From: a virus
Lineage: Duplodnaviria > Heunggongvirae > Uroviricota > Caudoviricetes
Direction: 5' to 3' (one strand)
IMG/VR virus record: IMGVR_UViG_3300023174_000034
Length of the DNA: 64,000 nt
In this document: positions 1 to 64,000 of the stretch, piece after piece
Layout: each line of letters opens with the position of its first letter
How positions within the stretch are numbered: position 1 is the stretch's first letter
Made by a program: the position numbers and the translations under genes
Notes under the pieces: generated by a model
Database searches by the model: none
What the model was told of the DNA's origin: nothing
The model's input: the letters and a program-made list of their open reading frames with translations, nothing else

Positions 1-2
1 CT

Positions 3-2564
3 GCAATTTCTATCACTGGCGCCAGCACAAATGCCACTGGAGCAGAAGTTGTTACTAGCATTAACTCTGCCTTTGCAGCCTCATATGGTGATGGTATTCG
101 CGCAGAAATTGACACCAACGGTCGTTTGGTAATTCGTGCCACCAGTGCCGCCAAGAGCAATGGCTCAACAGTGGACGGCAAAGTAACTATTACTGCCAGT
201 TCCGGCGCCGCGTCACTTGGCCTAACAGCAGCCACATACTACGCACCAATGTTGGACTTTGGTTCATATACAGATGTTCCGACATATGCAACTGGCGAAG
301 CTACTCCAGCACCAAGTGGTTCTATCTGGATCAAGACAAGTGCAACTGGCTCTGGAGCAAGCTGGGCTGTTAAAAAATACAACAGCACAACCGATAGTTG
401 GACCAAACTGGCAGCACCTTTGTATGCCAGCACACAAGAAGCCATTTACGGCCTAGACAGCCTAAATGGTGGATCAGGAATTGCTGATGGTGCAGTATTT
501 GTTCAGTACAGTTCATTAGATGGTTATCCAGCAACGTTCAAAGTGTTTGAACGTAACGGTTCAGGCCAAACTAAAGTAACTGGTGCTGTACCTAGTTCCA
601 ACTTTACAGTTGGTCACACATTCACACTAGCAGTATCTGCCGCAGGCAGCAGTACACTGACAGCTTACACATTCAGTGGTTCTTATGCTGTGGCCGGTAC
701 CAGCGTAGACAGCTTTGTTAGTTTGGTTCTTTCACGCAACATTCCAGATGTTTATGCCGTAAAAGAATCAACTGGTGCAATTAGCTTTATTCATCGTTCA
801 GGCGGCGAGATTGTGTTGATTGACACCACAGTAGGTTCAGGCAATCCAGTTGCCACAGCAGGTATCACAACCAACACAACCGGTATTGAATACGAGTACG
901 CTGGTACATACACTGGTAGCCTACGTGCCAGCAAGTGGACAGCACTTGGCACTGCGCTGACATTCAGCATTGAAACTCCTTACATCGCTCCACCAGCCGG
1001 CACATTATGGTACTACGGTAATGCAACTGAAGCTGACGTGATGGTCTGTGGTAGCAATGGCTGGAAAGGTTATCGTAACGTAACCAGCGATGCACGTGGT
1101 TACAACCTAAGCAACTCAGACCCAATGGGTCCAATCTTTAGTCCAACACAACCAACACTACAAAGTGACGGCACAAGTTTGGCAGCAGGTGATTTGTGGG
1201 TTGACACAGGTGACTTAGAAAACTTTCCATTATTGTATCGTTACAGTGGCACTACATGGACAGTGATTGACAAGACTGACAAAGTCAGCCAAAATGGTAT
1301 CGTATTTGCAGATGCACGATGGGATGCCAGCTTGGATGGCACTGGCGCCAGTGTCGGCGGCATTGTTGATCCAATCAGTGGTGACTTGCCAGACATTGAA
1401 ACAATGTTAACAAGCAATTATATCGATCTTGATTGCCCAGATTATCGCTTGTATCCACGTGGTACATTGCTATGGAACACACGCCGTAACGGCATGAACG
1501 TTAAAGAGTATGTGGCTGACAAGTTTACAGCAACCGCTTATCCAGATGCAATAGATGATGGTAGTAACATAGTAGGCACAATTCCAACTTATGCAAGTAC
1601 TTGGAGCAATGCAAGTGGTGTGCAAAGCAATGGCACACCATACCATGGCCATAAAGCACAACGTCAAATGGTTGTCAAGGCACTACGCAGTGCAGTTGAC
1701 AGTAACACAGACGTTCGTGAAGACCAATACAACTTTAATTTGATTGTGTGCCCTGGTTATCCAGAGTTGATTCCTAACATGGTTTCACTGAACAATGATC
1801 GCAATGAAACAGCATTTATCATTGGAGATACACCACTTGACTTGCAACCAACTACCACTGCACTAACTGAGTGGAGCAACACAGTCGAAACCAGCGCAAG
1901 TGTCTATGCTGGTGTGTACTACCCATCAGGATTGACAAATGATGTAAACGGCAACGAAATTGTTGTACCACCAAGCCACATGGCATTGCGTACATTCATC
2001 TATAGCGATAACATCAGCTATCCTTGGTTTGCACCTGCTGGCACACGCCGCGGTATTGTTGACAATGCCACAGCAATTGGTTATGTGAACTACACAACTG
2101 GTACGTTTGTACGCACTGGTATCACACAAGGCCAGCGTGACTCGCTGTATACATTGCGTATCAACCCAATCAGCTTGTTACCAGGTTCTGGCCTAACAGT
2201 ATACGGTAACAAGACACGTAGCTCAATCGCTCAAAGTACAGACCGTGTGAACGTAAGCCGTTTGACCAACTACATTCGTACAATCCTAACAAGTATCAGC
2301 AATGCTTATTTGTTTGAACCAAACGACAAGAGCACACGTGATCAAATCAAAACTGCAATTGAAGGTGCAATGAATGATTTGATTGCCAAGCGTGGTATCT
2401 ATGACTACCTGGTGGTATGTGATACTAGCAACAACACAAGCGCTCGAATTGCTCGTAACGAGTTGTATGTTGACATTGCTATTGAGCCAATGAAAGATGT
2501 TGAATTTATTTACATCCCAATTCGCTTGAAGAACCCAGGTGAAATCGCAACGGGCGGTAAGTAA
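3..2564 (+). CDS. Contractile tail sheath protein (T4 gp18-like), 5'-truncated by the window edge
   Basis: Frame is open from base 3. C-terminal sheath motifs: PWFAPAG..RG, RDSLYTLRINPI, VYGNKT, DRVNVSRL, FEPND, VVCDTSNNT. Confidence 0.93.
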   Translation, partial: AISITGASTNATGAEVVTSINSAFAASYGDGIRAEIDTNGRLVIRATSAAKSNGSTVDGKVTITASSGAASLGLTAATYYAPMLDFGSYTDVPTYATGEATPAPSGSIWIKTSATGSGASWAVKKYNSTTDSWTKLAAPLYASTQEAIYGLDSLNGGSGIADGAVFVQYSSLDGYPATFKVFERNGSGQTKVTGAVPSSNFTVGHTFTLAVSAAGSSTLTAYTFSGSYAVAGTSVDSFVSLVLSRNIPDVYAVKESTGAISFIHRSGGEIVLIDTTVGSGNPVATAGITTNTTGIEYEYAGTYTGSLRASKWTALGTALTFSIETPYIAPPAGTLWYYGNATEADVMVCGSNGWKGYRNVTSDARGYNLSNSDPMGPIFSPTQPTLQSDGTSLAAGDLWVDTGDLENFPLLYRYSGTTWTVIDKTDKVSQNGIVFADARWDASLDGTGASVGGIVDPISGDLPDIETMLTSNYIDLDCPDYRLYPRGTLLWNTRRNGMNVKEYVADKFTATAYPDAIDDGSNIVGTIPTYASTWSNASGVQSNGTPYHGHKAQRQMVVKALRSAVDSNTDVREDQYNFNLIVCPGYPELIPNMVSLNNDRNETAFIIGDTPLDLQPTTTALTEWSNTVETSASVYAGVYYPSGLTNDVNGNEIVVPPSHMALRTFIYSDNISYPWFAPAGTRRGIVDNATAIGYVNYTTGTFVRTGITQGQRDSLYTLRINPISLLPGSGLTVYGNKTRSSIAQSTDRVNVSRLTNYIRTILTSISNAYLFEPNDKSTRDQIKTAIEGAMNDLIAKRGIYDYLVVCDTSNNTSARIARNELYVDIAIEPMKDVEFIYIPIRLKNPGEIATGGK

Positions 2565-2645
2565 TAGTGGTACATAATGGAACACCTGGTGTGTTCCATT
2601 AACTACCCAAAACAAGGTAAATAAGAGTAATAGGAGATTATTAAA

Positions 2646-3260
2646 ATGGCTGTTGCATCATTATCAAAATTCACAGTACCGTTGGCCACTAACCAAAGTG
2701 CGTCAGCACAAGGTCTGTTGATGCCAAAACTGGCCTATAGATTCCGTATCACATTTAATGGTTTTGGTGTAAGCAATCCAAAAACTGAATTAACCAAACA
2801 AATAATGGACTTCACTCGTCCACAAGTACAGTTTGATGAAATCACAGTTGATGCTTATAACAGCCGCGTTAAGTTAATTGGTAAGCCAGCTTGGCAAGAC
2901 ATCACAATTAACTTGCGTGACGACGCACCGGGCAATGTGAGCAGACTCGTAGGCGAACAACTTCAGAAACAATTTGACTTCATGGAACAAGCTTCGGCTG
3001 CTTCTGGTATTGATTACAAATTTATCACAATTTGTGAAATGCTAGACGGTGGCAATGGTGCCAACACACCTAACGTTCTTGAAACATGGGAAATTTATGG
3101 TTGCTTGTTGAGTGCAGTTAACTACGGTGAAATGAACTACACAACAAACGATCCGGTTAAAATTGCTTTAACATTGAAGTACGACAATGCTATCCAGACA
3201 CAGGGTGTTGCTGGTATTGGAGCGGCAATTGGCCGATCACTAGGTACAACAATCAACTAA
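2646..3260 (+). CDS. Tail tube protein (gp19-like)
   Basis: Follows the sheath gene; 204 aa; RFRITF, GKPAWQDITINLRDD and WEIYGC..AVNYGEMNY pattern; SD GGAGA. Confidence 0.85.
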   Translation: MAVASLSKFTVPLATNQSASAQGLLMPKLAYRFRITFNGFGVSNPKTELTKQIMDFTRPQVQFDEITVDAYNSRVKLIGKPAWQDITINLRDDAPGNVSRLVGEQLQKQFDFMEQASAASGIDYKFITICEMLDGGNGANTPNVLETWEIYGCLLSAVNYGEMNYTTNDPVKIALTLKYDNAIQTQGVAGIGAAIGRSLGTTIN

Positions 3261-3282
3261 TTGTTGCTTAGATGAAAAACTC

Positions 3283-3312
3283 AAAAAGCCTGGAAATACC
3301 AGGCTTTTTTTT
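3283..3312 (+). terminator. Rho-independent terminator
   Basis: AAAAAGCCTGG-AAATA-CCAGGCTTTTTTTT. Confidence 0.85.
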
Positions 3313-3343
3313 GTTCATAAATAGTTGATATAAAGGAATTGTT

Positions 3344-5287
3344 ATGGCCGGTATAATGGATACCATTCTGCAGGGGCTTGCCTCTACAGACAATGTTAAA
3401 ACGTATCAACATGCTACCCGCATATTTGTGGACAGCAATCTGTTGCGTAGTCCAAAATATGCATTCCTGTTTTATGTAATTTTTGACTACGATGATTCGG
3501 AAAATGGATTAGCTACTCCTGCGAGTCGCGCAGTACAAATAGGCGCACTGTGTAAGTCTGCACAGCTACCTAAGTTTACCATAGAGACGCAGACCAACAA
3601 TGCCTACAATAGACAGAACATCACACAGAAACGTATCAAATATGAACCTATCAATTTGAAGTTCCACGACGATAGCGATGATATCATTCGAGAGTTTTGG
3701 TATGATTACATGAGCTTTTACTACAGAGACAGCGATTATCAAACACCGATTTATAACCAAGAGCACAAATATTCTGATAGACAAAAAGATACTTGGGGCT
3801 ACGGCCTGCGTACACAACAAGATGGCGCACCACCCAAAGCTAACGCTTACAAACCATTGAAAGCCATTCGTATCTATAGTTTCTATAGAAAGCGTTTCAG
3901 TGAGTATATGTTGATCAATCCTACCATTACTTCGTTCCGACACGGAGAGCACACAAACGAGGGTTCTGGTTTGTTGGAACACGAAATGACTGTGCAGTAT
4001 GAAGCAGTCAAGTATGCAGTTGGATATGTGTCTTCAGACATATTTGGTGATAGCATGTTATTGTTGTATGATCGTGCTCCTAGCTCATTGAGTGCAGGCA
4101 GCACCAGGAGCATTTTTGGAGCAGGTGGTTTGGTTGGAACGATTGATAGTACTTTCCAAGACTTGGCCAATGGTAACTATGCGGCAGCGTTCTTGAAGAT
4201 AAATCGTGCTACTCAAACATTCAAAGGAGCAAATCTTGAAGAAGTACTTCGTGCCGAAAGTGCCGATAACCTACTGAATCGAGCCATGCAACGTGGAACC
4301 AATCCATTGAGTACAGTCAATGCACCTTACATTGGAGGTTCAAGTTCGCTAGGCCTTGGATTGATTGCATATGCCGCGGGCGGAGTGGCACAAACATCGA
4401 CCACCGGCCAACAAAATAATATTGGACCACAAATAACTATAGCAAGAAGTACGCCAGCAAGGATTGATCAAGCCAGTCCGTCGGCCGACTATCGGGCTGT
4501 GTCTGGCGGGCAGTATGTTACACAAGCATATAGACCAGTACAACAAAAGCCACAGTTTCCTCTGCTACCTACTATTGTGCCAACAGTTAGAAATGGAGTA
4601 AGGTCCACAGCAATATCTAATGTAACTGCATCAGAAGTAGCAAGTCAGAATATCAACTTGAATAAATCTAGCACAGTGATAAGTGGATCTAAACAAGGCA
4701 CTCCTGCAATACAAGTACCTCCTAAAATGCCAACGCTGGCAGATACTGATCCAGCAGTAATTGGATTGACTATACCAGCAACACTAGACGAAATTGATGG
4801 AGCAACTGATACTGCTCGTATTGCAAAATGTAATGCACAACTTCAACGACTAATGTCAGGCTCTTCGGTACAAAAATTGTTGGCAAATGATCGAGAAAAT
4901 AAAAGAGCCGCTGATATACTGGTACAAAATGCTTTTACACCTGGCATTGGCGCATCAACTTATGGCAGTGAAGAAGCTTGGTTGGCCATAAAAGAAACAT
5001 TGCTAACAAAACTGGAACAGCTTGGCACGCCAGACACTCAAAATATTGTAGCAGAGTGGACACAACTTAAATTAAAATTACAAGCAGCCGCCGATGCCGG
5101 AGACAAAACTACACTAAAAGGATTGCTAGAAGAACTATCAACATTTGGAAAAACTTTAGCCATACGCTCGGCCTATAAAAATCTAATAGATATGGTGGCA
5201 TTGTCAAATGACATAGCAAGTATTGCCAACGGTGACGCGGCAACTGCAATTAGTTTTGATATCAAGAATTACTGGATTACCTCATGA
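3344..5287 (+). CDS. Tail-tube-related/baseplate protein with long C-terminal extension
   Basis: N-terminal tube-like pattern (KSAQLPKF..YNR..KIKYEPINLKFHDD..EMTVQYE); late motif ATAAATA at 3317. Confidence 0.6.
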   Translation: MAGIMDTILQGLASTDNVKTYQHATRIFVDSNLLRSPKYAFLFYVIFDYDDSENGLATPASRAVQIGALCKSAQLPKFTIETQTNNAYNRQNITQKRIKYEPINLKFHDDSDDIIREFWYDYMSFYYRDSDYQTPIYNQEHKYSDRQKDTWGYGLRTQQDGAPPKANAYKPLKAIRIYSFYRKRFSEYMLINPTITSFRHGEHTNEGSGLLEHEMTVQYEAVKYAVGYVSSDIFGDSMLLLYDRAPSSLSAGSTRSIFGAGGLVGTIDSTFQDLANGNYAAAFLKINRATQTFKGANLEEVLRAESADNLLNRAMQRGTNPLSTVNAPYIGGSSSLGLGLIAYAAGGVAQTSTTGQQNNIGPQITIARSTPARIDQASPSADYRAVSGGQYVTQAYRPVQQKPQFPLLPTIVPTVRNGVRSTAISNVTASEVASQNINLNKSSTVISGSKQGTPAIQVPPKMPTLADTDPAVIGLTIPATLDEIDGATDTARIAKCNAQLQRLMSGSSVQKLLANDRENKRAADILVQNAFTPGIGASTYGSEEAWLAIKETLLTKLEQLGTPDTQNIVAEWTQLKLKLQAAADAGDKTTLKGLLEELSTFGKTLAIRSAYKNLIDMVALSNDIASIANGDAATAISFDIKNYWITS

Positions 5288-5667
5288 GCTATACCAACAA
5301 CCTATCAACCCCTGAACTAACACGGACATCTACAGAAAGACAGGATACTGACACATACTTTAGTAATGTTTACAAGCCTTTATTCAATGCAAGTCCTGAT
5401 CAAGCGGCAGCATTACAAACATACTTTGAAGGGGTAACCAATGACAAAGAAAGTGCAAGGCTATTGACAACGTCTGTGATTTACACAGCACTAAGTCAAA
5501 ATATAAATCCAATGACTGTGCTGGCGGATTTCAAAAAAATAAATCAAGGCGAATTAGATTTGTATCTAGCGACCTTTCTTAATTTTAGTCGAGTCAACTC
5601 TAGCCTGTTGGGAGTGATTAGCACTCCTGGCATCAACATCTTTGTACAAAGAAGCGTACTGGCATAA
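5284..5667 (+). CDS. Hypothetical protein (structural cluster)
   Basis: ATGA overlap with the upstream gene; 127 aa. Confidence 0.6.
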   Translation: MSYTNNLSTPELTRTSTERQDTDTYFSNVYKPLFNASPDQAAALQTYFEGVTNDKESARLLTTSVIYTALSQNINPMTVLADFKKINQGELDLYLATFLNFSRVNSSLLGVISTPGINIFVQRSVLA

Positions 5668-5668
5668 A

Positions 5669-6106
5669 ATGGCACGTAACTATGCACAGGGCAAGTTTCA
5701 GGTCAAAAACCCGGGCAAGTATATAGGCAAAGGTGCTCCCACATATCGATCTGGCTGGGAATTTTCGTTCATGCAATTTTGCGATAACAATCCGTCCATC
5801 CTGCAATGGGCCAGTGAAGCAATTAACATTCCCTATCGTAATCCGTTCACAGGCAAAAACACAGTGTATGTTCCAGACTTCTTGATCATTTATGTAAACA
5901 ACAAAGGCCAAAAGCTGGCTGAAGTAATTGAAGTCAAGCCGTCAACTGAAACAACTCTTGAAGCCGCACGTAGTCCACGTGACAGAGCATACGTGGCACT
6001 CAATATGGCCAAATGGCAGGCCGCCACAGCATGGTGCCGCAACCAAGGATTAAAATTTCGAGTGGTTACGGAGAATGAGATTTTCCACCAAGGTAAAAAG
6101 CGGTAA
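5669..6106 (+). CDS. Head completion nuclease (T4 gp4-like, TnsA-type endonuclease fold)
   Basis: KYIG..YRSGWE, WASE..IPY, YVPDF, IEVKP, NMAKWQAA motifs; start moved to MARNY. Confidence 0.88.
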   Translation: MARNYAQGKFQVKNPGKYIGKGAPTYRSGWEFSFMQFCDNNPSILQWASEAINIPYRNPFTGKNTVYVPDFLIIYVNNKGQKLAEVIEVKPSTETTLEAARSPRDRAYVALNMAKWQAATAWCRNQGLKFRVVTENEIFHQGKKR

Positions 6107-6114
6107 ATATCAGC

Positions 6115-6606
6115 ATGACTAAGAAATTAGAACAACTGTTTGATCTGCCCTCTCTGGAGATAACACCTGACAATCAGGAAGATATACATTCTCACATGGA
6201 GCATATAAACGATATCAATGATGCAATTGACAAGATTGATGCGGCTTTGCCTGGTGTGCGTGATCTAGAAGTTGCAGATGGCGAAATGGACGAACTAGCA
6301 ACCATGGCCACAGACAAGTTCAATGACCTAATGGATTTGGGCATGAATGTAGAAGCTCGTTATGCCGGTGCTATTTTCCAAACTGCCGGCGTGTTGCTAG
6401 GACATGCTATTACAGCCAAACAGGCAAAGCTAGACAAAAAACTACGCATGGTAGATCTACAGCTTAAAAAGCTACGGATTGATCAAGTATCACGCAAAGA
6501 AGGCACTGCTGAAGTTCCTGTAGACGGGCAAGGTGTGGTTGTGGACCGCAATACCCTGCTACGAGAGATACTCCAAGGGCAGGCTAAAAAACCTGCAAAC
6601 GAATAA
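6115..6606 (+). CDS. Hypothetical helical protein, possibly terminase small subunit
   Basis: Size, coiled-coil character and position among head genes; the function is inference only. Confidence 0.45.
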   Translation: MTKKLEQLFDLPSLEITPDNQEDIHSHMEHINDINDAIDKIDAALPGVRDLEVADGEMDELATMATDKFNDLMDLGMNVEARYAGAIFQTAGVLLGHAITAKQAKLDKKLRMVDLQLKKLRIDQVSRKEGTAEVPVDGQGVVVDRNTLLREILQGQAKKPANE

Positions 6607-6627
6607 ATACTGCAATAGGATCCGGAC

Positions 6628-7233
6628 ATGAAAGCATTTAAGGCATATCTTACAGAAAGCAAGCGCACATACGATTTTCGTGTGCGTATAGCCAACTGCG
6701 ATTTGACTTCAGATTTACTAGACAAAATTGAGCTTGGACTCAAAGCATTTGATCTAGCTGATATCACGAAGCCAAAAAGTCAACCAGTGACTCACTGCAA
6801 TGAATTTGCGGCGCTAGGTCCGGTTGCACGAGAACAGTTTGAAATCAAACTAAATTACCCAACTACCAATGAAGGTGTACGTTCTTGCATACATCGTTGT
6901 AGTGGTATTCCTGAACAGCAGATTGTAGTGCGTGGAGTGATGGAAGACGATATGGTCACTGACGAGACCAGCGGCGATATGTCAGTTAACATTGGCAACG
7001 ACGAATTAAAAGATCAACCAGGCGCCCAGGAACATGTTGGCACCAAGCGCAAAGAAAGTTTGCTAAAGCAATTGATTGCTGACCGCACAGAGCCAACACA
7101 ACAAACTGGCGTGAATGACCAAATCCTGGCCAAGTCTCTGCACAAAGAGACAGCCCCCAAAGCTGATGCTACACAAAACAATACTAGTCCTGTGAGCAAG
7201 CCCAAACACAAGATAAACCCACGAGGAAAATAA
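6628..7233 (+). CDS. Hypothetical virion protein
   Basis: Late motif ATAAATA at 6603; N-terminus MKAFKAYLTE resembles a prohead-protease-cleaved leader. Confidence 0.6.
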   Translation: MKAFKAYLTESKRTYDFRVRIANCDLTSDLLDKIELGLKAFDLADITKPKSQPVTHCNEFAALGPVAREQFEIKLNYPTTNEGVRSCIHRCSGIPEQQIVVRGVMEDDMVTDETSGDMSVNIGNDELKDQPGAQEHVGTKRKESLLKQLIADRTEPTQQTGVNDQILAKSLHKETAPKADATQNNTSPVSKPKHKINPRGK

Positions 7234-7235
7234 AC

Positions 7236-9863
7236 ATGAGTAAGCATGACAACATTTACAGTATTCTTGGCAAGTTAGCCTCGCTGGAACCACAGCCTCC
7301 CAAGCAACAGAATATTCTCAAACAACTGAACGAAAGCGCAGTTGTTGCCACCAATCCACTTTCACTGAAAGACCGCCTGGCACAAAAGCTGGCTGAAACA
7401 AAAGAAGTCGACGAAGACATGCTGGCTCCTAAACAGAAAAAGCTGGACAAAAATGACAATGGCAAGATTGATGCCAATGACCTAGCCGCACTACGTGCCG
7501 GCAAAACCAAAGAAAAAGAAGGCAACGAATTCTCAGGTGAATTAGCCAAAGCCAAAGCTCAGCACAAAGACAGTTTTAGTGTTGATGGTAAAACTTATCC
7601 TGTTAAAGAAGCTGAAGAGCACACAATGAGTCGTGCTGCCAAAGGTTATGAAAAGTATGGCAAAGAAGGCATGCAAGCATTAGCTAAGGCAGGTAAAGAA
7701 GGCAAAGACCTTGACAAGGTCAGAGACAAGTACAACAAATACAAAGACGACGTCAACGAAGGTGAATACCAAGACGGCCCTAACAAGAGTGATGTTCCTG
7801 CTTTCCAACGCAAAGCCAAAGCCGCTCCTGGCGACGACAGCTGGAAGACATCACAACAAGACCTAGACGACGAAGCCAGCAAGAGCCCAACCGGTGCCGC
7901 AGGTTTGGCCAAAGCCAAAGCACGACTAGGTATGAATGAGGCAATTGATTTTGATAAAGTATTAGATGCTATTGCCGCGTTGTATGGTGAAGACATGTGG
8001 GAAAATGATGCCATGCAAGATCTAGCCCAAGAGCTTGAGCAAGCAGGTCCAACTGATAAAGAATTGGATTTTATTATTGCCAAAGGTAAGTTGCCAAAGC
8101 GTCTGGCTGGTATTCAATTCTCTGCAGGCGATAGTGTGCAGTTTGGCGAAGGCGGAATGCGTGAAGAACAGTACGACGAGAATAATGCACATTCATCATT
8201 ACCGGGCACACGTCGGGTATCTGATGAAGAGCACAGTGAGTATGATGCAGCCGCACACACAGTTCGTAAGTGGATGCGTAAGCGTGGTTGGGATCCAAAG
8301 TCAGAATTCAAACCAGCAATGAAATATATCATTGACAATCTTGACGCTACACACGACGACACACTAACTGATGATGTCAAGATGGCAGCTTGCACCTGCC
8401 GCAAGCATCATGGCGGAATTGTTGACGAAGGGTGGGACGACATGATGAAGTCTGTCAAAGACCGTTCTGAACAAGGCACAGGTAAGTTTGATGTACAAAA
8501 AACATCAACAGGCACACGCTACACACGCAAGCCAGAAACATTTGACAGTGGTGACGATGATGGCGAAGAAAAAAGCACAAGCGACGGTCCTAAGAAAAAA
8601 GGTCGTCCTGCTAAAGCCAAAGCACCAGAGCGTACAACAAGCAAAGCATGGAAACACAAAGGTGCCCGTGTAACAGAAGCAATCAATCTAGAAACATACG
8701 TAGAAGATACCATGGCAGAAATTGAAGCATTGTTCATTATCGAAAAAGATATGGGCAAGCACAACAATGCTACCACAGGATTCAAGGCACTCGCAAAAAA
8801 AGCGGGCGGCGGTGAAAAGGGCCAACGAATCGCCGGCGCACAATTTCAGAAAATGAAAAAGGCCGGACAGTTAGAAGAAGCAGTGTTAACTGAAAGCACA
8901 TTACAATCTATTGTGCGTAAGTTTGGTAAAGAAGTACGTGAGTTTGCAGAAGGTGGCGATTTTGATCAAGACCTGTTTGAAGCATTGTATGACTACTACT
9001 TTGATGACATGCCATATGGTGTGAAGAAAGCACGTGACGGAGATCCATATGAATGGGTGGCTGATCACTTCCATGACGCTATTCAAAGTGGCGACGTAGA
9101 AATCAACGAAACAAAAGTAGGTCATAAAGATCTAGACGAACTTGCCGCATTGGCAGGTATCGGTGGCAAACAACAAATGGAATCAAGTTGCAACATGACA
9201 GCAGAAGGCCAAATGTGTCCGGAACACGGCATGGTTGAATGCGGCGGCATGATGTATGAAGGCGAAGAAAAGCCAGACTTCTTGGATGTTGACAAAGACG
9301 ATGATAAAGAAGAGCCAATGAAAAAAGCCATTGGCGACAAGTGGAAGCCAGCTAAAACCTCCAACGCATTCACGCAGACAGCACCTTATCCGTCCTTCAA
9401 GAAAAAGAATCCAGTTAGTAACAAAAAAGAAGAACTTGAAGAATGTGGCATGCCCCCAATGGGCGGTATGGTGGGCACTGAAGAAGCAGAGTCTGGAATG
9501 AGCATCAATACTAGCATGGATACCAAGACTGGTCGTAAGACTGTTACTGTAACAGCCGATGGTGAAGCTGCCGAAGAACTAGCATCTATGCTACGCATGG
9601 CTGGTATGGGTGGCGCACAGTCTCAACCACAGCAGAAACACATTGATGTGGTTATTGGTCGCCCAGGTGGCCAAGAAGTTGACGAAGAATATGCCAATGA
9701 ACCTAATGTTCAAAACGGATCAACTCGTGCTATCATGCAACAAGGCAATGACTTGAACAAACCAAAGTCCATGTACAAGCACAACTACAGAGGTGGCGAC
9801 AATCCAATGTCAATGAAAGAAGACAAGTTGTTCAAATTATATGATGCAATGAAATCCAGGTAA
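7236..9863 (+). CDS. Large acidic/lysine-rich putative internal head or scaffold protein
   Basis: 875 aa, low complexity, recurring [LIVM]-x-E motifs, EF-hand-like DKNDNGKID. Confidence 0.6.
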   Translation: MSKHDNIYSILGKLASLEPQPPKQQNILKQLNESAVVATNPLSLKDRLAQKLAETKEVDEDMLAPKQKKLDKNDNGKIDANDLAALRAGKTKEKEGNEFSGELAKAKAQHKDSFSVDGKTYPVKEAEEHTMSRAAKGYEKYGKEGMQALAKAGKEGKDLDKVRDKYNKYKDDVNEGEYQDGPNKSDVPAFQRKAKAAPGDDSWKTSQQDLDDEASKSPTGAAGLAKAKARLGMNEAIDFDKVLDAIAALYGEDMWENDAMQDLAQELEQAGPTDKELDFIIAKGKLPKRLAGIQFSAGDSVQFGEGGMREEQYDENNAHSSLPGTRRVSDEEHSEYDAAAHTVRKWMRKRGWDPKSEFKPAMKYIIDNLDATHDDTLTDDVKMAACTCRKHHGGIVDEGWDDMMKSVKDRSEQGTGKFDVQKTSTGTRYTRKPETFDSGDDDGEEKSTSDGPKKKGRPAKAKAPERTTSKAWKHKGARVTEAINLETYVEDTMAEIEALFIIEKDMGKHNNATTGFKALAKKAGGGEKGQRIAGAQFQKMKKAGQLEEAVLTESTLQSIVRKFGKEVREFAEGGDFDQDLFEALYDYYFDDMPYGVKKARDGDPYEWVADHFHDAIQSGDVEINETKVGHKDLDELAALAGIGGKQQMESSCNMTAEGQMCPEHGMVECGGMMYEGEEKPDFLDVDKDDDKEEPMKKAIGDKWKPAKTSNAFTQTAPYPSFKKKNPVSNKKEELEECGMPPMGGMVGTEEAESGMSINTSMDTKTGRKTVTVTADGEAAEELASMLRMAGMGGAQSQPQQKHIDVVIGRPGGQEVDEEYANEPNVQNGSTRAIMQQGNDLNKPKSMYKHNYRGGDNPMSMKEDKLFKLYDAMKSR

Positions 9864-9882
9864 TTCAAAACTACTGCCAAAC

Positions 9883-9917
9883 AAAGCCCTTGATAAGTAA
9901 TTACTCAAGGGCTTTTT
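9883..9917 (+). terminator. Rho-independent terminator
   Basis: AAAGCCCTTGA...TCAAGGGCTTTTT. Confidence 0.75.
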
Positions 9918-9918
9918 C

Positions 9919-10815
9919 ATGAAACGTTATCAATTTTTCAAAATGTTACTACAGGTATCATACAGTTGCAACATGAGTTGCAAGGGCTGTGTGACTGTGA
10001 GCGACATTCCACGCGACGGTGTACAGGACTATGACGAAGTAGTACAGTCAATTGAAGAATGGAGCAAAGTACTCGAGCCAGAATGGGTAATGATATTTGG
10101 CGGTGAACCACTCATGCACCCGCGTATCAAAGACATCACTAGACAAGTTCGCAAGCACTGGCCTAACGCACGTATTAGTATTCCTACCAATGGACTATTG
10201 CTACGCCGTATAATGGATACAGATTGGATAACAGAAGTACAGCCATTGGAAGTGCGAGTGAGCCTGCACAAGGACGACAAAGAAGGACGATTTTTCAAAG
10301 GGTTGATCTCAGACTTTATGGAAATGTATACTGGGTGGAAACCAAACACTCGCCCTATAGGAGAAGCAGGATTACAACCCGGAGAAGGAATTGAATTTAA
10401 GTTTAATTTTATACACGACTCTGGACTTAGTATTGCAGTTAGTCAAAACGAAGAATATATCGTTCCTTATACATTTGATGAATACGGAAACAAAGCACCT
10501 TTTGCCAGCGACCCAGTCAAAGCACAAAAACGTTGTGTGAGTCCTGAGCTGGTGTTTATATACAAAAATCTGTTATGGAAGTGCATACCTTACCCAAATC
10601 TCAAAGACACTGAGTCAGACTTTACAACCAAATGGCCAGAGTATGTTCCTTACCGACCAACTGACGACCTTACTAAGTTTTTCTATAACGTAACACGAGC
10701 TGAATCAGTGTGCAGTATGTGCCCAGAGTCCGGAACAATGATGCACAACGATCCAAGTGTGGTTAAAATTTTACCTAAATCAAAATGGATTGAAGCACAA
10801 ATCAAGGCTAAATAA
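9919..10815 (+). CDS. Radical SAM enzyme
   Basis: CNMSCKGC (CxxxCxxC), GGEPLMHP, TNG, C-terminal CxxC. Confidence 0.88.
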   Translation: MKRYQFFKMLLQVSYSCNMSCKGCVTVSDIPRDGVQDYDEVVQSIEEWSKVLEPEWVMIFGGEPLMHPRIKDITRQVRKHWPNARISIPTNGLLLRRIMDTDWITEVQPLEVRVSLHKDDKEGRFFKGLISDFMEMYTGWKPNTRPIGEAGLQPGEGIEFKFNFIHDSGLSIAVSQNEEYIVPYTFDEYGNKAPFASDPVKAQKRCVSPELVFIYKNLLWKCIPYPNLKDTESDFTTKWPEYVPYRPTDDLTKFFYNVTRAESVCSMCPESGTMMHNDPSVVKILPKSKWIEAQIKAK

Positions 10816-10834
10816 TCGATAACGGAGAGTTTCA

Positions 10835-11653
10835 ATGAAGAAGTTACTATCGATTTTAGCAATCACATTATTCGCGACCGCGGCCCAAGCCTGGGAACAA
10901 TGGCCGCCAAAAGCACCTGCTCAGTGTCAAGCACAAGCACCCTACGGTTTCCCACAAACCAAAAAGCCTGGCGTGGCAATCTGCCGCCATGCTTACCTCA
11001 CACTAAATGATCCGGCTGCACGTATTCCAGTCTGGGTCAGTTACACACTAACACCACAAAACGCACTAGGTTGCGTGGCACGTTCAAATGGTTTTGCACC
11101 AGACCAAAGCATTCCTAAAGGGCAACGTGCTGAGTTGAGCGACTATGCCAAGTCAGGTTATGACATTGGTCACGTGGCTCCTAACGGCGACATGAGTTTC
11201 GATGACCGTGCGGAGAAAGAAAGTTTTTTGTTAACAAACATGTACCCACAACTTCCTGGTTTCAATCGTGGCATTTGGAAGTTACTGGAGACTGCAACCC
11301 GTGGATGGGCAGTACAACGCGGACACACCCTTGTGGTGTACGTTGGAGCTATATATGGCGCTGGTGACAAAACCATTGGCGATAACAAAGTTGTAGTACC
11401 GCACATGTTTTATAAAATTGTAACAGACACTGTCACAGGTGAAGTCATGGCTTTTGCTTTCAAGCACGAAGGTGGTCAAGGCAACGATCTAGTCCCCATG
11501 CGTGTTAGTTTAGACGCTGTTGAAAAAGCATCAGGTGTGGCATTTGCATTCCCTGCCAACGCCAAAGAAGTACCAGGCGGTCAAATTTGGCCTGTGGACT
11601 ACGGTGCATTGACCAATGCCAAACGTGCCAAGTGCAAAGGCACCGCTGAATGA
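10835..11653 (+). CDS. DNA/RNA non-specific endonuclease (NucA/EndA family) with signal peptide
   Basis: SGYDIGHVAP, ESFLLTNMYPQ..FNRGIWKLLE, VVVPHMFYKIV; N-terminal MKKLL..AQA signal. Confidence 0.9.
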   Translation: MKKLLSILAITLFATAAQAWEQWPPKAPAQCQAQAPYGFPQTKKPGVAICRHAYLTLNDPAARIPVWVSYTLTPQNALGCVARSNGFAPDQSIPKGQRAELSDYAKSGYDIGHVAPNGDMSFDDRAEKESFLLTNMYPQLPGFNRGIWKLLETATRGWAVQRGHTLVVYVGAIYGAGDKTIGDNKVVVPHMFYKIVTDTVTGEVMAFAFKHEGGQGNDLVPMRVSLDAVEKASGVAFAFPANAKEVPGGQIWPVDYGALTNAKRAKCKGTAE

Positions 11654-11844
11654 ACAAGCCGGACTTTTACTACTATGCTGAAAGTGAATGGGATCGCCTA
11701 GGATGCGGCCCATTGCCTGACGCTCGTAAGCGCCCAGAGCCTTTATCTAAAGAATCAAAGTTTTTAGGCAAGGAAGAAAAGTACTTGGTATATCCTGAAC
11801 CAACTGGATATGATCTTCCTGTAAATCCTTACGGACAACACTAA
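11650..11844 (+). CDS. Small hypothetical protein
   Basis: Translationally coupled at both ends (ATGA and TAATG overlaps). Confidence 0.55.
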   Translation: MNKPDFYYYAESEWDRLGCGPLPDARKRPEPLSKESKFLGKEEKYLVYPEPTGYDLPVNPYGQH

Positions 11845-12092
11845 TGAAGCAACGTGTTTTTACTAGGTCAGACTTTGGCTTATCTGAAAACGAAACAGGT
11901 GAAGAGGATGCTGTGCTGGATCCTAATGATCCTATTTTCCAAATTGCGCGAGGCGAAGAACCCAAACGTGACTACTCACAGCTAGTGGCATGGCAAAAAG
12001 ATAATCCACAAAATAACAAAGCTCTTTACATGAAAGAGAATAATATCAAACCAGGTACCCCTGCGTGGTTTGCTTTATGGTTTGGCCGATAA
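11844..12092 (+). CDS. Small hypothetical protein
   Basis: Coupled start; ends IKPGTPAWFALWF. Confidence 0.6.
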   Translation: MKQRVFTRSDFGLSENETGEEDAVLDPNDPIFQIARGEEPKRDYSQLVAWQKDNPQNNKALYMKENNIKPGTPAWFALWFGR

Positions 12093-13742
12093 GTTTATAA
12101 AGTCACGAATCTTAATTGTGTTTACAAGTGTTGTTGAATTGTAAAGTTTGTTGTCGGCTAGCACATAAAAGGGCATTACACCATATTTGTCTAGTAACTT
12201 TCTAAATTTCTCACCATCACGCTGGGCTCGATCCCACATGTGAGGCCTAAGAGAATTATAATTTTTTTTCAAAAACTTAGTTTCGTTACGAACTCTAGTT
12301 AGGCTTGTTAGTGCTAGTACGGCATATTGCATGTACAAATTTTCCTCTAACCCAGCTGAGTAGTGCTCCCAGATAACATCACTACGATAAGATATTGGTA
12401 ACTCATCGTTTTCGATTGAGTGTAACATTCGTTCTGTAATCATCTCATCAGTATACCCAGTCCAGTCTAAGTCAGGCCTGACGCTTGTATCGTACATTGG
12501 GAAAATAGTTGGGGTGACTTTTATTTTGTGCTTCTTAATATACTCTGCATCCGCACCAGGAGATGTTGGTAGCATGTGCCACGGTGAAGCATTCATGCTC
12601 CAAAGTGGAGCTAGGTCTGTGAACTCAATTAACATTTGATCCCACGATTCTCTAGTTTCGCCTGGCAAGCCTGTCATTAGTACAGGAAGGAATTTTAATG
12701 TATAATCTTTCTTTAGATCTATTAACATTTTTTTATATTCGGTCCAAGGAATCGCTGGTCGATCAATGTTCTCCAACACTTGGGGAGTTATTGATTGTAA
12801 CGGTACCTTGCATTCTATCTCTCCGAATATATCTCCCCTCATGCGATAAATTGCGTGTACTCTATCTTTATGTAATTTTGCCCAGCTTGGTTCTGTAGCT
12901 CGTGGGATTCTTCCGGCTTTTTGCAATTTCCAAATATGCTCAATGCTTTTTAAGTCTTTTTCGTAAATTCCAAAGTTGGCATTATTAAATGAAATTTTAC
13001 AACTTTGCTCAGCAAATAGTTCAATTTCATCATGGTGGTCATATTTTTTTGCAATTACCTTATGGTGCAAGCCTGACTCCCAGTCACAGAAGCTACAATC
13101 ATAAGGACATCCTCTATCACTTTCCCATGCCACAATCGGTGCATTGCCGGTCCTGGCTTTTATTTCGTTGCAATCTCTTACAAATGTTTCCTTGCAATGG
13201 ATCCAAGGGCTGTGGTGTGTGTATACTTTGCCCTTGTACAATTGGTGAGGCGTATTATGCACTTTTCCTTTTGTGTCTTTGAAGATTAAATTTTTAATAT
13301 TCAACAAGTCTAGCGTGGTAGTCTTGTTATCAAATATAGCATCTATTAGATCAATAAATGTTTGCTCACCGTCACCATAACAGATGTAGTCATAGTACGG
13401 ATATTTGTTAGAAAATCCTGTTGGATCCTTCCAGTCAACCTCTGGTCCGCCTAGTAGTATAACAGTCTCGGGCGATTCTTCACGAATACGTTTTGCTAGA
13501 TAGTGCAGGATTTCGGCCGACCATAGGTACATACTTAGACATACGATGTCTGGTTTTGAATCTACAAATGCCTGCCAAATTTGTGTTTTGTTAGGTTGCC
13601 ATATGTATGCTGGCAACCATTCAAGTTTGTCAGGGTATTTGCCTTCTATATCATACGCCAGTTGAAACATGTACTGAATAACTGGCGTATGAATTTCCGA
13701 TGAAATAGTGGTTGGTATAAAAACCATTATTTTTTTAGTCAT
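12075..13742 (-). CDS. B12-binding (class B) radical SAM enzyme
   Basis: PDIVCLSMYLW, LLGGPEV, YGDGE, RGCPYDCSFCDW, GLPGET. Confidence 0.88.
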   Translation of the reverse strand: MTKKIMVFIPTTISSEIHTPVIQYMFQLAYDIEGKYPDKLEWLPAYIWQPNKTQIWQAFVDSKPDIVCLSMYLWSAEILHYLAKRIREESPETVILLGGPEVDWKDPTGFSNKYPYYDYICYGDGEQTFIDLIDAIFDNKTTTLDLLNIKNLIFKDTKGKVHNTPHQLYKGKVYTHHSPWIHCKETFVRDCNEIKARTGNAPIVAWESDRGCPYDCSFCDWESGLHHKVIAKKYDHHDEIELFAEQSCKISFNNANFGIYEKDLKSIEHIWKLQKAGRIPRATEPSWAKLHKDRVHAIYRMRGDIFGEIECKVPLQSITPQVLENIDRPAIPWTEYKKMLIDLKKDYTLKFLPVLMTGLPGETRESWDQMLIEFTDLAPLWSMNASPWHMLPTSPGADAEYIKKHKIKVTPTIFPMYDTSVRPDLDWTGYTDEMITERMLHSIENDELPISYRSDVIWEHYSAGLEENLYMQYAVLALTSLTRVRNETKFLKKNYNSLRPHMWDRAQRDGEKFRKLLDKYGVMPFYVLADNKLYNSTTLVNTIKIRDFINLSAKP

Positions 13743-13745
13743 TGA

Positions 13746-14279
13746 TCATCCCATGGCCTGTTGCTTGTCCTCAATGCCTAGATACTGGTACCAACTTGAA
13801 TGCTGGATATGCACAGGACGACCCTTCCACTTGTTGACCAATTGGTAGTAGTCAGGCTTGTAGGGCATGTTCATAGGCTTCCATAGCTTGGTGCCTTTTT
13901 TATGATTGCATGTCTTGCAAGCAGTAACAGCATTTTCCCAGTTGACCTTACCACCTGATGCTTTTGGGATCATGTGGTCGATAGTCAGCTCGTTGTTGTC
14001 AAATGTGTCACCGCAGTATTGGCACTGGTACAAGTCACGTAGGTACAAGTTAGCACGGCTAAAACGCACACCCTTCTTGTTGTTGAAGTAGTTTTTGGTC
14101 ACAGCAACCGCAGGGTAATGAATAGTCAAGCTGGCACTACGAGCAACGTGGTTCTCGTATTCTTCAAGCACAGTAATTCTATCCAAAAACATCAGCTTGA
14201 TAGCATGTTGCCAGTTGATGATGCTCAATGGAAGGATTGAAATAGGCTCGTAATTAGAGTTTAGAAGAAGGCAGTTCAT
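13746..14279 (-). CDS. HNH endonuclease (McrA-like)
   Basis: LLLNSNYEP, RDLYQCQYCG, TIDHMIPKASGG..WENAVTACKTCNHKKG. Confidence 0.92.
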   Translation of the reverse strand: MNCLLLNSNYEPISILPLSIINWQHAIKLMFLDRITVLEEYENHVARSASLTIHYPAVAVTKNYFNNKKGVRFSRANLYLRDLYQCQYCGDTFDNNELTIDHMIPKASGGKVNWENAVTACKTCNHKKGTKLWKPMNMPYKPDYYQLVNKWKGRPVHIQHSSWYQYLGIEDKQQAMG

Positions 14280-14293
14280 GTTAAATACTTATT

Positions 14294-15856
14294 ATGTCGA
14301 CACTAGAATCAGTTATTGTAAAAAAAGCTCACCAACAAGAGAGCTTTACCGAACAGCAAATCCTTGAAATAGCCAAGTGCGCCCATCCCGTGACAGGTCC
14401 GCAATATTTCATGGACAACTACTTTTACATACAGCACCCAACCAAGGGCAGTATGCAATATCATCCCTGGGACTATCAAAAGCGTCTCATTGATACTTAC
14501 CACAATTATAGATACAGCATTAGTTTAATGCCACGACAAACAGGCAAAAGTACCAGTGCCGCAGGATATTTATTGTGGTACGCAATGTTCATGCCCGATA
14601 GTACTATCCTAGTAGCGGCTCACAAATATCTGGGTGCCCAAGAAATCATGCAACGTGTGCGATATGCTTACGAAAATTGTCCTGACTTCATACGTGCCGG
14701 AGTAGTCAGTTACAACAAGGGCTCAATTGATTTTGACAACGGAAGCCGCATTGTGGCGCAAACTACTACAGAAAATACTGGTCGTGGTATGAGTATTTCA
14801 CTGTTGTACATGGACGAATTTGCATTCGTTAGGCCCAGCATTGCAACAGAGTTCTGGACAGCCATTGCACCTACATTATCTACAGGTGGTAAGTGTATTA
14901 TAACATCAACTCCTAATTCGGACGAGGATCAATTTGCCCAAATCTGGCGCCAGGCCAACAAGTGTGTGGACGAGTTTGGCAACGAAACCGAAGTGGGCAC
15001 AAACGGATTCAAGAGCTATCGTAGTGCATGGCAAGAGCATCCGGATCGTGATGATGCTTGGGCCATCGGCATGCGTAGCCAGCTGGGCGAAGAACGTTTC
15101 CGCCGCGAGATGGAATGCGAATTCTTGATCTTTGACGAAACCTTGATCAACTCTATTCATCTATTAGAAATGGCCGGCATTGAGCCATTGGAAAAGCAAG
15201 GGCAAGTGCGTTGGTACAAAAAGCCACAAAAAGACTGCACCTACATTGTGGCACTGGATCCCAGTCTAGGCACAGGCGGAGATCCAAGTGCGATTCAAAT
15301 CATTGAACTTCCTAGCCTGATGCAGGTAGGAGAATGGCAGCACAACAAAACACCTGTGCAAGCACAAGTACGTATCCTGCGCGAAATTACCACATACATC
15401 GTGGATGTCATTGGTAACAACAACGATGTGTACTATTCTGTAGAAAATAACACACTGGGCGAAGCCGCACTGGTTGCCATTGCTGAAGTTGGAGAAGAAA
15501 ATATTCCGGGCATTTTCCTCAGTGAGCCGCGCCGGGCCGGCTCAAGCAATATCTATCGCAAGGGCTTTAACACCAGCAACAAAACCAAGCTCGCTGCCTG
15601 CGCCAAGTTCAAGCAGTTGATTGAAACCAAAAAGCTCAAAGTAGCCAGCAAGAACTTGATATCTGAAATGAAAACCTTTGTTGCCCATGGTGTAAGTTAT
15701 GCGGCAAAACAGGGTGAGACTGATGATTTGGTCATGAGTATGCTGTTAGCGGTGCGTATGCTACAGTTACTTAAAGAGTTTGATGCCAACCTGGACAAGT
15801 CTGTACGAGACACTCTGGACGACTTTGTTGAACCCATGCCCTTTATTATGATATGA
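14294..15856 (+). CDS. Terminase large subunit (T4 gp17-like)
   Basis: Walker A PRQTGKST, GRGMS..YMDEFAF, ITSTPN, ALDPSLG, VENN, TDDLVMS. Confidence 0.95.
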   Translation: MSTLESVIVKKAHQQESFTEQQILEIAKCAHPVTGPQYFMDNYFYIQHPTKGSMQYHPWDYQKRLIDTYHNYRYSISLMPRQTGKSTSAAGYLLWYAMFMPDSTILVAAHKYLGAQEIMQRVRYAYENCPDFIRAGVVSYNKGSIDFDNGSRIVAQTTTENTGRGMSISLLYMDEFAFVRPSIATEFWTAIAPTLSTGGKCIITSTPNSDEDQFAQIWRQANKCVDEFGNETEVGTNGFKSYRSAWQEHPDRDDAWAIGMRSQLGEERFRREMECEFLIFDETLINSIHLLEMAGIEPLEKQGQVRWYKKPQKDCTYIVALDPSLGTGGDPSAIQIIELPSLMQVGEWQHNKTPVQAQVRILREITTYIVDVIGNNNDVYYSVENNTLGEAALVAIAEVGEENIPGIFLSEPRRAGSSNIYRKGFNTSNKTKLAACAKFKQLIETKKLKVASKNLISEMKTFVAHGVSYAAKQGETDDLVMSMLLAVRMLQLLKEFDANLDKSVRDTLDDFVEPMPFIMI

Positions 15857-16374
15857 CAATTACTCCAGTTACTGAAGTGCCTGGGTTATACCTGGTAGAC
15901 CAAGTGTATGACATAGAATTGCTGGGCCAGTTCTTGGCAGAAGATTTGTCGCATGTGCCGACCAAAAGTGTGGCATTGCAAGAACATTGGGCGTTTCGCA
16001 AAAATTACAAACTGTTCCCTAAACAAAGTTGCTGGAATCAGCTACAGCAGTCAGTTGACTACACTCTAATACATCAATTGGGTTACTACAAACGCCAGGC
16101 ACTAGATACTGTGCATTGGATTGATCTGCCAGGATTTATTACAGGTATACATCAAGATGATCCAGGCGTTTTTGCCAGCTTGCAAGTGTACTTAGACACA
16201 GCAGAAGGACTTGGCACACAGTTTTACAGTAACCATTCAAAGTTGATTTTTACTGTGCCCTATAGAAAAAACAGCGGATACCTATTGGTAAACAGCGGCC
16301 AACGCCACGGCTTTCCCCAGCCCGTGCAAAAAACTCGCTACAGCACATATACTTGGTTAACACCAAAAAGCTAA
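15853..16374 (+). CDS. 2OG-Fe(II) oxygenase-like protein
   Basis: HQD...QVYL...GTQFY...HG...R facial-triad pattern. Confidence 0.7.
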   Translation: MTITPVTEVPGLYLVDQVYDIELLGQFLAEDLSHVPTKSVALQEHWAFRKNYKLFPKQSCWNQLQQSVDYTLIHQLGYYKRQALDTVHWIDLPGFITGIHQDDPGVFASLQVYLDTAEGLGTQFYSNHSKLIFTVPYRKNSGYLLVNSGQRHGFPQPVQKTRYSTYTWLTPKS

Positions 16375-16382
16375 ATACACAC

Positions 16383-18164
16383 ATGGCACAAGAAATTAAC
16401 AAAGTAGCAGACGCACTATTTGAAAAAATCCGTAGCAGATTTGAGGATGTGAGCCTGGGTGACGACAAAGCCGAATCCACAGTAAAACCCGAAGATGCAC
16501 GTTTTTTCAACTTTGACTACAAAAGCTCAGATGGCGAAAGTTTTGGCAACATCACCATCAGCATAATTGATGCTGACAGTCTCAAGATCTACTTTAGCAA
16601 AAACATCAGCGAAAAGCTAGATCCAGAACAACTCAAAGAGTGGTACCAATTCTTATACGAAATGCGTAAATTTGCTCGTCGTAACTTGATGAGCTTTGAC
16701 ACTCGCGACATCAGTCGCAGTAACCTAAACCTCAAGGACATACAGCAAGTGAGCAAAGCAGATTCTACATACAACTCAAATGACGTGGCAGTGACAGAAA
16801 GTCGCTTGTACGGCACACCCAAAACAAGTTTTGAAAACATTGGCACAGCACGTATTCGCATTATACATACCGAAAGCATCAACTCAGAAGTTCGTGGTTC
16901 ACGTGCCAGACATATCAATGCTATCTATGTTGAAAATGCACAAGGTGAACGTTTCAAGCTGGAACACAACAAGCTGGGCGGCGCCAGAGCAATGGCACGC
17001 CACATTGCCGAAGGTGGTAACCCTTACGATCAAGTTGGCGCACACATCAATGAGATGGTGCGTGAAATGGCTGAACTGGGTACATTTGTACGTGGCATGC
17101 GCCGCAGGGTGTTCGAAGACAACATGACCAAGACCATGGTTGAAGCCGCGGCAGCACACTACAATCAAATGCACCACCAGTTGAATTCCTTGAAGGGTGC
17201 AAGAACATACAATCAGTTTGTGGAATCATTTGAACCACAAACAACACAACTAGATGAAATGGACATGAACGATCTCAAAGAACGTTTTGTCAAGAAAATT
17301 TTTGATGACCGTATGACAGCGGCACTGCCGCATGTGTACAAGGCATACAAGCTACAAGAGCAAAGCAAACAAAAACAAATTGAAATTGTAAGTAACATCC
17401 TGGAAGGACAAGCTGATCTAACACTAGCAGTCAATGAAGGCATGGACGAATACATGAAAATGCTCAGATTCCAAGATACAAACAGCTTGGTTAAGACAGT
17501 ACTAGAAGATATTGCTAGCCGTGCTGTTACCATGCCAGAGGTTGCACAATTCGCATCATACTGGGCAAAAAACTACGATACCATTACCGAAGACGACAGT
17601 CAAGAACAAAATAGAACAATAGCGATACAGCTTGCCACACACTACATTCGCGACCTACGCAACATAAGAGAAAACTCAAACTTACGTATTGAATCAGAAT
17701 ACCACGTCAATGAAGAACTGGATGCAGGTTCAGATCTCATTGACGAAGGTACAGGCGCAATACCCAAGACTCCAGAAGAACTGCAAGCACTACAACAAAT
17801 GTTGTCGCAACCAATTCCGTTTGGCATGGACGGTACCAATGTAACTGCTACGCTGGGTGAGATTCTCGCTGATGATGAATTGTTTGATACGTTGAGCGCC
17901 TTGGCTGACGACCTGGGTGAAGAAGCAGATGCTGTTCCAGCCATCAAAGAATGGCTCAAAGACAACTGGCCCGGCATTTATCAACAGTTAGGATTTGGCA
18001 ACGAAGAATTGGACGCACCACCTGCACAACCACAAATGCCTCCTGCTCCTGCACCAATGCCCACAGCAGCCGATCAGCCTGCTGGACAAGCCAGTGGTGG
18101 CGTGGTAAGTGAAGACGCAGAGCTGGTACAGATGCTTCGAATCGCAGGCTTGCTCATAAAGTAA
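16383..18164 (+). CDS. Hypothetical late (virion) protein
   Basis: Start MAQEINK lies 5 nt after TAAATA; acidic; multiple x-x-E motifs; Pro-rich tail. Confidence 0.6.
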   Translation: MAQEINKVADALFEKIRSRFEDVSLGDDKAESTVKPEDARFFNFDYKSSDGESFGNITISIIDADSLKIYFSKNISEKLDPEQLKEWYQFLYEMRKFARRNLMSFDTRDISRSNLNLKDIQQVSKADSTYNSNDVAVTESRLYGTPKTSFENIGTARIRIIHTESINSEVRGSRARHINAIYVENAQGERFKLEHNKLGGARAMARHIAEGGNPYDQVGAHINEMVREMAELGTFVRGMRRRVFEDNMTKTMVEAAAAHYNQMHHQLNSLKGARTYNQFVESFEPQTTQLDEMDMNDLKERFVKKIFDDRMTAALPHVYKAYKLQEQSKQKQIEIVSNILEGQADLTLAVNEGMDEYMKMLRFQDTNSLVKTVLEDIASRAVTMPEVAQFASYWAKNYDTITEDDSQEQNRTIAIQLATHYIRDLRNIRENSNLRIESEYHVNEELDAGSDLIDEGTGAIPKTPEELQALQQMLSQPIPFGMDGTNVTATLGEILADDELFDTLSALADDLGEEADAVPAIKEWLKDNWPGIYQQLGFGNEELDAPPAQPQMPPAPAPMPTAADQPAGQASGGVVSEDAELVQMLRIAGLLIK

Positions 18165-18186
18165 GCAATTCGAACTAAATCATCCA

Positions 18187-18212
18187 AAGGCGCTTTTTTT
18201 GCGCCTTTTCTC
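18187..18212 (+). terminator. Rho-independent terminator
   Basis: AAAGGCGC-T loop-GCGCCTTTT. Confidence 0.7.
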
Positions 18213-18306
18213 TTGCATTGATAAATAAATTTGTTATATACTAGCAGGGTGCTAGTAAATATCTAGGCACATTAAAGACCATCTTAAACTTATAAAGGAA
18301 ACTATC

Positions 18307-19296
18307 ATGGCTACATCTCTCGCAGACATCCGCGCTAAACTACAAGCGCAAGAAAACCGCAAAGGCGGTCAATCACAAGGTGGCGACAACGCTATCTATC
18401 CACACTGGAACATTGCAGAAGGTTCCACAGCAAAAATCCGTTTTCTACCAGACGGTAATTCCAAAAATGACTTTTTCTGGGTCGAGCGACTAATGATTCG
18501 TTTGCCATTTGCTGGCGTAAAAGGCCAAGCAGACAGCAAGCCTGTTATTGTGCAAGTACCTTGCGTGGAAATGTATGGCGATGCTTGCCCTGTGCTAGCA
18601 GAAGTTCGTACATGGTTCAAGGACAAGAGCCTTGAGGAAATGGGTCGTAAGTACTGGAAGAAGAAGAGTTATTTGTTCCAAGGTTTCGTTCGTGAGAACC
18701 CACTTGGTGATGACAAGACTCCAGAGAATCCAATCCGTCGTTTTGTGATCTCTCCACAGATCTTTAACCTGGTTCGTAATGCGCTAATGGATCCAGACAT
18801 GGAATCCATGCCAACTGACTACACAGCTGGTCTTGACTTCACAGTTAAGAAAACCAGCAAAGGTGGTTATGCTGACTACAGCACCAGCAACTGGGCACGT
18901 AAAGAATCTTCACTTACCAGTGAAGAACAAGCCGCAGTTGATGCACATGGTTTGTTTAACTTGAGCGACTTCTTGCCCAAGAAGCCAAGTGATGTAGAGT
19001 TAAAGGTTATTAAAGAGATGTTTGAAGCATCTGTTGATGGCCAAGCCTATGATCCAGATCGTTGGAGTGCTTACTTCAAGCCTAGCGGCTTCACAGGTGG
19101 TAATGCACCTGCCGCAGGTCACGACGATGCTCCTAAGGCAGCTCCGGTTGCCAAGGCAGCACCTGCTCCAGTTGACGATACTCCTCCATTTGACGTGGAT
19201 GAGCCAGCTGAAGCAACGGCACCAGTTGCGGCCAAGCCATCCAATGCTCGCGCAGAGGATATCCTGGCCATGATCCGTAACCGTCAGAAGTCTTAA
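18307..19296 (+). CDS. Single-stranded DNA-binding protein (T4 gp32-like)
   Basis: IRFLPDGN, CPV, YWKKKSY, GLDFTVKKT..GGYADYSTSNW; strong SD AAAGGA. Confidence 0.88.
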   Translation: MATSLADIRAKLQAQENRKGGQSQGGDNAIYPHWNIAEGSTAKIRFLPDGNSKNDFFWVERLMIRLPFAGVKGQADSKPVIVQVPCVEMYGDACPVLAEVRTWFKDKSLEEMGRKYWKKKSYLFQGFVRENPLGDDKTPENPIRRFVISPQIFNLVRNALMDPDMESMPTDYTAGLDFTVKKTSKGGYADYSTSNWARKESSLTSEEQAAVDAHGLFNLSDFLPKKPSDVELKVIKEMFEASVDGQAYDPDRWSAYFKPSGFTGGNAPAAGHDDAPKAAPVAKAAPAPVDDTPPFDVDEPAEATAPVAAKPSNARAEDILAMIRNRQKS

Positions 19297-19368
19297 ACGG
19301 AACCGTGGGCGAGAAGATATCGAGCGCCAGATCGATAAACTGGTAGGCTCACTCGCCCACATCTTTTT

Positions 19369-20145
19369 ATGAAACTAATTTGGTTATCAAGTGGTGATGA
19401 AATTGAAGTCACGCCTTCCAATCAAGAACTTGCTGAATACTATGTAGATGCTATTGCTCCGTACAACAATTTTGTTTGTACAGAGTCTGCAATTGAAACA
19501 GAAAAAGCCACAAGACTGATATGGGCGCTAGAAGATATCAATCGATTTGTCACAGAACATAAAATTGCACCTGCATTTGCAGTAGGCAATCCGTACGATC
19601 AACAATACCTGAATGAACTGCATCGTGCCTGGGTAAAGTTTCACATATCCACACCAAAGATCATACAGTTATTGAGAGCCAAACAGCCTGACTTGATCAA
19701 TCAATTTCGCGGCATTAACCAGATACTGCACAGCATTGAGCAGATGTTTCATCAAGTTTGGGCCAGCACAGACAACGGGGAAGTACACCAGGTACCAAAC
19801 CCTTTTATCAATGCTCTCACGCATGACATTGCAAATGTACAAATAGTGTTCAATGACCTGGGCCGCAACACGTTTAACAAATGGTTGTACTTTGATGATA
19901 ATCTAGATCCAGCAGACACCAACGACTTTGTTAATCTACCAGTTGAAATTGAAATCAGCCTCAAGCGTCCAATCAACTACACAGCACCCAATCACTATGT
20001 TGATTGGTGCAAGCAACAAGGATTAGACCAACCGCCCGGGCGTTGGTTAAACTTGGGAAACATTCGTGACCTTGAGTCAAAGCTAGAACACTATCGACTC
20101 GTACTTACGAGAAACAGATCAGTTGACATGCACATCGCAATGTAA
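19369..20145 (+). CDS. Hypothetical protein
   Basis: 258-aa ORF between gp32 and UvsX. Confidence 0.6.
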   Translation: MKLIWLSSGDEIEVTPSNQELAEYYVDAIAPYNNFVCTESAIETEKATRLIWALEDINRFVTEHKIAPAFAVGNPYDQQYLNELHRAWVKFHISTPKIIQLLRAKQPDLINQFRGINQILHSIEQMFHQVWASTDNGEVHQVPNPFINALTHDIANVQIVFNDLGRNTFNKWLYFDDNLDPADTNDFVNLPVEIEISLKRPINYTAPNHYVDWCKQQGLDQPPGRWLNLGNIRDLESKLEHYRLVLTRNRSVDMHIAM

Positions 20146-20169
20146 CATAATACAACAAAGGAAACTATC

Positions 20170-21240
20170 ATGGCAAAACCATTTGACCTAAGCAAATTTA
20201 GAAAAAGCATTACAAAAAGCATTGACGGTATCTCTGTCGGCTTCCATGATCCGGACACATGGATCTCAACAGGCAACTACACATTAAACTATCTTATCTC
20301 GGGTGCATTTGATAAAGGCATTCCGATGGGCAAGGTCACTGTGTTTGCAGGTGAATCGGGCGCAGGTAAAAGTTTTATCTGTTCGGGCAACTTGATTGCC
20401 AATGCACAAAAACAAGGTATCTATCCAATCCTCATTGATAGCGAAAATGCTCTCGACGAGAAATGGTTACACGCACTTGGTGTAGACACAAGTGAAGATA
20501 AACTTCTCAAATTGAACATGGCCATGATTGATGATGTGGCCAAGATGGTTAGCGAATTTGTCAAAGAATACAAAACCATGCCAGAGGCAGAACGTCCCAA
20601 GGTCCTGTTTGTGGTTGACTCATTGGGCATGTTGCTCACACCCACAGACGTCAACCAGTTTGAAGCAGGCGACATGAAAGGCGACATGGGTCGTAAACCC
20701 AAAGCACTGGCCGCATTGGTTCGTAATTGCGTGAACATGTTTGGTAACTTGAATCTAGGCCTGGTATGTACAGCACACACCTATGCAAGCCAGGACATGT
20801 TTGACCCTGATGACAAGATCTCAGGCGGTCAAGGCTTTATCTACGCCAGCTCAATCGTGGTTGCCATGCGTAAATTGAAACTGAAAGAAGATGAAGACGG
20901 CAACAAGATTTCAGAAGTAAAAGGTATTCGTGCCGCTTGCAAGGTCATGAAGACTCGCTATGCCAAACCTTTTGAATCAGTACAAGTCAAGATTCCGTAT
21001 GAGTCAGGCATGAGCCCATATTCAGGCATGACAGACATGTTGGAAGGCAAGGAACTTCTTAAGAAGGAAGGCAACAGTTTGCTATATACACTAGCTGATG
21101 GAACAGTGATCAAGAAGTTCCGTAAAGCCTGGGAACGCAACGATGACGAGTGTTTGGACAAAGTAATGAAAGACTTTGTTGACAATCCTCATCATGTAGT
21201 AGCCACTGCCCAACCAACTGAAGAGGAACCAGTAGAATGA
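20170..21240 (+). CDS. uvsX: RecA/UvsX recombinase
   Basis: ISTG..LNYLISG, AGESGAGKS, IDSENALD, VDSLG, ISGGQG. Confidence 0.93.
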   Translation: MAKPFDLSKFRKSITKSIDGISVGFHDPDTWISTGNYTLNYLISGAFDKGIPMGKVTVFAGESGAGKSFICSGNLIANAQKQGIYPILIDSENALDEKWLHALGVDTSEDKLLKLNMAMIDDVAKMVSEFVKEYKTMPEAERPKVLFVVDSLGMLLTPTDVNQFEAGDMKGDMGRKPKALAALVRNCVNMFGNLNLGLVCTAHTYASQDMFDPDDKISGGQGFIYASSIVVAMRKLKLKEDEDGNKISEVKGIRAACKVMKTRYAKPFESVQVKIPYESGMSPYSGMTDMLEGKELLKKEGNSLLYTLADGTVIKKFRKAWERNDDECLDKVMKDFVDNPHHVVATAQPTEEEPVE

Positions 21241-21479
21241 TTGATGTAGAAGTTTTATGCGAAACCTATGGGGTAATGAAAGAATACATTAGCTCAAAAG
21301 ATCGTCAGGCAGTTGCTGACCATGTGTTTAGTATTTTGAGTGATAGCGATGGCATCTCTGAAAAAGATCTCAAAGTCTTTGCAGGGTGCGATAGCTATCT
21401 ACAACGAGCCTGTGCCGACTACTTCGAGGACGACGAAGAAGTGGACGAGGATAACTTTGACGACGGCGAAGAAGACTAA
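21237..21479 (+). CDS. Small acidic hypothetical protein
   Basis: Coupled to uvsX. Confidence 0.6.
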   Translation: MIDVEVLCETYGVMKEYISSKDRQAVADHVFSILSDSDGISEKDLKVFAGCDSYLQRACADYFEDDEEVDEDNFDDGEED

Positions 21480-21932
21480 ATGTGGTATAACAAGGTAGTC
21501 CAAGATTTAAGCAACATTCCAGGATTTATCGACTACTACGAAGCAGAACTTTTTATTGCAAAAAAAGATGTGTCTGTGCATGGTAGAGTTGAACGTAGCC
21601 TAACGGATTTGCCCGGACTAACCGAGCATCGTTTCAATCAGCTACAAGAGATTGAAGCGGTGCTGGAATTCCTCAATATTCAGTTGCGGAAAATACGTAG
21701 AAAACACTTTCAAAAATATCTAGAAACCTATGCTCGTGCGCTGACATCACGTGATGCTGAAAAGTATGTGGATGGAGAAGACGAAGTGATTGACTTTGAA
21801 ACCATCATCAACGAAGTGGCACTGCTACGCAATCGTTGGCTAGGTATCTTAAAAGGGCTAGAAAGCAAAAACTTCATGCTGGGTCATGTGGTACGACTAC
21901 GCACAGCCGGAATGGAAGATGTCTCAGTTTAA
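21480..21932 (+). CDS. uvsY: Recombination mediator (UvsY-like)
   Basis: Helical 150 aa; ALTSRDAEKYVDGE, KGLESK pattern; context next to uvsX. Confidence 0.65.
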   Translation: MWYNKVVQDLSNIPGFIDYYEAELFIAKKDVSVHGRVERSLTDLPGLTEHRFNQLQEIEAVLEFLNIQLRKIRRKHFQKYLETYARALTSRDAEKYVDGEDEVIDFETIINEVALLRNRWLGILKGLESKNFMLGHVVRLRTAGMEDVSV

Positions 21933-22668
21933 CAACGCACATCAAAGTCATGACCATAGTATGTATGTGCTCGGATTGCTTAGAGAGCATGATACATTCA
22001 TGGAAAGTATCAGCTCTGTGGCCGACATGGGCGCAGGACAATGCTTGGACACACTATGGTGGGCCAATGCTACCACACGTGATGAACCACGTGAATCACT
22101 TGATCTAAAGTGTTATGCTGTGGATCGACTGCCACTCACAATAGACTTTGAGCCGCCCAAGAACTTTACCTATATACAGCGTGACTTTGAAAAGCCATGC
22201 TTGCCAACACCCGTGGATGTTATCTGGTGTCACGATGCGTTTCAATATGCAATCAACCCACTCAAAACCCTAGGAGTGTTCAACCAACAGATGAACACCA
22301 ACGGCATGTTGTACCTGGGTATTCCTGTGCTCACACATCATGTGTACGGTAAATGGCAAAGTGTGGCACAGAATTATCAGTACTATAACCACACGTTTCT
22401 TAACCTGGTGTACATGCTGGCCATCAATGGATTTGATGTCAAAGATGCGTATTTCCGCAAAGCAATAGATGATCCGTGGTTACATGCCGCTGTGTTCAAG
22501 GTCAGCGATGAATTGCTAGACCCTGCCACAACCAGCTGGTTTGAACTGGCAGATCGTGGGCTATTGCACGACAGCCTGGTGCAAAGCATACGGCAATTTG
22601 GCCTTGTGCGCCAACAAGATGCACTGTATACCTGGCTGGACAAAGCTCTGTACCGGATTGATCACTGA
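21919..22668 (+). CDS. Class I SAM-dependent methyltransferase
   Basis: VADMGAGQC, VDVIWCHDAFQY..NP...GMLYL. Confidence 0.75.
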   Translation: MSQFNNAHQSHDHSMYVLGLLREHDTFMESISSVADMGAGQCLDTLWWANATTRDEPRESLDLKCYAVDRLPLTIDFEPPKNFTYIQRDFEKPCLPTPVDVIWCHDAFQYAINPLKTLGVFNQQMNTNGMLYLGIPVLTHHVYGKWQSVAQNYQYYNHTFLNLVYMLAINGFDVKDAYFRKAIDDPWLHAAVFKVSDELLDPATTSWFELADRGLLHDSLVQSIRQFGLVRQQDALYTWLDKALYRIDH

Positions 22669-22696
22669 TGCATAAATACTCTTATTACGAGTAAAC

Positions 22697-24253
22697 ATGC
22701 GATACTTAGAACTATTTGAAAACCTAGATCAGCTAACCACTCCAGAGTTGGACTCAATGAAAAGCATCATTGCTGGCAAAATTAAGTTGTTGCCAGATGA
22801 TGATGCTACTGCAAAAACTCTGCGTGAAATTGAAGAACTACTACAGCACGTGAATGCTGGAGGACGCATGGGCATGATCAAAGGGCGTTTACAAAAGATC
22901 AATGATCCTGCTGTGATGGCAAGCCAAAAGAAACTGGCACAGTATTTGGCCAGCATGGAAGTGTCGCCCAAAGATCGCGATGAGTTGTTCAGCCTGTGGG
23001 CCGCAGACAAACTTGTAAACATTGATAAACTATTGAGTAAAAACTCACACACCTTCAGTGACATCTTCAATGGTTATGACAGTAATCCTGCCATCAAAGA
23101 GCTTGTGGATGATGTGATGGAAGAACAAGCCCTGGGCCAAGGCAAGGGCGAGTTTGGTCTAAACGTACTAAGCAAGAGCGTGAGTAAGCCCGGGAACTTT
23201 GTACAGAACCAAACAACTGATGTTGACGGCGATGGCGACAAAGAAGAAGCCAAAGGCGACTTGTTGGTCAAACTGGACAACAAGTGGATCAAAGTTGAAG
23301 TTAAAACAACACACGGCGGCGCCGCACGTTTCTCAGATCAAGAAGTACGTCCGGCAGAAGGCTACGAAGCCGCTGCCACTGCACTCAACCGTTTTGTAGT
23401 TGGATTCAGCAAGCAATCCTGGTTCAAAGAATTGTTTCCTAAAGGTGTTCCTGCCTACGGTGTAAACATGAACAAAGCAATGGCCATGTATCAATTGATG
23501 AAAGACGGCGAGTATGGCGAAAAGCTACTGTCTCAAGTTCAAAATCTGGTCACACTGATCTTTGGCGGCAAAAAAGCAGATGCTAAAATGGTTAAAAATA
23601 TCATGTCAAACTTCAAGGCCAATAATGCCAATGAAGTGCTACAGTTGTATTCGCAAGCAAGTTTCAACTACTACATGAGCAAAAAGGATGATGCTGGTGT
23701 ACTAAGTATCAACCTGAACAGCAAGGCTTTTGTGTTTTATTCTGATGCAAATGATCTCAAGAAAGCCAAAATGCGTTTGAATACAGACACAATTTATCTA
23801 AGTGCCAAAGATGCCAACCGCGGTGCATACCCGCAGTTGAGTGTTATTCCCACAACCTTTGGTGCAAATGCCAAAGCCAAAGCTGAAAAAGATGCACAGA
23901 AGCAAGCAATCAAAACAGCCAAAGCAAACCCAGTTGATGTTCCTAGTCTCGATGGCACCAAGAAACAACAGATCGAAGCCAAGGTATCTGAATTTGTTAC
24001 AAACGTGGCCACAGCCAAGGGTATCTTTGATCAGGACGCAATTGATGCTGCCACAATGCAAGCAGTAGATCTTATTGTACAAGGTGTACCCACTGCCAAG
24101 ATCAAATCAATGATCAACTCTTTGCTAACACAAAGTAAAGCAGCCGCAGAAGTTCCAGCTGAACCTGCAGAGCCGATACAACCCACGACACCACAACAGC
24201 CCATAGCGGCCACAACCAGACCGCAATTCCCAACACCCAGACCTGGCGGTTGA
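22697..24253 (+). CDS. Hypothetical late protein with possible PD-(D/E)xK nuclease core
   Basis: GKGEFGL..KGDLLV..VEVKT; ATAAATA at 22672. Confidence 0.5.
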   Translation: MRYLELFENLDQLTTPELDSMKSIIAGKIKLLPDDDATAKTLREIEELLQHVNAGGRMGMIKGRLQKINDPAVMASQKKLAQYLASMEVSPKDRDELFSLWAADKLVNIDKLLSKNSHTFSDIFNGYDSNPAIKELVDDVMEEQALGQGKGEFGLNVLSKSVSKPGNFVQNQTTDVDGDGDKEEAKGDLLVKLDNKWIKVEVKTTHGGAARFSDQEVRPAEGYEAAATALNRFVVGFSKQSWFKELFPKGVPAYGVNMNKAMAMYQLMKDGEYGEKLLSQVQNLVTLIFGGKKADAKMVKNIMSNFKANNANEVLQLYSQASFNYYMSKKDDAGVLSINLNSKAFVFYSDANDLKKAKMRLNTDTIYLSAKDANRGAYPQLSVIPTTFGANAKAKAEKDAQKQAIKTAKANPVDVPSLDGTKKQQIEAKVSEFVTNVATAKGIFDQDAIDAATMQAVDLIVQGVPTAKIKSMINSLLTQSKAAAEVPAEPAEPIQPTTPQQPIAATTRPQFPTPRPGG

Positions 24254-24278
24254 CACTAAGTCAACCCTAGCATATAAT
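24250..24278 (+). promoter_or_regulatory. Consensus sigma70 promoter for the upstream tRNAs
   Basis: TTGACA-N17-TATAAT, 8 nt before a tRNA. Confidence 0.88.
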
Positions 24279-24286
24279 ACACACTC

Positions 24287-24363
24287 GGGCCGATAGCTTA
24301 GTGTCCTAAAGCAGTGGCCTCATAAGCCATTGATCCTGGGTTAGAATCCCAGTCGGCCCACCA
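24287..24363 (+). tRNA. tRNA CAT anticodon, probably Ile2 (lysidine type)
   Basis: Cloverleaf, loop CTCATAA, G1-C72, C4/C5 acceptor pairs, CCA; atypical T-loop TTAGAAT. Confidence 0.8.
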
Positions 24364-24368
24364 AACAC

Positions 24369-24443
24369 CTGGCGTTAGTATAACGGATAATACAGTAAGC
24401 TTCTACCTTACGAATACGGGTTCGATTCCTGTGCGCCGGACCA
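24369..24443 (+). tRNA. tRNA-Arg(TCT)
   Basis: GTAAG-CTTCTAC-CTTAC anticodon arm; CCA. Confidence 0.88.
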
Positions 24444-24459
24444 AGACATAAGTAAATGC

Positions 24460-24927
24460 ATGGAACAAAAATCAAACCTTGCCAAGGGTAGAGACAGTTA
24501 TGATTCTACTAGCACAGGCGCAATGATTCCGTTTTTCAATCGAAACGTCACACCTTACCCAACAGAAGCAGGTGGTCCTAAGTTTGACCTTGTGCCTGTG
24601 ACACAGCAAAAAGATCTCATGATCAACCATGCCAGGATGTATGCCCAGCAAGAGTATGACAGGATCATGGAACTGGTAGTTGTGCTGGAAAAACAAGCAC
24701 AAGCCATCAAGCGTAGATTAGATATCACTGATGCAGTGCATGCCGCAGTATATCAATTCCAGCCTGTGATGGGCAATGTGTACTGGTTGGCTTGGGATAA
24801 ACGAAAGCAACAGAATATTTTAACACCAATGGGGCCAAATGACTGGTCAAGCTCTGCACCTGAAGACTATGAATACCAGGCACAAGTAAAGTACATGGGT
24901 GACCATACCTGGTTAGAAATTGAATAA
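24460..24927 (+). CDS. Hypothetical protein (DUF2452-like)
   Basis: PYPT..GGPKF, coiled coil, FQPVMGNVYWL, D.TW tail. Confidence 0.6.
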   Translation: MEQKSNLAKGRDSYDSTSTGAMIPFFNRNVTPYPTEAGGPKFDLVPVTQQKDLMINHARMYAQQEYDRIMELVVVLEKQAQAIKRRLDITDAVHAAVYQFQPVMGNVYWLAWDKRKQQNILTPMGPNDWSSSAPEDYEYQAQVKYMGDHTWLEIE

Positions 24928-24935
24928 AAACTACT

Positions 24936-25020
24936 GCGAGTATGGGGGAATTGGTAGACCCAGCGGACTTAAAATCCGCCGCCGTTAGGCGTACCGGTTC
25001 GACTCCGGTTACTCGTACCA
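24936..25020 (+). tRNA. tRNA-Leu(TAA)
   Basis: GCGGA-CTTAAAA-TCCGC; long variable arm; CCA. Confidence 0.93.
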
Positions 25021-25063
25021 ACTATAATATTTTGTATCCTAGTCCGACGATATAAGTAATTTA

Positions 25064-25240
25064 ATGTCAGAGACACATGCCCGTACAATCGTCCGTACAG
25101 TAAGTTATAGAATAACAGCCCTGCTGATCACAGCAATTTGGACTGGACTAGGTGATGCAATAGTGATCCATATAGTTCTAGCAACATTGCATTATGCCAT
25201 GGAACGTGCCTGGCTCAAAATACACTGGGGAAAACTATGA
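25064..25240 (+). CDS. Small membrane protein (DUF2061-like), not in the ORF track
   Basis: MSETHARTIVRTVSYRI...HYAMERAWLKIHWG; overlaps the next start. Confidence 0.75.
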   Translation: MSETHARTIVRTVSYRITALLITAIWTGLGDAIVIHIVLATLHYAMERAWLKIHWGKL

Positions 25241-26112
25241 ACTATCACTTGCATGAAAACGGCTGGACTGTGATCCTGGATGATTTTGACTTTGCCACAG
25301 CCACACAAGAAGATATCAATGAAATTGGTTGTTTGTTAGCAACCAATACCCTTGTAGTTGCTCACGACCAAAATCATCTCACAGTACAAGACGAAGTGCA
25401 TGTGGCACAAATGTTTGGCACAGTAGAAGATTTATCAGCAGTGGCAGATGTGCCACCTTACAATCATATCTTGGTACCAGGTAGTGGTAACAAAATGGAA
25501 CGGGTGACCGGTGAACTAGATGAACACGGACTGCCTGGCTTGTTTGGTCACGTGAGTGATCTTGATTGGCATTGCAATCAGCCAGGTGATCCTCAGCGCA
25601 AGCCACTAGTTTGGTTGTTGGGTGTGCGTGGTACCGAAGGTAGCAGGACCAGTTGGACCAACAACATCCTGGCCTACGATGATTTGAGCGAAGAAGAAAA
25701 GCAAACTTTTGCGGACTTTCGTATGGTGTGTGGTTGGAAACGCTACAGCTACAGCGAGTTTGACTTTGGTGGTGCCAAACAAGGTCGGCAAGAAGACTTC
25801 AACGAACACTACACACCAAATCTTGTGCATACCAACATTGGACGCAAGACAGGACTATTTTTTCCGTTTTTGCAATTTCGTAACTTTGTGGGGTTGACAG
25901 AAAGCATGAGCAAGCGCATAATACAAGACTTACGCGATCATGTGTTGCAAGACAAATACATTTACCATCATGACTGGAAGGATGGGGATGTAGTGATCTC
26001 GGAACAGTGGTTGGGAATACACAAGCGTTGGAAGTTCGATGGCATGCCTGATCGTGTGCTACACCGTACAACATTTGACTTTGCCAACTGCGATCTAAGT
26101 AAAATTAGTTAA
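25237..26112 (+). CDS. TauD/TfdA-family dioxygenase
   Basis: WHCN, TSWTN..AYDDLS, YHHDWKDGDVVI..Q...HKR...RVLHR. Confidence 0.82.
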   Translation: MNYHLHENGWTVILDDFDFATATQEDINEIGCLLATNTLVVAHDQNHLTVQDEVHVAQMFGTVEDLSAVADVPPYNHILVPGSGNKMERVTGELDEHGLPGLFGHVSDLDWHCNQPGDPQRKPLVWLLGVRGTEGSRTSWTNNILAYDDLSEEEKQTFADFRMVCGWKRYSYSEFDFGGAKQGRQEDFNEHYTPNLVHTNIGRKTGLFFPFLQFRNFVGLTESMSKRIIQDLRDHVLQDKYIYHHDWKDGDVVISEQWLGIHKRWKFDGMPDRVLHRTTFDFANCDLSKIS

Positions 26113-26155
26113 TTTGCAATTTTTTGCCATTTGACTAAATAAAACACAATAGAGG

Positions 26156-26184
26156 TTGACAGCATTGCTAAATATCTCTACAAT
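26156..26184 (+). promoter_or_regulatory. sigma70 promoter P1 of the leader/tRNA operon
   Basis: TTGACA-N17-TACAAT. Confidence 0.85.
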
Positions 26185-26238
26185 ACAAGACATACACAGC
26201 GTATAGTACGCTAGGTATCAAAAGGAAAAAGAAACAAA

Positions 26239-26379
26239 ATGAAATCGACATTCGTTCTCAACTGCAAACAGCATAGCCAAGCATATTCATTTATGCCGGT
26301 GGCCTTGTGGTCTGCGACTGAGATTAGTAATGATCGCACACTACCAGGCACCAAGGGTCCAGGAGATTCGCATAGTTAA
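26239..26379 (+). CDS. Putative attenuator leader peptide, 46 aa: MKSTFVLNCKQHSQAYSFMPVALWSATEISNDRTLPGTKGPGDSHS
   Basis: SD AAAGGA at 26221-26226; uses all 20 amino acids; 37 distinct codons among the first 40; its 3' end overlaps the antiterminator arm. Confidence 0.72.
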   Translation: MKSTFVLNCKQHSQAYSFMPVALWSATEISNDRTLPGTKGPGDSHS

Positions 26380-26414
26380 CACAAATTAACTCAGCAAACT
26401 CCAAGGACCCTAGG
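26351..26414 (+). promoter_or_regulatory. Antiterminator hairpin, mutually exclusive with the terminator
   Basis: CCAAGGGTCC-A-GGAG (26351-65) pairs with CTCC-AA-GGACCCTAGG (26399-414); apical AGTTAA/TTAACT stem contains the leader stop codon. Confidence 0.72.
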
Positions 26415-26442
26415 CTTAAAAACCCTGGGGTTTTTTGTTTTT
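26405..26442 (+). terminator. Intrinsic terminator (attenuator)
   Basis: ACCCTAGG-CTTAAAAAC-CCTGGGGT followed by TTTTTGTTTTT. Confidence 0.85.
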
Positions 26443-26454
26443 AGGATCATGAAA

Positions 26455-26731
26455 AGTGTGTATAGGGAACGCGACCCTGCTGGCACTATAAACATCGGCT
26501 ATAATGAGGGCGGCTTACCGGATGAGAAGTCTGTGGTGGAAACGCAGATGGTAAAATGGTAACGTATTAAAGCATTCTCTACCCGCGAGGGGACAAGTGG
26601 GTTCATCCATGTAGAGTGCTTTAATACCTGCATTGGATGGCCAAGCCTAACCGACTGTGAATCGGCAGGCGGCAGGTTGTGGACGCAACAACCAGTGCAG
26701 TAAAAACAAAGACCTTACAGCTTGTAGGGTT
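26455..26731 (+). ncRNA. Unidentified structured RNA region (series of hairpins)
   Basis: No credible ORF; stems at 26516-26562, 26564-26627, 26628-26700 and 26711-26731. Confidence 0.5.
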
Positions 26732-26744
26732 ATAAAAACAGAGG

Positions 26745-26772
26745 TTGACGTTTTCGCAAAAGATGTTATACT
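26745..26772 (+). promoter_or_regulatory. sigma70 promoter P2 (extended -10)
   Basis: TTGACG-N16-TATACT with TGn upstream of the -10. Confidence 0.65.
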
Positions 26773-26833
26773 TGTGGAACTGTAGCAAACATCGTGTTGC
26801 TAGAACAACTGCATACTCATGCAGACGAATACA

Positions 26834-26847
26834 GTTCATTAACAATC
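26834..26847 (+). promoter_or_regulatory. rrn-type boxA antitermination element
   Basis: GTTCATTAACAATC versus rrn boxA GCTCTTTAACAAT, just before the first array tRNA. Confidence 0.6.
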
Positions 26848-26861
26848 TGTTGTGACAAATT

Positions 26862-26946
26862 GCCCCGATGGTGGAATTGGTAGACACGCTGGTCTTAGAA
26901 GCCAGTGCCGAGAGGCGTAGGAGTTCAAGTCTCCTTTGGGGCACCA
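26862..26946 (+). tRNA. tRNA-Leu(TAG)
   Basis: CTGGT-CTTAGAA-GCCAG; long variable arm; CCA. Confidence 0.93.
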
Positions 26947-27153
26947 TATTAAAATGTATTAGAGGTTGTCAGCACCGCTAGGTGCTTGCACTGAGGATAA
27001 CTAGCTGACGGGCTGGCTCTGTGCAACGCACATGAAAGTTGAGGGGAAACCCAAGTATGACACGGTGGAGTATGCTGAACTGTAATGACGAAGCGGAAGT
27101 AGCAGGAGACGGTCCTGTGAGGTAAGTGGAGTTCCTGTAGTATGTTTTAATAT
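26947..27153 (+). ncRNA. Unidentified structured RNA closed by a 16-bp stem
   Basis: ATATTAAAATGTATTA / TAGTATGTTTTAATAT termini; internal hairpins. Confidence 0.5.
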
Positions 27154-27239
27154 GGAGATGTGGCAGAGTGGTTGATTGCAACAGACTGTAAATCTGTCCC
27201 CTAAAAAGCGCGGTGGTTCGAATCCATCCATCTCCACCA
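27154..27239 (+). tRNA. tRNA-Tyr(GTA)
   Basis: ACAGA-CTGTAAA-TCTGT; CCA. Confidence 0.93.
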
Positions 27240-27245
27240 TTTAAT

Positions 27246-27321
27246 GCACGGTTCGTCTATCGGTTTAGGACACTAGCCTTTCACGTTAGTAAGACGGGTT
27301 CGATTCCCGTACCGTGTACCA
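27246..27321 (+). tRNA. tRNA-Glu(TTC)
   Basis: CTAGC-CTTTCAC-GTTAG; CCA. Confidence 0.92.
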
Positions 27322-27325
27322 TTAT

Positions 27326-27401
27326 GCTTCGTTAGCTCAATTGGGAGAGCGCGACACTGTCACTGTCGAGGTAAGGGGATCGAAACCCCTACGAGGCGCC
27401 A
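27326..27401 (+). tRNA. tRNA-Asp(GTC)
   Basis: CGACA-CTGTCAC-TGTCG; G73; T-loop ATCGAAA. Confidence 0.9.
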
Positions 27402-27404
27402 AGT

Positions 27405-27627
27405 TTTGAGAGTGTCAGCAAGTACAGTCACGCTAATGAGGTTTCTTCGAAGGACCAAGTTAGTAAAAGGGGACGGGTTCAACTCCCGGCCGATCGCTTG
27501 AATGGGATCGGCGCAGATGGTTGCTAACTGGACAGGTACCCAAGTGATATCCATCGTGCTCGAGGTCAGGCTAGGCGGCCGGTAAGTCCTGAATAAATCT
27601 ACGATAAAAGCGGCGTAGGCTCTCAAA
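27405..27627 (+). ncRNA. Unidentified ~220-nt structured RNA with tRNA-like loops
   Basis: TTTGAGAG/CTCTCAAA closing stem; T-loop-like CGGGTTCAACTCCCG; 7-nt loop CTTCGAA. Confidence 0.55.
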
Positions 27628-27720
27628 TTCAATCTCACCCTTACATACATTGGTCTACCGCCACCGAGAGGTAGTTAAAGACAATGACAAGCAACAGCCA
27701 GTGTGTTTCAGTATAGCAAC

Positions 27721-27798
27721 GCAACGGTGGCAGAGCGGCCCAATGCACGGGATTGCAAATCCTGAAAACCACAGGTTCAAATCCTGTCCGTTGCTCCA
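27721..27798 (+). tRNA. tRNA-Cys(GCA)
   Basis: CGGGA-TTGCAAA-TCCTG; U73; CCA. Confidence 0.92.
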
Positions 27799-27803
27799 AG
27801 AAC

Positions 27804-28012
27804 GTTCTGCCCTAATCAGCAGATAGTGTGACCCGCACGATGAGAAGTGGTGTGATAGCCAAGGGTGGTAGTCTTCTTACCAAAAGGCCGCTGGCAATGC
27901 GAGAACGGAACCTGTCGGGAAGTGGGTGGAGGCCGTGCGTGATGAAAGACTAATTGGGGCAACCTGACCAAATTTCTGATGCGGTATAATTACCACCGGG
28001 GTCGCCGAGCAT
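27804..28012 (+). ncRNA. Unidentified ~210-nt GC-rich structured RNA
   Basis: Non-coding; multiple hairpins; GTGACCC/GGGTCGC and GGTGGTA/TACCACC long-range pairings. Confidence 0.5.
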
Positions 28013-28037
28013 TTTTAATTTAACATTGGAGAATGAC

Positions 28038-28058
28038 ATGAAACGAGGTAAACTCTAG
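28038..28058 (+). other. Mini-ORF MKRGKL* followed by a hairpin/pseudoknot
   Basis: SD GGAGA at 28028; stem 28058-28095 begins at the TAG. Confidence 0.4.
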
Positions 28059-28118
28059 TGTCACTCTAGGCATCCGTATGGTCTAGGGTTGGCACGTAAA
28101 ATCAAACGATACGTACAA

Positions 28119-28194
28119 CCCTGTGTGGCGCAGTTGGTAGCGCAACGGACTCTTAATCCGCTGGTCGTCAGTTCGAGCCTGACCGCAGGGACCA
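28119..28194 (+). tRNA. tRNA-Lys(CTT)
   Basis: CGGA-CTCTTAA-TCCG; CCA. Confidence 0.9.
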
Positions 28195-28197
28195 TAT

Positions 28198-28273
28198 GGA
28201 AGCATAACTCAATGGCTAGAGTACCCGGCTTTTAACCGGATAGTTGTGGGTTCGAGTCCCACTGCTTCTACCA
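28198..28273 (+). tRNA. tRNA-Lys(TTT)
   Basis: CCGG-CTTTTAA-CCGG; CCA. Confidence 0.92.
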
Positions 28274-28350
28274 TATAAAAACATACTACGCACGGTGAAC
28301 AGCCCGTCCCAAGGAACTTGAGAGGATAGTGTGTTTCTATATGGTATTAT

Positions 28351-28425
28351 TGCCTATTAGCTCAGTGGTAGAGCACCGTCTTGATAAGGCGGGGGTCCTT
28401 GGATCGTTCCCAAGATAGGCAACCA
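28351..28425 (+). tRNA. tRNA-Ile(GAT)
   Basis: CCGTC-TTGATAA-GGCGG; atypical T-loop ATCGTTC. Confidence 0.88.
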
Positions 28426-28469
28426 AAAATTTTGTAATAGCAATATTGCATTGATAAGTAGAAGTGTAT

Positions 28470-28545
28470 GCGGGAATAGCTCAGTTGGTAGAGCGATACC
28501 TTGCCAAGGTATAGGTCGGGAGTTCGAGCCTCCTTTCCCGCTCCA
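28470..28545 (+). tRNA. tRNA-Gly(GCC)
   Basis: ATACC-TTGCCAA-GGTAT; U73. Confidence 0.95.
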
Positions 28546-28566
28546 TACATTTCAAACAAAATATAT

Positions 28567-28642
28567 TCCGCAGTAGCTCAGTCGGTAGAGTAGATGACTG
28601 TTAATCATTTGGTCGGTGGTTCGAGCCCACCCTGTGGAGCCA
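28567..28642 (+). tRNA. tRNA-Asn(GTT)
   Basis: GATGA-CTGTTAA-TCATT; G73. Confidence 0.94.
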
Positions 28643-28648
28643 GTATTT

Positions 28649-28724
28649 GGGGGATTAGCTCAGTTGGGAGAGCGGTTGCTTTGCAAGCAATAGGTCGCAG
28701 GTTCGATCCCTGTATCCTCCACCA
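28649..28724 (+). tRNA. tRNA-Ala(TGC)
   Basis: G3:U70; loop TTTGCAA. Confidence 0.95.
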
Positions 28725-28731
28725 ATTTATT

Positions 28732-28808
28732 CGGAGTGTGGCGCAGTCCGGTAGCGCACCTGGTTTGGGACCAGGGGGTCCAAGGTTCGAATCCTTGTAC
28801 TCCGACCA
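28732..28808 (+). tRNA. tRNA-Pro(TGG)
   Basis: CCTGG-TTTGGGA-CCAGG. Confidence 0.95.
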
Positions 28809-28817
28809 TGTTAGTTT

Positions 28818-28892
28818 GCATCCTTAGCTCAGGGGTAGAGCGTTTCCTTTACACGGAAAGGGTCCGCGGTTCGAAACCGTGAGGATGTACCA
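28818..28892 (+). tRNA. tRNA-Val(TAC)
   Basis: TTTCC-TTTACAC-GGAAA. Confidence 0.93.
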
Positions 28893-28929
28893 ATTTTTAT
28901 CAGCAAGCACAAGTGATTAAATATTAACT

Positions 28930-29739
28930 ATGCAAAACAAACCAACTGATACATTGTATCCACTCAATGACGCTTTGTTTCAAAGATTAAGACAGCAATG
29001 GTTTCAGGATCCGCAACGCGAAGTATCCAAAGATGAATACATTGCAGTTGCACAGGAATGGTTTCGATCTACTCGACTTAACAATTTAACTGGATGGGAC
29101 GCTTTTCCTTGTGTGGATTCAACCATGGGTTGTACTCATTTCATTGAGTCTGTGGCCGGCAAACATGGTTGGAACAATATCCAGATTCTGCCAGACGAAT
29201 ATTCTTACTATAGCAAAATGGGCATGGCTCCAACACAGCCAGGACAGCTTCGCCCAGGTGTGCCGCTGATGCTGTCGTTGCCTAATCATAGTTATACAGA
29301 TGTAAGGCCGGACTGGCCAGATGTACTAGCAGAGTGTGAAGCCAAGAACATTGACATACACATTGACTGTGCTTGGCTAACCTGTTCTAGAGATATAACA
29401 CTTAATTTTGATCATCCCAGGATACAGAGCTTTGCAATGAGCATGAGCAAGTACTCGCTGGAATGGAATCGCATAGGATTGCGCTGGGCAAGAAAACGTT
29501 ATATTGATTCCATTACAATGTTTAATCATCTTTACCGTGGTCGCGTAAATCTAAGTTTGATGAGTTGCGGCGTGTACATGATGCAAAACATTCCACGTGA
29601 CCATGCGTGGAACACATACGGAGAGTTGCATCACAAGATATGCAATGATCTAAATCTATTGCCTACAAAAGCAATACACGTAGCATACTGCAATCAAACA
29701 CATAAAAATGTTGGCATTGGCAATATGCTATCAGAATAG
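28930..29739 (+). CDS. PLP-dependent transferase-like protein inserted in the tRNA array
   Basis: SLPN, IHIDCAW, SMSK....NRIG resemble aminotransferase class I/II motifs. Confidence 0.6.
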   Translation: MQNKPTDTLYPLNDALFQRLRQQWFQDPQREVSKDEYIAVAQEWFRSTRLNNLTGWDAFPCVDSTMGCTHFIESVAGKHGWNNIQILPDEYSYYSKMGMAPTQPGQLRPGVPLMLSLPNHSYTDVRPDWPDVLAECEAKNIDIHIDCAWLTCSRDITLNFDHPRIQSFAMSMSKYSLEWNRIGLRWARKRYIDSITMFNHLYRGRVNLSLMSCGVYMMQNIPRDHAWNTYGELHHKICNDLNLLPTKAIHVAYCNQTHKNVGIGNMLSE

Positions 29740-29745
29740 TTCTGT

Positions 29746-29821
29746 TGGGGTGTCGCCTAGTGGCCTAAGGCAACGGTCTTTGAAATCGTCATCATGAGTT
29801 CGAATCTCATCTCCCCTGCCA
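29746..29821 (+). tRNA. tRNA-Gln(TTG)
   Basis: ACGGT-CTTTGAA-ATCGT; G73; two acceptor mismatches. Confidence 0.87.
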
Positions 29822-29829
29822 AATACAAT

Positions 29830-29906
29830 GCGACCGTAGCTCAGTTGGATAGAGTACTGGCCTACGAAGTCAGGTGTCGGGAGTTCGAGTCTCTCCGGTC
29901 GCACCA
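29830..29906 (+). tRNA. tRNA-Arg(ACG)
   Basis: CTGGC-CTACGAA-GTCAG. Confidence 0.93.
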
Positions 29907-29912
29907 ATACAA

Positions 29913-29986
29913 GCCCTGTTAGTTAAGTGGTATAACAACTGTTTTGTAATCAGTAGTTGGCAGTTCGATTCTGTCACGGGGCACCA
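29913..29986 (+). tRNA. tRNA-Thr(TGT)
   Basis: Loop TTTGTAA; CCA. Confidence 0.9.
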
Positions 29987-29993
29987 GTTTTAT

Positions 29994-30068
29994 GTTGAGG
30001 TTAGTTTAGTGGTAAAACCGCGGGTTGTGATTCCGCTATCACGAGTTCGATCCTCGTACCTCAACCCA
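29994..30068 (+). tRNA. tRNA-His(GTG)
   Basis: G-1:C73; loop TTGTGAT. Confidence 0.93.
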
Positions 30069-30075
30069 ATACAAT

Positions 30076-30151
30076 GCCAAGATAGCTCATCAGGTAGAGC
30101 ACTAGTTTGAAGCACTAGGTGTGGTTGGTTCGAGTCCAACTCTTGGTACCA
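30076..30151 (+). tRNA. tRNA-Phe(GAA)
   Basis: CTAGT-TTGAAGC-ACTAG (G37-C38). Confidence 0.88.
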
Positions 30152-30154
30152 TAT

Positions 30155-30229
30155 GCCTCTTTGGTGAAATGGATATCATCTTTGTCTTCGAAACAAAGGG
30201 TGTGGGTTCGATTCCTGCAAGAGGCGCCA
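30155..30229 (+). tRNA. tRNA-Arg(TCG)
   Basis: TTTGT-CTTCGAA-ACAAA. Confidence 0.88.
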
Positions 30230-30231
30230 AC

Positions 30232-30306
30232 ATCGCTATAGTTCAGTGGATAGAACAAAACACTCCTAAGGTTAAGACGGAGGTTCGATTCCTCCTAGCG
30301 GTACCA
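30232..30306 (+). tRNA. tRNA-Arg(CCT)
   Basis: Loop CTCCTAA; weak anticodon stem. Confidence 0.8.
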
Positions 30307-30308
30307 AC

Positions 30309-30384
30309 AGTTCCTTAGCTCAGTTGGTAGAGCGTTACGTTGACATCGTAAAGGTCAGTGGTTCAAACCCGCTAGGAACTACCA
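30309..30384 (+). tRNA. tRNA-Val(GAC)
   Basis: TTACG-TTGACAT-CGTAA. Confidence 0.93.
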
Positions 30385-30393
30385 AAATAAACA

Positions 30394-30422
30394 TTGACAT
30401 CAATGTAGTATCAATATATAAT
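30394..30422 (+). promoter_or_regulatory. Internal consensus sigma70 promoter in the tRNA array
   Basis: TTGACA-N17-TATAAT. Confidence 0.85.
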
Positions 30423-30432
30423 ACAAACAACT

Positions 30433-30524
30433 GGAAACGTGGCCGAGTGGTCTAAGGCAGCAGGTTGCTAACCTGTCGTGTCAAGTAATTGGCACCGAGA
30501 GTTCGAATCTCTCCGTTTCCGCCA
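30433..30524 (+). tRNA. tRNA-Ser(GCT)
   Basis: GCAGG-TTGCTAA-CCTGT; long variable arm. Confidence 0.94.
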
Positions 30525-30531
30525 AGATTAT

Positions 30532-30605
30532 CGCGGGATAGAGTAACGGTAATTCAGAAGTCTCATAAGCTTCAGATGGTGGTTCGATTCCGCCTCCCGC
30601 AACCA
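30532..30605 (+). tRNA. Initiator-type tRNA-fMet(CAT), atypical
   Basis: CGCGGG 5' end, C1:A72 mismatch; anticodon stem lacks the three G-C pairs. Confidence 0.85.
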
Positions 30606-30610
30606 GTTAT

Positions 30611-30724
30611 GCTTTCTGTAGTAGCTACAATGGAACACCGAAATACTTGTCAATGTCGACCATGTACAAGGACCGGCCATGAAGAGTAGGGCTACCGTGG
30701 ATTCAAGCGCCGCAGAAAGCACCA
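30611..30724 (+). ncRNA. 114-nt tRNA-like RNA ending ACCA
   Basis: Acceptor stem GCTTTCTG/CAGAAAGC-ACCA; T-loop-like GATTCAAG; rod-like interior. Confidence 0.65.
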
Positions 30725-30729
30725 TACAT

Positions 30730-30806
30730 GGCTCCGTAGTTCAGTCCGGCAGAACGTTGGTCTCCAAAACCAAATGTCAGTGGTTCAAATCCATTCGGGG
30801 TCGCCA
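30730..30806 (+). tRNA. tRNA-Trp(CCA)
   Basis: TTGGT-CTCCAAA-ACCAA; G73. Confidence 0.92.
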
Positions 30807-30810
30807 ATTT

Positions 30811-30886
30811 GGATGTATAGCATAGTGGCTAATGCAGTTCCTTCATACGGAAAAGATCGTTGGTTCGAGTCCAACTACATCCACCA
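30811..30886 (+). tRNA. Elongator tRNA-Met(CAT)
   Basis: TTCC-TTCATAC-GGAA; G1-C72. Confidence 0.87.
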
Positions 30887-30888
30887 AG

Positions 30889-31042
30889 TTTCTGAGATAG
30901 ACGTAGGGTTTGAGTCCCACTTAGTCTAGCCGAGTGGCTGCTCGGTGACAACGCAAGATGGCTATTTGTGGTCAGCAAAGACTTGCCCTTACGAGACAAT
31001 CCAGCAAGGCCGGGCCACCCGGATAGTTGGGCACTTGGAAAA
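30889..31042 (+). ncRNA. Unidentified structured spacer RNA
   Basis: TTTCTGAG/CTTGGAAA closing stem; T-loop-like GGGTTTGAGTCCC; CCGAG/CTCGG and CCGGG/CCCGG hairpins. Confidence 0.45.
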
Positions 31043-31050
31043 CCTATAAC

Positions 31051-31128
31051 GCCCCTGTGGACAAATTGGCAAAGTCGTCTCTCTCAAAAGGAGAAATTCT
31101 CTCGGTTCGACTCCGAGCGGGGGTACCA
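31051..31128 (+). tRNA. tRNA-Leu(CAA) without long variable arm
   Basis: TCTCT-CTCAAAA-GGAGA; Leu-type D arm; 78 nt. Confidence 0.85.
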
Positions 31129-31129
31129 C

Positions 31130-31203
31130 GCTCTTGTAGTTAAGTGGCATAACGGCTCCATGGTAAGGAGCAATCGACAGTTCGATTCTGTACTTGAGCA
31201 CCA
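31130..31203 (+). tRNA. tRNA-Thr(GGT)
   Basis: GCTCC-ATGGTAA-GGAGC. Confidence 0.88.
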
Positions 31204-31209
31204 ATATTG

Positions 31210-31238
31210 TTGACTAGCTTTGTGCAGTACTATATACT
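31210..31238 (+). promoter_or_regulatory. sigma70 promoter
   Basis: TTGACT-N17-TATACT. Confidence 0.7.
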
Positions 31239-31241
31239 GTT

Positions 31242-31640
31242 ATGATGAATAGAGTTTTTGTTAATGGTACGTTTGATATCCTGCATCCAGGCCATGTGAT
31301 GTTGTTGCAGTATGCGGCCAGTCTTGGTCAAGTCACAGTTGCCATTGACACAGACCGTCGGGTACGCCAGCTGAAAGGCGCAGGTCGTCCGTTCTTTAAT
31401 CAAGACGAACGCCGACTAATGCTACAAGGTCTAAAGTATGTGAGCAAGGTATGTACCTTTGACACAGATCAAGAACTAGAATACCTTATTCAAACCAGCG
31501 AACCAGACATCATGGTCAAAGGCAGTGATTACCGTGGGCGTCCAATCATTGGAGAAGAGCACGTGCCACACATAGAATTTTTTGAAAGACTTGATGAGTA
31601 CTCCAGTACAAAAGCAATTCAACATATTGTTACTAGGTGA
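31242..31640 (+). CDS. Nucleotidylyltransferase (HldC/RfaE domain II-like)
   Basis: GTFDILHPGH, DTDRRVRQLKGAGRP, VKGSDY, YSST. Confidence 0.9.
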   Translation: MMNRVFVNGTFDILHPGHVMLLQYAASLGQVTVAIDTDRRVRQLKGAGRPFFNQDERRLMLQGLKYVSKVCTFDTDQELEYLIQTSEPDIMVKGSDYRGRPIIGEEHVPHIEFFERLDEYSSTKAIQHIVTR

Positions 31641-32343
31641 CAGTTGTTTAGACGTTTATCAATACGGCACAGTTGATCGCATGAGTCCAGAAGCTCCTGT
31701 TCCTGTGTTTGTGCCTGCACATGAAGAAACCCGTCCGGGCATGGCGTCCAATGTATATGAAAATCTCAAAGCACTTGGGCTGACTGCAAATTTTATCACA
31801 GGGCAAGAAGGCACAAAGACCAGACTGATTGACAGTCGTAGCAAGCAACAGATTGTTCGCATTGATGCTGATGTCAAAAACGATCCGCTAGTGTTTGAAA
31901 CAGCAATACCACAAGTGTATCATGCCATTGTGATCAGCGACTACAACAAAGGCTTGATCACATACGAACTGGTAGAAGAACTACGTAGAGAATTTCCAGG
32001 TCCTATTTTCATTGACACCAAGAAGCAGGACCTAAAACGATTTGAAGGTTGCATTGTAAAGATCAACGAAGTTGAATACAAGGCAAGACACAGCGATTGT
32101 ACTGACATGATTGTAACGCTGGGCAAAGCAGGCGCTTTGCACAATTTTGTCATGTATCCGGCGCCTGAAATAGACGTTACTGACGTGTGTGGAGCCGGTG
32201 ATACATTCCTTGCCGCACTGGCATATGAATATCTAAATACAGACGGTGACATGAGCCAAGCAATTCAATTTGCTATTCGGGCCAGCGCCGTCACTGTACA
32301 ACACACAGGTGTGTACGCACCCCGATTAGAGGAAATCAAATGA
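31594..32343 (+). CDS. PfkB-family heptose kinase (HldA/RfaE domain I-like)
   Basis: RMSPEAPVPV, ISDYNKG, DVCGAGDTF. Confidence 0.9.
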   Translation: MSTPVQKQFNILLLGDSCLDVYQYGTVDRMSPEAPVPVFVPAHEETRPGMASNVYENLKALGLTANFITGQEGTKTRLIDSRSKQQIVRIDADVKNDPLVFETAIPQVYHAIVISDYNKGLITYELVEELRREFPGPIFIDTKKQDLKRFEGCIVKINEVEYKARHSDCTDMIVTLGKAGALHNFVMYPAPEIDVTDVCGAGDTFLAALAYEYLNTDGDMSQAIQFAIRASAVTVQHTGVYAPRLEEIK

Positions 32344-32699
32344 CACAGTTAAAAGGACTAGTACCCAAGGGGTGGGGTTCAGAGTTTATCTGGGCCACCA
32401 ATGACAAGTACTGCGGCAAGTTCATGAACTTCAATGCAGGTGCAAAGTTCAGTATGCACTTTCATCAGTTCAAAGAAGAAACCTGGTATGTACAATCAGG
32501 ACGGTTTATTGTGCGCTGGATTGACACTGCCACTGCTGAACACCATGAAAAAGAACTGCGTGATGGTGCAGTATGGCACAACGAACCCTGCAAGCCACAT
32601 CAGTTGGAATGTCTTGAAGCAGGCACAGTAATTGAGGTCAGCACACCAGACTCAGTGGAAGACAACTACAGAGTGGGCAAAGGCGACAGTCAAACGTAA
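32340..32699 (+). CDS. Cupin sugar-phosphate isomerase-like protein
   Basis: VPKGWGSE, SMHFH..KEETWYV, EVSTPD..EDNYRV. Confidence 0.8.
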   Translation: MTQLKGLVPKGWGSEFIWATNDKYCGKFMNFNAGAKFSMHFHQFKEETWYVQSGRFIVRWIDTATAEHHEKELRDGAVWHNEPCKPHQLECLEAGTVIEVSTPDSVEDNYRVGKGDSQT

Positions 32700-33868
32700 T
32701 GTTCTTTCGCATAGCACCAGAGCAGGACATGCGATTTCCTGTGCAGTTTCTGCTTAGAGATAATCTGTGGTTGAACTGCGATACAGGATGGACAGAGATC
32801 TGGACAGAGCATGGCTTTGCTTACATCAAAGGCTACTGTCATGAACATGGACTTAGCCAGTATTTTGCTACCAAGCTCATGCAGGACCCTGAGCCCTGTT
32901 ACACAGGTAGCTTTGTTGCGGTGCTGGCCAAGAACGACGGTGCAGTTGTGGTCACAAACGATACATCAAGAGCTACACCACTGTGGCGTAACGATGACAA
33001 GTTTGAACTAGGCAACATGGGTGTGACAGGTCAGAATGTCTGGGCAGATGCCTGGGTTGTCATGACCAGCACAATACTTGAACATCGCTGGGGTGCTGTG
33101 CCTGGCATAGACCCACAGTCAATCTACAGCGTGTTGGACGAAATACATAATATGTTAACTGCTCGTTTTCAGTGGTTGGCACTCAACACAGACAATATCC
33201 GAGTGTTCTTTTCGGGCGGAATTGATACGCTAACATGCATCAGTTACTTGCGAGCATTAGAAATACCATTTGAACTTGTGTGTGGAGAACATTATGACTA
33301 TGATCAGTTCACATGCGAGTTTGACAACGAACTAAAAGCCCATTGGGGCTATACACAGATTCATCACTACCGTGAGCCTACCATGCTTGTGACTGGTGCT
33401 TGCGGAGATGAATATTTTTTGCGTGGACCAGCAACAGCAAATATCATGCTCATGCACTTGGGCAAGAGCATGGAGCAGGTGTTAACCCCTGATCATTATC
33501 ACTACCAGTACTTTCGGGGCATAGAGAAATCAGCCCTGTACAAGCGACAAGTACAGGACGAACAAATACAAAAGGCAATACAAAGTAGAGAAACAACTGC
33601 GGACTATATTCTGCGGATGTGCATTAACGATCACCAGCACTGGCACCTTGGGCAAACACTAACGTTTACTCCGTTCAAGGACATTGGCATACTCAAGCTA
33701 ATACTCAGTATGGACGACCAACAACATATAATTGAATCTATCGTTGATGCCAAAATACAAAAATTACTCATAGCTCGCAATGAGCCTGAGTTACTTGGCT
33801 ATCTAGTCAAGCATAAAAACATGGACCGCACAGCAATATACAAACTGTACGAGTTCCTATCAAGATAA
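32699..33868 (+). CDS. Asparagine-synthetase-like (PP-loop) protein
   Basis: Degenerate Ntn N-terminal domain; FFSGGIDT, TGACGDEYF. Confidence 0.65.
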   Translation: MFFRIAPEQDMRFPVQFLLRDNLWLNCDTGWTEIWTEHGFAYIKGYCHEHGLSQYFATKLMQDPEPCYTGSFVAVLAKNDGAVVVTNDTSRATPLWRNDDKFELGNMGVTGQNVWADAWVVMTSTILEHRWGAVPGIDPQSIYSVLDEIHNMLTARFQWLALNTDNIRVFFSGGIDTLTCISYLRALEIPFELVCGEHYDYDQFTCEFDNELKAHWGYTQIHHYREPTMLVTGACGDEYFLRGPATANIMLMHLGKSMEQVLTPDHYHYQYFRGIEKSALYKRQVQDEQIQKAIQSRETTADYILRMCINDHQHWHLGQTLTFTPFKDIGILKLILSMDDQQHIIESIVDAKIQKLLIARNEPELLGYLVKHKNMDRTAIYKLYEFLSR

Positions 33869-33869
33869 T

Positions 33870-33959
33870 GGAAGTGTGGCTGAGCATGGCTTAAGGCAGC
33901 AGTCTTGAAAACTGAAGTGTCGAAAGGCACCGTGGGTTCGAATCCTACCACTTCCGCCA
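33870..33959 (+). tRNA. tRNA-Ser(TGA)
   Basis: CAGT-CTTGAAA-ACTG; long variable arm; G73. Confidence 0.94.
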
Positions 33960-33968
33960 ATAACACGG

Positions 33969-34017
33969 CCCTGACCTCTGCGGATTGATCATCCATGCAC
34001 GTCAGGGTTTTTCTTTT
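33969..34017 (+). terminator. Rho-independent terminator
   Basis: CCCTGAC...GTCAGGG-TTTTTCTTTT. Confidence 0.7.
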
Positions 34018-34039
34018 GACCTCTGTTTTTGCACCACAG

Positions 34040-34047
34040 TATAAATA
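34040..34047 (+). promoter_or_regulatory. T4-like late promoter
   Basis: Exact TATAAATA upstream of an SD and ATG. Another exact copy at 58824; ATAAATA at 3317, 6603, 22672, 35312 and 41594. Confidence 0.75.
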
Positions 34048-34074
34048 CGCACATAACTCAACCAGGAAATTTCC

Positions 34075-34632
34075 ATGATCATCCCATCCAACTCTGAAAA
34101 ATTTGACAAGCAATGGCTCGAGCTCATCAGCCACGACCCTGTTCATCCAACTATTGCTAAAGAATCTCGTACCCTGGGCACACGTACAGTATTGATGTAC
34201 GAGGAACAAGATCAAAATCAGTGCATGATTTGCACAAAGATAAGTGACGACCTGGTGCGAAGCATGAAAGATATCTTCGTGGACAGCAAAGACGAAGGAC
34301 TCACTGCCATGTTCTACACCATCTTTCGCTTGCCTGATGCACTGATGGGTGTGGGTGCCAGAGCACTGAAAGAAGCTGTGAGCCATTTCAGCGCACAAGG
34401 TGTGAAAAACTTTTACACACTGAGTCCTATTCCAAGTCTGAGCAAGCACTTTGACGCACCTCCTACAGAAGAACAGGTGCGTGAATTCATTGCAGAGCGT
34501 AAAGATCCTGTGGCCAAGTTCCATCTGGGCAACGGTGCTAGCCTACACGCAGTAAACTTTGATGCAGATTCCAGCGATATTCGCCAGGGCGAAAGCTGGG
34601 GAATCATGGTCAACTACCGTTATACTGTTTAA
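34075..34632 (+). CDS. Malonyl-CoA decarboxylase catalytic-domain protein
   Basis: FYTI, FYTLSPIP, DPVAKFHLGNGA, NFDAD.S, S.GIMVNYRY. Confidence 0.85.
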   Translation: MIIPSNSEKFDKQWLELISHDPVHPTIAKESRTLGTRTVLMYEEQDQNQCMICTKISDDLVRSMKDIFVDSKDEGLTAMFYTIFRLPDALMGVGARALKEAVSHFSAQGVKNFYTLSPIPSLSKHFDAPPTEEQVREFIAERKDPVAKFHLGNGASLHAVNFDADSSDIRQGESWGIMVNYRYTV

Positions 34633-35270
34633 GGGGTATTAACACGGAACCGCTGGGCGTCTTGTTTCAGCTTGACCATTTCTTCTGCTAGTGCCTGGCC
34701 GCTAACTGCGTCAGGGTACCGATCTAGTATCTCTTGAGCCAGCGCAAGATCTCTGCAGACCACGCCCAGTCCTGCGGAATGCAAAAATGCCACTTTGGCT
34801 TGAGCACCTACTTCTAGAAATACTCGAGTAACATCTGGGTAGGATGTGATATCGTGCATGAGTACCACTCCTGTGGCGCTCACGTGCGGACCCCAGTTCA
34901 CAAAGTCCATCAAACAAGCTTCATATGTGTGTAGCCCGTCAATGTGCAAGATATCAATTGGTGCTACCCAATACTGTGCAAGCTCAGTGAAGTCGCCTTT
35001 GATCAACTGTACATTGGTGTACTCGTTGTCTGTTGCAAACTGTTGCACTGTTTCGTGTTGATTTTTTTCACGTGTGCCTGCATGTGCATCACCTTCAAAT
35101 AGGTCAATGCCAATCACACGCCCTGGGTTTTTGTTTGCTAGGCAAAACAAGCTGTAGCCGTAATCCACGCCTAATTCTACTGTTATTTTGGGTTGCAAAC
35201 GCTGTGTTAGCCATTCAGCAAACGCACGATGCCCTTTCCAGCTACTTTCAAGTTGTTCAAGTTTATCCAT
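34629..35270 (-). CDS. Class I SAM methyltransferase (Methyltransf_24-like)
   Basis: VELGVDYGYS, GIDLF, IDILHIDGLHTYE, GVVLMHD. Confidence 0.88.
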   Translation of the reverse strand: MDKLEQLESSWKGHRAFAEWLTQRLQPKITVELGVDYGYSLFCLANKNPGRVIGIDLFEGDAHAGTREKNQHETVQQFATDNEYTNVQLIKGDFTELAQYWVAPIDILHIDGLHTYEACLMDFVNWGPHVSATGVVLMHDITSYPDVTRVFLEVGAQAKVAFLHSAGLGVVCRDLALAQEILDRYPDAVSGQALAEEMVKLKQDAQRFRVNTP

Positions 35271-35341
35271 ACACTTATTTAATTGCCTGCTACGGGGTAT
35301 TGCAGTTTTCCATAAATACTGGATACAGATGATGGTATCCT

Positions 35342-35839
35342 ATGCAAACAATCGACGTTTTTTGGTATAAAAATATCCTGGAAGTCCAGGTGCAGGATCC
35401 TGCCATCTTCACCACAAGGAACAGGATTGTGTACAGCAGACCTATAAAAATCTACCAGGGTATTGACAACCCTATCCACATTGTGGCTAAAAATCAAGAT
35501 CAAAAATCAGTTGATCTCACAGGCTACACCATGGAAATTGCCATCCAGGACCTTATAAATGAGCTGACTGTTTCGGTTTTTGCTGTGTCTGCATTTACAT
35601 GGAATCGAGGACTAGGGCAGTTTACCATTCCAGTAGAAACGGTAAATGCGCTGGATCAAGAATTTTACTGGCTCACTGCCAGACTGGTCAACACCGCTAC
35701 CAATGCGCTACAACCACTTTATATTGATGACAATCATGAAGTACGACTAACACTGCAAGTATTGCCAGCATACTACCAAAGTGTATCACAAGACCTAGTG
35801 CTAAACGATGGCATCATAGATTCAGGAGTCATCGGATAA
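35342..35839 (+). CDS. Hypothetical tail/baseplate accessory protein
   Basis: IYQGIDN...KNQDQKSVDLTG; coupled to the fibre gene. Confidence 0.6.
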   Translation: MQTIDVFWYKNILEVQVQDPAIFTTRNRIVYSRPIKIYQGIDNPIHIVAKNQDQKSVDLTGYTMEIAIQDLINELTVSVFAVSAFTWNRGLGQFTIPVETVNALDQEFYWLTARLVNTATNALQPLYIDDNHEVRLTLQVLPAYYQSVSQDLVLNDGIIDSGVIG

Positions 35840-38604
35840 TGACCACAGCAAATATACAAATTAGAGAAGTGTTATTCAAGCGTGGTAACACATCAGCCGC
35901 GGCAAACTACACAGGCCCTGTTGGTACCATTGTGATTGACACAGGACTCAATACCATACGCATCCAGGACGGTGCTACACCAGGTGGATTTCCAATAGCA
36001 CAAGGCATCCGTGGACTGCAGGGCAATGCAGGCGCACAGGGACCACAAGGCATACAAGGCAATGCCAGCACGGTGGCAGGACCACAAGGCATCCAGGGCA
36101 ATACCGGCCCACAAGGCGTACAGGGCATACAAGGCAATGCCGGCCCACAAGGCGTACAGGGAATCCAGGGAATCCAGGGCAATACAGGCGCACAAGGCAC
36201 CAGCGTGACCTTGGTTGGCAACGTGGCCAATCCTGCGGCTTTACCAGGATCTGGGTCAGCTGGACAAGGTTATATCGTAAACAGCACAGGCAATCTCTTT
36301 ATTTGGAACACCATTACCACATCATGGAACAACGTTGGCCCAATAGTTGGACCACAAGGTAATGCAGGCGCACAGGGTATCCAAGGTAATGCAGGCGCAC
36401 AGGGTATCCAAGGCATACAGGGCAATGCAGGCGCACAGGGACCACAAGGCATACAGGGCAATACAGGCGCACAAGGGCCACAGGGCATTCAAGGAAATGC
36501 AGGGCCACAGGGACCACAAGGCATACAGGGCAATGTTGGCGCAACAGGCACAGTGGACTACACATTATTGATTCCAATCAATGCAAACATAGCGGCAGCA
36601 AATGCGGCCATTGTCACTGCCAATACCAGCTTGAAGAGCTACACTGACACAGCCATCAGCACAGCCATCAACAACTTGATCAATTCAGCACCTGGCACCT
36701 TGGACACACTGGGTGAAATCGCAGCCAACTTGGCCAGCTCAGGTGGTGCCATTGCCAGTATACTGACCAGCATAACAAACACCAACAGCAATGTTACCAC
36801 TGCCAACACAGGCATGAAGAGCTATGTTGATGCACAGGTTACCACACTGACTTCTAATTCAGCAACACAAGCATCGTTGCTCAACACTATCAATGCAAAC
36901 TTGTCAGCGGCCAATACCAGCATCTCCACAAATCTCTCTCGACTGATCACACTAGAAAGCAACGTTGGTGCATATGAAGCTTATGCCAATCTAACATTCA
37001 GCAGTGTGAGTAATGCGGCCGCACAAGCCACAAGTATCAACACATTAGATGCCAACCTAGGCACAGCCACAACCAACATCACGACCTTGTTTAGTAATGC
37101 GGCCACACAGGCAAACAGTATTGTATCTGTCAATGCCAACGTCACAGCGGCCAATTCTGCAATGCAGACAATCACGGCCAACCTAGGTGCTTACCAGACC
37201 TGGGCTAATGGACGTATTACCACTCTTGATGGTAATCTTGGTACTGCCACTACAAATATCACAAACATCAGTGCCAATATTGGTGCTTACCAGACCTGGG
37301 CTAATGGACGTATTACCACTCTTGATGGTAATCTTGGTACTGCCACTACAAATATCACAAACATCAGTGCTAATATTGGTGCTTACCAAACATATGGTAA
37401 CCTAACATTCAGCACAGTGGCCAATGCAGGTACACAACAAACAGAGATCAATGCTCTACGTGCCAACGTCACAGCAGCCAACACATTGACCTACAGCAAT
37501 ACCAATGTCACAGCATTGCTGTCTGCAAACACAGTGACCACAATATCAACCACTGGCAACATCACCACCATAGCCAATGTTATTGCTCCAAACTATTTGT
37601 TTGCCAATGGTGTAAACATATTGTCAGGTAGTATATATGGTAACACACAAGCCAATGCCTTGTTGTCCAGCAACATAGTCAGTACAATATTCACAACTGG
37701 CAATATCACAACCATAGCCAATGTTATTGTATCCGGCACCACTCCTGCCACCACAGCAACCACAGGCGCAGTACAAATCACAGGTGGCATGGGCATTGCT
37801 GGTAACATATTCCAAACAGGACAACATACCATATCAAACGGTACACCTGCTACTAGTGCTGTAAGTGGTGCATTGATTGTGTCGGGTGGTATTGGTGTCA
37901 CCGGCAACATATTCCAAACTGGACAACATACCATATCAAACGGTACACCTGCTACCAGTGCTGTAAGTGGTGCATTGATTGTGTCACCGGGTGGCATGGG
38001 CATTGCTGGTAACATATTCCAAACAGGACAACTCACTGTTTCAAACACCACACCTGCTACCAGTGCTGTAAGTGGTGCAGTACAAATTACAGGTGGCATG
38101 GGCATTGCTGGTAACATATTCCAAACAGGACAACTCACTGTTTCAAACAGTACCATAAGTGCAAACACTGTGAGTGGTGCAGTGATCATCACAGGTGGTG
38201 CTGGCGTCGGCGGTAACTTGAACATAGGTGGAAACCTAGTGGCCAACGTGAACATCAGTTCACTCAGCAATAGAGCATACAGCGTGGGCTATCTGGGTAT
38301 ACCACAGAACACACAAGGTGCCAATTATGGAATATTGATAGGCGATGCTGGTCGACACATATATGTCACAGCAACCAGCACAGTGACTATTCCTGCCAAC
38401 AGCTCAGTTGCATTCCCGATCGGAACTGCCATCAGTATCATTGCCGGAACAGGTGCCACAGTCACTATCGCTATCACAACAGACACCATGTACCTGGCAG
38501 GTACAGGCACAACAGGATCACGCACACTGGCTGCATTTGGTATGGCCACAGCAGTCAAGGTCACAAGCACCGCATGGTTTATCAACGGAACAGGATTGAC
38601 CTAA
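35839..38604 (+). CDS. Tail fibre with Mtd-like N-terminus and collagen (Gly-X-Y) repeats
   Basis: KRGNT..YTG..G..DT....[10 protein letters not shown]; GxQ repeats; [12 protein letters not shown]. Confidence 0.85.
36001..36549 (+). repeat. Collagen-like GXY coding repeats (two blocks)
   Basis: [11 protein letters not shown] units. Confidence 0.9.
37186..37390 (+). repeat. Near-perfect 96-bp tandem duplication
   Basis: [32 protein letters not shown] twice (starts 37186 and 37282). Confidence 0.9.
37765..38180 (+). repeat. ~117-120-bp tandem repeats in the fibre gene
   Basis: [26 protein letters not shown], four copies. Confidence 0.85.
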
Positions 38605-38605
38605 C

Positions 38606-39982
38606 ATGAGTGGTACCATGATGTTACAAGCCAGTTATGGCGCTGCCGCACCAGTCAGCTTGATCTGGAGTCTGGACGCATCAGCTCTGGGTGCCATGCC
38701 TGGTGCAAGTCTAACAACCAGTGCCAGTTTCAATGGTTCAAGTCAGTATCTCACTGTTACCAATTCAGCACTTGTTTTTGACCCTGCGGTATCAGCAGGC
38801 GATTTTACTGTGGAGGCATGGTTTTATCCCACAAACGTAACCGGCAGTCACACGCTGTTTTGTTTGGGCACAGAAACCACCAACAGATTTGTTGTTGCTT
38901 TAGCCGGCACTTCAGTGACTACCAATTTGTTTGGTTCTGGCACTGTGACCTACACCAGTACAGTGCCTATCACGACCTGGACTCACATTGCTGTGGTTCG
39001 TTCAGGAACCACGGTCAGCGTTTATATCAACGGTACTGCCAGTGCCACAACAGATACTCAAGCCGGCGCTTTGGGTAATGGTGCTGTGAACATCGGTGCA
39101 GACTCTGGTGGTGCGGCATTGTTTGTGGGTTATATATCAAACTTTCGAGTTGGCAGCACAGCAGTATACACAGCAGGCTTCACTCCATCCACCACAGCAC
39201 TGGGCTTGGTCGCAGGAACCATATTGTTGTTGCCACTGACCGGCGCACCATTCACAGACGTATCACGATCAGACATGATAGTGACCAACAACGGATCTGT
39301 TGCGACCACTGCCAGTGCTCCCACTCTCACCGCACCAACCACAGATCTACTGGGCTCGTATGGTGCATTGACAGTGACCAATAATCTGTCGCAGATTGCC
39401 TGGAGCAGTTCGCAAGGTGGCACATTGACCAAGCTCTCAGGTGGCACCAGCGGCAACACACAAAAAATCTCAGGTGGCCCGGCTATCAACAGCACCACAA
39501 GTTACAGCGTGTTCTTTGCATACAAGCTGGAACCTGTTTCATCCAGCAACGGCAACGGCAGGATGTTGAGCACGAACAATGAAGCAACCTACGGCGACTG
39601 GCTGTTGGGCTCATATGCTCCAGGATCTCCAAGCACACCACAGTATATAAATTCATGGTACAACGGTACTGACATGGGCTACAACGTGGACGCAGGCGAC
39701 ACAGACTGGCACTTTATCTGGGCCACATGGAAAAAAGGCACTACCACACCCAAGAAGTACATTGCATCAGCCACTGTGAACAACACCGTGGGTCCAACAT
39801 CAGCATACAAGACTGGTACTTCAGCAGGCAATGGATTCAATGGATTTTACTTGTGGAACAGAAGCAACACATTTGAACCCGCATGTGGCAGGATAGGATT
39901 CATCAGGGTGTATGACGGTGAGCTCAGTCTGGCACAGATACAAAATCAGTGGGCCGCACAACATGCAAGATTCGGAATCTAA
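38606..39982 (+). CDS. Concanavalin A/LamG-like lectin protein (fibre partner)
   Basis: DFTVEAWFYP, WTHIAVVRSG..VYING, GYISNFRV, IRVYDGELS. Confidence 0.8.
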   Translation: MSGTMMLQASYGAAAPVSLIWSLDASALGAMPGASLTTSASFNGSSQYLTVTNSALVFDPAVSAGDFTVEAWFYPTNVTGSHTLFCLGTETTNRFVVALAGTSVTTNLFGSGTVTYTSTVPITTWTHIAVVRSGTTVSVYINGTASATTDTQAGALGNGAVNIGADSGGAALFVGYISNFRVGSTAVYTAGFTPSTTALGLVAGTILLLPLTGAPFTDVSRSDMIVTNNGSVATTASAPTLTAPTTDLLGSYGALTVTNNLSQIAWSSSQGGTLTKLSGGTSGNTQKISGGPAINSTTSYSVFFAYKLEPVSSSNGNGRMLSTNNEATYGDWLLGSYAPGSPSTPQYINSWYNGTDMGYNVDAGDTDWHFIWATWKKGTTTPKKYIASATVNNTVGPTSAYKTGTSAGNGFNGFYLWNRSNTFEPACGRIGFIRVYDGELSLAQIQNQWAAQHARFGI

Positions 39983-40010
39983 GTATGAATACACAAGCGA
40001 CTAATAAACA

Positions 40011-41591
40011 ATGACAGACTTTACACAGGATCTTTTTGCTAGACGCCGTAATGCCAGCGATGGAAACACCAGAGTTGTTTCTGAAGGCAGGCTATGGTAT
40101 GACAGCGTCACCAATACCATGCGTGTTAGTGATGGTCACACACCTGGCGGGCAAATTGTAACAGGGCAAAGTGGGTCGTACACACTACCCACTGCTACGT
40201 CTAGTGTGAAAGGTGGTGTGCAACTTGGCGCCAACGTTATTGCCGCAGGTGCATCAATTGATGTGCTACAACCAACTCGTGTGAGTCAGCTGGAAAACGA
40301 TTCAAACTATTTGAGCGGCTCAGTATTAGCAGGCTATGCAACAGAAACATTTGTAACCACTCGTGGGTATATCACCAGCGCGGCGCTGTCTACAGGCAAC
40401 GCCAATGTGATCGCGGCCAATAGCCGTATTGCTTCTATAGATGCCAACATTGGTGCTTACCAAATTTGGGCAAATGCCAACATTGCTGGACTCAGTTCCA
40501 ACGCAGGCACACAAGCCACCAGCATCAATACCATTTCAGCTAATCTGGGTGCATACCAGACTTTTGCTAACAGTCGTATTACCACACTGGATGCCAATCT
40601 TGGCACAGCCACAACAAACATAACCACACTGGATGCCAATCTAGGTGTGAGATTTACCACACTGAATACATTACATGCCAACGTTGGTGCTTATCAAACC
40701 TGGGCTAACGGTCGCATTACCACACTGGATGCCAACTTAGGCACAGCAACAACCAATATTTCAAATTTAGTCACACAGTCCAACGCCAACACCGCAGCCT
40801 ACCTAACAACCTACACTGGTAATATTGCAAGTGGTAATGTGAGAACAACTGCCAATGTAACTGTAGGTGGCAACATATTGGTCACCAATGGTTATGCCAA
40901 TGTTATCTATGCGCCTAGTACTACAATTGGTGCCGCGTATCAGGCCACAGCGGCCAACACACAAGGTGGCACAGGCTACGCCGATTTCTTGCGAGCTACC
41001 AACACTTCTGGTGGAGCAACCAATCCAAACAAAACATTCCGCTTGAACAGCACCGGCGCAATGGAAGTTATCAATAGTGCCTATACTGCAACCTTGATGT
41101 CAATCAGTGACGCAGGTTTTATGAGTGTTAGTGCAGGGTATCAAGTTGCAGGTAAACAAGCAGTGAATGGTCCTGCGTTTAGAGCCTATGTAGACACTGG
41201 TCAGACCATTACATCAGGTAGTCAGCAAAGAGTAACTTTTGGCACTGAAAATTTTGATACCAACAGTAATTTTGCTAGCTCAACATTTACACCCACTCTT
41301 GAAGGCTACTATCAGTTTAATGCAGTGGTTCGTATCAGTGGCACAGCAACCACCGGTGAATGTATGCTGGTACTGTACAGGAACGGCACAGAATATGCTC
41401 GTGGCACCAATGAGTCTGGAACTGAACAAGGCGCAAACTTCTACTCAATGATGGTATCCGACATTGCCTATGCCAATGGTACAGGAGACTACTTTGATGT
41501 GAGGATTCAACAAACTTCGGGTGGAGATAGAACCACCACAGCAGGCTCAGCGATTTCGCACTTTAGTGGGTGTATGATACGTGGTGCATGA
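40011..41591 (+). CDS. Tail fibre with C1q-like C-terminal domain
   Basis: GRLWYD...RVSDGHTPGG; PAFRAY..F..ENFDT...FTPT.EGYYQF...FSG. Confidence 0.75.
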   Translation: MTDFTQDLFARRRNASDGNTRVVSEGRLWYDSVTNTMRVSDGHTPGGQIVTGQSGSYTLPTATSSVKGGVQLGANVIAAGASIDVLQPTRVSQLENDSNYLSGSVLAGYATETFVTTRGYITSAALSTGNANVIAANSRIASIDANIGAYQIWANANIAGLSSNAGTQATSINTISANLGAYQTFANSRITTLDANLGTATTNITTLDANLGVRFTTLNTLHANVGAYQTWANGRITTLDANLGTATTNISNLVTQSNANTAAYLTTYTGNIASGNVRTTANVTVGGNILVTNGYANVIYAPSTTIGAAYQATAANTQGGTGYADFLRATNTSGGATNPNKTFRLNSTGAMEVINSAYTATLMSISDAGFMSVSAGYQVAGKQAVNGPAFRAYVDTGQTITSGSQQRVTFGTENFDTNSNFASSTFTPTLEGYYQFNAVVRISGTATTGECMLVLYRNGTEYARGTNESGTEQGANFYSMMVSDIAYANGTGDYFDVRIQQTSGGDRTTTAGSAISHFSGCMIRGA

Positions 41592-41621
41592 CAATAAATA
41601 CACAATAAACGGATACATAAA

Positions 41622-44600
41622 ATGGCCAAGCAAGTAATATACCGCAGAGGAACCACAGCAGAACATGCAAATTTTGTGGGTGCAAATGGTGAGATCACAG
41701 TAGACACAGTGAAACATGTGGTGATCGTTCATGACGGTGTCACTCCCGGCGGTTTTCCACTTGCCAATGCCAGCACAATAACTGCCAACATCAGCGCACT
41801 CACTGCCAATGCTGCCAACCAAGCCGCTGCCATCACAGTGCTACAAGCCAATGCCGCAACACAATCTGCCAACATTGCCACCCTGGTTGCCAATGCTGCC
41901 GCACAACAGGCCAGCATCAATGCATTTACATTGTCATCAAACGCCACTGCTATCTTTGCCAACATTGCAGGAGTTCGTGCCAACGTTGAGGCCGCAAATG
42001 TGCAGATTGGTCTGCTGTACGGCAATGCCACAATACAAAGCGAATCAATCACACTAGCCAATGCCAGCATCACGGCACTGCGAGCAAACATTGCCGCGGC
42101 CAACGTGGCCATTGCTGGTATTGTGACTGGCACCGCATTTGTAACACAAACAGCATTTGCCAACAACTTGACAGCAGTGAACTCTGCTATCAGCACACAA
42201 GGTACAACCTTTGCCACCAACGTGGCAGTAGCAGGAATTCGTGCCAACGTCACAGCAGCCAATGTAGAGATCAGTCGCTTGCAGGCCAATATTGCGGCGG
42301 CCAATGTGGCTATTGAAAACATTGCGCTGAGTCCGTCATTGATCAATTCAATTGCTCAATCGGTCGGCCCTATTGTCACAGCTGGATCATTCTACTCAAA
42401 TTCAAACTTGGCAGGATATCTGAGTGGCAACGTCACTGTTGGTAATATTAAATCTGCACAATACAATTTTGCCAACGGTGTGAACATCTTGACTACAGTA
42501 CCAGGTACATATTCAAATGCCAACGTGGCCTCATACTTGCCAACCTACACTGGCAACATTGCTGCCAATATTGTCAAGAATGGCAATGTCTGGACTTTTG
42601 GCACAGATGGTACCACACGATTCCCAACTGGTGGCCTGATATCAAATTTTCCAGGCATCACAGGTGCCAACAACAGTTGGTTTGTAACACCCGGCAACGG
42701 TACTGGTGGTATTTCCAGCCAAGACGGTCAGCAATACATACAGGTAAACAATGATTTGTTTGTTGAGATTGGCACAGGTTACGGCACAGCAAATGCATTT
42801 GTTTGGCAATTTGGCCTTGATGGTACGTTTGCTCTTGATGGCAACATCAGCACCACGGGCAATGTCAATGCAGGATACTTGCAAGTAGGCAGTGGTATTG
42901 TTGCTGGGCCATTTGCATCAAGTCCGGCACCGGTCATTTCTGGATTCAGTAGCATCAGTGCTGAGAATTTCAAATTCCTGGCCAACGGTGTGAACATTTT
43001 AACCACTGTGGCAGGTACATATTCAAATGCCAACGTGGCCGCATACCTTACTCGTGGAACATCTCCGTATGCTGGTATTACTATGGCAGGAAATGTATAT
43101 GCAGGTCCAGTGACTGGATCCGCCGCGGAGGCAGGATTCCGTCCATTAACCGTTACTGATTTGCCAAACCTCAGCGCCAACATCTCAAGTTACTTGAGTT
43201 CCAACAGTAGCACAAACATTTCTACCACAGGTAACTTGTATGTGGGAGGCACGCTGTACGTGGTTGGTAATGTTACCCAAATGAACTACGAGATCGTAAA
43301 CAACACAGAAATAGCCAATGCTATCTCTGCCACTGGCAACATTTCTACCACTGCCAACATTATTGCTCCAAACTACCTGGTAACAGGTGCTGGATCAATT
43401 GGCCGGTACACACAGGGTGGTCTTGTGGGCATAAAGATGGTGGCCAATTCTGCCCTGGGCACCAACGTGGCCATCATGGGCACAGGAAACATCACGTTTC
43501 CAATCTTGAACTATGTTGGTACCACACTGTATGGCGTCACTATAGGTACACCGGGCGGAGACTGGAACTTCAGTGCCAACACTGGTGATTTAACATTGCC
43601 AAGCCAACTGTTATTCCCCCAAGGCACAACTCTTTACAACAACGGAATGACAGTTAGTGCAAATGTATTTTACGCTATTCGTGCATCTGGAAACACTGGT
43701 GGTGCCGATCTACAATGGTTTGGTAATGCAAATGTAGGAACTACAAAGTGGAACGCCGTGAGATTGAATAGTCCAGAGGCCGCAACTGAAGGAACTATAG
43801 TATTATCTGCTGGGCGATTTGTTGCCAGTAAAAACTGGGAATTTAGAGCAGATGGTAGTTTAACAACGCCCGGTAATATAACATTGCCCAACGGTGCAGT
43901 GATTCGAGACACAGCCGGTGATGCCATAGCATACGGACGAAATGCTGGACTAACCTCACAAGGCACAGAGGCTGTGGCAATTGGTGTAGTCGCAGGTGGT
44001 TCAGCACAAGGTACTGGTGCAGTGGCGATTGGCAGCGCGGCCGGCTACACCAATCAAGGTACTAATTCTATAGCAATTGGCAAGGCAGCGGGTTCAACCA
44101 ATCAAGCCAGTAACTCAATCCAGCTGAACGCCACTGGTGGTTCTTTGGATCAACCCACTGCCAACACATTCACAGTGGCACCGGTCCGAAACGATGTGGC
44201 CAATGTGTCTCAGGTCCTGTTCTACAACACCACTTCAAAAGAAGTCACTTATGGCAACACCATAAGTGTAGCTGGCAACATCAATGCCAGTCAATTCAAT
44301 TTTGCCAATGGTGTAAACATCTTGAGCACAGTAGCAAGTACCTACAGCAATGCCAATGTGGCCAGTTACTTGCCAACCTATTCAGGCAACGTCCGTGCTC
44401 TAAACTTTGTTGGTGCTGTTCGAGCCCAGGTGGGATCTAGTTTTTCCTATGCTACAGATGCATTTGGTGCTATTTACGATACCAGCTTTGTGTTCTTACC
44501 GTCGGACACTAATTCAAATGCCATAGTAGCCGGATATACCATAGTTGGCAATAGTGGCGCAGTGACATTGACTGTTACATCGGCATCTGTTGTTGTTGGT

Positions 44601-45515
44601 AGTCCCAACTTCGTCCAAGTTGCTACCACTCCAACTGCATCCTCATTTGCATATCCTGTCACAGTATATTCAGCTGATTATGTTGCGGCACTACCAAACT
44701 CAAGTTTGACAGTGGGCAATGCCGCAGTCGCAAGCAATGTCAGCATTGGCGGCAACTTGACTGTGAATGGCACAGGCTCGGCCCTTAGCCGAATCACTGT
44801 ATACGGCAGTGCCAGTGCCAATGCGTCACTGGGCATGTACAACAGCATTGTTGATAAAGGCGCACAAATATATCTTGGAGATAGTAATTTCAACTCTAGT
44901 ACCAAGTGGAATTCAGCTCCTGGTATTGGTGCAACCTACGATAGTAGTTATGGAGGACTGGCAGGTGCACTGGGACTCTACACATACGAAGGCAACGATA
45001 ACTCAAGAACTTTACGAGTAACAGTTGATGCACAACAAGGCGGAGTACAAGTACATTCAAATGCTGACTCATACTCAACCACAACCGGTGCGCTCAAGAT
45101 TGGTGGTGGCGTTGGCATTGGTGGTAACTTACATGTCAGTGGTAACATTGTACAGCAAAGTGCCTACTACGAAACCTATAGCAATGTCACAAACTCAGGT
45201 GGTAACCTGACCTGTAACTTTGCCAACAGTGCAACATTCTATGCCACGCTCACAGCCAACGTCACAGTGAACTTTACCAATGTTGTGGCCACAGCAGGTA
45301 GAGTAACAGGTGCAACACTGATCGTGGATCAGGGTGCTACTGCATATCGTGTGGCCAACATTCAGATCAACAGTGGTGGCATACAAACTGTCAAGTATGC
45401 AGGTGGCACACCAAACACAGGCACAGCCAGCAACACAGACGTCATGAGCTTTAGTTTGATCAGCTTAGATGGTACTAACTGGCGAGTGCTGGGACAAATC
45501 AGCAACTACGGATGA
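41622..45515 (+). CDS. Long tail fibre with Mtd-like N-terminus
   Basis: RRGTTAEHANFVGANGEITVDT....VHDGVTPGGFPLA; Asn/Ala/Thr-rich repeats; YadA-like AVAIG repeats. Confidence 0.85.
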   Translation: MAKQVIYRRGTTAEHANFVGANGEITVDTVKHVVIVHDGVTPGGFPLANASTITANISALTANAANQAAAITVLQANAATQSANIATLVANAAAQQASINAFTLSSNATAIFANIAGVRANVEAANVQIGLLYGNATIQSESITLANASITALRANIAAANVAIAGIVTGTAFVTQTAFANNLTAVNSAISTQGTTFATNVAVAGIRANVTAANVEISRLQANIAAANVAIENIALSPSLINSIAQSVGPIVTAGSFYSNSNLAGYLSGNVTVGNIKSAQYNFANGVNILTTVPGTYSNANVASYLPTYTGNIAANIVKNGNVWTFGTDGTTRFPTGGLISNFPGITGANNSWFVTPGNGTGGISSQDGQQYIQVNNDLFVEIGTGYGTANAFVWQFGLDGTFALDGNISTTGNVNAGYLQVGSGIVAGPFASSPAPVISGFSSISAENFKFLANGVNILTTVAGTYSNANVAAYLTRGTSPYAGITMAGNVYAGPVTGSAAEAGFRPLTVTDLPNLSANISSYLSSNSSTNISTTGNLYVGGTLYVVGNVTQMNYEIVNNTEIANAISATGNISTTANIIAPNYLVTGAGSIGRYTQGGLVGIKMVANSALGTNVAIMGTGNITFPILNYVGTTLYGVTIGTPGGDWNFSANTGDLTLPSQLLFPQGTTLYNNGMTVSANVFYAIRASGNTGGADLQWFGNANVGTTKWNAVRLNSPEAATEGTIVLSAGRFVASKNWEFRADGSLTTPGNITLPNGAVIRDTAGDAIAYGRNAGLTSQGTEAVAIGVVAGGSAQGTGAVAIGSAAGYTNQGTNSIAIGKAAGSTNQASNSIQLNATGGSLDQPTANTFTVAPVRNDVANVSQVLFYNTTSKEVTYGNTISVAGNINASQFNFANGVNILSTVASTYSNANVASYLPTYSGNVRALNFVGAVRAQVGSSFSYATDAFGAIYDTSFVFLPSDTNSNAIVAGYTIVGNSGAVTLTVTSASVVVGSPNFVQVATTPTASSFAYPVTVYSADYVAALPNSSLTVGNAAVASNVSIGGNLTVNGTGSALSRITVYGSASANASLGMYNSIVDKGAQIYLGDSNFNSSTKWNSAPGIGATYDSSYGGLAGALGLYTYEGNDNSRTLRVTVDAQQGGVQVHSNADSYSTTTGALKIGGGVGIGGNLHVSGNIVQQSAYYETYSNVTNSGGNLTCNFANSATFYATLTANVTVNFTNVVATAGRVTGATLIVDQGATAYRVANIQINSGGIQTVKYAGGTPNTGTASNTDVMSFSLISLDGTNWRVLGQISNYG

Positions 45516-45519
45516 TACA

Positions 45520-46242
45520 ATGAAACTAGGTAGATTTAGTGCTATCCATGCTCCGGTACAACGGATTTATAAAAGACCAGCAGTGGTTGCGGCAAACCCA
45601 ACTCCGGTGCTGGATCTAGATGCAGCCAACTATTCTGCTGTGCCTACTACAGGAAGCACAGTGGCTGGCACCGGCGCACATACTATCACAGTGGCCAATG
45701 CTGGCGGCAGTATCACTTGGCAATCTTCCAACGGTGGGGTATTTAGAAAAAGCACCAGCTCTGCCACTGATGTTATCTATGGTGGTCCTAACTATGTCAC
45801 CGGACAAAGTTATACTGTGTTCATGGCCTACAAACGCATAGCGACCTCTGATGGTAGATTATTGAACACACAAAGTGAAGCCAGCAAAGACTGGCTTATG
45901 GGCCTGTACAACGGCAACGACCAAACATTCTATCCTAACTTTGCAGTTAACCTGCCTTCCACGGGTGCTGATCTCTTCTGGCATCTTGATTGGGCTACTT
46001 GGGACACTTCAACAGGTCTAGGACAACTATATTCTGCAACCAGTGTCTCGCCGTCAAGCGTGACATTTTCTGCAACCAATGCTGGTGGCGGAGGTTTCGA
46101 TCAGTTGCGATTGTTCAGTCGTTCATTAGGCAGTGAAGTACAAACTGCTGACATAGCATTTATCAAAGTCTATAATGATGTGTTAACTCTGGCACAGATA
46201 AAAGCCCTATACGCCACGTACAAAACAAGGTTTTACCCCTAA
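45520..46242 (+). CDS. LamG-like lectin protein (fibre partner)
   Basis: LDLDAANY, YTVFMAYK, IKVYNDVLT; paralogous to 38606-39982. Confidence 0.75.
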   Translation: MKLGRFSAIHAPVQRIYKRPAVVAANPTPVLDLDAANYSAVPTTGSTVAGTGAHTITVANAGGSITWQSSNGGVFRKSTSSATDVIYGGPNYVTGQSYTVFMAYKRIATSDGRLLNTQSEASKDWLMGLYNGNDQTFYPNFAVNLPSTGADLFWHLDWATWDTSTGLGQLYSATSVSPSSVTFSATNAGGGGFDQLRLFSRSLGSEVQTADIAFIKVYNDVLTLAQIKALYATYKTRFYP

Positions 46243-46266
46243 GTTAACAAAAGTACTAGTTTTGGG

Positions 46267-46289
46267 GCCCCGCAAGGGGCTTTGTTTTT
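46267..46289 (+). terminator. Rho-independent terminator
   Basis: GCCCC-GCAA-GGGGC-TTTGTTTTT. Confidence 0.85.
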
Positions 46290-46291
46290 GG

Positions 46292-46320
46292 TTGACCAAA
46301 AAGCCCATTTCACATATAAT
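46292..46320 (+). promoter_or_regulatory. sigma70 promoter
   Basis: TTGACC-N17-TATAAT. Confidence 0.8.
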
Positions 46321-46326
46321 ACACAC

Positions 46327-46530
46327 ATGATACAAGTAAAAAACAAAAATCACGCACGAGAATTCGAAACCCTTGCACTTGCAATGGACTGGGCCAAAAC
46401 GCTGAACGAAGTGGTTGTCATACATGCCAACGGACATGAGTTTGTGGGCAAGTTTGGAGTAGACAGTATAAAAGAAGGTGTATGCCCGGATGGTGTTGCA
46501 TACACCTGGATGAAGCGGAGAACAATATAA
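46327..46530 (+). CDS. Small hypothetical early protein
   Basis: Start MIQVK lies 6 nt after the -10 box. Confidence 0.65.
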   Translation: MIQVKNKNHAREFETLALAMDWAKTLNEVVVIHANGHEFVGKFGVDSIKEGVCPDGVAYTWMKRRTI

Positions 46531-46661
46531 TGGCAAATGTCAAAAAAGGTAACCTAACAGCGCCTCCACAATGGTGGAAGCACCTGAGAGATTGGAAGAG
46601 AATTTTTTGGAAATCTGAACGACAAGCACAAAAGAAAGAGAGTCGAAATGCCTTGGATTGA
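46530..46661 (+). CDS. Small basic Trp-rich protein (43 aa), not in the ORF track
   Basis: TAATG overlap; MANVKKGNLTAPPQWWKHLRDWKRIFWKSER. Confidence 0.55.
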   Translation: MANVKKGNLTAPPQWWKHLRDWKRIFWKSERQAQKKESRNALD

Positions 46662-47112
46662 AAATGTAGCGGCCGCCGATATCCCTAAAGGATTTCATCA
46701 TGACGCCGGCATCAACTCAATGTTGATCAGCATTACAGACCCTGCTGGATGGCCACCTACTGCAAAACATCAGTTCAAGGAACGACATAATTTTGAGTTT
46801 CTGGATGCAGAAGACACAGACGGTGATCCGGAAGAAGCAAAGATCAGCCGCGAGCAAGCACAAGAACTGGTACGCCTGTTGCAACATGCACTGGCCAACC
46901 ACATGAATGTGGTTGTGCATTGTACCGCAGGCATTTGTCGTTCGGGTGCAGTGGTTGAAGTGGGCGTGATGCTGGGCTTTGGCGACACTGAGCGTTTTCG
47001 CAGTCCAAATCTGCGTGTGAAACATCGCATGATGCAAGCACTGGGATGGACCTACGATGCAGACGAAAAGCCCAATATTGATGATTGGCGCACTTTCAGA
47101 TCGGTTGACTAG
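46648..47112 (+). CDS. Protein-tyrosine/dual-specificity phosphatase-like protein
   Basis: VHCTAGICRS (CX5R). Confidence 0.85.
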   Translation: MPWIENVAAADIPKGFHHDAGINSMLISITDPAGWPPTAKHQFKERHNFEFLDAEDTDGDPEEAKISREQAQELVRLLQHALANHMNVVVHCTAGICRSGAVVEVGVMLGFGDTERFRSPNLRVKHRMMQALGWTYDADEKPNIDDWRTFRSVD

Positions 47113-47133
47113 AAACCCAAAAGGTCGTACAAT
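47105..47133 (+). promoter_or_regulatory. sigma70 promoter
   Basis: TTGACT-N17-TACAAT. Confidence 0.7.
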
Positions 47134-47160
47134 AGCATATTAAACGGTACAGGAGCCACC

Positions 47161-47559
47161 ATGCAGTATGTTGTTGAAGCCCGCAATGCCAACCACAAAA
47201 AGTGGATTGAAGCACTCCTGCCCTCCATGATACGTCAACTGGGACTTGGCCGCAGTCGCAAGACCCTGTTGGTATCGGTTGAAAAGCATGACAACATGGG
47301 TGCAACAGTTCCACTGGATCCAATTGATGCTTATGTAGTAACCATCAGTCCGGGCAAGCTCAAAGACGTTGGGCTCACACTTGCACACGAAATGGTGCAT
47401 GTGAGACAGATGGCTCTAGGCATACTGAAAGTGGTAGATGGTAAGAATTACTGGAAGGGCAAACGCTATACAAAACGAACCAAATATTTGGATCAACCCT
47501 GGGAACAGGATGCGTTTGCTAGACAAGAGATAGTTTTTAGAAGAGCAATTGAAGAATAA
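47161..47559 (+). CDS. Zn metallopeptidase-like protein
   Basis: TLAHEMVHVRQ and PWEQDA. Confidence 0.75.
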   Translation: MQYVVEARNANHKKWIEALLPSMIRQLGLGRSRKTLLVSVEKHDNMGATVPLDPIDAYVVTISPGKLKDVGLTLAHEMVHVRQMALGILKVVDGKNYWKGKRYTKRTKYLDQPWEQDAFARQEIVFRRAIEE

Positions 47560-47570
47560 AGGAGAACAAC

Positions 47571-48173
47571 ATGCCTAGTGTATTTTTGGTTAGTGATACT
47601 CACTTTGGTCACATGGGCGTGTGCAAGTTCACTCGCAACGATGGCGTCACCAAGTTGAGGCCCTACTCCACTCCAGAGGAGATGGACGAGGACATGGTTG
47701 CCAAGTGGAACGATCGAGTTCGTCCTTCAGACAAGGTGTACCATTTGGGTGACGTTGTAATCAACCGCCGAGCATTGCCTACCATGGCTCGCTTGAACGG
47801 TGACAAGGTATTGATCCGTGGTAACCATGATATCTTTCGTGACGATGAGTACCGCGAGTACTTTCGTGAATTGAGAGCATACCATGTGATGAACGGAATG
47901 ATATTGAGTCATATTCCGTTGCACTCAGATTCAATGGGTCGCTTTGGTGTGAACATCCATGGCCATACTCACGCCAACCGCGTGAAGAAAGCTCGTGGTG
48001 TTGATGCTAGAACAGGAGAGATCTTGTACAGTGACGAAATTGATGTGCGTTACCATTGCGTGTGCGTGGAGCAGACTGATTTCGCACCCATCTTGTTTGA
48101 AGACGTGATTGCACGTATTGAAGCAGAAGGTGGCACAGTAGGTTTCAAGAACGGCAACGGGCCTACCATGTAA
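47571..48173 (+). CDS. Calcineurin-like metallophosphoesterase
   Basis: SDTHFGH, HLGD, GNHD, SH, HGHTH. Confidence 0.92.
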   Translation: MPSVFLVSDTHFGHMGVCKFTRNDGVTKLRPYSTPEEMDEDMVAKWNDRVRPSDKVYHLGDVVINRRALPTMARLNGDKVLIRGNHDIFRDDEYREYFRELRAYHVMNGMILSHIPLHSDSMGRFGVNIHGHTHANRVKKARGVDARTGEILYSDEIDVRYHCVCVEQTDFAPILFEDVIARIEAEGGTVGFKNGNGPTM

Positions 48174-48214
48174 CTGTTGATAGCTCATTGGGCAGTCATA
48201 TATAATACGTTACA

Positions 48215-48417
48215 AGAACCTCGGTTTACTCTTTTACGTTATACAAAGAGGGTTAGGCAGCACCATAAATGCCGGGCGCACACGATCTGCCTCAGAGTCC
48301 CGCTAGATGGGAGCCTGGAGAAATCGTTGGGGTGGATGCTTGCCCACCCAGATCAGAAAGAAAGCTGGACAGAGTAACCGCTCAGCTAGGGGCCGACTAG
48401 GACCGGTAGCCTAGCAC
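48215..48417 (+). ncRNA. Structured non-coding region downstream of a sigma70-like promoter
   Basis: TTGATA-N18-TATAAT at 48177-48206, then several GC-rich hairpins before the ppiC SD. Confidence 0.4.
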
Positions 48418-48436
48418 TTTTATAAAGGAAATCAAA

Positions 48437-48706
48437 ATGTTAGTAACAGCAAGTCATATTTTAGTTCCATCATTGGAACAAGCAATACTTCTAAAAGGTC
48501 AAATCACTGAGGGTGCTGATTTTGGCACCGTTGCCCAACAACACAGCTCTTGCCCGAGCCGTGCCCGAGGCGGTGACCTAGGACAGTTTGGTCCAGGCCA
48601 AATGGTAGCACCATTCCAGGATGCAACATTTGCTTTGCCAATTGGTGGTCTAAGCGAGCCAGTACAAACACAATTTGGTTGGCACCTGATCAAGAGAACA
48701 GCATAA
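48437..48706 (+). CDS. ppiC: Parvulin-type peptidyl-prolyl isomerase
   Basis: ASHILV, HSSCPS..RGGDLG.F.PGQMV, PVQTQFGWHLI. Confidence 0.93.
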   Translation: MLVTASHILVPSLEQAILLKGQITEGADFGTVAQQHSSCPSRARGGDLGQFGPGQMVAPFQDATFALPIGGLSEPVQTQFGWHLIKRTA

Positions 48707-49149
48707 TGAAAGAAACTCAGATCCGAACAGTAACAAAGACAGTGGCGTACAGAGTCCTATCTGTCATTGCTATTATCTTGTTAAGTCTAGCGTTTGGTGC
48801 ATCAGATGCAGTGGCAGGTGCGTTGGGGCTAGGAGCTGTGGTGTTTGGATCTATTGCCTACTACATCCATGATCGCGTCTGGTTGCGTTTTGCTTGGCTA
48901 ACCAGCAATAACAACGAAAGCCAACTACGCAGTTTGATCAAAAGCGTGACCTATAGATTGATTGCAATGGGGATAGCGTTTGCCATGGCCAAGCTATTTC
49001 TAACTTCAAGTAATTCAGCAGCCGCGGCATTTACTATTGCACAGATGGCAATTAACTTTGTTTTGTTCTTTGTAGTAGAGCGTGTGTTTAACTTAATTGC
49101 CTGGGGCAAAGTTGATGACGCTGTCGGCGAGATCACGCAGGTCACCTAA
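48706..49149 (+). CDS. Membrane protein with tandem DUF2061-like repeats
   Basis: Two E[TS]Q.R[TS]..K[TS]V.YR....[DE]RV[WF] units. Confidence 0.7.
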   Translation: MKETQIRTVTKTVAYRVLSVIAIILLSLAFGASDAVAGALGLGAVVFGSIAYYIHDRVWLRFAWLTSNNNESQLRSLIKSVTYRLIAMGIAFAMAKLFLTSSNSAAAAFTIAQMAINFVLFFVVERVFNLIAWGKVDDAVGEITQVT

Positions 49150-50226
49150 CTGTTTGCGTACAGCATCTGGTGCAATACGTCTATGTGTCAGTAACTGGCT
49201 CATGCGCTGAACGAACTCGGCACGTAGAGCAGGATCATGCACAGTGTTGGTCATCGTGGTTGCATACTCTGCACATTGGCCATGTTGGCGACTGGTTAGA
49301 ACAGCTTGTTCACTTTGCTCTTCTAACTGGTTGGCCAACATATCATTTTCATCTTCAGTTAACACAGCCCAACTCAACCATGCAGGATCTAATAGATTGG
49401 TAAGTGCAATAGGTATAATCAGTCTATTGGCATAGTCTATTGTTTCTACCATGTGTTGGATGTTGAGTGGTTGCACAACAAAGTTGAAATTGAACTGTGC
49501 CTGCGGTAGCTGTCGTTTGAGTTCATGTATGTTGTGATGCACATCTGCCCACTTGCCAGGATAACGCATGAACTCATAATTTTCGTTTATGCCGTCGATG
49601 CTGATTTGTAGCTGTATGTCTTTGATACGTTTGAGCACAGCAATATGTTGTGGTAATAGTATGGTGGCATTTGTGACCAAACGTATGCCTAGTTTACGTT
49701 GTGCCACTAGTTCAAGTATTTCAACATTGCGCTTGGCCAAGAAAAACTCTCCACCAATGAAACTCACAATGCTCAAATCTGGTAGATCAAGGATAGCATC
49801 CATTGTGGCACCAGCATTGTCAATTTCATGATAGCTGTTGAGCCATCCTAGTTGTTTGCGTTCTGCCGCTAGACTAGTACTAAAGCTCTCGCTACACATA
49901 AAACAGCGTAGGTTACATACATTGCTAGGAAACGTTTCTAATTGTGCAATGCCATTTAGATCTTTGAATTTGTTATTGTAGTGTTGACGTAGACTTGTTT
50001 GACCTTGTGCTTCCTGTCTGACGCAAGATGAGCAGGCACCGGGCAAACTAGAGTACATTTGTGTTTGAGTTTTTTTGAGTAAATCACTGTCTAAATAGTC
50101 TTGCACAGAATCATGTTCTACGTTATAATCGTTGAACATACAGCATGGACGAAATGTTGTCTGCTCAGTAGGTTGTACGTTTATTCGAATATTTTTGAAT
50201 GGAGCAGTACACAGAGGTTTGATCAT
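49093..50226 (-). CDS. Radical SAM enzyme with N-terminal SPASM/twitch-like cysteines
   Basis: CTAPF..PCC..CSSC; CNLRCFMC; GGEFF; SIDG. Confidence 0.88.
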   Translation of the reverse strand: MIKPLCTAPFKNIRINVQPTEQTTFRPCCMFNDYNVEHDSVQDYLDSDLLKKTQTQMYSSLPGACSSCVRQEAQGQTSLRQHYNNKFKDLNGIAQLETFPSNVCNLRCFMCSESFSTSLAAERKQLGWLNSYHEIDNAGATMDAILDLPDLSIVSFIGGEFFLAKRNVEILELVAQRKLGIRLVTNATILLPQHIAVLKRIKDIQLQISIDGINENYEFMRYPGKWADVHHNIHELKRQLPQAQFNFNFVVQPLNIQHMVETIDYANRLIIPIALTNLLDPAWLSWAVLTEDENDMLANQLEEQSEQAVLTSRQHGQCAEYATTMTNTVHDPALRAEFVQRMSQLLTHRRIAPDAVRKQLGDLRDLADSVINFAPGN

Positions 50227-50273
50227 ATTGATATTTATCGGCTGGTTTTTGGGTTTGATAAGTATTAGTATAT

Positions 50274-50349
50274 GCCGGTTTAGCTCATTTGGTAGAGCGC
50301 CGCTCTTGTAAGGCGGATGTGGTCAGTTCGATTCCGACAACCGGCACCA
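50274..50349 (+). tRNA. tRNA-Thr(TGT), second copy
   Basis: CCGCT-CTTGTAA-GGCGG; CCA. Confidence 0.9.
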
Positions 50350-50361
50350 AGAAGAATTTAT

Positions 50362-50435
50362 GCGGGGTTGGCATAGTGGTTGTGTTCTAGCCTTCCAAGC
50401 TAGCTAGAGGAGTTCGAATCTCCTACCCCGCTCCA
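50362..50435 (+). tRNA. tRNA-Gly(TCC)
   Basis: CTAGC-CTTCCAA-GCTAG; U73. Confidence 0.92.
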
Positions 50436-50448
50436 CAGGATAAAAGAA

Positions 50449-51315
50449 ATGTATAGATTGCCCAACTTAGATATCATGATACAATACAGTTGTAGTCTCA
50501 GCTGTTTTGGATGTATAAGCATGAGCGACAATCCCAAGACCGGCGGCGTCAGCATTGCCGAAGGCGAAGAATGGCTACAAGCCTGGAGCCAGAAAGTCAA
50601 TCCTTACACTGTTGTTCTGAGTGGCGGAGAACCATTGTTGAATCCAGATATTGAACAATGGATTCGCAAAACACGACAGTATTTTCCAACCAGTACAATC
50701 AAATTGACAACCAATGGTGTACACCTTAAGGATTCAAAACTGATTCCGTTACTGATGGAAATTGGCAATGCTATATATGATGTCAGTTATCATCTACAAG
50801 GCCCAGCTGGCGAACTGTTAGAAAAAGAACTGCTGAATCAGGCCATGGCAGTTAGCAATCAATGGCATGTGTTGCACAGGCCCATGAAAGAAGTTCCAGT
50901 CAGTCTGACGCTAGACACTGTGACAGTACAGCTAACAATGTTTGAAAACTTTGTTAAACCATATCATGGCAAGCTGGGATTGATGCGTCCATGGCGTAGC
51001 AACGGCAAAGAAGCCAGTCATGCGGCATGTGGTGCTCCCGAGAATCCTATCCTGTTCAAGAATCGTTTGTTCAAATGCCCACCTATTGCAAATCTACGAG
51101 ATACACTAGAACAACATGATTTGTTTTACAATGCAGATTGGCAAGAGTATCTAAAATACAAAGGCTTTGGACTGGATGACGACCTAACCAATTTCATTGC
51201 CGACGTTGGTCAACCTAACAAAATTTGCACCATGTGTAGTGCAGATAACAGGGCTGTGATTGAACATTATGCGCCTGCCATGGTATCAATTCCGATCTAC
51301 AATGAGCCGCAATGA
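50449..51315 (+). CDS. Radical SAM enzyme (paralog of 9919-10815)
   Basis: YSCSLSCFGC, GGEPLLNP, TTNG, LFKC, CTMC. Confidence 0.88.
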   Translation: MYRLPNLDIMIQYSCSLSCFGCISMSDNPKTGGVSIAEGEEWLQAWSQKVNPYTVVLSGGEPLLNPDIEQWIRKTRQYFPTSTIKLTTNGVHLKDSKLIPLLMEIGNAIYDVSYHLQGPAGELLEKELLNQAMAVSNQWHVLHRPMKEVPVSLTLDTVTVQLTMFENFVKPYHGKLGLMRPWRSNGKEASHAACGAPENPILFKNRLFKCPPIANLRDTLEQHDLFYNADWQEYLKYKGFGLDDDLTNFIADVGQPNKICTMCSADNRAVIEHYAPAMVSIPIYNEPQ

Positions 51316-51982
51316 TTCAAGTCGCCCGCTGGTCCTACTGGGCTCAAACTCCAACATACTCAAGTTAGTCGAACTTGCCGAATCCTGCGGAGTGGCAGTG
51401 GCAGGGATCATTGATGATGACTATCACGGACAAGGCCAATACAAAGGCATTCCTGTTATTGCTCGAGAACAAGATATTGCTAAGTTTGCACACACACATC
51501 AGTTTCTATGTGCCACTAACTGGACTCCTGATCCAGGCTCAGCTCGCAACAGAGAAAAACGCACACGACAACTTACTCTAATCACCCAAAATAATTTACC
51601 ACTAGCAACTCTAATAAGCCCACTGGCCGCAGTAAGCGAATATTCTGTTATTCAAGCAGGTACAATCGTATATGCATTTGCCAGCGTGGAGCCGGAGGCG
51701 GTTGTGGGACAACATTCTATTCTATACGACTATAGTATAGTAGGACATGAAAGCCGTGTTGGGCATAATGTTGTATTGCAAAGACATGTGTTAGTGACAA
51801 GTCTTGTCACAGTAGAAAATAATGTTTATATGGGTCTGTGCTCACGTGCTGGCCGTAGCGGTACCACGCTGGGCAACGGCACATTTGTGCATCCCAACAT
51901 CATGATCCTGCGAGGTACTGATCCAAACGAAGTAGTAAGCCTAGCCAGCCGCAAAACGTACCCTGAGGTAATAGTTGAATGA
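51302..51982 (+). CDS. NeuD/PglD-like sugar acyltransferase
   Basis: GIIDD..GIPV, LATLISPLA, hexapeptide repeats, VGHE. Confidence 0.75.
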   Translation: MSRNDSSRPLVLLGSNSNILKLVELAESCGVAVAGIIDDDYHGQGQYKGIPVIAREQDIAKFAHTHQFLCATNWTPDPGSARNREKRTRQLTLITQNNLPLATLISPLAAVSEYSVIQAGTIVYAFASVEPEAVVGQHSILYDYSIVGHESRVGHNVVLQRHVLVTSLVTVENNVYMGLCSRAGRSGTTLGNGTFVHPNIMILRGTDPNEVVSLASRKTYPEVIVE

Positions 51983-54195
51983 GGATAGCGTTTTGTAACA
52001 TACCAGCTTGGGGACTACACTATCCTGCAGGTGCTCCTGCAATCCTTAAAGGCATTGCACTTAGTGAAGGACATGAAGCTCGATGCTTTGACTTTGCCTA
52101 TGACTTGTTCAACGGTGTATGTGGCCGCAGTCTGGCCACATACGATGATCTACAAACCAAACTAGTAATTCCTAGTCAATGGACACGCCCTGTAGATGAT
52201 ATCTCATATCTGGTACTGGGCGACACAGACCATGTACAGATCAACACATGGATACAACTAAGTGTAGATAAACTGATTGAGTATGCTCCGGACTGGATTG
52301 GCATATCGGTATTCAGTTACTGGAGTCACAAGTCCAGTATGCTATTGTGTGCGGCCCTACGAGAGCACATGCCTGAAGTTAAAATATTACTAGGTGGTCG
52401 TGGTGTGACCAGCACACTATTTGGCCCAGACCGTAAAAGCTATCTGGATGCTATTGCACAAACCAACTTACCACTGGCAACAGAAAACACCTACTATCGC
52501 GAATGGATGCTAGCCGCAAATTTGGCAGATGCAGTGATAGAAGGTGACAGCGAACAGGCCATACGCAACTGGTTAAGTCACTCAGTCAAATCAGTTAGTG
52601 TGTATGCTGATATCAATGATATACGGATGAATGAAATCCCCTACAGTGACTTTGACGACTATGATCTAGCAGGCTATCCTTGGCATCATGAACGTGCGTT
52701 ACCATTGAGTGGCAGCAAAGGTTGTGTACGTGCATGTACCTTCTGTGACGTACCAAAGATCTGGCCCAAGTTTTTGTTCAAAGACGGTAGCCATATTGCA
52801 GACGAAATGGTTTACCTAAACCAAAAATATCAAGCCAAAGAGTTTTATGTAACAGACAGCCTTGCAAACGGTAGCATGGTTGCATACATGGAGTTCTTGA
52901 ACAAGATAGCTGACTACAAGGTCTCGGGCAAAATTGCCGCAGACGTGGTGTGGACAGGACACTATATCACACGTCCAAGACATCAAATACCGCAAGATAT
53001 GTACCAGCTGATGGCCAAGACAGGCGCACAAGGGCTAGGCATAGGTGTTGAAACAGGCAGTGACCGTGTGCGCGATGAAATGAAAAAGAAGTTTAGTACT
53101 GAGGATCTAGATGCTGAAATGGAACAGTTTAGTCAGCATGGAATCACTGCGGTGTTGTTGTTCTTCAGTGGATATCCAACAGAACAATGGCAAGACTTTT
53201 TAGACACCATACGCATGTTCCATCGATACCAATGCTATGCGGCAGACGGTACCCTGCAAAAGATCAGCTTGGGTACTCCTTATCAGTTTGCATATGATAC
53301 ACCTGTAGAGGATCTAACACAAGCGTACGGCATGCATATCGGAGACTTTGGAGACTTATGGAGTGCTGATGTGAATCCGGAACTACATTATCTAGAGCGT
53401 GTGAGTAGACGCATGATCATGCAAGAAGTATGTTGCTATCTTAATCTACCAGTGAGTCGCAACTACTACGAACTGTTGTTTATGATGAACACAGTGAAGA
53501 GCAAGCGTGAAGAAATCATGCAGTTCTTTGGACTGAGCAGTTACGAGTTCGTGACATATCCAAACATCACAGGTGACAAACGATTGGGCGCTCGCGTGTT
53601 CATGCCTCCTGAAGTACAAGTTGAGATCATTGCTGGTGTGTCTGATGCAATGATCGAAATGATTGTGGACTACGAAACAGATGACCCACTATGGAAACCA
53701 GTGCTGGGCATACAAATGGGTGACGACACTGTACGCATGATAACAGTTGAGCACCAACAACAGCACATACAGTTGACAGGTAGACTGCCTGCTGAAAGCA
53801 ACCTGAAAGTGTCGTTGGTAGGACAGCCCACAAGCAGAACACATTTTTGGACAGGTGATGATGCCAATCATTACAGTTGCAAACAAGTGCTGATACGTGA
53901 ATTCAAACTAAACGGAGTAGATCTAATCAAGCTAGGCCATTTGGACAGACACTTTAGTCAACAGTTAAGTCCGGATGCAGAAGGTCAAGTACATATTCGA
54001 AACATGGATTGTTGGCCTGTAGAACACAAGCATCTTTGGAGATTATGGACCAACATCAGTATCTACGCATGGTTTGAGCAACCATGTATGAGTCAACTGG
54101 CCGCTTGGAATTTGGATGCACAAGCAGACATGACTCCCAATTGGGAAATAATGGAAGAATTCAAGCAGTACTTGGTTGACTTTGTGAACACATAA
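51979..54195 (+). CDS. B12-binding (class B) radical SAM enzyme
   Basis: PDWIGISVF, LLGG, SKGCVRACTFC, IGVETGS..V...MKK, GYPTE. Confidence 0.88.
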   Translation: MRIAFCNIPAWGLHYPAGAPAILKGIALSEGHEARCFDFAYDLFNGVCGRSLATYDDLQTKLVIPSQWTRPVDDISYLVLGDTDHVQINTWIQLSVDKLIEYAPDWIGISVFSYWSHKSSMLLCAALREHMPEVKILLGGRGVTSTLFGPDRKSYLDAIAQTNLPLATENTYYREWMLAANLADAVIEGDSEQAIRNWLSHSVKSVSVYADINDIRMNEIPYSDFDDYDLAGYPWHHERALPLSGSKGCVRACTFCDVPKIWPKFLFKDGSHIADEMVYLNQKYQAKEFYVTDSLANGSMVAYMEFLNKIADYKVSGKIAADVVWTGHYITRPRHQIPQDMYQLMAKTGAQGLGIGVETGSDRVRDEMKKKFSTEDLDAEMEQFSQHGITAVLLFFSGYPTEQWQDFLDTIRMFHRYQCYAADGTLQKISLGTPYQFAYDTPVEDLTQAYGMHIGDFGDLWSADVNPELHYLERVSRRMIMQEVCCYLNLPVSRNYYELLFMMNTVKSKREEIMQFFGLSSYEFVTYPNITGDKRLGARVFMPPEVQVEIIAGVSDAMIEMIVDYETDDPLWKPVLGIQMGDDTVRMITVEHQQQHIQLTGRLPAESNLKVSLVGQPTSRTHFWTGDDANHYSCKQVLIREFKLNGVDLIKLGHLDRHFSQQLSPDAEGQVHIRNMDCWPVEHKHLWRLWTNISIYAWFEQPCMSQLAAWNLDAQADMTPNWEIMEEFKQYLVDFVNT

Positions 54196-54236
54196 TGTTA
54201 TTATTACATGTAACTAACTAAACAGAGGATTCCATA

Positions 54237-54392
54237 ATGTTTGAAAACCTAGAAATTCGTAAAGCGGCAAATGGCTTTATTCTCGCTATTACTACACCAG
54301 AAGGTGACACCCGCGAATACGTGTATGATACCAGTCGTAAACTCATGCGGGTGTTAAAGCAATACCTCGACGTCAAAGAGACTGTTGAGTAA
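54237..54392 (+). CDS. Small hypothetical protein (51 aa), not in the ORF track
   Basis: SD GAGGA; MFENLEIRKAANGFIL... Confidence 0.6.
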   Translation: MFENLEIRKAANGFILAITTPEGDTREYVYDTSRKLMRVLKQYLDVKETVE

Positions 54393-54394
54393 TT

Positions 54395-55336
54395 TTACAA
54401 TCCAACTTCTTCAATAGCACCGGGACCTAATGTGTTCCGGTTTTTTATGGCCTCGCGCAACACACCTGCGGCATTGGCAGTATCGTCAGCTGAATAATGA
54501 TAGTAACGGCATTCGAATCCTAGAACACCCCAAGCGTAGCTGTCACTGCTACGATGACTCATGCTCATGAAGATCTTGTTTGGATCCAGGATGTTTTCCT
54601 GTATATGGGTAAACATAAATGGACCTGAATTCTTGCCCATGATTAAAAATGCTCGGGTACTTAGATATGCAATTTCGTTTATGTCGCCACCCTCTACGTC
54701 AGCAAAGATATCGTCTGTAAAATAGATGTTAGGAGCATCAATACCAGACACATCGAACTTGCTGGTACAAACAAAGTTAATCTCCGGGTGCTCTAGTGCC
54801 AGCGGCACAACAACATCTTCCATTAAGCCTAGATTGCTTTGCGTACTACGAACAAGTCCGTTGCACATTAACACAATGTTTTCATGTTGTCCTAAGAAAC
54901 GATCCGCAGGAGCAATGTCAAACTTTGACCAGTCGGTGGTTGGAATATAGTGAGTGATGTCGTCTGTGCGTTCTAGTGTGGTACCAAACACCTGATCAAT
55001 TGCGTCATAGATATGCATCCACATTTTGTACAAGCTGACCCAATTGGCATGATGTTGCCCTTGCGGAATAACAGCGTTGCCATATGCGCCAACCCAGGTG
55101 TTGATGTATAGCACACCTTCGTGGTCAATATAACGTGCGGCACTTGGCACGTTTGTGCCCAGCGTGTCAGTGTGGATATGTTCACAGTCAAGATCACGCA
55201 TGGTCTTCAAACTGTTTAGTTGAGCATGTTGGAACTTGATATTGGGCATTTGACGGATAATGTCTTGCATGTAGCCTTTGCCTGCATAGACATCACCATT
55301 GTGCCAGTAATTAAAAAAACAAATAGTGTGTATCAT
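54395..55336 (-). CDS. Hypothetical protein, possibly GT-B glycosyltransferase-like
   Basis: HNGD at the N-terminus, GKNSGP motif; lies in the sugar operon. Confidence 0.5.
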   Translation of the reverse strand: MIHTICFFNYWHNGDVYAGKGYMQDIIRQMPNIKFQHAQLNSLKTMRDLDCEHIHTDTLGTNVPSAARYIDHEGVLYINTWVGAYGNAVIPQGQHHANWVSLYKMWMHIYDAIDQVFGTTLERTDDITHYIPTTDWSKFDIAPADRFLGQHENIVLMCNGLVRSTQSNLGLMEDVVVPLALEHPEINFVCTSKFDVSGIDAPNIYFTDDIFADVEGGDINEIAYLSTRAFLIMGKNSGPFMFTHIQENILDPNKIFMSMSHRSSDSYAWGVLGFECRYYHYSADDTANAAGVLREAIKNRNTLGPGAIEEVGL

Positions 55337-55743
55337 TAGTAGATCTTTTCTTCCACAATATCGCTGTGTAGCATTTCGTTGATCTTGCGTTTGACTTCTG
55401 CGCGGCGATCGTTGTTGATATAAACTTGACGAGCCAGAGAAATAAATGTTTGGTCAAAGTTCTGTTCTTTTTCGTGCCGGCGTTTCATGTCTTCGATTTT
55501 CCAAAGAGCCAAGTTAATATCCTTTAGTTCTTGGTACACAACATCAATCTCTGCACGTTTGTTCAAGCTGTCTGGCAACTTGAGATCATGCTTGATACGG
55601 TTTAGTTTATCAAGCTCTTTTTGAATGTTTGCTTGCTTGGCTTCGTTGTCGCCCACATGCATGAGTTTGATCTCTAGGATAGAAATCTTGTCGTACAACT
55701 CACCCACGCTGATGGGCGCAAGTAACTCGTTTACTTTATGCAC
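55336..55743 (-). CDS. DUF6165-like protein
   Basis: PISVGELYDKISILEIK...LWKIED...ARQVY..ND.RA..K..IN...EEKIY. Confidence 0.75.
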   Translation of the reverse strand: MHKVNELLAPISVGELYDKISILEIKLMHVGDNEAKQANIQKELDKLNRIKHDLKLPDSLNKRAEIDVVYQELKDINLALWKIEDMKRRHEKEQNFDQTFISLARQVYINNDRRAEVKRKINEMLHSDIVEEKIY

Positions 55744-56911
55744 TGATCTTCTCCAGTGTTTCTTCTAGCCATGTCATGTCTGTTTCTGTAACAAAATGGC
55801 TATTGCCAATGTACACACCATTGTCGTTGATCAGATCAACATTGTATTGCTTTTTAGGTGCGCCAAACTTGTGTCCTGCCAGGAATGGTTGACGTAGCAA
55901 GTTGCCGCCTACAATAGGACGATGCTCAACGCCTTCGCGTGTGAACACCTGTTTCATTTCGGCCGCAAGCTCTGGAGTCCGGCAAATGAATGGAAATGCA
56001 AAGTTACTGTTGCCTTCTTGCCAAGTAACAGGGTGGAACTTGTCTTGATGGTTCCACATGATGCTACAGAAACGGCTGAAGTTTTCGCGGCGCTGTTCAA
56101 TCATGCGATCCAAGCGCGGCAGCTGGCTCATGCCTAGCACAGCATTGATTTCTGAACTGCGTAGGTTATAGCCGTCTGTCATGAACAAGAACTGTGGATG
56201 GATTTCTGGATGCAGGTCTGCATACTTTTTCAAGTTACCAGATTCACGTGCCAGTCCATGTGAACGTTTCATTCTCATGAGTTCGTATAGTTCGCTGTCG
56301 TTTACATTGACCATACCGCCTTCGATTGTGGTCATGTGGTGACCAAAGTAAAAGCTAAAGCTGCCTGCAACAACATTCTTGCCGCCACGGCGAACACCGT
56401 TGGTGTCTGTACAACCATGGCTCTCGCAGACGTCATCTAGGATAACTGCATTGGGAAAAATCTCTTGGTACTTTTCATTCTCAGCTGAGAAGCCCAACAA
56501 GTGGGTAACAAAGATACCTTTGATGTCTGGATGTTTCACAGCAATGGCTTTCATGTGCTCAATGTCAAAGCTGAAGTTGTCCAGGTTAACGTCACAGAAG
56601 ATTGGCTTCAGACCCGATTGGAACACAGGGCTGATATTGGTAACCCAGGTACATGCTGGCACTAGGATTTTGTCGCCGTCTTTCCAGCCCTGCTTTTCTT
56701 TAACAGCACTGATAATCAGTGTGTTGGCAGTAGATCCCGAACTGACCATGAGAGCATGTTTGCTGCCTGCCCAGTCTGCCCATTGTGCTTCGAATTCACG
56801 CACTCTAGGACCGTTTGTGTACTTCTCGCTCGTGAGCAAAAACTTTACCATGCTCAAGCGATCGCCCCAGGTAATCGCATTCTTCATCAAGGGCCAACGT
56901 GGTTGTGACAT
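55736..56911 (-). CDS. DegT/DnrJ-family PLP enzyme, ColD/RfbH-type 3-dehydratase
   Basis: VSSGSTAN, DDVCESHG, SFYFGHHMTTIEGG (His at the catalytic Lys position), GYNLR. Confidence 0.85.
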   Translation of the reverse strand: MSQPRWPLMKNAITWGDRLSMVKFLLTSEKYTNGPRVREFEAQWADWAGSKHALMVSSGSTANTLIISAVKEKQGWKDGDKILVPACTWVTNISPVFQSGLKPIFCDVNLDNFSFDIEHMKAIAVKHPDIKGIFVTHLLGFSAENEKYQEIFPNAVILDDVCESHGCTDTNGVRRGGKNVVAGSFSFYFGHHMTTIEGGMVNVNDSELYELMRMKRSHGLARESGNLKKYADLHPEIHPQFLFMTDGYNLRSSEINAVLGMSQLPRLDRMIEQRRENFSRFCSIMWNHQDKFHPVTWQEGNSNFAFPFICRTPELAAEMKQVFTREGVEHRPIVGGNLLRQPFLAGHKFGAPKKQYNVDLINDNGVYIGNSHFVTETDMTWLEETLEKISA

Positions 56912-57682
56912 TTATTTCCTTTCAATATCTTCTTCGACGCAATCTTCGCCGTATTGTATCTCTACCAGCTGTAATGGCTGGTCTGTATCGTTTACCAATT
57001 GATGCCAGTCGCCTCGACCGATCCATACACTTTGGTGTTTACCAAACACGCCAACTAATTCACTATCAGTTGACCGTGCATCAATAGTATACACGGTTGC
57101 TTGGCCTTCTGCAACAAACCAGAACTCCGAACGCTTTTCGTGTCGTTGCATACTGAGCCGTTGTCCAGGTTCTACTGTGAGTTCTTTTAGTTTTGCTTGA
57201 GGACCGTAGTCGTGTAGCAGTCGGTACTCGCCCCAGGGCTTGTCTGTACGTGGTGCTTTCCACTCGTCCAAGATCCAACGTGAACTGTTTTGTTTCCAGT
57301 CTCCGCCTACCCCAAATTCAAAACTTAGGTTGGCATCATCAGCAAACTCTGTTTGCTCTGGCACGTTACCGCTGTTGCGATCACCGCCATTGGCAAATAT
57401 AATATGTGCATCTGGGTACAGCGCACGAGCTTGACGTATGCCATCTGCGCCTGTGCCGCAACTGTCTTCCAGTTCTAGCACACGATCTACCACAGCCAGT
57501 TCACTAATAACAGCATAGCGTTCTGTGTAGGGCATGAATGCACGGCCTTTTTTGCGGCGCAACCAAGCGTCACTGTTTAGTCCTACAAGGAGAACATCGC
57601 CCAGTGCTTTGGCTTCTTTGAAGTAGTTGATATGTCCAGAGTGTACAGGATCAAAGCCCCCGGTGGCAACAACAATTACCAT
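56912..57682 (-). CDS. Cytidylyltransferase fused to a mannose-6-P-isomerase-type cupin
   Basis: [17 protein letters not shown]; KPWG, LSMQRH..RSEFW, EIQYG. Confidence 0.85.
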
Positions 57683-58728
57683 GGTCTTTTGTATCCTGAA
57701 CGTAGCGCATCGGCTTCACACATTTCAGTCACAAGAGCTTCGATGTCGTATTTTGGTGCCCAGCCCAGTTTTTCACGTGCCTTGGTTGAGTCACCCAGTA
57801 GTGTACTGACTTCTGCAGGACGATAGAACTCCAAGTTAACCTGTGCAATAGTCTGTTTGGCTCCGCCTAGGTTAACAACATATTCAGTTGCACCGGCACC
57901 AAAATAGCCCCAGCTGGTTTTGTACCAGTTCAAACACATGTCCAGGAAGTCACGAATACTGTGTTGTACGCCTGTTGACAACACATAGTCGTCCGGTGTT
58001 TCTTGTTGTAGCATCAGCCACATGCCTTCCACAAAGTCCTTGGCATGCCCCCAATCACGCTTGGCATCTAGGTTGCCAAGTTGGATTGGACCACCACGGC
58101 CCACAAACAGCTCTGCCAGGCCTTTGGTAATCTTGCGAGTAACAAATGTTTCGCCACGACGTGGGCTTTCATGATTGAACAAGATACCACATGAGGCATG
58201 CAATCCATAGCTTTCACGATAGTTCACAGTGATCCAGTGTGCATATAGTTTAGCAACACCATATGGACTACGTGGGTAGAATGGAGTGGTTTCCTTTTGT
58301 GGTGTTTCCTGTACTTTGCCAAACATTTCTGAAGTTGAAGCTTGGTAAAAACGTGTCTCTGCTTGGTTGTTTCGACGTTGATCTTCTACCAGCGCACGTA
58401 CAGCTTCTAGCATGTTGAGAACGCCTAGACCGTCAGTTTCTGCGGTGTACACAGGAACTTCGAAACTAACAGCAACATGACTTTGTGCCGCCAAGTTGTA
58501 GACTTCATCTGGACGAATGTCCATAATAAGTTTACGTAGGTTCGCTCCGTCTGTTAAATCTCCGTAGTGTAGATTCAGCTGACTGCGAATGTGATTGATG
58601 TTTGGTATAAATTCAAAATTTGAGTTGCGGCGAATCATGCCATGGACTTCGTATCCCTTTTCTAGCAATAGTTCTGCTAGATAAGATCCGTCTTGTCCGG
58701 ATATTCCCGTTATGAATGCTTTTCTCAT
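57676..58728 (-). CDS. gmd: GDP-mannose 4,6-dehydratase
   Basis: [51 protein letters not shown]. Confidence 0.96.
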
Positions 58729-58862
58729 TGACGCTCCGTTGAAAATAAGTTATAGTTGAGTATATGATATTTAACACCACAAAGCAAGTGCGATGAGAAA
58801 TCATCGCCACCTAAAATGTCAATTATAAATACTTGCATCAATTACTCAATGGAGAAATCAAA

Positions 58863-59894
58863 TTGTCAAAAAACGTCCTAATTACCGGTGGGGCCGGTTT
58901 CATTGCCCACCACATCATTGACCGAATCCTATCAACCACAGACTGGAACATTGTCACACTAGATCGACTAGATTTCAGTGGCAACCTAAATCGCCTGGCA
59001 GACATGATGCATGAACATGATCCAGAAACTCGCAAGCGAGTGCGTCCTGTGTTCCATGACCTCAAAGCAGAAATTTCACCACTCACATCAGGCATGATTG
59101 GTGATATTCACTATGTGCTACACCTTGCCGCAGGAAGCCATGTGGATCGCTCAATCGAGTATCCAATGGAATTTGTGATGGACAATGTGGTAGGCACAGT
59201 TAATTTACTACAGTGGGCACGTACACTACCAAACTTGCAACGCTTTATCAACTTCTCAACAGACGAAGTGTTTGGCCCTGCGCCTCCTGGTGTGAACTAC
59301 AAAGAATACGATCGTTACAATTCAACCAATCCGTATTCAGCTTCAAAAGCAGCCGCGGAAGAACTGTGTGTGGCATTTGAAAACACCTACAAGATGCCTA
59401 TTGTGGTCACACATACCATGAACGTGTTTGGCGAACGCCAGCATCCAGAGAAGTACATTCCTATGGTGATCCAAAAGGTACGTGATGGTGAAGTTGTCAC
59501 CGTTCATAGCGATCCTACAAAAACACAAGCAGGCTCCCGTCACTACATCCATGCCAAGGATGTGGCAGATGGACTCATGTTCATCCTTGAGAAGCTACAG
59601 GACTACAAGCATGACAGCGACTACGGCGGTGCCAAGTGTCCCAAGTTCAACTTGGTTGGCCCAGAAGAAATTGACAACCTTGAACTAGCACAGCTGATTG
59701 CCACCGCACAGGGCAAGCCACTGCACCACGAGATGGTGGACTTCCATACCAGTCGCCCAGGGCATGATCTGCGCTATGCACTAGATGGCGGCTTGTTAGA
59801 AAGCCTGGGTTGGATCCCCAAGATCAAACTCAGCGAGCGTGTGAAAGAAGTTGTGGATTGGACACTTGTGAATGATCGTTGGTTACGCAAATGA
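58863..59894 (+). CDS. rfbB: dTDP-glucose 4,6-dehydratase-like
   Basis: TGGAGFI, SHVDRSI, STDEVFG, PYSASKA, RPGHDLRYA; TTG start after SD GGAGA. Confidence 0.88.
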   Translation: MSKNVLITGGAGFIAHHIIDRILSTTDWNIVTLDRLDFSGNLNRLADMMHEHDPETRKRVRPVFHDLKAEISPLTSGMIGDIHYVLHLAAGSHVDRSIEYPMEFVMDNVVGTVNLLQWARTLPNLQRFINFSTDEVFGPAPPGVNYKEYDRYNSTNPYSASKAAAEELCVAFENTYKMPIVVTHTMNVFGERQHPEKYIPMVIQKVRDGEVVTVHSDPTKTQAGSRHYIHAKDVADGLMFILEKLQDYKHDSDYGGAKCPKFNLVGPEEIDNLELAQLIATAQGKPLHHEMVDFHTSRPGHDLRYALDGGLLESLGWIPKIKLSERVKEVVDWTLVNDRWLRK

Positions 59895-60616
59895 AAACCA
59901 CGTTTATTGTAACCTCAGCGGTCAACAGCCGCTTTGGTATCTACTCACCACAACAGCGCCTGGAAATGACCTTGGACACTCTGAAGTGTTTACGTGAGCG
60001 TGTGCCAGACTCCAAGATTGTGATCAGCGAAGTATCCGGCAGTGGCATCAGCCAAGACATGGAAGACCAGCTGATGGAAGCATGTGATGTTTACTTGGAC
60101 TTTACTACCAATAACGAAGTCAACATCATTTACACTTCACCCACTTGGTACGACAACTGGGACATTGTGAAGAACTTGACAGAGCTTACTACGTTTCCAC
60201 AAGCATTGCAAATGCTACTTGATTCGGGCGAAGTAACAGATCAAGACCGTTTGTTCAAGATGAGTGGACGTTATTTGCTCAATGAAAAATTTGATCTTGA
60301 TTTTTATGAACAACCCGATGTCAAGGATCGTATCGTGATTGGTAAGAAAGTTGCCAGCCAGTTTCCGTATGCTGTGACTGAAATGACCATGCAGTACATG
60401 TGCCGTTTGTTGAGCTGGCCCGCAAGTCGTCATGCAGACATGATTGAATACTATAAAATTGCTAGAAATCACATGGTACAACGTGTGGCCAAAGGCGGGT
60501 ATTCGGACATCGAACATTCCTTGTGCTACAGTATACCTCCATCACTGGTAAAAGAAGTTGATGAAGTTGGCGTGTATGGCAACATTGCACCCAACGGACA
60601 ACCTATTATCAATTAA
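59891..60616 (+). CDS. Hypothetical protein, possibly glycosyltransferase-related
   Basis: IVTSA..., RLFKMSGRY, DIEH; lies in the sugar operon. Confidence 0.55.
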   Translation: MKTTFIVTSAVNSRFGIYSPQQRLEMTLDTLKCLRERVPDSKIVISEVSGSGISQDMEDQLMEACDVYLDFTTNNEVNIIYTSPTWYDNWDIVKNLTELTTFPQALQMLLDSGEVTDQDRLFKMSGRYLLNEKFDLDFYEQPDVKDRIVIGKKVASQFPYAVTEMTMQYMCRLLSWPASRHADMIEYYKIARNHMVQRVAKGGYSDIEHSLCYSIPPSLVKEVDEVGVYGNIAPNGQPIIN

Positions 60617-60623
60617 GGACTGC

Positions 60624-61415
60624 ATGACTAAATTTCTAAACGACAGAGACTGGTCCGCACTACAGCCAGAGTTTTTGTCAAACAAACCATTCAATCACAT
60701 TGTGATGGACGACTTCTTCGCACCAGAAGTCGTTGAACAACTAGTCAAGGATTTTCCAAGTTATGATAGCCCAGTCTGGAATGCTCACTACCTCAACCCA
60801 ATTGAAAACAAGAAGGCTTGCAACCATTGGGACAAGTTCCCCCAAACAACTTACTCTGCCTTTCATTACTTGTGTGGAGCAGAATTCGAACACATTGTAT
60901 CACAACTCACAGGCAATACTGGCGTACAAGCAGATGTTGGACTACACGGTGGTGGATGGCATGCCCACGCCGCAAGCGGAAAATTAAATGTACATCTTGA
61001 CTACAGCATACATCCCAAGCTACAATTAGAACGCCACTACAATCTGATTGTTTATATCACACCAGACTGGAATGCAGAATGGAATGGCGGATTGGAAGTT
61101 TGGAATCACAATGAAGATGGTACACCAAGCACACTACACGGCGTGATTGAAAACAAGTTCAACCGTGCAGTGCTATTTGATACCACACAACACAGCTGGC
61201 ACGGTCTACCAAAAGACTTGAGTTGCCCAGAAGGTACAATGCGTCAAAGCATGGCAGTGTACTATGTGACTGAGCCAGCTGAATCAGCTGACACACGTAG
61301 TCGTGCGCTGTTTGTACCACATGGTGCTCAAGCAGATGATCCTGCAATATTAGAGTTAATTAAATTGCGTAGCGCAGAAGCTACCGCAGAAAAAATGTAC
61401 AAGGGACTAAAATGA
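60624..61415 (+). CDS. 2OG-Fe(II) oxygenase
   Basis: PFNHIVMDDF, LNVHLD, WNGGLEVW, FNRAVLF, SWHG, RQSMAVYY. Confidence 0.88.
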   Translation: MTKFLNDRDWSALQPEFLSNKPFNHIVMDDFFAPEVVEQLVKDFPSYDSPVWNAHYLNPIENKKACNHWDKFPQTTYSAFHYLCGAEFEHIVSQLTGNTGVQADVGLHGGGWHAHAASGKLNVHLDYSIHPKLQLERHYNLIVYITPDWNAEWNGGLEVWNHNEDGTPSTLHGVIENKFNRAVLFDTTQHSWHGLPKDLSCPEGTMRQSMAVYYVTEPAESADTRSRALFVPHGAQADDPAILELIKLRSAEATAEKMYKGLK

Positions 61416-62134
61416 CAAAACCAATACGAGTATTCATGCACCTTAACGACATGCCTGGTGCATTTGATCTACTAGGTGAGCAACTTAACCGCATGAGCGA
61501 AAGCGGTCTGCTTGATGCCGCAGAAAAAGTAATTTTGTGTAGCAACGGCAACCCAGACAGTTTCTTGCCTGCACAACAAGCCATTGCAGAGTATCAAAAC
61601 TGCAAATGGTATCACACCAGCAACCGCACAGACCTGTGGGAATTTCCCACACTGGATCTAGTTAAACGCAACTGCGATGCCACGCTAGGCAATGAAGAGT
61701 TTAATGTGTGCTATCTACACCTTAAAGGTCTGAGCAGACTGGGCGATCAACGTGTGATTGACTGGCGCAACTTCATGGAACACTATACCATTGACAAGTG
61801 GGAAGAAAACGTAGCATTGCTAGATCAAGGCTATGATGTGGTTGGTACAAACATCATTGAACAACCATGGCTACACAGTTCGGGCAACTTTTGGTGGAGC
61901 AAGAGTAGTTATATTGGCAAACTAAAAGCATTGCCAAATCCTGAAAAAGATCTAAAGTGGAACACACCGAGTGAATACACTGGTGCTATTTTAGATGGTG
62001 GTAACTTCCGGTATGATCATGAAGCATGGATCATGACAGCTCAACCCAAGTGGTTTGAAATTGCAAAAACTCCAGGCAAAGAAACTCCGGGCTGGCACTT
62101 TGAAAACCTTTACCCTGAGAGCAACTATGTATAA
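61412..62134 (+). CDS. Hypothetical protein, possibly glycosyltransferase
   Basis: EFPTL, YLHLKG, HSSGNFWW..SSYI. Confidence 0.55.
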   Translation: MTKPIRVFMHLNDMPGAFDLLGEQLNRMSESGLLDAAEKVILCSNGNPDSFLPAQQAIAEYQNCKWYHTSNRTDLWEFPTLDLVKRNCDATLGNEEFNVCYLHLKGLSRLGDQRVIDWRNFMEHYTIDKWEENVALLDQGYDVVGTNIIEQPWLHSSGNFWWSKSSYIGKLKALPNPEKDLKWNTPSEYTGAILDGGNFRYDHEAWIMTAQPKWFEIAKTPGKETPGWHFENLYPESNYV

Positions 62135-63050
62135 ACCAGTAGAGTATACAGGAAATCATCAAACACGTATCTTGATTGATCGCCGTGCGGCACTAGGCGA
62201 TCTAGTCATGATTACTCCAGTACTGCGTGAAGTGCGACGTCGACATCCGTCTGCTTTTATCCAAGTGGTAACACAAGAGCCTGATGTTCTAAAAAATAAC
62301 CCACATGTTAATCTAGTCTGTCAGCCGGCAGAAATGGCCAAGAGCGATCCGTGGGATTTGTACGTGAATCTAAACGATGCATATGAAAAGAATGTGACCA
62401 GTCACTACATTGACAGTTATCTGCATCGTGCTTTTGGCGATGATGTTGAAGGTATTGCACGTAGTCCTGAGATGTTTCCTACTGAGGAAGAAAAAGAAAA
62501 CGTCGACGAAGCTCTAGCAGAAATTAGCAGTGAATACATCGTGGTTCACATGCGCCGTTGGGCATGGGAAAACAAGAACATCGACTTGGATACATGGAGT
62601 GCATTCTTTACAAGGTTGCATGAAACATACCCTGATGTTAAAATAGTCAGCGTAGGTGCCAAGTATGATTATGCTGTACCGGGTGATGCATCACACTATG
62701 TTAACTTGGTCGGGCAGTTGTCATTGGGTGAGATCCAGTATTTGATCAGCAGATCCAAAGCCTTTGTTGGTCCAGACTCTGGACCATTCCATATTGCATC
62801 CACAACAAGCACACCTATTGTTGCACTCATCAGCCATTTGTTGCCAGAGCAAATTTTGCCCTGGCGTGATGAAGAGTTTGGTAAAGACGTTACTGTGGTA
62901 CTCAGTGACGTTCCGTGTACAGGATGCTATGCAAGACAAAAGCCGCCAGTGAACAATTTGACTTGTGAAAACGAAGAACAATTTGTTTGCTCCAAGAAGT
63001 TTGATAACCTTAAAATGTTTGAAGCCACAAGCGAGATACTGAAAAAATGA
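62127..63050 (+). CDS. GT9 glycosyltransferase (ADP-heptose heptosyltransferase-like)
   Basis: ALGDLVMITP, NNPHV, NLVGQLSL, GPDSGPFHIA, PCTGC. Confidence 0.88.
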   Translation: MYKPVEYTGNHQTRILIDRRAALGDLVMITPVLREVRRRHPSAFIQVVTQEPDVLKNNPHVNLVCQPAEMAKSDPWDLYVNLNDAYEKNVTSHYIDSYLHRAFGDDVEGIARSPEMFPTEEEKENVDEALAEISSEYIVVHMRRWAWENKNIDLDTWSAFFTRLHETYPDVKIVSVGAKYDYAVPGDASHYVNLVGQLSLGEIQYLISRSKAFVGPDSGPFHIASTTSTPIVALISHLLPEQILPWRDEEFGKDVTVVLSDVPCTGCYARQKPPVNNLTCENEEQFVCSKKFDNLKMFEATSEILKK

Positions 63051-64000
63051 AAGACACAACAAAACTAGGCAATTGCCTGGCATGTGGTAGCGGGGAACTA
63101 GTACCCATCCTTGATCTAAATGATCAACCATTGGCCAATGCGTTCAAAGAAGAAGCCGCAGACAGTGAGCCGTATTTTCCGCTGGCTGTGAACATGTGCG
63201 AAGACTGCCATCACTTGCAATTGACACACGCTGTTGATCCCAAGTTGATCTACGAGCACTACTTGTATGTTTCGGGCACAAGTCCCAGCTACATGCGCTA
63301 TATGGCATGGTATGCAAAGTTTGCAGAAGAAGCATTTGTATCAACTTCCGGTCGCTTTCCTGCCACTGTGCTGGACATTGGTTGTAACGATGGCAGTCAA
63401 TTGAACTTCTTTGCCGACTCGGGCATCAAGACCTATGGTGTTGATCCTGCCAAAAACTTGTATAAAGTCAGCTCACGCTCAGGACATGATGTACAAGTAA
63501 GTTTCTGGAATGATGATACAGCTCGACAAATCGCCGCACGTACAGTGGATGGCACTGTGGACATCATCACCAGTCAGAATGCGTTTGCACACATTCCTGA
63601 CCCACTGGCATATCTAAAAACAGTGCGTGGCATCATGAGTGACCAGAGCTTGATGTTTATTTCAACCAGCCAAGCAGACATGGTTCCCAATTCAGAGTTT
63701 GACACAATCTATCATGAGCACATCAGCTTCTTCAATGTCAAGAGCATGAGCGCACTGGCAGAACGTGCAGGACTGCATCTAGTAGACGCAATCAAAACAC
63801 CCATACATGGCACCAGCTATGTGTTTATCCTGAGCCGCAAGCCACAGCGTGAGCGGGTGAAAAACATCGTGGCCATGGAAGACTCCATTGGCCTGTACAA
63901 AGACGACACGTATGCGGCCTGGGCCGCAAACACCCTACGACTGGTAGATGAACTCAAAACCTTTGTTGAGTTGTACAAGCGCAAGGGCTATATCCTGGGT
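63047..64000 (+). CDS. NDP-hexose C-methyltransferase, 3'-truncated, not in the ORF track
   Basis: CLACGS..LDLNDQPLANAF, C..C...QL, LDIGCNDG, GVDPA, NAFAH, FDTIYHEH, IHGTS. Confidence 0.88.
   Translation, partial: MKDTTKLGNCLACGSGELVPILDLNDQPLANAFKEEAADSEPYFPLAVNMCEDCHHLQLTHAVDPKLIYEHYLYVSGTSPSYMRYMAWYAKFAEEAFVSTSGRFPATVLDIGCNDGSQLNFFADSGIKTYGVDPAKNLYKVSSRSGHDVQVSFWNDDTARQIAARTVDGTVDIITSQNAFAHIPDPLAYLKTVRGIMSDQSLMFISTSQADMVPNSEFDTIYHEHISFFNVKSMSALAERAGLHLVDAIKTPIHGTSYVFILSRKPQRERVKNIVAMEDSIGLYKDDTYAAWAANTLRLVDELKTFVELYKRKGYILG

Follow-up and report, generated by a model that had tools for sequence, protein, structure and literature searches.

The window analysed here, a 64,000-nucleotide stretch from IMG/VR record IMGVR_UViG_3300023174_000034, is part of an uncultured jumbo myophage from a lake (with tail sheath, terminase, and SSB genes). 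Its nearest cultured terminases are those of PA5oct/Paride (54% identity) and of Phosso and Atu_ph07 (52%), with 43% identity to those of 121Q and GAP32; a blastn comparison of the leader region with cultured phages matched only a tRNA-Leu. The window contains an array of 27 tRNA genes preceded by a short leader open reading frame (ORF) and two alternative hairpins, arranged as follows:

26156–26184, + strand: P1, a sigma70-type promoter (TTGACA-17-TACAAT; score 11/12), with a putative start site at ~26190
26192–26218, + strand: hairpin at the 5′ end of the leader RNA (fold z −4.5), preceding the start codon
26220–26238, + strand: ribosome-binding region, A-rich, with a weak AGGA; an AG-rich stretch also lies 5′ of the ATG in homologs
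26239–26379, + strand: leader ORF of 46 codons with all 20 amino acids, of which codons 1–37 form the putative sensing zone
26351–26365, + strand: antiterminator 5′ arm within codons 38–43, with core AGGGUCC at 26354–60 (fold and covariation)
26374–26391, + strand: apical helix of the antiterminator, with the leader stop (26377–79) at its top (fold; varying equivalents in the alignment)
26397–26414, + strand: shared arm, both antiterminator 3′ strand and terminator 5′ strand, with GGACCCU at 26405–11 (three-way covariation)
26403–26442, + strand: intrinsic terminator with stem, 9-nt loop, and U tract at 26431–42 (computed fold)
26443–26744, + strand: stretch reached by read-through only, with structured RNA segments (26455–26630 common to 20–37 of 122 homologs)
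26745–26772, + strand: P2, promoter-like TTGACG-16-TATACT with extended TG, at the same position in homologous loci L063, L095, and L194
26862–31203, + strand: array of 27 tRNA genes for all 20 amino acids
30394–30422, + strand: P3, promoter-like site of perfect consensus, 5′ of the last seven tRNAs of the array

Upstream of P1 lies a TauD-like dioxygenase gene (25237–26112), and past the array (31242–32699) lie a heptose-pathway nucleotidyltransferase gene and adjacent sugar-pathway-like genes. A separate tRNA cluster at 24250–25020 has a perfect-consensus promoter directly 5′ of tRNA-Met, tRNA-Arg(UCU), and tRNA-Leu(UAA), and no leader there; AGA and TTA codons are absent from the leader of the main array and the tRNAs Arg(UCU) and Leu(UAA) sit in this cluster, a coincidence that is suggestive only.

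The leader ORF and its two exclusive folds

A preliminary description, drawn from the letters of the window, had proposed that the array is controlled by a translational attenuator whose leader samples nearly all codons. Most of the proposed anatomy was recovered: the promoter scan agrees on P1, the terminator placed at 26405–42 is computed at 26403–42 with a conserved stem and U tract, and the downstream tRNA genes number 27 for all 20 amino acids. The 46-codon ORF is likewise present, whereas its reported Shine–Dalgarno sequence amounts to a weak AGGA located ~12 nt upstream within A-rich sequence. The hairpin that precedes the start codon has candidate roles in stability or pausing; similar hairpins were noticed by eye, uncounted, in homologs.

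Recounting the leader reproduced exactly the reported numbers of distinct codons, 31 over codons 1–33 and 37 over codons 1–40 (25.7 and 29.5 expected under uniform sampling), at cut-offs of 33 and 40 that were a post hoc choice, together with the occurrence of 19 amino acids by codon 33 and 20 by codon 37, the five Ser codons, the three each for Ala, Leu, Thr, and Gly, and the use of both codons for Phe, Asn, Gln, and Lys. Codon repetition is, however, not confined to the hairpin as had been claimed, given that three repeats (codons 10, 19, and 34) precede it. Across the entire ORF, 38 of the 46 codons are distinct, a count that has P=0.012 when codons are sampled uniformly and that none of 15,838 gene windows reaches. 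Further, 27 of the 61 codons are missing from codons 1–37, and 20 amino acids within 46 codons has a P of about 0.02 for a single sequence. The window leader lacks the strict trp/his feature, a run of control codons for a single amino acid. Taken alone, the window makes a suggestive case; taken with its homologs, the pattern is far beyond chance.

In the free RNA, AGGGUCC (codons 39–41) pairs with GGACCCU, and the minimum-energy fold is the hairpin 26351–65/26397–414 (−27.2 kcal/mol, z −6.3), which excludes the terminator; this is the competing hairpin between codons 38–43 and the terminator 5′ arm that the preliminary description had put forward, with its partner strand now set at 26397–414. 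When the ORF is held single-stranded to ~26360 or beyond, a folding check that the same description had suggested, the terminator replaces the antiterminator. Our terminator scan overlooked this terminator because its loop is 9 nt, and Rfam covariance models, T-box included, gave no match in 26156–26860 at E≤1. RNA-library contigs from two studies, 97–98% identical, overlap the leader, and one spans the terminator (26299–26483); they are assembled contigs that leave flanking genes uncovered and carry no end, strand, or level information.

Conservation of the cassette and of leader composition

A terminator-pattern search of IMG/VR returned 120 loci, ~105 of which have the same cassette of promoter, 42–52-codon ORF, terminator, and then tRNAs; in 119 of 121 homologs, a promoter scoring at least 10/12 lies within 140 nt 5′ of the leader ATG. 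Among the homologs, GGGUCC sits mostly 20–24 nt 5′ of the leader stop and the terminator 21–29 nt 3′ of it, and the arm is translated as Arg-Val, Gly-Ser, or Gly-Pro, that is, in three frames, so it is the RNA rather than the protein that is conserved. A second homolog set, picked by leader codons alone, comprised 44 distinct sequences. Of the 308 antiterminator cells in this set, 303 are paired, the base common to both hairpins covaries with both partners (G-C-G in 25, A-T-A in 11), and three sequences show a C-G to T-A double change, all of these being counts of sequences and not of independent events. The alternative pairing that the preliminary description expected in homologs is hence present, with a three-way change at the shared base.

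Searches with other cores indicated that unrelated leader families use other complementary arm cores; because that detector required pairing, this result speaks to breadth and is no covariation test. A scan of GTDB genomes with one narrow fixed pattern found one true copy (L262), located on a 6-kb contig in a Polynucleobacter MAG that is probably a binned phage fragment and not host evidence, the other matches being tRNA-Val genes or unrelated leaders. One homolog (L188) is without the stretch between arm and terminator loop, so that its leader is fused to the terminator 3′ strand, through either natural deletion or assembly collapse at a repeat. As far as sequence can tell, the element is real, selected, and widespread.

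The leaders themselves are conserved in amino-acid completeness. Within the window's family, 105 of 116 distinct full-length leaders contain 20 amino acids and the other 11 contain 19, compared with 2.8–3.7% of phage-protein windows reaching 20 at 46–48 aa (0.04% at 31 aa) and 3–4% of random peptides with the leaders' own composition. Among representatives below 70% identity (mean 36%), 33 of 41 are complete, as opposed to 20% of column chimeras. Trp, His, and Cys each occur on average ~1.1 times per leader; His and Tyr are found in 100% of family leaders, and Cys is spread over 22 columns (the commonest holding 12%), yet is found in 90%. We conclude that the presence of each amino acid is selected and its position is not. 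Completeness is also specific to the leader frame: across 123 homologs, 88% have all 20 amino acids in this frame, whereas stop codons interrupt the remaining two frames in 115 and 123 homologs, and a full set of 20 appears there in 1% and 0%. Complete representatives occur in 12 sequence families (L397 being doubtful), with peptides down to 28 and 31 residues, and ~10 leader families unrelated to the window's are also complete. The last new amino acid ends 5–8 nt 5′ of the core in 110 of 181 leaders (Gly37 at 5 nt in the window), spacing peaks that stem from few related motifs; 5–8 nt is approximately the distance to the 3′ leading edge of a stalled ribosome.

Relative to random synonymous choice for the given peptide, the number of distinct codons is weakly elevated (z 1.7–2.3 in the family, 1.8 across 16 families), whereas the number of distinct decoding classes (NNY, NNA, NNG) is clearly elevated (z 6.7–7.6 and 3.3, respectively), the main-family z-values being inflated by shared ancestry. 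The element is therefore pan-amino-acid rather than pan-codon: of the pan-codon sensor initially proposed, the coverage of all 20 amino acids and the spread over decoding classes stand, and literal pan-codon selection as the main signal, with raw codon diversity at a z of only ~2, was rejected. Similarly, the codon diversity predicted to persist despite peptide divergence is retained as decoding-class spread and weakly as raw codons. U-ending codons are favoured in NNY boxes (145 of 185 vs. 127 expected from neighbouring genes, z 2.9, 16 families), a preference that would favour wobble-read codons. An association between leader codons and array anticodons within the family was considered and discarded, as only TTA/Leu-UAA emerged (p=0.009 uncorrected) and it fails after 24 tests.

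Other large phages have arrays split into blocks, each with its own cassette and a partial leader. For instance, L533 has one leader rich in Tyr and Glu ahead of tRNAs for Glu and Tyr and another rich in Gly and Ala ahead of tRNAs for Gly and Ala, a Gln/Pro/His leader precedes Pro, His, and Gln tRNAs in L588, and a Glu/Arg leader precedes Glu and Arg tRNAs in L737. Across 45 families with partial leaders, leader residues served by their own block show an excess of 0.161 over background, compared with 0.001 ± 0.014 for shuffled leader/block pairs (maximum 0.057 in 20,000; p<5e-5), and 90% (vs. 67%) of block amino acids occur in their own leader, in a set that includes some mis-picked ORFs, which bias against a block match. 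By its composition, the window leader is the limiting case, a complete leader before a complete array.

Cultured phages have such leaders as well. Sinorhizobium phage Phosso (PV764938; cassette at 419660–419990) encodes a 54-codon leader (419754–419918, annotated as hypothetical) with 19 amino acids; the missing one is Cys, and the tRNA-Cys of Phosso lies far from the array. The Phosso leader RNA has two exclusive computed folds. In Agrobacterium phage Atu_ph07 (NC_042013; cassette at 339060–339340, minus strand), gp469, a 42-aa product containing 18 amino acids, lies ahead of a block of 17 tRNAs and matches it except for Leu, and in the Lak-A1 gut megaphage (L767 and L768) leaders with complementary amino-acid sets precede two tRNA clusters. 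The detector used found no leader in Paride, XacN1, GAP32, 121Q, or Vibrio 2.275.O, which are related cultured jumbo phages with tRNA clusters, and a leader is therefore not needed by all.

Proposed control of the tRNA array

We consider it very likely that the element is a transcription attenuator under ribosome control, one that monitors tRNA supply and raises phage tRNA transcription upon shortage; the attenuator geometry, direction, and link to the array suggested in the preliminary description gain support from conservation, covariation, and the leader/block match in other phages. In this scheme, RNA polymerase would start at P1 and a ribosome would translate the leader. Under smooth decoding, the ribosome would cover the AGGGUCC arm and come to sit at the stop, 21–38 nt short of the terminator core, a distance at which a terminating ribosome leaves the terminator free; with the arm covered, the terminator would fold and transcription would end near 26440. 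A stall at any of codons 1–37, or a lack of initiation, would allow the arm to capture the terminator 5′ strand, and with the antiterminator formed the polymerase would read through into the array. That translation would favour termination and stalling would favour read-through is supported by the folding model and by analogy with known attenuators. We infer that the leader is translated and that read-through is stall-dependent, as we do the trigger and the share of tRNA output due to P1. The leader presumably holds all 20 amino acids and spreads over decoding classes because the array serves all 20. Since the rare residues occur about once each, the switch should answer deep stalls, such as tRNA cleavage or loss and severe starvation would bring about, or summed slowdown; candidate natural triggers are an anticodon nuclease, starvation, and generally slow translation.

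Alternatively, the attenuator may gauge how fast translation runs overall, or how many ribosomes are available (like toiL, discussed below), the full set simply averaging codons. Such a gauge, which we hold to be unlikely, would fit an RNA that is antiterminator by default when untranslated, so that any block gives read-through, single control codons that are weak sensors, and a raw codon diversity barely above random synonymous choice; however, averaging needs no strict completeness, and Cys, His, and Tyr are retained although their columns shift, while the match of partial leaders to their own blocks requires amino-acid-specific sensing.

The attenuator is not the sole input to the array. 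P2, which is conserved in the window's subfamily, bypasses the attenuator, as does P3, and the attenuator therefore probably enhances array expression instead of being its only gate; on our reading, the attenuated P1 transcript would add to those from P2 and P3 to give basal plus inducible expression. Promoter-like sites occur within arrays at 0.53/kb, compared with 0.14/kb on the other strand, and between the terminator and the first tRNA in 34 of 121 homologs. The preliminary description had allowed that the array might be transcribed wholly from 26745 and 30394; bypass sites do exist here, but 87 of the 121 homologs have none in the gap.

Directly past the terminator, 76 of 123 relatives have an ORF of >45 codons that is missing from the window. 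These ORFs mostly belong to one conserved 50–60-aa family (L002:763-915:- and 21 others aligned), which is charged, probably helical, and without a Pfam or Atlas assignment, and may be a translation-related protein co-induced with the tRNAs. Non-tRNA segments predicted to be structured, at 26455–26630, 27400–27500, and 28040–28110, are common to 20–50 of 122 loci, some with RNA-library contigs, and have no match in Rfam. A boxA-like site in the gap was rejected (8 of 123 vs. 13 on the reverse strand), and a tRNA decoy at 26628–26700 gained no support, as neither ARAGORN nor Rfam made a call there, the computed fold lacks a cloverleaf, and only ~5 of 122 homologs share the segment. Within the array, a 200-nt insert with a long closing stem (26948–27153, −68 kcal/mol) lies between tRNA-Leu and tRNA-Tyr and is shared by only 3 homologs.

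The conserved P2, the structured gap segments, and the ORFs behind the terminator in relatives would suit an attenuator that is real and has as its main targets the RNA segments from the terminator to P2 (in relatives, the small protein), the tRNAs being transcribed from internal promoters. We find this very improbable, given the many homologs without a gap promoter, the position of the first tRNA 10–60 nt past the terminator in other leader families, the absence in the terminator scan of any terminator between 26443 and the array, and a leader content that follows tRNA content. Scarcely credible is a functional peptide (an arrest peptide or small protein) followed by a plain terminator, for although the main family keeps W, D, and R nearly invariant, with a conserved W and DRTPE, leaders average 36% identity, end in three different frames, share only completeness with unrelated leaders, and have no match in Pfam, NCBIfam, PHROGs, or Atlas, and the antiterminator covaries.

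Known systems and significance

The leaders trpL, hisL, and pheL and the multivalent thrL and ilvGMEDA leaders are leader-peptide attenuators of amino-acid operons; classical attenuators use tandem control codons, and the multivalent among them respond to two or three amino acids. Translation-supply genes are also under tRNA-charging control, as in the E. coli pheST attenuator and T-box riboswitches. Like the attenuators of amino-acid operons (e.g., pheL; PMC3082878), the phage element would combine a translated short leader, an exclusive antiterminator and terminator, and read-through upon stalling; unlike them, it would control phage tRNA genes instead of biosynthesis genes and read all 20 amino acids, mostly through single codons, and its antiterminator arm lies inside the ORF, with no separate 1:2 pause hairpin or polymerase pause identified. 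A short ORF lies between the promoter and the regulated genes, the control codons match the products of the operon (20 amino acids for a 20-amino-acid array, and the block match in 45 families), and constrained folding, covariation, and spacing point to exclusive folds controlled by ribosome position. The element thus has every feature of a leader-peptide attenuator that can be examined in sequence, and is predicted to operate like the multivalent thr/ilv attenuators. The pheST attenuator and T-boxes, by comparison, sense one amino acid each and control synthetases, and the T-box binds tRNA directly without translation.

According to its abstract, the toiL uORF of E. coli topAI is multipurpose and responds to stalls at different positions, like the phage leader, but senses antibiotics, acts via translation initiation and Rho termination, and controls a toxin; the abstract does not mention amino-acid completeness (PMC12121999). 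The Anabaena trn operon is, like the phage array, a long tRNA array (26 genes) induced by translational stress, and differs in having a protein repressor, TrcR, and in being plasmid-borne and not phage (PMC8421152, PMC10272220); the terms "attenuation," "leader," and "terminator" are absent from PMC8421152. The cis anatomy of the window is that of an attenuator. Passages of PMC10264068 describe phage tRNAs as countering host anticodon nucleases by replacing depleted host tRNA, and sensing or regulation of phage tRNA genes does not figure in those passages; a 2026 jumbo-phage review mentions tRNAs and not attenuation (PMC13282480). In the literature searched, with most subscription journals outside its scope, no account of phage tRNA genes under leader attenuation came up. 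The mechanism itself (trp/ilv-type attenuation) is known; its application to tRNA genes by means of a 20-amino-acid leader did not turn up in that literature.

For 50 years it has been debated whether phage tRNA arrays serve codon compensation or the replacement of destroyed host tRNA (PMC10264068). A stall-induced array would favour replacement on demand, which is testable in the cultured phages Phosso and Atu_ph07. Attenuation, so far covering one to three amino acids and enzyme genes, would be widened to all 20 and to genes for tRNAs; the correspondence of leader composition with block content offers a sequence rule for finding regulated tRNA operons, and the 290-nt element is a potential general reporter of tRNA failure. 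The phage probably makes extra tRNAs when host ribosomes stall for any one of them. We lean slightly towards the view that, in several large-phage lineages, this constitutes a closed feedback loop on decoding capacity in which the leader, composed of the amino acids served by its own tRNAs (all 20 where the array is complete), detects any host tRNA loss, including cleavage by anti-phage anticodon nucleases, and induces replacements. If true, it would be a counter-defence triggered by a sensor that involves no protein, and would offer direct evidence for the replacement of failing host tRNA as the reason why phage tRNA arrays exist.
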